Shown: positions 1-20,000 of the stretch, in pieces | Numbering within the stretch: position 1 is the first letter of the stretch | How the letters are laid out: each line of letters starts with the position of its first letter | From: an uncultured virus (IMG/VR IMGVR_UViG_3300027779_000002) | Taxonomy: Duplodnaviria > Heunggongvirae > Uroviricota > Caudoviricetes | IMG/VR virus record: IMGVR_UViG_3300027779_000002 | Length of the DNA: 20,000 bases | Strand: one strand, 5' to 3' | Notes under the pieces: model-generated | Told to the model about the DNA's origin: nothing | Databases searched by the model: none | What the model saw: only the letters and a program-made list of their open reading frames with translations | Translations under genes and position numbers: made by a program

Positions 1-3000
1 TACTGTCTACCGCTATATCGTTAGAGTTTGCAGTTATACCATCACCACCGATAACATTTAATGTAACACTACCGGATGTTCCACCACCTGTCATACCTGT
101 TCCTGCAGTAACTGCTGTTATATCTCCCGTATTAGTAGTGTATCCGCTATTATTAGTCCATTGTGATATATTACCTGATTTATTAGTGAATGTTTGTGTA
201 TTACTTGCAGTAGTTGTACCCGTATTAGTAGTGTATCCTGAACCGTTTGTTAATTGATTGTTATTGGTAATGTAATTAGCATTAGTTGCACCTGTATAGC
301 CCAAGTTAGCTAATGTCATTGTTCTAGTAGTAAACGCAGTTATAACACCTTGTGTTAAACTTACAGTAGATAGAACTGCACCGCCTGCACTAATACCAAT
401 GTTAGTTGATGTTCCTATAGTGGTATTACCTGAACTAGTTACATAACCTGCACCATTAGTAAGTTGATTATTATTAGTAATAGTACAATTCAATGTAACA
501 GTACCTGAAGTACCGCCTCCACTCATTCCTGTCCCCGCAGTAACACCTGTAATATCACCTACATTAGTAGTATAACCTGCTCCGTTAGTTAACTGATTGT
601 TATTGGTAATTGTATTACTAAATACTGTTCCTGTTAAAAGAAGTCCTGTCCCTGCTGTGTATGTGGTATTCACATACGAGGTGATGTATCCTGCACCGTT
701 AGATAATTGATTGTTATTAGTTGGAAATCCTGTAGCAGTTAATGTACTTAATCCATTTCTTGTTAACGTAAGTGTACCTGAAGCATAAGAAGCTCCTGAA
801 ACGTAATAATTACTATTGTCGTCATTTGGATTAAAAGTAATTGTATCTGTGGTAGCATTAGTAGTAATAGTCATACCGCCGGCAGCAACAAAAGTTAAAG
901 TATCATTATTACTATCAGCAACAACAGTAGATTGACCGCTTACTGCAATATTTTTAAATATAGCCTGTGATGAACCTTTATCTGCATTAGTTAAAGTTAC
1001 TGTTCCACTTGTCCCTCCACCTGACATACCACTTCCTGCGGTAACTCCTGTAATATCACCTACATTTGTAGTATAACCTGCCCCATTAGTAAGTTGATTG
1101 TTATTAGTAATAGTACAATTTAACGTAACTGTTCCACTTGTTCCTCCCCCCGACATACCTGTTCCGGCTGTTACACCTGTAATATCACCTACACTTGTAG
1201 TATATCCTGAGTCATTAGTCCATTGAGAAATGTTACCACCTTTATTTGTAAACGTCTGTGAGTTAGATGCTGTAGTAGTACCCGTATTAGTAGTATAACC
1301 TGCACCGTTTGTTAATTGGTTGTTGTTAGTTACATTTGTTGCACCATTAGCTACATTAAGACTTGACCTAAGTTGTGCCATTGTAGAAGGTCTAACATAG
1401 TTGTTAGTTGCAGTATCTACCTGAGTCATTACATATCCAATAGATGCATTAGTAGAGTCATACTCACTTCTAAGTAACCTAACATTAATATCACCACTAC
1501 TATCTCTTGCCACAACAGTACTTACCGTTGATGCTGTAACAGCATTAACATTTAACGTAACTGTTCCACTTGTTCCTCCTCCTGTCAAATAACTTCCCGC
1601 AGTAACACCTGTAATATCACCTACACTTGTAGTATAACCTGCACCGTTTGTTAATTGGTTGTTATTAGTAATAGTACAATTTAATGTAACTGTTCCACTT
1701 GTCCCACCGCCTGACATACCTGTTCCTGCGGTAACTCCTGTAATATCACCTACACTTGTAGTATATCCTGAGTCATTAGTCCATTGAGAAATGTTACCTG
1801 ATTTATTAGTAAAGGTTTGAGAATTACTAGCTGTTGTTGTACCTGTATTGGTTGTATAGCCTGAACCGTTAGTTAATTGATTATTGTTGGTTATACTATT
1901 ATTAAAAGTAACTGTTTCATTACTAGCTTGATTCAGCGTAATTGTTCCTCCACCCGTTAACCCTGTCCCCGCAGTAAGTGTAATAGTTGCATTGTTAACT
2001 GTAGGTAATGAGCCTGAAGTTATATATCCTGAATTATTAGTCCATTGTGATATATTACCTGATTTGTTTGTAAAAGTTTGAGTATTGGTTGCATTAGTAA
2101 AACCTGTAGCAGTTAATGTACTTAATCCATTTCTTGTTAATGTTAATGTACCACCTGATTGTGATGCACCTGAAACGTAATAATTACTATTATCATCATT
2201 TGGATTAAAAGTAATAGTATCTGTAGTAGCATTTGTAGTAATAGTCATACCACCTGCAGCAACCAAAGTTAAAGTATCATTATTACTATCAGCAACAACA
2301 CTAGATTGACCACTTACTGCTATATTCTTAAATATAGCTTGTGATGAACCTTTGTCTGCGTTAGTTAAAGTTACCGTTCCGCTTGTACCACCACCTGACA
2401 TACCACTTCCTGCAGTAACACCTGTGATATCACCTACACTTGTAGTATATCCTGAATCATTAGTCCATTGAGATATATTGCCTGACTTATTAGTAAAGGT
2501 TTGTGAGTTAGAAGCTGTAGTAGTTCCTGTATTTGTAGTGTAACCTGCTCCGTTAGTTAACTGATTATTATTAGTTATTGTATTATTTAATGTTACACTT
2601 CCTGATGTACCTCCACCGCTTAATCCTGTGCCTGCCACAACAGCTGTTATATCACCTTGTGGTAATGTTGATAAAAGTATTAAATCACCTTCACCATTTA
2701 TATAATCATCTGTATCCCCTTGAAAAGTTATAGCTAATGTTCCACTAGTTGTTACAGGAGTACTTATAATAGATATTGCATCTCCTTGAGAGGATAATCC
2801 TACACTTGTTACAGTTCCTGTATTTGTAGTGTAACCTGCTCCGTTAGTTAACTGATTATTGTTAGTAATAGTATTATTAAAAGTAACAGTTTCGTTAGAA
2901 GCTTGATTTAAAGTAATAACACCACCCCCTGACAATCCTGTTCCGGCTGATAGTGTTATTGTTGCATTATTAACTGTAGGTAAACTACCTGCTGTTATAT

Positions 3001-4063
3001 ATCCTGCACCATTACTTAACTGATTATTGTTAGTTGGAAAACCCGTTGCTGTTAAGGTGCTTAATCCATTTCTTGTTAACGTAAGTGTGCCTGAAGCATA
3101 AGAAGCTCCTGAAACATAATAGTTTTCGTTGTCATCAGTTCCTGTAATAGTAAGCACATCTCCTACAACAGCTGTTGACACACTACCTGCGCCAACAATA
3201 GATAAAGTATCATTATTAGTGTCAGCTACAGCTGTACCTGAATCAGATGCTACATTTTTAAATATATTTTGTGACGAACCTTTATCACTATTTGTAACTG
3301 TAACAGTACCTGAAGTACCCCCTCCACTTATACCTGAACCTGCTGTTACGCCTGTGATATCACCTACACTTGTAGTGTATCCGCTATCATTAGTCCATTG
3401 TGATATATTGCCTGACTTATTAGTAAAGGTTTGAGAATTACTAGCTGTTGTAGTACCTGTGTTAGTAGTGTATCCACTATTGTTTGTCCATTGAGAAATG
3501 TTCCCTGACTTATTAGTAAAAGTTTGACTATTACTAGCTGTTGTTGTACCTGTGCTAGTTGTGTATCCTGCTCCGTTAGTTAATTGATTGTTATTAGTAA
3601 TAACAATTGTAGTATTAGGTACATTTAATTCAGCTCTCATTTCAGAAGCAGTTAATGCTCCTAAATCTGATGAGGTTTTCCATTGTGGAAATTCATTAGC
3701 ATTTATTGTTCCTGATTTAGTTACTGTACCTACATTAGTAGTGTATCCTGCTCCGTTAGTTAACTGATTATTGTTAGTTATAGAGTTATTGAATGTAACC
3801 GTTTCAGCACTAGATTGATTCAGCGTAATTGTTCCTCCTCCGGTTAACCCTGTTCCCGCTGTAAAAGTAATTGTTGAATTATTAACTGTGGGTAAAGAAG
3901 CCGATGTTATATAGTTTTGACTTTTTACCCATGCAGTTGATGGAATTCTTGTTGAATTATCTGATGTTGAAGGAGCGGTTACAATACCCGCTGCAAGAGT
4001 CGTTGTGTCACTAACAGATAAAGTACCCGTTATTGCTTGTCCTCTTAAAAATCTTATTGCCAT
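1..4063 (-). CDS. Very long T/N/G/S-rich modular repeat protein, putative tail/capsid fibre (>=1354 aa, 3' end outside window)
   Basis: ATG at 4063 (MAIRFLRGQAITGTLSV...). Manual reading stays open and in frame to the window edge (...NDIAVDS). Absent from the ORF track because there is no stop in the window. Recurrent modules TNNNQLTNGAGYTT, QTFTNKSGNISQWTNDSGY and GDITGVTAGTGMSGGGTSGTVTL are typical of phage fibre shafts. Confidence 0.85.
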   Translation of the reverse strand, partial: MAIRFLRGQAITGTLSVSDTTTLAAGIVTAPSTSDNSTRIPSTAWVKSQNYITSASLPTVNNSTITFTAGTGLTGGGTITLNQSSAETVTFNNSITNNNQLTNGAGYTTNVGTVTKSGTINANEFPQWKTSSDLGALTASEMRAELNVPNTTIVITNNNQLTNGAGYTTSTGTTTASNSQTFTNKSGNISQWTNNSGYTTNTGTTTASNSQTFTNKSGNISQWTNDSGYTTSVGDITGVTAGSGISGGGTSGTVTVTNSDKGSSQNIFKNVASDSGTAVADTNNDTLSIVGAGSVSTAVVGDVLTITGTDDNENYYVSGASYASGTLTLTRNGLSTLTATGFPTNNNQLSNGAGYITAGSLPTVNNATITLSAGTGLSGGGVITLNQASNETVTFNNTITNNNQLTNGAGYTTNTGTVTSVGLSSQGDAISIISTPVTTSGTLAITFQGDTDDYINGEGDLILLSTLPQGDITAVVAGTGLSGGGTSGSVTLNNTITNNNQLTNGAGYTTNTGTTTASNSQTFTNKSGNISQWTNDSGYTTSVGDITGVTAGSGMSGGGTSGTVTLTNADKGSSQAIFKNIAVSGQSSVVADSNNDTLTLVAAGGMTITTNATTDTITFNPNDDNSNYYVSGASQSGGTLTLTRNGLSTLTATGFTNATNTQTFTNKSGNISQWTNNSGYITSGSLPTVNNATITLTAGTGLTGGGTITLNQASNETVTFNNSITNNNQLTNGSGYTTNTGTTTASNSQTFTNKSGNISQWTNDSGYTTSVGDITGVTAGTGMSGGGTSGTVTLNCTITNNNQLTNGAGYTTSVGDITGVTAGSYLTGGGTSGTVTLNVNAVTASTVSTVVARDSSGDINVRLLRSEYDSTNASIGYVMTQVDTATNNYVRPSTMAQLRSSLNVANGATNVTNNNQLTNGAGYTTNTGTTTASNSQTFTNKGGNISQWTNDSGYTTSVGDITGVTAGTGMSGGGTSGTVTLNCTITNNNQLTNGAGYTTNVGDITGVTAGSGMSGGGTSGTVTLTNADKGSSQAIFKNIAVSGQSTVVADSNNDTLTFVAAGGMTITTNATTDTITFNPNDDNSNYYVSGASYASGTLTLTRNGLSTLTATGFPTNNNQLSNGAGYITSYVNTTYTAGTGLLLTGTVFSNTITNNNQLTNGAGYTTNVGDITGVTAGTGMSGGGTSGTVTLNCTITNNNQLTNGAGYVTSSGNTTIGTSTNIGISAGGAVLSTVSLTQGVITAFTTRTMTLANLGYTGATNANYITNNNQLTNGSGYTTNTGTTTASNTQTFTNKSGNISQWTNNSGYTTNTGDITAVTAGTGMTGGGTSGSVTLNVIGGDGITANSNDIAVDS
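55..3900 (-). repeat. Dispersed coding repeats within the fibre gene
   Basis: Counted by eye: ~13 NNNQL(T/S)NG(A/S)GY, ~7 TFTNK(S/G)GNISQWTN(D/N)SGY and ~9 GDIT(G/A)V(T/V)AG..GGGTSG copies. A larger duplicated block lies at ~730-1060 and ~2100-2435. Confidence 0.9.
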
Positions 4064-4083
4064 AAGGTGTTAAATTAAATTAT

Positions 4084-6189
4084 TTACGCCACCTTAGTCA
4101 CTAAACATCTTGCTCCGCCTGTTGCAATTGCTGATGTGCTTAATAATGTTAAGGCATTTGTACTTGTTCTTTGAACTTCTAAAAATAAAGTATCGTAAGG
4201 TGATGCAGTATCATATACCTGTACTATTACATCTCTTGTTCCAAAGTTATGTGATACAGTATAAGATGTAGCAGAATTATTACCAATGTCCTGTGCATAC
4301 TGATGGCTTGAACCAATACATGATTCAACCGCTGTACAGAAGTCAGATACTTGTGATGCAGTAATACTTATTGCTGTAGCTGCCATTGCAGTTACAAGAC
4401 CTTTAGCATTTACTGTAGCTGTTAAAGTATTAGATGCACTTCCGAAACTTCCTACAGTACTATTAACAGTTGCAAGAGTTAAACCTGAGGTTACGTCAGC
4501 TGAACCATCAAAAGTTACCGACCATGCAGCATCTCCTGTTGCTGAAATACTTCTTGCAGTAATAAGTTTTGTTGCTGTAGCAGCATTACCTGTAATCTCT
4601 CCTTCTACGTTTGCTATTAATGTTCCTACGTTTGCTATTGTAGCTGTAGTAGTTGGTTTAGATGTAGCATTACCTAATCTAAATTTAGGAGCTGATGCTG
4701 TAGATGATGATGAAGCGTCATAAAATAAAGTAGGGTAATAATCTGTTGCTGATATTACATAGTTACCAAAGAACCCTATATCAACTGAGTTAGCACCTCC
4801 GCCTGCAACGTCATTGCCATTGGCGTACTCCATCATGTTATCTTCAATAGATACTGTTGTACTATTTATAGTAGTTGTAGTTCCATTAACCGTTAAGTTA
4901 CCTGCGATAGTTACTGTTGAACCATCATCAGTAACAGACGAGTCAGTTAACTGATTGTTACCATTATCCCATTTCATTAATGCATTTGCACTTAATGAAC
5001 CTGAATTTTTAAGACTTAAACTTCCTGTAGTAGTTATTGTACCTCCTGTTAAACCACCTGTTGCAGGTGTTGCTATTGAAGTAACTGTACCACCTGAAGA
5101 ATCAAAAGGTAAATCTGAAACTAATCCTTTCTTAATTTCATCATCATCAATATCACTATACCATATAACATCTGTTGTTTCAATAGCTGTACCTTTTAAA
5201 TTGGTAGCCGCTTCAATGGCATTATTTGTACTTGTATATAAAATTCCTAAATCACTTATTGCAACTGCACCATTATAAGATGTCATGGTTAAACCTGTAG
5301 ATGCTGTAAGAGTCTTTAAAATTCCTCCTAATGCTATACCACTTATTGTGCTGTTAGCTAATCTGTCATTTTGTATTCCACCTGCAGAAATTCCAAACGC
5401 TAGTGTTCCTGATGTTGTAATAGGAGAACCTGAAACAGTTAATCCGTTAGCTCCCGAAGCAGCTACACTTGTAACTGACCCTGAAGTAACTGTTTGTAAT
5501 GCACCTGTACCGTCAATAAATTGACTTGTACTACCTGCTCCTGCTAATGTTAAAGTTCCTGAACTTGTTACAGGACTATTAGTTACTGTAAATGCTGACG
5601 GTGCTGCTAAGCCTACACTTGTTACACTTCCTGAAGGAATAGTAGGGAAAGTTTCTAAAGTACCATCTCCTCTTATATATTGGCTTGTACTACCTGCTCC
5701 TGTTATTGCAATAGTACCTGCTCCTGTTATCGGTGAATTAGCTACACTAAATGCTGCCGGCATAGAAACTCCAACACTTGTTACAGTTCCACCACCAATA
5801 GCTGCACTTAATTGAGATAAGTTTACAAATTTTACATCATTATCACTCTCATCAGATATCATTACTCTATCTGTTGTTGCTAAAGTTAATAATGTACCAT
5901 CACCTGCTGCTAATATAATATTGTCAGTACCTGCATAATCAACAGCAACTGTAACGTTGCCTGAAGTTCCTCCTCCGGAAAGACCTGTTCCTGCAGTAAC
6001 ACCTGAAATATCTCCTGTACCATCTAATGAAATCCAAGCTGTACCATTATAGTATTTAAATGTGTTGGATGTTGTGTTATAGATAAATTGCCCTTCATAT
6101 CCTGCAGGGTCAGATGCGAGGTTTTGAGCTTTTACATTTTGTAACTCATTTGTCGTTAAATCTAGGTTGTTTAAAAATCTAATTGCCAT
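4084..6189 (-). CDS. Putative phage fibre/structural protein (701 aa)
   Basis: G/T/S-rich, with GTVTSV...SPITxSGTL repeats. C-terminal 'YTVSHNFGTRDVIVQVYD' domain is of a type common in phage fibres. Shares the MAIRFL N-terminus with the downstream gene. Confidence 0.75.
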   Translation of the reverse strand: MAIRFLNNLDLTTNELQNVKAQNLASDPAGYEGQFIYNTTSNTFKYYNGTAWISLDGTGDISGVTAGTGLSGGGTSGNVTVAVDYAGTDNIILAAGDGTLLTLATTDRVMISDESDNDVKFVNLSQLSAAIGGGTVTSVGVSMPAAFSVANSPITGAGTIAITGAGSTSQYIRGDGTLETFPTIPSGSVTSVGLAAPSAFTVTNSPVTSSGTLTLAGAGSTSQFIDGTGALQTVTSGSVTSVAASGANGLTVSGSPITTSGTLAFGISAGGIQNDRLANSTISGIALGGILKTLTASTGLTMTSYNGAVAISDLGILYTSTNNAIEAATNLKGTAIETTDVIWYSDIDDDEIKKGLVSDLPFDSSGGTVTSIATPATGGLTGGTITTTGSLSLKNSGSLSANALMKWDNGNNQLTDSSVTDDGSTVTIAGNLTVNGTTTTINSTTVSIEDNMMEYANGNDVAGGGANSVDIGFFGNYVISATDYYPTLFYDASSSSTASAPKFRLGNATSKPTTTATIANVGTLIANVEGEITGNAATATKLITARSISATGDAAWSVTFDGSADVTSGLTLATVNSTVGSFGSASNTLTATVNAKGLVTAMAATAISITASQVSDFCTAVESCIGSSHQYAQDIGNNSATSYTVSHNFGTRDVIVQVYDTASPYDTLFLEVQRTSTNALTLLSTSAIATGGARCLVTKVA

Positions 6190-6202
6190 AATTTTTTATT
6201 TA

Positions 6203-6922
6203 TTAATTTAAAAATGCTTTGCCTGAAAATGCAGCTGAAAACACTATTGTTAACTGATTTGCATTATTATATGTTACTGAACCAAATCCTACCGCATACG
6301 GTGTGTTAGCTGAATCAGTAACAGTAACCGAAGGAAACGAATTTAAATTGTGTGTTATTATCCATGTAGCTGAAGCTACGTTTTGTGGATGAATATACGT
6401 TGTCGCCGGGTCACCTTTATATGTTAGCAAAGATATGAAATAATCTTGACTATCTTCAAGACTCCCAAAACCTGTAGCATAGGTAACATCTATGTTCCAA
6501 AAATTAGTTTCTGCAACACTTTGAACTGCCGCATCCCATTCAAATAATCCGAAAGTAGAAGGGTCAGAACACTTAGATATTAATACCGTTGACTGTAGTA
6601 AAGGGTTAGTATAATATGTACTAACATTTATTGCGTTATTAATTTGTTGTTTGCTTAATTTAAATTGTGTTAAACTACTAAAAGGAACTGTTCCTGTATT
6701 TAATGCATCAAAAGTTATTGTGCCGGCTAATCTTACATCACCCGCTTCCATGTCTTTATATTTATATCTTAAAGATTGACTTTGAATCTTATTATATTCA
6801 TTAATAAAAATTGAAACTGCATTAGCAGAAAAGTTTTTAGTTGCCTGTTGTGCATCTGAACCAATCCATTTATCAGACGGTACTATAGGTGTTGATAAAG
6901 GATATGTACTAATTTTTGCCAT
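6203..6922 (-). CDS. Putative virion structural protein (239 aa)
   Basis: C-terminal 'WIITHNLNSFPSVTVTDS...FSGKAFLN' domain resembles the C-terminus of the 701-aa protein. Located in the structural cluster. Confidence 0.65.
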   Translation of the reverse strand: MAKISTYPLSTPIVPSDKWIGSDAQQATKNFSANAVSIFINEYNKIQSQSLRYKYKDMEAGDVRLAGTITFDALNTGTVPFSSLTQFKLSKQQINNAINVSTYYTNPLLQSTVLISKCSDPSTFGLFEWDAAVQSVAETNFWNIDVTYATGFGSLEDSQDYFISLLTYKGDPATTYIHPQNVASATWIITHNLNSFPSVTVTDSANTPYAVGFGSVTYNNANQLTIVFSAAFSGKAFLN

Positions 6923-7325
6923 TTTGTTTTATTTTATTAGCTTTTTCGTATGACCTTCCCCCAAAATATGCTGCAGTAATTGTAATAAGCAACATTTTTA
7001 AAAGTTCTTTCCATTCATCGTCAACTGCAAAGTTAATAAATCCTGAGTCAATAAAAATAAGCAATACAGTAGATACAAATAAAAACATTAATGTTATCGG
7101 ACGAACTGATTTTGAAAGTTTGTTATCGCTTGTCATGTCCGCTTTCCAACGTTCTGTTACATTTTTTTGTTGTTCAGATTCTGCATTAATAAATATTTCT
7201 GTCATTTCTTTTTCAAATGCAGCTTTTTCGTCTTTTGTTCTTATAAATTTATCGGCTATTCCTGTAAGAGAGCCTGCAATATCTTTTGCTCCACCCCCAA
7301 AAAGTTTTGTTAATATTTGTATCAT
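6909..7325 (-). CDS. Holin (GTA-type 3TM holin-like)
   Basis: 'DKFIRTKDEK...ERWKADMTSDNKLSKSVRP' followed by hydrophobic helices and 'AYFGGRSYEK'. ATGA-coupled to the endolysin. Confidence 0.8.
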   Translation of the reverse strand: MIQILTKLFGGGAKDIAGSLTGIADKFIRTKDEKAAFEKEMTEIFINAESEQQKNVTERWKADMTSDNKLSKSVRPITLMFLFVSTVLLIFIDSGFINFAVDDEWKELLKMLLITITAAYFGGRSYEKANKIKQNGKN

Positions 7326-7780
7326 ATTATTTTATATTTAGTTTTACGATTTTCTTTGTAAGCTTTTAAACATTTGTTTCTATTTTCTTCATCACTAACG
7401 TATGAAACATGTATCCAATTAGGGTTTGTGTCTGTTCCAAACTCCCATATTAATTGGTCAAAATTTAAATTTTCTTTTATCCAATAATACATTTCTGCAT
7501 TACTTTTATAACCATATACATCATCAAGGTCAATTGCTTGACCCTTGCAATGCTGTGAGGTACTTACACCTCCAATAGCTTCATTTAAAGAAATAGACCT
7601 AAAAAAAGAATTTACTTTTATAGGTCCTCCTCCCCATTCTCTTAATGGTTCAAATATTTTTTCAGCTGTTAACTTCATTGTGTCAACCTGTGTTGGGTTT
7701 GGAGTATTGTCTATTAATTTTCTTTTAGCGGTATTAGAATGTATAGCTTCTGCATATGTTATATGTTTGCTTATTTTCAT
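7322..7780 (-). CDS. Endolysin, Zn peptidase family M15A
   Basis: S-F-F-R...N.AIGG...SQHCKGQAID (H-x6-D) and WIHVSY Zn-binding motifs. Adjacent to the holin. Confidence 0.88.
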   Translation of the reverse strand: MKISKHITYAEAIHSNTAKRKLIDNTPNPTQVDTMKLTAEKIFEPLREWGGGPIKVNSFFRSISLNEAIGGVSTSQHCKGQAIDLDDVYGYKSNAEMYYWIKENLNFDQLIWEFGTDTNPNWIHVSYVSDEENRNKCLKAYKENRKTKYKII

Positions 7781-9045
7781 AATCTAAAATTAAATCCTAT
7801 TGTTGAGTTAAAAATTTCTGTATTCCAAAATTTAGTATATTCACCTTCTACAAATATACCTAATTTAGAAGTAAGATTCCATCCCATAATTAATCCAAAT
7901 TGATAATCTTCCCATTGTTCTAATTCTGAATCTTCTTTTAATCCACCTACTCCCCAATTGTTTCTATTTAAATAACTAAAAGCTTCATCACCTTTAAAAT
8001 ATTTATGATAAGGAAGTATGTAATTTGCATAAGCATGCATCCACATTTTTTCATTATAAGTATAAAAATCAGCTCCTACGATTGGAGCTATCTCAGCAAA
8101 ATCATCTAGTAAATCCCATTGCTCTCTATTAAATCTATTCATTAAATCAGCAAAAACTGTTTCACGAAATTCTAAATCTGTATTAGCTACAATATTTCCT
8201 TCAGAGTCAACCCATTGCCAATCTTGCGTTTGATTTCCTGATTCATCTGTTAATGTATAAAACACATCATCATATCCATATTGAAATCCTAAACTGTACC
8301 AAACGTTTGCAGCATACTCATATGAATTTCCTTCAGGGTCAATATATTGTGTTGTTTCATTTAACCAAATTTCTACAGGATTATATCCAAAAGCTTGTTC
8401 ATGTGTACGAGCAATAACTCCTGCAGATATACTAAACTTTTTACCAATAGGTAAACGAGCTCTTATCTCTGCCGAACTGTATTTAAATCCTACGTTACCC
8501 TCTTCTCTTGATTCTATTTTAGCAATGTGATGCTTACCTGTATGCCTAAGAAAGTAACGATGGTTTGTAAATACCTCACCTCTCTCTCTTTCTTTTTCCC
8601 AATGAAACATATATTCAAATCCACTAAATGCAGCAGTAGGAGCTGACAATGCTACGTTTTTTTCTGTGCCATCATAATAAGCTTTCTCTTTATTCTCATA
8701 ATCAAAACGAGCAATACGTCTTAAACCAAAACCATATCGATAATCAAAAGGGTCATAAGTAGTTGCGTCTTCAACAACAGGTACATCATATAAACTTCCG
8801 CTAGGATTTGTTCTTACAACGTAATCTATACTTTGTTTTTGATAAGGATTGTTTATATTTCCTGCAACATAAAAAGTTCCATATTGTAAAAAATCATCAT
8901 ATACTTTTTTAAACAATTTTTGTTTTCCTAAAGCTTGAGGTTCTTGCGCTTGTAAATTAAATGTAAATATTGATAATATTGATACTATAATTATATACAT
9001 AATTGCATTAAGTGAAAATTTTTCTGTTTTTTGTTTTCTATTCAT
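7777..9045 (-). CDS. Secreted protein, putative outer-membrane beta-barrel (422 aa)
   Basis: N-terminal signal peptide (...FNLQA|QE). Aromatic-rich, with amphipathic alternating strands at the C-terminus ending STIGFNFRL. Confidence 0.6.
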   Translation of the reverse strand: MNRKQKTEKFSLNAIMYIIIVSILSIFTFNLQAQEPQALGKQKLFKKVYDDFLQYGTFYVAGNINNPYQKQSIDYVVRTNPSGSLYDVPVVEDATTYDPFDYRYGFGLRRIARFDYENKEKAYYDGTEKNVALSAPTAAFSGFEYMFHWEKERERGEVFTNHRYFLRHTGKHHIAKIESREEGNVGFKYSSAEIRARLPIGKKFSISAGVIARTHEQAFGYNPVEIWLNETTQYIDPEGNSYEYAANVWYSLGFQYGYDDVFYTLTDESGNQTQDWQWVDSEGNIVANTDLEFRETVFADLMNRFNREQWDLLDDFAEIAPIVGADFYTYNEKMWMHAYANYILPYHKYFKGDEAFSYLNRNNWGVGGLKEDSELEQWEDYQFGLIMGWNLTSKLGIFVEGEYTKFWNTEIFNSTIGFNFRL

Positions 9046-9048
9046 AAC

Positions 9049-9384
9049 TTAAAATTTACTTTTTATTATTTTATTTATATGTAACTGTATGGTGTCAAGT
9101 GTATTTTCCGGTAATTGTAATGTAATATCACTTTCTATTCGTATAATAGTTTTTCTATTATGATACAAGATAACAGTTGGTAGATAAACTATGTTATCTT
9201 TTTTAAATAATTCGGGATGGTCAGTTAAATATAGACAAATTTGGTCAGTTCCTTCAAGCTCATCAAGATTTATTTCTGCGGCTTTTACAAAACTAGCTGT
9301 GTATTGTATTACTACAATTCCATCTTTATATTGTGCATGTGCGGTAGAAGTAAATAGAATTAATAAGAATATCCATAGTTTCAT
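9049..9384 (-). CDS. Secreted thioredoxin-fold-like protein lacking CxxC
   Basis: Signal peptide (...STAHA|QY). VVIQYTASF strand and NIVYLPTVILY cis-Pro-like motif of the Trx fold. Only one Cys. Confidence 0.55.
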   Translation of the reverse strand: MKLWIFLLILFTSTAHAQYKDGIVVIQYTASFVKAAEINLDELEGTDQICLYLTDHPELFKKDNIVYLPTVILYHNRKTIIRIESDITLQLPENTLDTIQLHINKIIKSKF

Positions 9385-9683
9385 TTCTTGCTGATTTCAT
9401 ATAGACGAGCATCCATTTTGTCTAATTGAGATTTTATTTCGCTAACGTCTTCTTTAATAGAAGACATATCAGACTCCACTTTTTCAATGGTTGCTCTGAT
9501 TATTTGGTCTTTATAAGAAAATTCTATCTTGGTTATTTCAGGTTCAGGCAGTTGTGCTGCATGAGCTATATCAGCTTTTAATGTAAAATACATAGTAGCA
9601 AGTGAGACGGTGAAGCCAACAATCATTGCAATTGTTTTTAAATCTAATGTTACGTTAGTTCCTTCACCAATTTTAGTTGCCAT
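9381..9683 (-). CDS. Membrane-anchored coiled-coil protein (100 aa)
   Basis: One hydrophobic helix (IAMIVGFTVSLATMYFTL), then a heptad-like C-terminus. ATGA overlap with the next gene. Confidence 0.75.
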   Translation of the reverse strand: MATKIGEGTNVTLDLKTIAMIVGFTVSLATMYFTLKADIAHAAQLPEPEITKIEFSYKDQIIRATIEKVESDMSSIKEDVSEIKSQLDKMDARLYEISKK

Positions 9684-9686
9684 TAA

Positions 9687-9755
9687 TTACATGCTTTTAT
9701 AAACGTAACTAAAAGTTACATCGTTTGACCAAGTATTTGATTGTGTGTATATCAT
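9687..9755 (-). CDS. Micro-ORF, 22 aa (MIYTQSNTWSNDVTFSYVYKSM)
   Basis: Fills the gap between two genes, has an A-rich start context (AAATAAAATG), and stops 3 nt before the next ATG. Confidence 0.45.
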   Translation of the reverse strand: MIYTQSNTWSNDVTFSYVYKSM

Positions 9756-9768
9756 TTTATTTATTTTT

Positions 9769-10614
9769 TTACCAAAGAGCTATAAGTCTTTGATTAACTA
9801 TTGCAGGAGTAGCATATACTTGTACAATTTGTACAGGTAATACTTCACCTACAGGAAAATTATTAAATATTATATCTTGACCTCCAACAGTTTTTACTTT
9901 TATATTAACATATCTTGGGTCATCTGTTCCTGCCGCTGATTGGTCAACATCCTGTTTTATTGATGTAGTTGTTCCCACATACAACAAGCATCCTTGAGCT
10001 TGTGATGGGTCTGCACCTCCGCCTTGTGGAGGATTAGCTGCATATATTTCATAGTCTTCATTAGCAGTTAAAAAGATGTCATCTGATAATCCAACATTTT
10101 GGTCATTTAATACTGACGATACTGTTGTTATTTTTAAAGTATTTCTATTAATTACAATGTCTCCAATTGAAACATTGTATTTAGATACAAATCCTTCACC
10201 ATAAATATCATATGCTTTAGCTGTACCTACTGCAGGAGCAACTAATAATGCATCAGAAATAGAAGCGTTAGGACTTTTTACACCACTAACAACATGGTCT
10301 GACAAATCTGTCACATTAATAATAAAGTTTCCTTTTTTAACAAACTTACCTGAACCTACTATTCCTCCTGCTTGAGCTTGAGTAGAGTTTAAAATAAAAT
10401 TCTCTGAAGAATCTATTAACTCTCCTGCTGCTGCACCATCTGTAGTTCCTTGCCATATCTTAGGCGTTAAAACAGAATCCACTAACTTATTTGTCGCAGC
10501 TGCTGTTTGTGCACCTTTAACAATTAAATGAGCCGGCTTAGGAATGTATATAGTATCACTTGGAACTATTTCTAAAGCAGTCATCCCGCTAATCATGTTT
10601 TTTAAATACGACAT
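9769..10614 (-). CDS. Head spike-base-like virion protein (RcGTA Rcc01079-like ends with central insertion)
   Basis: N-terminal 'EIVPSDT' and C-terminal 'LLYVGT...IKVKTVGGQDIIFNNFPVGEVLPVQIVQVYAT...IALW' match the family pattern as recalled. Confidence 0.6.
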   Translation of the reverse strand: MSYLKNMISGMTALEIVPSDTIYIPKPAHLIVKGAQTAAATNKLVDSVLTPKIWQGTTDGAAAGELIDSSENFILNSTQAQAGGIVGSGKFVKKGNFIINVTDLSDHVVSGVKSPNASISDALLVAPAVGTAKAYDIYGEGFVSKYNVSIGDIVINRNTLKITTVSSVLNDQNVGLSDDIFLTANEDYEIYAANPPQGGGADPSQAQGCLLYVGTTTSIKQDVDQSAAGTDDPRYVNIKVKTVGGQDIIFNNFPVGEVLPVQIVQVYATPAIVNQRLIALW

Positions 10615-10631
10615 TTTATATTATTTATTTA

Positions 10632-10718
10632 TTAATAACTTTTAGACTTGACTTTCAACCCTTTTTTCTTAGCAACTTTTTTCTTAGATGCTTTTCCTTT
10701 TGGTGCTGCTCTACGCAT
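10632..10718 (-). CDS. Small lysine-rich protein, 28 aa (MRRAAPKGKASKKKVAKKKGLKVKSKSY)
   Basis: Fills the intergenic gap, A-rich start context, manual translation. Confidence 0.65.
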   Translation of the reverse strand: MRRAAPKGKASKKKVAKKKGLKVKSKSY

Positions 10719-10736
10719 AATTATTTTATTTAGTTA

Positions 10737-11714
10737 TTAAAATGTTGCTATATCTGCTTTCTTCCAAGTGTTTGTTGCTACACATACATAAATTGCATCT
10801 GATGCAAATCTAATGTCTCCTGTTACTCCTGCTGCTGTAGCTGAAGCCGGTGCAGTTTCTATTGCCGAAACACCAAATGTAGGTGACTTAACTGCTGTAC
10901 TAAATACTGCTCCATCAGCGTCTAATGACATTTCATCATTAACGCCTAAGTTGCCACTTCTTGAAATTTTAAATTTATTTGAATCTCCTCTGTCAATTCC
11001 AATAGAAATATCTGCTTGTCCTTGAGTTTCAAATGAAATTTTTGCATCTGCGTCAGCTCCTGTATTTTGATTGTGAATTAATAATCCGATTGCTACGTTT
11101 CCTTTATCTTGTTGTAAGTTGATACCTAATGGGTTTTCTCCTGTACTATCTCCTACTAGAAGGTTTCCTGATGCTACCATATCTACTGCTGATACATTTC
11201 CACTAAATGCTCCACCTACGCCTGATACGTCTCCACTAAATGCTCCACCTACACCTGCTACGTCTCCACTAAATGTTCCATCTACACCTGATACATTTCC
11301 ACTAAATGCTCCACCTACACCTGATACGTCTCCACTAAATGCTCCACCTACACCTGATATATTTCCTGAAGCAGCTACATCTACAGCTGATACGTTTCCA
11401 CTTATAGTACAGTCACCTGAACTTGTAAGAGCAGCACATTGTACTTCTCCGGTTAAGTTCATATCACCTGTTACAGTAATTAATGCTCCTGCTTCTGCCA
11501 TAATAGAATCAGTCAAGGTATTAGAATCTACCCATTTGGATATTTTCCCTGCTGTTCCTGAACCGTCAACCCCACCACCAACTACGACAGTATCTAGGAT
11601 ATCTTGCATTGTAAATATTGTTCTTTGTGCATTCAATGATGCTGAACCTCTGTTTTCTGTATCAACAGTAGATTTTACTGTATGAAATTTTTGACTGCTT
11701 GGTATTGTTGCCAT
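10737..11714 (-). CDS. Putative virion fibre/spike protein with 11-aa tandem repeats (325 aa)
   Basis: G(D/N)VSGVGGAFS repeats and 'GSGTAGKISKW' fibre motif. C-terminal 'APASATAAGVTGDIRFASDAIYVCVATNTWKK' domain is common in phage fibres. Confidence 0.7.
   Translation of the reverse strand: MATIPSSQKFHTVKSTVDTENRGSASLNAQRTIFTMQDILDTVVVGGGVDGSGTAGKISKWVDSNTLTDSIMAEAGALITVTGDMNLTGEVQCAALTSSGDCTISGNVSAVDVAASGNISGVGGAFSGDVSGVGGAFSGNVSGVDGTFSGDVAGVGGAFSGDVSGVGGAFSGNVSAVDMVASGNLLVGDSTGENPLGINLQQDKGNVAIGLLIHNQNTGADADAKISFETQGQADISIGIDRGDSNKFKISRSGNLGVNDEMSLDADGAVFSTAVKSPTFGVSAIETAPASATAAGVTGDIRFASDAIYVCVATNTWKKADIATF
11188..11365 (-). repeat. 33-nt coding tandem repeat (~5 copies plus degenerate flanks)
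   Basis: Unit CCACTAAATGCTCCACCTACACCTGATACGTCT and variants on the + strand. Confidence 0.9.
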
Positions 11715-11735
11715 TTTTTTTACTTTTATTGTTAG

Positions 11736-11909
11736 TTATAAATTTTTTTTATAAGGAAAAACTCTATTTAAGCTATCCTTTTTTTTTGTACATCCACAGT
11801 CGGTTCCTGTTGCTTGTGAAATTTTATCCACAACCTTTTTAATTCCGGTAGCTGTTGTAACTTTTTCTATTGTATCTCCCAATCCTCTTGAGGGTTCATT
11901 CCATTTCAT
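11736..11909 (-). CDS. Phage hypothetical protein, 57 aa (MKWNEPSRGLGDTIEKVTTATGIKKVV...DCGC...FPYKKNL)
   Basis: Manual translation. The GLGDT...DCGC pattern is recalled from marine phage small proteins. Confidence 0.8.
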   Translation of the reverse strand: MKWNEPSRGLGDTIEKVTTATGIKKVVDKISQATGTDCGCTKKKDSLNRVFPYKKNL

Positions 11910-11913
11910 ACTA

Positions 11914-11921
11914 CAAAGATA
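11914..11921 (-). promoter_or_regulatory. Bacteroidota-type -7 promoter box TATCTTTG
   Basis: Exact TAnnTTTG, intergenic, 4 nt before the ATG at 11909. Confidence 0.65.
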
Positions 11922-11944
11922 AACAATTTTTTTTATTGCTCTCG

Positions 11945-11989
11945 TTAGTTTATTGTGTGTATCTTTTGACCATTTGGTATTATTGCCAT
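11945..11989 (-). pseudogene. 14-codon remnant (MAIIPNGQKIHTIN) resembling the N-terminus of the 325-aa protein
   Basis: Aligns with MATIPSSQKFHTVK and has a good A-rich start context. Confidence 0.5.
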
Positions 11990-11995
11990 ATTTTT

Positions 11996-12136
11996 TTATT
12001 TTTTACAAGTACATAATTTATTTGGACAACTTTCAACATTAAATGATATTTTTAATAATAAAAAATTCCAAAAACATTGAAAATTACACCATAAAAAACT
12101 AATTTTATTTCCTAACCAAACTAAAGCTTTTCCCAT
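11996..12136 (-). CDS. Small Cys/Trp-rich hydrophobic protein, 46 aa (MGKALVWLGNKISFLWCNFQCFWNFLLLKISFNVESCPNKLCTCKK)
   Basis: TAATG coupling to the upstream gene; manual translation. Confidence 0.7.
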   Translation of the reverse strand: MGKALVWLGNKISFLWCNFQCFWNFLLLKISFNVESCPNKLCTCKK

Positions 12137-12330
12137 TACTTTTTAATTATTCTTGAATTAGAACCTAAATGTTTTTCATATTTCATAGAATGGTCTCCAC
12201 CGTAAGCATGTCCTCCTTTTTTAGACATTCCTTTGGATTCATCTCTTCTACTTTTCATACTTTGTTTGTGAGAACCTTTATGTCTCATACCTAAAGACTC
12301 ATCTAATCTTGAATTATAACCTTGTGCCAT
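12136..12330 (-). CDS. Small basic hypothetical protein (64 aa)
   Basis: ORF track. K/R/H/S-rich with A-rich start context. Confidence 0.8.
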   Translation of the reverse strand: MAQGYNSRLDESLGMRHKGSHKQSMKSRRDESKGMSKKGGHAYGGDHSMKYEKHLGSNSRIIKK

Positions 12331-12352
12331 GTTTTCTTTTTTATATTATTAA

Positions 12353-12508
12353 TTAAGCATTTCTGTTTCTTCTTCCTGCTTGAGCTTTTCTTTGCATTCC
12401 TTTTTTACCGTATTTATTTACGCCAATAGAATAAGCAATTCTTTTAGCTGCTATCTCAGACTTTCCTTGAGACACTAATTTTTTTACTAATTCTTTAAAC
12501 TTGCTCAT
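12353..12508 (-). CDS. Small basic protein, 51 aa (MSKFKELVKKLVSQGKSEIAAKRIAYSIGVNKYGKKGMQRKAQAGRRNRNA)
   Basis: Manual translation. Fills the gap and is preceded by a promoter box. Confidence 0.75.
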   Translation of the reverse strand: MSKFKELVKKLVSQGKSEIAAKRIAYSIGVNKYGKKGMQRKAQAGRRNRNA

Positions 12509-12525
12509 TGCAATAATTTATTTTA

Positions 12526-12533
12526 CAAAGATA
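12526..12533 (-). promoter_or_regulatory. Bacteroidota-type -7 promoter box TATCTTTG
   Basis: Exact motif, intergenic, 17 nt upstream of the ATG at 12508. Confidence 0.65.
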
Positions 12534-12554
12534 CTATTATTTTTCTATATTGTT

Positions 12555-12836
12555 TTAACACTTCCATCTACGTCTTGCTTGCCTAATTCTAGAATTAGGG
12601 TCATTTCTTGTTTCAGCACTACTCTTCTTTAATTGACCTAAACTTCTTGCACAATAAGACTTTCTTCTCTTCGCTGACTTACTACCTGCTTTTACTTTTC
12701 CTGTAACAGCTGTCTTTAATTTAGAACCGGGATTTGCTTTACGATAAGCAGCAACCCCTTTCTTTGTCATTCCTGCTCCTTTTTTTGTAGGTCTATAGTT
12801 TGCGCCTTTACCTTTCGTGGTCTTTCTTATAGCCAT
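12555..12836 (-). CDS. Highly basic conserved phage protein (93 aa; possibly DUF6321-like)
   Basis: 'GMTKKGVAAYRKANPGSKLK...RRKSYCARS...RRWKC' pattern recalled from aquatic phages. Confidence 0.8.
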   Translation of the reverse strand: MAIRKTTKGKGANYRPTKKGAGMTKKGVAAYRKANPGSKLKTAVTGKVKAGSKSAKRRKSYCARSLGQLKKSSAETRNDPNSRIRQARRRWKC

Positions 12837-12955
12837 TACTTTTTGTTATGCGTATATCCTTTTTTCTTTAAAGCTAAATGTTGTTTCATTGTAGAAGCTT
12901 TTTTAACTATACCTGTTTTACTGTACATATTATGTACTTTAAATTTTTTTGCCAT
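12836..12955 (-). CDS. Small basic protein, 39 aa (MAKKFKVHNMYSKTGIVKKASTMKQHLALKKKGYTHNKK)
   Basis: TAATG overlaps at both ends. Confidence 0.75.
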   Translation of the reverse strand: MAKKFKVHNMYSKTGIVKKASTMKQHLALKKKGYTHNKK

Positions 12956-13068
12956 TATTTTTTTTTCTTTGGTACACAGTTAGGTACAGACTTTCCGCCC
13001 TTTTTTTTCATTCCGTAGGCAACGAATCCTTTCCAACAGGGATTCTTCATTTTTTTTGTTCTTGCCAT
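12955..13068 (-). CDS. Small basic protein, 37 aa, PCWKG...GMKKKGGK.VPNCVP motif
   Basis: Manual translation MARTKKMKNPCWKGFVAYGMKKKGGKSVPNCVPKKKK; TAATG coupling. Confidence 0.8.
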   Translation of the reverse strand: MARTKKMKNPCWKGFVAYGMKKKGGKSVPNCVPKKKK

Positions 13069-13070
13069 AA

Positions 13071-13349
13071 TTATGCTTTTCTAGTTCTTGCACTTCTATT
13101 TCTTATTGAACCTCTTACTCTTGATTTTGTATCTCCTATACTTCTAAGACCTGATACTCTTTGTTTAGTATTTTTGTTTTGATTAAGAGATGACAAATTT
13201 ATTGGTTTAGTTGATTTATCATTAACAGTATTATCTTTGTCTTTGTCTTTGTCTATTTGTTGTGATTTTAAATAATTAGCAATAAGTTCTGAAAAATTAT
13301 TATCGTTATTATCGTTACTTGTTTTAGTGTTTTCAGTTTTATCTGACAT
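13071..13349 (-). CDS. Low-complexity hypothetical protein (92 aa; acidic/Asn-rich N-terminus, Arg-rich C-terminus)
   Basis: Start reassigned from 13403 to 13349 (MSDKTENTK) because the promoter box lies at 13377-13384 and the longer form overlaps the divergent gene. Confidence 0.65.
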   Translation of the reverse strand: MSDKTENTKTSNDNNDNNFSELIANYLKSQQIDKDKDKDNTVNDKSTKPINLSSLNQNKNTKQRVSGLRSIGDTKSRVRGSIRNRSARTRKA

Positions 13350-13366
13350 AGTATAGTTTTTATTGT

Positions 13367-13374
13367 TACTTTTG
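13367..13374 (+). promoter_or_regulatory. -7 promoter box TACTTTTG for the winged-helix gene
   Basis: Exact TAnnTTTG, 23 nt upstream of ATG 13398. Confidence 0.55.
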
Positions 13375-13376
13375 AA

Positions 13377-13384
13377 CAAAGATA
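13377..13384 (-). promoter_or_regulatory. -7 promoter box TATCTTTG
   Basis: Exact motif upstream of ATG 13349. Confidence 0.6.
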
Positions 13385-13397
13385 CAAATTTAATTAA

Positions 13398-13832
13398 ATG
13401 CAAAAAGACTATTTAAAATATTGGAGGGTTGTTCGTTATTTTGTAAAATCAAAATATAAAATATCTACCGGCGAATTAGACATGCTTTTATTTTTATATT
13501 CAGAAAAATATTTTGGTAAAGATAAATTTAAAGAGTATGATGAATTATTAAGTTGGAATGTAAATCGTTTTGACCAACTGCTCAAACGAGGTTGGATAGA
13601 AGTCTTTCGCAAAAGAGTAGGTAAAAATAAAACGCTTTACAGTTTAAGTTTTAAAGCAAACAGAATGATACATTCTATTTATGAAAAATTAGAAGGCGGA
13701 GCTATTCCTGAATCTCCTACATCAAATCCTATGTTTAAAGGTAATGTGACTTATACAGACAAGATATATCGTAATCAAATAAAAGAGATGAACAAGGTTA
13801 TACAACAACAACAACGTCTTGCTCCCGAATAA
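13398..13832 (+). CDS. Putative winged helix-turn-helix (MarR-like) DNA-binding protein
   Basis: 'ISTGELDMLLFLY', 'FDQLLKRGWIEV' and 'LYSLSFKANRMI' follow the MarR/wHTH pattern. Only gene against the local strand. Confidence 0.6.
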   Translation: MQKDYLKYWRVVRYFVKSKYKISTGELDMLLFLYSEKYFGKDKFKEYDELLSWNVNRFDQLLKRGWIEVFRKRVGKNKTLYSLSFKANRMIHSIYEKLEGGAIPESPTSNPMFKGNVTYTDKIYRNQIKEMNKVIQQQQRLAPE

Positions 13833-14064
13833 TAGTACAAGCTGTGCCTTCAAGCACCATTTGATATCCTGCACGCTTGTCATAGTATATTATATCATTA
13901 CTATTAATTGACTTTACTTCTGTGCCGGGAGTTATAACTTTAGCTTTTTTATATCTAAATTGGTCAGCGTCATGTTCAGACAATAATAATCCTGACTCTG
14001 TCTTTAGTTCTTCTTTAATGTTTTCTACTATAAGGTATTTATTAATTGCTATCATTTGATTCAT
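13798..14064 (-). CDS. groES: Co-chaperonin GroES (Cpn10)-like
   Basis: Mobile loop 'KTESGLLLSE' and C-terminal 'IIREQDVV'. Overlaps the groEL end; the start could be 14055. Confidence 0.85.
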   Translation of the reverse strand: MNQMIAINKYLIVENIKEELKTESGLLLSEHDADQFRYKKAKVITPGTEVKSINSNDIIYYDKRAGYQMVLEGTACTIIREQDVVVVV

Positions 14065-15661
14065 ATGTTCTTGCCATTGTTATAATAGCGTTAGTAGATA
14101 ATATAGTTATTGCTACAGAAACTGCATTTTGTAAAGCGTTCTTAGTTACTTTCATTGGGTCAATGATTCCCATGTCAATCATATTTCCATGTACTTCGTT
14201 CTTAACATCATAGCCTACTCCATTATGTTTATTAATTGGATATTTTTCTTCTATGGTTGCTCCTGCGTTTTCTAGTATTTGTGAAAGTGGTGCAGATAAT
14301 GCACCATATAAAATTGCGTCAGCAATTTTATGTGAATTTTTTTCTTTTTTTGATATGTATGCAGAACCAATATCATACAATGCTACTCCACCACCCGGTA
14401 AGATACCTTCTAATAGTGCGGAACGTACAGCACAGACTGCATCATCTACCCTGTCATAGAGTTCTTTTTGTTCAATGTCGGTTTGACCTCCTACATATAT
14501 AACTCCAATACCACCGCTTAATGATGCTATACGAGATAGTATAAAATCTTTGTCATTTTTATTTGAAGCATTTTCATGTGCTTGCCACAATTGTAAAACT
14601 CTCTTTCCTACTTTAGCAACAGACTCAGTTGATTTAATTAATATACTAGACTCTTTACCAATTATACATTTATCAGCATGACCTAAGTCACTAAACGAAA
14701 TTAATGATAAGTCATCACCTGTTTTTTCAGAAAAGTAATTTGCTCCAACCGATACTGCAATATCTTGCATAAGCTCATGTTGTTTGTATCCAAACTGTGG
14801 AGGACCTATAACACAAACTTGTAAACCATTCTTGACTACGTTTGCTGCTAAAGTATTTACAACATTAATAGACATAGGTGCAATAATTAATAATTTCTTT
14901 TGCTCATTAATAATTGGCTTTAGTATATTCTCTATTGATAATACGTTTGATATCTCTGCATCACTTACTAAGACATGTACGTTATCTAATATACACTCGT
15001 CTTTCTTTTGATTATTAATAAATAAAGGCGATGTCCACCCTCTCTCAATTTTAATTCCGTTTGTGGTCTCGCTATAAGTGGTACTTGAATCCGATTTCTC
15101 TACAGTAACTATTCCGTTTTTACCAACCTCCTTATATGTATCAGCAATAACTTTACCAATTACTTTGTCATTGTTCGCAGATATAACAGCTACATCAAGT
15201 AATCTTTTATTAGTAATTTTTTTTGAAACCTTTTTTAAATTGTCTATTACTACCTCAGTTTCTTTTAATACCTCTTTTAATACCTCCGCTCTGTTTGTGG
15301 TATCATCCATTAAGGCATCGCCTTGCTTAACTAATGCTTCAGTAAGAACAATAGCAGTAGTTGTGCCATCACCCGCAGAGGTTGCAGTATTATCCGCAGC
15401 CTGCTTCATCATACGAACCGCAAGGTTCTCAACAGGGTCTAATAAATCTACAGCTTTAGCTACGGTTACTCCGTCTTTAGTTACGGTTAACCCGCCTGTT
15501 ACATATTGTGATTCGATGAGGACTGTATTCCCTCTAGGACCTAATGTGCTTTTAACTGCGTTTGCGATTTGTGTAATTCCGGAAATAAGCTTTGCTCTTC
15601 CGTTTTCACCAAAGGATAATTCTTTGGGATTAAAGCCTGATGGCATGTTGATTTGATTCAT
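14042..15661 (-). CDS. groEL: Phage-encoded chaperonin GroEL (Cpn60)
   Basis: AVKSTLGPRG, TKDGVTVAK, AGDGTTTA, ISANND, RVDDAV, EGILPGGG and GIIDP motifs. No GGM tail. Confidence 0.97.
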   Translation of the reverse strand: MNQINMPSGFNPKELSFGENGRAKLISGITQIANAVKSTLGPRGNTVLIESQYVTGGLTVTKDGVTVAKAVDLLDPVENLAVRMMKQAADNTATSAGDGTTTAIVLTEALVKQGDALMDDTTNRAEVLKEVLKETEVVIDNLKKVSKKITNKRLLDVAVISANNDKVIGKVIADTYKEVGKNGIVTVEKSDSSTTYSETTNGIKIERGWTSPLFINNQKKDECILDNVHVLVSDAEISNVLSIENILKPIINEQKKLLIIAPMSINVVNTLAANVVKNGLQVCVIGPPQFGYKQHELMQDIAVSVGANYFSEKTGDDLSLISFSDLGHADKCIIGKESSILIKSTESVAKVGKRVLQLWQAHENASNKNDKDFILSRIASLSGGIGVIYVGGQTDIEQKELYDRVDDAVCAVRSALLEGILPGGGVALYDIGSAYISKKEKNSHKIADAILYGALSAPLSQILENAGATIEEKYPINKHNGVGYDVKNEVHGNMIDMGIIDPMKVTKNALQNAVSVAITILSTNAIITMARTYESNDSN

Positions 15662-15683
15662 AGTAGATTGTATTAAATTTAAA

Positions 15684-15691
15684 CAAAGATA
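15684..15691 (-). promoter_or_regulatory. -7 promoter box TATCTTTG upstream of groEL
   Basis: Exact motif 22 nt upstream of ATG 15661. Confidence 0.65.
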
Positions 15692-15903
15692 AAAAAAAGA
15701 ATTAAGACTTGTGTCGTTATGTTGTTTTTTGTTTTACTCTACTCTCTCTCTCTATTTTTATTAAACGCATATATTAATTTTTTATTGCAGTTGCTTTTTC
15801 AAATTAACATTTCAACATTTATTTTTATAACTTATTGATTTATAATTATTTATCAATTTAATAATCAACATTAAATTAACACAGTATTGTTATTATATAA
15901 CAT

Positions 15904-15932
15904 AAAAAAAGAGGATTAATTAAAATCCCCTC
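15904..15932 (-). terminator. Putative intrinsic terminator
   Basis: Minus strand GAGGGGATT-TTAATT-AATCCTC (bulged stem) followed by T7, ~35 nt after the stop at 15969. Confidence 0.55.
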
Positions 15933-15968
15933 TCTTCATCAACACACTTACTAATCAATCACTATACT

Positions 15969-16205
15969 TTAATACTCATAAATGTTTCTGTCTCCATCCA
16001 TTCTCATCTTAGCTCTTTCAATTCCGTCAGCTATACAATCTATTTTGTATTGTTTTTTCATTTGCTGTCTATACATTGCAGCTTGAGCAATTCCTGTAAC
16101 TCCGTCAGGTCTTGCATTTATCTCACGACCATTTTTTATATATAGTCCTTCAACATTATTTGAGATTTTATTATCTCTACTCATTTGTTTGTAAGGTTTT
16201 CTCAT
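15969..16205 (-). CDS. Hypothetical protein (78 aa, MRKPYKQ...)
   Basis: Start reassigned from 16283 to 16205. A near-consensus TATCTTTA box at 16222-16229 lies just upstream. Confidence 0.7.
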   Translation of the reverse strand: MRKPYKQMSRDNKISNNVEGLYIKNGREINARPDGVTGIAQAAMYRQQMKKQYKIDCIADGIERAKMRMDGDRNIYEY

Positions 16206-16259
16206 CACATTTTGTTTTCTGTAAAGATACAAAAAAAATTGTAAGATATGTGTAGTATT

Positions 16260-16720
16260 TAGACTCCCCCCCCTCACACGCAATCACCCGACAAAAGAAA
16301 ACTCAAAAAAAAAGTTGACCCCCCCTGAAGATTTAAATGTTTACGTTCAGATTTTTTAGGAAAACGCCTGACCCCTGTCACCCTCTACCCCTCCCCCCCC
16401 TGTACACCTACTGCTCTACGTTTGTCGTACCACATACCCACACACACACACGCATACACGCCTACCTTCCCCCTATTATATCCCTATATGAATCTTATAA
16501 TATCATAACAAGCTAAGAGATATAAGAGTGCATCCCCTCAACGTATCTTTGACATAAATAAATCGTAGTGAAATGTACTAAGCTAACACGCTAGTTATCA
16601 ATGAGTTACAATATCAATTAATAAATAGACAATAAATTATACTAAAATTGTACGATAATTCAAATAATTGTTGTAGTATTGCATTATATTACTAATTAAG
16701 GTAGTATAAACCAAAACTAT
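16260..16720. other. Non-coding strand-switch region with C-runs and a CA tract (candidate genome end/packaging region)
   Basis: No credible ORF, strong C skew on the + strand, and genes diverge on both sides. Confidence 0.5.
16544..16551 (+). promoter_or_regulatory. -7 promoter box TATCTTTG facing the early region
   Basis: Exact motif. A second near-match TAGTATTG lies at 16674-16681. Confidence 0.45.
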
Positions 16721-16725
16721 ATAAT

Positions 16726-16965
16726 ATGAAAAACAATAAAATAATAGCAGAGTTTATGGGTGTTGGTAAGCACTACGAGGCACAGAGCAGTAATCCATTT
16801 AACCAATACCACCAATCTTGGGATTGGCTAATGCCTGTAATAGCAAAGTTAGTGCAGAATTTTGGAAGTGGTTGGAAATTTGAGCAAGGATACGACTTAA
16901 ATGTCAGATACAAAGAAGTAGTAAAGTTTATTAAACAAGAAAACGAAGATAAATTAAATAAATAA
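16726..16965 (+). CDS. Phage hypothetical protein (79 aa)
   Basis: 'NKIIAEFMG...YHQSWDWLMPVI' motif recalled from Bacteroidota phages. Confidence 0.8.
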   Translation: MKNNKIIAEFMGVGKHYEAQSSNPFNQYHQSWDWLMPVIAKLVQNFGSGWKFEQGYDLNVRYKEVVKFIKQENEDKLNK

Positions 16966-16973
16966 AAAACATT

Positions 16974-17906
16974 ATGAAAAAATTCAAAAAAATCAACGTC
17001 TTTGAAGCTGTCAACAAACAGGTTACAGATGGGTTAAAAAAATCAGGGATGTCTTGGTTCAAGGCTTGGACAGACTCAAACGGAAACATTCAAGACCCTA
17101 TTAACAGATGTACTAAGAGAGGTTACAACGGAGTAAACATCTTTATCTTAAACGCTACAGCATCTATAGAAGGTTATCCATCTAACGAGTGGGTTAGCTT
17201 TGCTGAAGCTAAGAAATTAGGCAGTAACGTTAAGAAGGGAGAAAAGTCAACTATGATAGTATATTGGAACATCGCTTACAGAGTAGAAGACAAGTGGTTT
17301 CCTAATCTAACTGCACTAAACAAGGCAGGTTATACGGAAGAAGATGCTAAAAAATTATTTACATTAAAACAATTCAGAGTATTTAATATTGCACAATGTG
17401 ATAATTTAGAAGCGTGTAGAGAAATACCAACAGAGAGTGAAGATAACCTTGACATTCAACCAATAGAGTCTGCTGAAGCTATTGTAAACGGATACAAGAA
17501 CGCTCCTAAAATTGTAGAGAGACCACAAGATTCTGCTTACTATACACCTTCAAGAGATACCATCACAATGCCGACTAAAGAGCAGTTTGTTGAGCGTACC
17601 TCGATAGATGATTTCTATAAGGTTTTATTTCATGAGATGATTCATTCAACAGGACATTCATCTAGATTAGATAGAAAACTTGTAGGTGTTACAGCTGACA
17701 AAGTTTCTTATTCAAAAGAAGAATTGGTTGCTGAGATTGGTGCAATGTATTTAACTTCGATTGCCCACCTGAATCCTAAAGACCATGAGAGACAGAGTCA
17801 AGCGTATATCAACGGATGGATTAAGTTCATTAAATCTAGTCATGAAAAAGCATTGATATCAGCAATGACCAAAGCAAGACAGGGTGTTGATTTAATCCTT
17901 AAATAG
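16974..17906 (+). CDS. ardC: ArdC-like anti-restriction protein (ssDNA-binding N-domain plus zincin-like metallopeptidase domain)
   Basis: YNGVN, W.SF..AKKLG..VKKGEKS, FRVFNIAQ, AYYTPSRDTITMP, FHEMIHSTGH.SRLDR and YSKEELVAEIGA motifs. Confidence 0.9.
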   Translation: MKKFKKINVFEAVNKQVTDGLKKSGMSWFKAWTDSNGNIQDPINRCTKRGYNGVNIFILNATASIEGYPSNEWVSFAEAKKLGSNVKKGEKSTMIVYWNIAYRVEDKWFPNLTALNKAGYTEEDAKKLFTLKQFRVFNIAQCDNLEACREIPTESEDNLDIQPIESAEAIVNGYKNAPKIVERPQDSAYYTPSRDTITMPTKEQFVERTSIDDFYKVLFHEMIHSTGHSSRLDRKLVGVTADKVSYSKEELVAEIGAMYLTSIAHLNPKDHERQSQAYINGWIKFIKSSHEKALISAMTKARQGVDLILK

Positions 17907-17911
17907 CAGAC

Positions 17912-17938
17912 TATCCTGAGCATGATACCAAACTGCTC
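17912..17938 (+). ncRNA. Compact H-type pseudoknot, copy 1
   Basis: TATC/GATA stem and GAGCA/TGCTC stem. Copy 2 shows the compensatory GAGTA/TACTC. Confidence 0.65.
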
Positions 17939-17987
17939 CTGTCCACAAGTGAGTGCTTGTGCTGATGAGTTCAAAAGAACGAAACAG
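17939..17987 (+). ncRNA. Type III hammerhead ribozyme, copy 1
   Basis: CTGTC^ CACAAG-TGAGTG-CTTGTG CTGATGA GTTC-AAAA-GAAC GAAACAG. Complete core; GUC cleavage predicted after 17943. Confidence 0.92.
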
Positions 17988-18012
17988 AAATATTAAATTA
18001 ATAAATAACATT

Positions 18013-18402
18013 ATGTACACAAGAGAACAATTAAGTAAAATGACAACTGAAGAATTTTTAACAGCTATGGGTTTTGAGATTCAAATCGGCAATATTTGGA
18101 ATCGGTCAGCAGACAAATACGCATGGACAGAGACTTCAAAAGATGGTTATGATTTGTATGTACTATCAGACAATAATTCTAATCCTAGCATCTGTGATGA
18201 CATTCATTATGATGAATACGGATTCATTGATAGCTTCAAAGAATACATTCAACACTCCTGTTATTGTGAAGAAACAATCGCTATTGAAGAACACCTTTTA
18301 GAAGATGTAGATGCATTATTCGATGAAGATGAAATGTTTGATATTGCAGTTAAATTAGACAAAGCAGAGGAAGAAGAATTTGAAGAGGAAGTTACAGAGT
18401 GA
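18013..18402 (+). CDS. Highly acidic protein (129 aa), candidate DNA mimic
   Basis: Start reassigned to ATG 18013 because the track start lies inside the ribozyme. 36 D/E vs 8 K/R by hand count. Confidence 0.75.
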   Translation: MYTREQLSKMTTEEFLTAMGFEIQIGNIWNRSADKYAWTETSKDGYDLYVLSDNNSNPSICDDIHYDEYGFIDSFKEYIQHSCYCEETIAIEEHLLEDVDALFDEDEMFDIAVKLDKAEEEEFEEEVTE

Positions 18403-18433
18403 TTTGGTAGTTTCGTTTATTTTTCGTACATTG
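18403..18433 (+). promoter_or_regulatory. Possible promoter (TTTG...TACATTG)
   Basis: TTTG at 18403-18406 and an imperfect -7 box ending at 18433, 3 nt before pseudoknot copy 2. Confidence 0.35.
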
Positions 18434-18436
18434 CAA

Positions 18437-18463
18437 TATCCTGAGTAAGATACTAAACTACTC
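18437..18463 (+). ncRNA. Compact H-type pseudoknot, copy 2
   Basis: TATC CT GAGTA A GATA CTAAAC TACTC. Confidence 0.65.
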
Positions 18464-18512
18464 CTGTTTCGAGATGAGTGTCTCGACTGATGATTCCAAA
18501 AGGATGAAACGG
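18464..18512 (+). ncRNA. Type III hammerhead ribozyme, copy 2
   Basis: CTGTT^ TCGAGA-TGAGTG-TCTCGA CTGATGA TTCC-AAAA-GGAT GAAACGG. Core intact, GUU triplet, U-U at the base of stem II. Confidence 0.82.
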
Positions 18513-18533
18513 AAACTTAAATTAAATAACATT

Positions 18534-18764
18534 ATGAAAAAATTACACATTTATTTTATGAACGGATTTACATTCTTAATTGCTTTAGGAGTGTTGGTTA
18601 TGGTAGCCAATGTATTAGTACACATACTAAAAACAGACTTGATTTTTCTAGGAGACTTCCTAGCGTGGATGATTGGAGTAGGTGTCTTTGTTGGTTCTAG
18701 CTTTTTAGTATTAGGATTATTAATAGAAAACCACAAACAAGATTTAAAAGAACTTAAAAACTAA
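18534..18764 (+). CDS. Small membrane protein with two TM helices (76 aa)
   Basis: Start reassigned to ATG 18534, which has the same AAATAACATTATG context as 18013. Two hydrophobic segments. Confidence 0.75.
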   Translation: MKKLHIYFMNGFTFLIALGVLVMVANVLVHILKTDLIFLGDFLAWMIGVGVFVGSSFLVLGLLIENHKQDLKELKN

Positions 18765-18767
18765 ACA

Positions 18768-18914
18768 ATGGCTAAAACACAATTAGATGATTTAAACGAC
18801 AAGATAAAAAACTTAAACTCTTTAAGGATACTTGCAGAGGGAGATGAAAAACTTCTTGCTCAAATACAAAACCTCATCGACAAAACAATATCAACCAAAC
18901 TTTGGATAACTTAA
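18768..18914 (+). CDS. Hypothetical protein, 48 aa (MAKTQLDDLNDKIKNL...)
   Basis: Manual translation; fills the gap between genes. Confidence 0.7.
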   Translation: MAKTQLDDLNDKIKNLNSLRILAEGDEKLLAQIQNLIDKTISTKLWIT

Positions 18915-18926
18915 AAATAAATAACT

Positions 18927-19154
18927 ATGGAAAATATATTGCAAAATTTACAGAAATTAAAAGACAACACAAAACAATCTAGAACACATTCAATTGTTGA
19001 TGAGATTAATGAAAAACTAACACATTTAAAAAACCTTAACAAATCTAAACTTGAATGGTACAATAATTTTGTCGATTTCGTTGAGGAATATGATGATGGA
19101 ATTTATAACGATGCGTGTGAATACGCTGATAAAATCAAAGAAGATGAAAATTAA
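18927..19154 (+). CDS. Hypothetical protein (75 aa)
   Basis: ORF track; A-rich start context. Confidence 0.75.
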   Translation: MENILQNLQKLKDNTKQSRTHSIVDEINEKLTHLKNLNKSKLEWYNNFVDFVEEYDDGIYNDACEYADKIKEDEN

Positions 19155-19428
19155 AATACAACAACGAAGTGTCTACCACAAATTTGCTGAGGTAGAAATA
19201 GAGATTCCGAATGACATCAACGAAGATGAAATTGTTGATTACCTACATGACAACGAAAATAAATGGACAGATAAAATTGATGATCAAATTATATTTGCTG
19301 ATTATGAGTTTGGTTTTGGTACAGATTCAGATGCCAATCATCATAACAATTCATTTTTCAATGAGCCTGAATCAGAATCTGAATGGAGATATGATTGTCC
19401 ACAATTAAAAACAGGAGGGCATTTATAA
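19144..19428 (+). CDS. Acidic hypothetical protein (94 aa, MKIKIQQRSVYHK...)
   Basis: Start reassigned to 19144 to give a short overlap with the previous gene. Confidence 0.75.
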   Translation: MKIKIQQRSVYHKFAEVEIEIPNDINEDEIVDYLHDNENKWTDKIDDQIIFADYEFGFGTDSDANHHNNSFFNEPESESEWRYDCPQLKTGGHL

Positions 19429-19473
19429 CGGATAGCATGGTGCAAGGGAGGTTCGATTCCTCCCTATCCACAA
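19429..19473 (+). ncRNA. Minimal tRNA-like element (acceptor stem plus T arm only)
   Basis: GGATAG/CTATCC stem stacked on GGAGG-TTCGATT-CCTCC. Only 11 nt where the D and anticodon arms would be. Confidence 0.6.
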
Positions 19474-19505
19474 TAGCAATATTGCTAGAATTAAAATTAA
19501 AAATT

Positions 19506-19682
19506 ATGAAAGTAAAAGAATTAATTGAAAAATTAAAAAAACTCCCACAAGATTTACCTGTAAGAACAGAGAATAAAGATTTTAAGGGAGAGAATGAATG
19601 GGTTGATAATGTGGAATATTCAGAAACAGGTCAATCAGGATATGAAATAGAAGGCGAAGTTAGACTAACAACATCTTTATAA
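19506..19682 (+). CDS. Phage hypothetical protein (58 aa, MKVKELIEKLKKLPQDLPV...)
   Basis: Common phage small-protein N-terminus; start reassigned to 19506. Confidence 0.8.
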   Translation: MKVKELIEKLKKLPQDLPVRTENKDFKGENEWVDNVEYSETGQSGYEIEGEVRLTTSL

Positions 19683-19704
19683 TAATAAATAAAATCAAAA
19701 ACAA

Positions 19705-19794
19705 ATGGAACAAATAGAAATAGTGTATTTTTTACTTGGAATACTTTTAGGATTACAAACTGCAATGTTAATAACGCAAAACAAAAACAAATAA
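19705..19794 (+). CDS. Single-TM micro-protein, 29 aa (MEQIEIVYFLLGILLGLQTAMLITQNKNK)
   Basis: Manual translation; A-rich start context. Confidence 0.6.
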   Translation: MEQIEIVYFLLGILLGLQTAMLITQNKNK

Positions 19795-19796
19795 AA

Positions 19797-19973
19797 ATGA
19801 ACAATAAAATTTTTACAATGTATTTGAATCAAGTAAAAGAAAATAAAAGATTGCGTAAATTTGTAAAACAACATACTGAATCAAAAAAGAAAATCTTTAA
19901 CGATTGGAGCAATATAGAAAAAAAATTAATAGATGGTCAATGGTGGGTTAAATCCAAAGATGCATTAAAATAA
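19797..19973 (+). CDS. Basic hypothetical protein (58 aa)
   Basis: Manual translation MNNKIFTMYLNQ...KDALK. Confidence 0.65.
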   Translation: MNNKIFTMYLNQVKENKRLRKFVKQHTESKKKIFNDWSNIEKKLIDGQWWVKSKDALK

Positions 19974-19980
19974 ACAAACT

Positions 19981-20000
19981 ATGAATATATTAAATCAAGA
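19981..20000 (+). CDS. Start of next gene (truncated by window)
   Basis: ATG after an A-rich spacer, MNILNQ... Confidence 0.4.

What the first reader, a model, noticed from the sequence alone, without database searches (positions are those of the whole stretch)
17912..18533. Repeated pseudoknot + type III hammerhead ribozyme cassette punctuating the phage early region
Seen: two ~100-nt intergenic elements (17912-18012 and 18437-18533) share one layout: pseudoknot, hammerhead, then an identical AAATAACATTATG start context. Stems differ but pairing is kept: stem I CACAAG/CTTGTG vs TCGAGA/TCTCGA; stem II TTC/GAA vs TCC/GGA; pseudoknot GAGCA/TGCTC vs GAGTA/TACTC. The CTGATGA/GAAA core and the loops TGAGTG and AAAA are invariant. 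Established: these loops fit the URNmYN / RmA loop-loop contact of natural hammerheads, and hammerheads occur in phage intergenic regions. Inference: a protein-independent module that cuts the early transcript into units, each left with a pseudoknot-protected 3' end and a 5'-OH hairpin leader, functionally like RNase III sites in T7 early mRNA. I cannot name the fused pseudoknot.
Basis: partly seen in the sequence, partly recalled or inferred. Interest (0 to 1): 0.92.

Follow-up and report, generated by a model that had tools for sequence, protein, structure and literature searches.

The report
Pseudoknot-capped hammerhead ribozymes in phage
Two self-cutting RNA motifs, each preceded by a tiny uncatalogued RNA knot, lie between early genes of an uncultured phage and most likely cut the message into gene-sized pieces whose new ends are shielded from decay; the cutting motif is a known kind, while the knot, which related phages often replace with a plain hairpin, has no known function.

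Summary
Both elements are real: a 27-nt H-type pseudoknot (17912-17938, 18437-18463) abutting a type III hammerhead (17939-17987, 18464-18512), with predicted cuts after 17943 and 18468. A viral scan gave 79 distinct fused copies; stem 1, left free in the pattern, paired in 78. The fusion is not obligate. The knot mostly stands alone (2 of 139 have a hammerhead), just after stop codons and often just before tRNA genes. Of 128 hammerheads of this family found without regard to the knot, 8 carry the knot and 99 carry a strong hairpin in the same slot. Knots and hairpins both start about 5-8 nt after the stop codon. Best reading: stop, cap, ribozyme, leader; a terminator-like protected 3' end made by cleavage, with the cap also insulating ribosomes. 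Hammerhead punctuation of phage transcripts is known since 2011 (PMC3088659). The knot matches no Rfam family and none of the papers I could search. Nothing is shown at the bench. This scan noted the cassette and the lone knot before on other DNA (e1-6223504, e1-5977232); the interchangeable cap slot did not appear in the notes I saw.

The parts
16974..17906 (+). ArdC-like anti-restriction gene (310 aa); its stop codon ends 6 nt before the 3-bp core of pseudoknot 1
   Evidence: PHROG 7245 E 1.2e-60; Pfam ArdcN 81.8 bits and MPTase-PolyVal 98.3 bits, both above cut-off
17912..17938 (+). Pseudoknot cap 1: S1 17912-15/17924-27, L1 CU, S2 17918-22/17934-38, A-rich L3
   Evidence: sequence; covariation with each stem left free in scans
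17939..17987 (+). Type III hammerhead 1: stem III CUGU/ACAG, cut predicted after C17943 (GUC), 6-bp stem I with loop UGAGUG, core 17962-68, 4-bp stem II with loop AAAA
   Evidence: Rfam RF00008 18.1 bits; identical in relative L003
17988..18012 (+). A/U-rich leader without Shine-Dalgarno, 25 nt to the start codon
   Evidence: same kind of context at cassette-free starts
18013..18402 (+). 129-aa acidic protein of unknown function; the only gene on the predicted 525-nt fragment 17944-18468
   Evidence: ORF; no PHROG or Pfam family
18437..18463 (+). Pseudoknot cap 2, 34 nt after the stop at 18402; S2 GAGUA/UACUC (U-G in relative L003, U-A here)
18464..18512 (+). Type III hammerhead 2: cut predicted after U18468 (GUU; GUA in L003), U10.1-U11.1 mismatch, U-G pair in stem III
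   Evidence: Rfam RF00008 28.4 bits; U-U at 10.1-11.1 in 64 of 128 family members
18534..18764 (+). 76-aa hydrophobic protein of unknown function, first gene behind cut 2
   Evidence: ORF; no family

Best explanation
Each element is a two-part gene-boundary module on the early transcript: stop codon, short spacer, stable cap, type III hammerhead, leader, start codon. The hammerhead cuts co-transcriptionally without any protein (inferred from an intact core and conserved stems). The upstream piece then ends in the cap plus a 5-nt tail with a 2',3'-cyclic phosphate, like the end left by a terminator but without stopping transcription; the downstream piece starts with a 5'-OH directly on the stem I hairpin. 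The cap's job is to hold off 3'-to-5' exonucleases, and by lying just outside the terminating ribosome it probably also keeps ribosomes off the ribozyme. The pseudoknot is a free-standing, very compact gene-end motif of many phages that was recruited several times into this cap slot, where most relatives use a GC-rich hairpin. Here the two cuts free the ardC message and a 525-nt single-gene message. Shown: structure, conservation, position, interchangeability. Inferred: cleavage, nuclease resistance, any effect on expression.
For: Structure: stem 1 free, 136 of 139 distinct hits pair at all three positions in 16 combinations; stem 2 free, 32 of 47 hits pair 5 of 5 and most of the rest look like chance hits in coding DNA; fused scan, stem 1 pairs in 78 of 79 and stems I and III parse in 76 of 79. 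Three fused hammerheads pass Rfam's RF00008 cut-off. Position: 91 of 130 lone knots lie 0-19 nt after a stop of a long open frame against 18 of 135 in an antisense control; 13 of 136 have a tRNA 5' end 4-13 nt downstream, 1 has a tRNA upstream, none antisense, so the knot sits 5' of two unrelated kinds of cut site. Slot: of 128 hammerheads, 100 have a fold of -10 kcal/mol or better in the 50 nt upstream against 31 in the next 50 nt (z at or below -2: 88 against 17), 81 of the 100 end 0-2 nt from stem III and only 9 have a U-tract; 8 have the knot, none has it further upstream. One contig carries a hairpin-capped and a knot-capped hammerhead 760 nt apart. Knots and hairpins share the spacing from the stop: 49 of 77 fused knots and 46 of 99 hairpins start 5-8 nt after it. 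Clustered prophage hammerheads cleave in vitro and in E. coli and flank ardA (PMC3088659). PNPase needs a 3'-OH and single-stranded RNA, RNase E/G prefer a 5' monophosphate (PMC3014915; PMC3710370).
Against: No cleavage or stability data. Both window copies score below Rfam's cut-off. The hammerhead fold is about 3.3 kcal/mol above the predicted minimum for both cores and the whole elements fold no better than shuffles (z -1.32, -0.44; the program cannot form the knot). Copy 2 combines GUU, U-U and a U-G pair and may be slow. 21 of 128 hammerheads have neither knot nor strong hairpin within 50 nt. Most lone knots (about 120 of 136) have neither tRNA nor hammerhead close behind, so their cut site, if any, is unknown. 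RNase II and RNase R are indifferent to the 3' phosphate, and a 5'-OH can be an entry for RNase J1 (PMC3997798). The host is only inferred to be Bacteroidota.
Confidence: 0.65

Rival explanations
1. The cap is mainly a translation barrier (a ribosome termination structure): it stops post-termination ribosomes from scanning on and re-initiating or from unfolding the ribozyme or tRNA behind it; nuclease resistance is secondary.
For: Sharp lower edge of the stop-to-knot distance: 5 of 100 under 6 nt, 66 of 100 at 6-10 nt; same edge for hairpin caps. PMC7518266 places such structures at the edge of the stretch shielded by a terminating ribosome and starts its folding window 9 nt from the first base of the stop. 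Copy 1 lies exactly 6 nt after the stop.
Against: The edge is equally explained by packing: as close to the gene as possible without being melted. The tight 3' spacing (0-2 nt to stem III, 4-13 nt to tRNA) points to the cut end. Copy 2 lies 34 nt after its stop.
Confidence: 0.17
2. The cap is a folding insulator or coaxial brace: it ties up upstream sequence or stacks on the weak 4-bp stem III so that the hammerhead folds and cuts.
For: Gap of 0-1 nt in 52 of 75 fused copies; the cores alone have competing folds.
Against: The knot is conserved mostly where no ribozyme exists; gaps of 8-16 nt occur in 9 of 75.
Confidence: 0.08
3. The knot binds a ligand or a protein (aptamer, gene-32-like operator, or antitoxin mimic) and gates cleavage or translation.
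For: Strong sequence conservation beyond pairing: C-U in L1 and AAAC in L3 across phages with different hosts; small pseudoknots serve as operator in T4 gene 32 and as antitoxins.
Against: It is tied to the upstream stop rather than to a downstream gene class, stands before tRNAs, and is replaced by unrelated hairpins. L1/L3 conservation also fits base triples of compact knots (PMC10321173). Part of this conservation was imposed by my patterns.
Confidence: 0.05
4. The paired hammerheads excise the 525-nt unit and re-ligate it into a circular mRNA.
For: In the window the 3' end CUGU of copy 2 pairs perfectly with ACAG of copy 1; circles were raised as a possibility in PMC3088659.
Against: Only 12 of 20 adjacent hammerhead pairs are cross-compatible, against 0.70 for random pairs.
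Confidence: 0.03
5. The knot promotes stop-codon readthrough or frameshifting.
For: Spacing of 6-10 nt after a stop and a luteovirus-like size.
Against: 77 of 100 stops are UAA; the readthrough frame stays open 90 nt past the knot in 11 of 100; a slippery heptamer is found in 9 of 136; in the window the next gene is out of frame.
Confidence: 0.02

Closest known systems
Type III hammerhead ribozymes (Rfam RF00008) with the loop 1/loop 2 contact of Dufour et al. (PMC2632901)
   Same: Topology, core, U16.1-A15.1, H17, loop 1 beginning with U and with a penultimate pyrimidine, purine-rich loop 2 ending in A.
   Different: DNA phage intergenic setting; minimal 49-nt form; frequent U10.1-U11.1; window copies below the Rfam cut-off; preceded by a cap.
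Clustered prophage hammerheads (Perreault et al. 2011, PMC3088659)
   Same: Several hammerheads flank single genes, also an anti-restriction gene; proposed to process long transcripts; U10.1-U11.1 seen in nature.
   Different: Their pseudoknots join stems I and II inside the ribozyme; here the knot lies wholly 5' of it. In the passages and section read I saw no upstream cap described, and the motifs were not found in 11 supplement files.
Ribosome termination structure (Chemla et al. 2020, PMC7518266)
   Same: Stable structure starting about 6 nt after a stop codon.
   Different: A statistical folding signal without a conserved fold, not linked to ribozymes.
Compact viral pseudoknots: luteoviral frameshift knots and coremin/xrRNA-C (PMC10321173); T4/T2 gene 32 knot (PMC3014915)
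   Same: Small H-type knot with a short L1 and an A-rich bridging loop; nuclease roadblock or ribosome contact as function.
   Different: Coremin blocks a 5'-to-3' eukaryotic nuclease and needs a second hairpin; frameshift knots follow slippery sites; the gene 32 knot is a 5' operator of one gene.
STAXI motif (Rfam RF01728; PMC2864571)
   Same: Pseudoknots near anti-restriction genes.
   Different: STAXI is two or three tandem knots with another sequence; no Rfam match here.

Membership tests
Hammerhead ribozyme, type III | Core CUGAnGA, GAA-A and U-H cut site | tested here: met
   both copies; invariant in alignment A1
Hammerhead ribozyme, type III | Three stems, I and II closed by loops, III open, kept by covariation | tested here: met
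   (13 of the 14 hammerhead pairs counted vary by paired change or never vary; 10.1-11.1 is unpaired in 17 of 23), 128 of 128 with stem I at least 5 of 6 though not required by the pattern
Hammerhead ribozyme, type III | Rfam RF00008 gathering score 48.5 | tested here: not met
   28.4 and 18.1 bits in the window; met by three knot-fused relatives, 49.7-50.7 bits. The element is filed on core and stems, not as an Rfam-threshold member.
Hammerhead ribozyme, type III | Self-cleavage in Mg2+ | not testable with these tools
   the two RNA runs laid have no cover on either element
Loop-loop hammerheads (Dufour motif) | 5' U and extrahelical pyrimidine in loop 1, R...A loop 2 | tested here: met
   UGAGUG and AAAA against passages of PMC2632901; sequence only
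Pseudoknot-stabilised hammerheads (Perreault 2011) | Base pairing between stem I and stem II regions | tested here: not met
   the knot pairs within itself, 5' of stem III
STAXI motif | Two or three tandem pseudoknots matching RF01728 | tested here: not met
   single knot; no Rfam hit at E up to 10
Any Rfam 15 family for the knot | Covariance-model match | tested here: not met
   a 27-nt knot may score too low for a longer model
Coremin / xrRNA-C | Stalls a 5'-to-3' exonuclease | not testable with these tools
   needs a digestion assay; position 5' of cut sites argues for the other direction
Recoding pseudoknots | Slippery heptamer or open readthrough frame | tested here: not met
   9 of 136 and 11 of 100
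Intrinsic terminators | Hairpin followed by a U-tract | tested here: not met
   no plus-strand terminator-like site in 15600-20000; U-tract in 9 of 100 hairpin caps

The most novel reading that the evidence does not exclude
The knot is an undescribed, very widespread class of phage RNA that works as a minimal 3'-to-5' exonuclease barrier, and phage hammerheads of this family follow a general grammar (stop codon, 5-8 nt, cap, ribozyme) that builds terminator-like protected ends by self-cleavage. That would give a concrete, testable answer to why phages carry intergenic self-cleaving ribozymes: to set the stability of each early gene's message separately.
Probability: 0.45. Interest if true: 0.8.

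Novelty: new variant of a known kind. Interest (0 to 1): 0.6.

Why it matters
A 2019 review calls the role of bacterial and phage self-cleaving ribozymes largely elusive (PMC6765202). A cap found directly 5' of 107 of 128 hammerheads of one family, filled by two unrelated folds and placed at a fixed distance from the stop codon, suggests that the upstream product is meant to survive, and makes the processing hypothesis directly testable by swapping caps. A 27-nt natural 3'-end stabiliser would also be a useful part for RNA engineering.

Tried and rejected
No whole genome is held for this window, so copies outside it could not be counted. Two metatranscriptome runs held 6-8% of the words and were contigs only; neither covers the elements: uninformative. 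BLAST of the element against cultured phages gave only short A/T-rich matches. Searches with two knot variants gave weak hits; of four opened one is a canonical lone knot (cyanophage S-RIM4), two are imperfect variants and one is antisense inside a gene. TAAATA upstream of knots is not a late promoter signal: in 20 of 28 cases it holds the stop codon. Promoter scan was at chance level, 27 against 22.9. STAXI rejected. Thirteen hammerheads with only a weak fold in a 70-nt window were not counted as capped. The knot counts (6 and 4) came from faulty descriptors; (8) replaces them. Paper search returned only unrelated psychology papers; searches found nothing relevant. Circularisation and recoding rejected.

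Full report
Setting. The window is part of a phage: GroEL and GroES on the minus strand, and from 16726 a plus-strand run of small genes with A-rich starts lacking a Shine-Dalgarno. The best GroEL matches among cultured phages are Flavobacterium phages at 37-38%, so a Bacteroidota host is an inference; 'early region' is also an inference from gene size, position and the ArdC-like gene at 16974-17906. A 64.7-kb viral contig (L003) is 90% identical over 16952-18785 and keeps both elements.

Observation. Both elements are as described. Copy 1: knot 17912-17938, hammerhead 17939-17987, GUC cut after 17943. Copy 2: knot 18437-18463, hammerhead 18464-18512, GUU cut after 18468. Rfam gives Hammerhead_3 at 28.4 and 18.1 bits, under the cut-off of 48.5, and nothing for the knot. 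My hammerhead descriptor had 0 hits in 300 Markov mimics of the window. Between the window and L003, copy 1 is identical and the three changes inside copy 2 keep the structure: U-G to U-A in S2, GUA to GUU, U-A to U-G in stem III. U10.1-U11.1 of copy 2 is natural and the best tolerated mismatch according to PMC3088659, and is present in 64 of 128 relatives. Against: the hammerhead fold is not the predicted minimum for either core (-8.6 against -11.9, -7.8 against -11.2 kcal/mol). The shared start context is generic to this phage.

The knot is a real fold. With stem 2 left free and a hammerhead core required, 32 of 47 distinct hits pair 5 of 5, 3 pair 4 of 5, and 12 pair 3 or fewer and look by eye like chance hits in coding DNA. 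On an alignment of 23 of the 49 fused copies, picked by me for equal length, 95.9% of cells pair, 15 of 20 pairs change on both sides, 0 of 500 shuffles reach the paired share and slid controls stay under 47%; these rows were preselected for pairing and two S2 pairs were left out because of a misplaced gap, so the free-stem scans are the fairer test.

The fusion is widespread but optional. A scan for knot plus core gave 102 viral loci and 79 distinct sequences; stem 1 pairs in 78, hammerhead stems I and III parse in 76, both in 75; the gap is 0-1 nt in 52 of these 75; triplets are GUC 38, GUA 30, GUU 7. By eye the knot is joined to at least four hammerhead types with different loops and stem II, which suggests repeated recruitment (no tree was built). 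In bacterial genome contigs 9 of 11 distinct hits are complete, in six records labelled Polynucleobacter, Butyrivibrio, Saccharimonadales, Mycoplasmatota, Flavobacteriales and Firmicutes; whether these are prophages was not checked. Three of them pass the RF00008 cut-off. Yet only 2 of the 139 knots found without regard to a ribozyme have one (3 flagged, 1 false by eye).

Where the lone knot sits. 91 of 130 lie 0-19 nt after the stop of a frame open for at least 120 nt, against 18 of 135 in an antisense control. Of 100 with a stop within 30 nt, 5 are closer than 6 nt and 66 are at 6-10 nt. 13 of 136 lie 4-13 nt before a tRNA gene, 1 lies after one. A canonical lone knot lies between two genes of the cultured cyanophage S-RIM4, 11 nt after a stop.

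What fills the slot when the knot is absent. The 50 nt directly upstream fold at -10 kcal/mol or better in 100, against 31 for the next 50 nt; z at or below -2 in 88 against 17; 81 of the 100 end within 2 nt of stem III, and 9 have a U-tract. Final classes: 8 knot, 99 strong hairpin, 21 neither. Relatedness among these contigs inflates the counts. One contig has both kinds 760 nt apart. Hairpin caps start 5-8 nt after the stop in 46 of 99 and closer in 7; fused knots start 5-8 nt after it in 49 of 77 and never closer. The start codon follows the hammerhead at 20-29 nt in 42 of 75.

Mechanism. The anatomy reads: stop, cap, cut, leader. After cleavage the upstream RNA ends in the cap plus about 5 nt and a cyclic phosphate; the downstream RNA begins with 5'-OH on a hairpin. 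PNPase needs single-stranded RNA and a 3'-OH, and RNase E/G prefer a 5' monophosphate; that 3' exonucleases need an unpaired tail of several bases is recalled, not looked up. I therefore favour end protection (0.65). The sharp spacing from the stop matches the ribosome termination structure of PMC7518266 and supports ribosome insulation as the main rival or a second role (0.17). Recoding and circle formation failed their tests. RNA-level evidence could not be had.

What is known. Clustered hammerheads that flank single prophage genes, including ardA, and cleave in vitro and in E. coli were reported in 2011, and processing into pieces of different stability is a standing proposal. I found no description of this knot or of a cap slot in ten full-text searches (one of them wasted) or in the supplements searched. 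What I saw of each paper: PMC3088659 passages, one part of the results and a motif search of 11 supplement files; PMC2632901 abstract and passages; PMC6765202, PMC3014915, PMC3710370, PMC3997798 passages; PMC10321173 and PMC7518266 abstract and passages; PMC2864571 passages and a motif search of 8 supplement files, one cut; PMC5737381 passages only, supplement unreadable; PMC10690425 passages and 6 supplement files, 3 not searched; Weinberg 2015 not held. Motif searches can miss gapped alignments, and the unseen supplements list many non-cleaving motifs near phage ribozymes, so the knot may already be in print. Earlier notes of this scan describe the same cassette and the lone knot on other genomes; they are not independent support.

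Verdict. Observation confirmed, interpretation partly supported. New variant of a known kind; interest 0.6. The ribozyme is ordinary, the knot and the stop-cap-ribozyme grammar are the part worth testing.

Noticed in passing
window 19430-19470 +: A mini-tRNA mimic 1 nt after the stop at 19428: acceptor-like GGAUAG/CUAUCC and a T-arm GGAGG-UUCGAUU-CCUCC. Conserved in L003 with a compensatory A-U to G-C change; ARAGORN finds no tRNA. Possibly a third, RNase P/Z-dependent punctuation mark in the same transcript.
   Followed up: partly
loci L304-L442: In this hammerhead family the cut triplet goes with the 10.1-11.1 position: 54 of 62 GUA have U-U and 50 of 53 GUC have G-C. Could be descent or a folding constraint.
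   Followed up: no
loci L304-L442, 5' of the hammerhead: A recurrent cap hairpin GUGUC-N4-8-GACAC occurs in 34 of 128; other recurring upstream sequences (L408/L417, L304/L365, L310/L410/L432) may be further uncatalogued folds.
   Followed up: no
loci L092, L111, L112, L124, L132, L134, L143, L154, L163, L170: 10 of the 13 tRNA genes directly behind a lone knot are tRNA-Asp; probably related phages.
   Followed up: no
window 16260-16470: Non-coding stretch rich in C-runs and CA repeats between the minus-strand and plus-strand gene blocks; perhaps a genome end or origin.
   Followed up: no
window 1-6000 and 11148-11411: Long degenerate coding repeats and a 33-nt tandem array on the minus strand, likely tail or surface proteins.
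   Followed up: no
window 13798-15661 -: Phage-encoded GroES and GroEL.
   Followed up: partly
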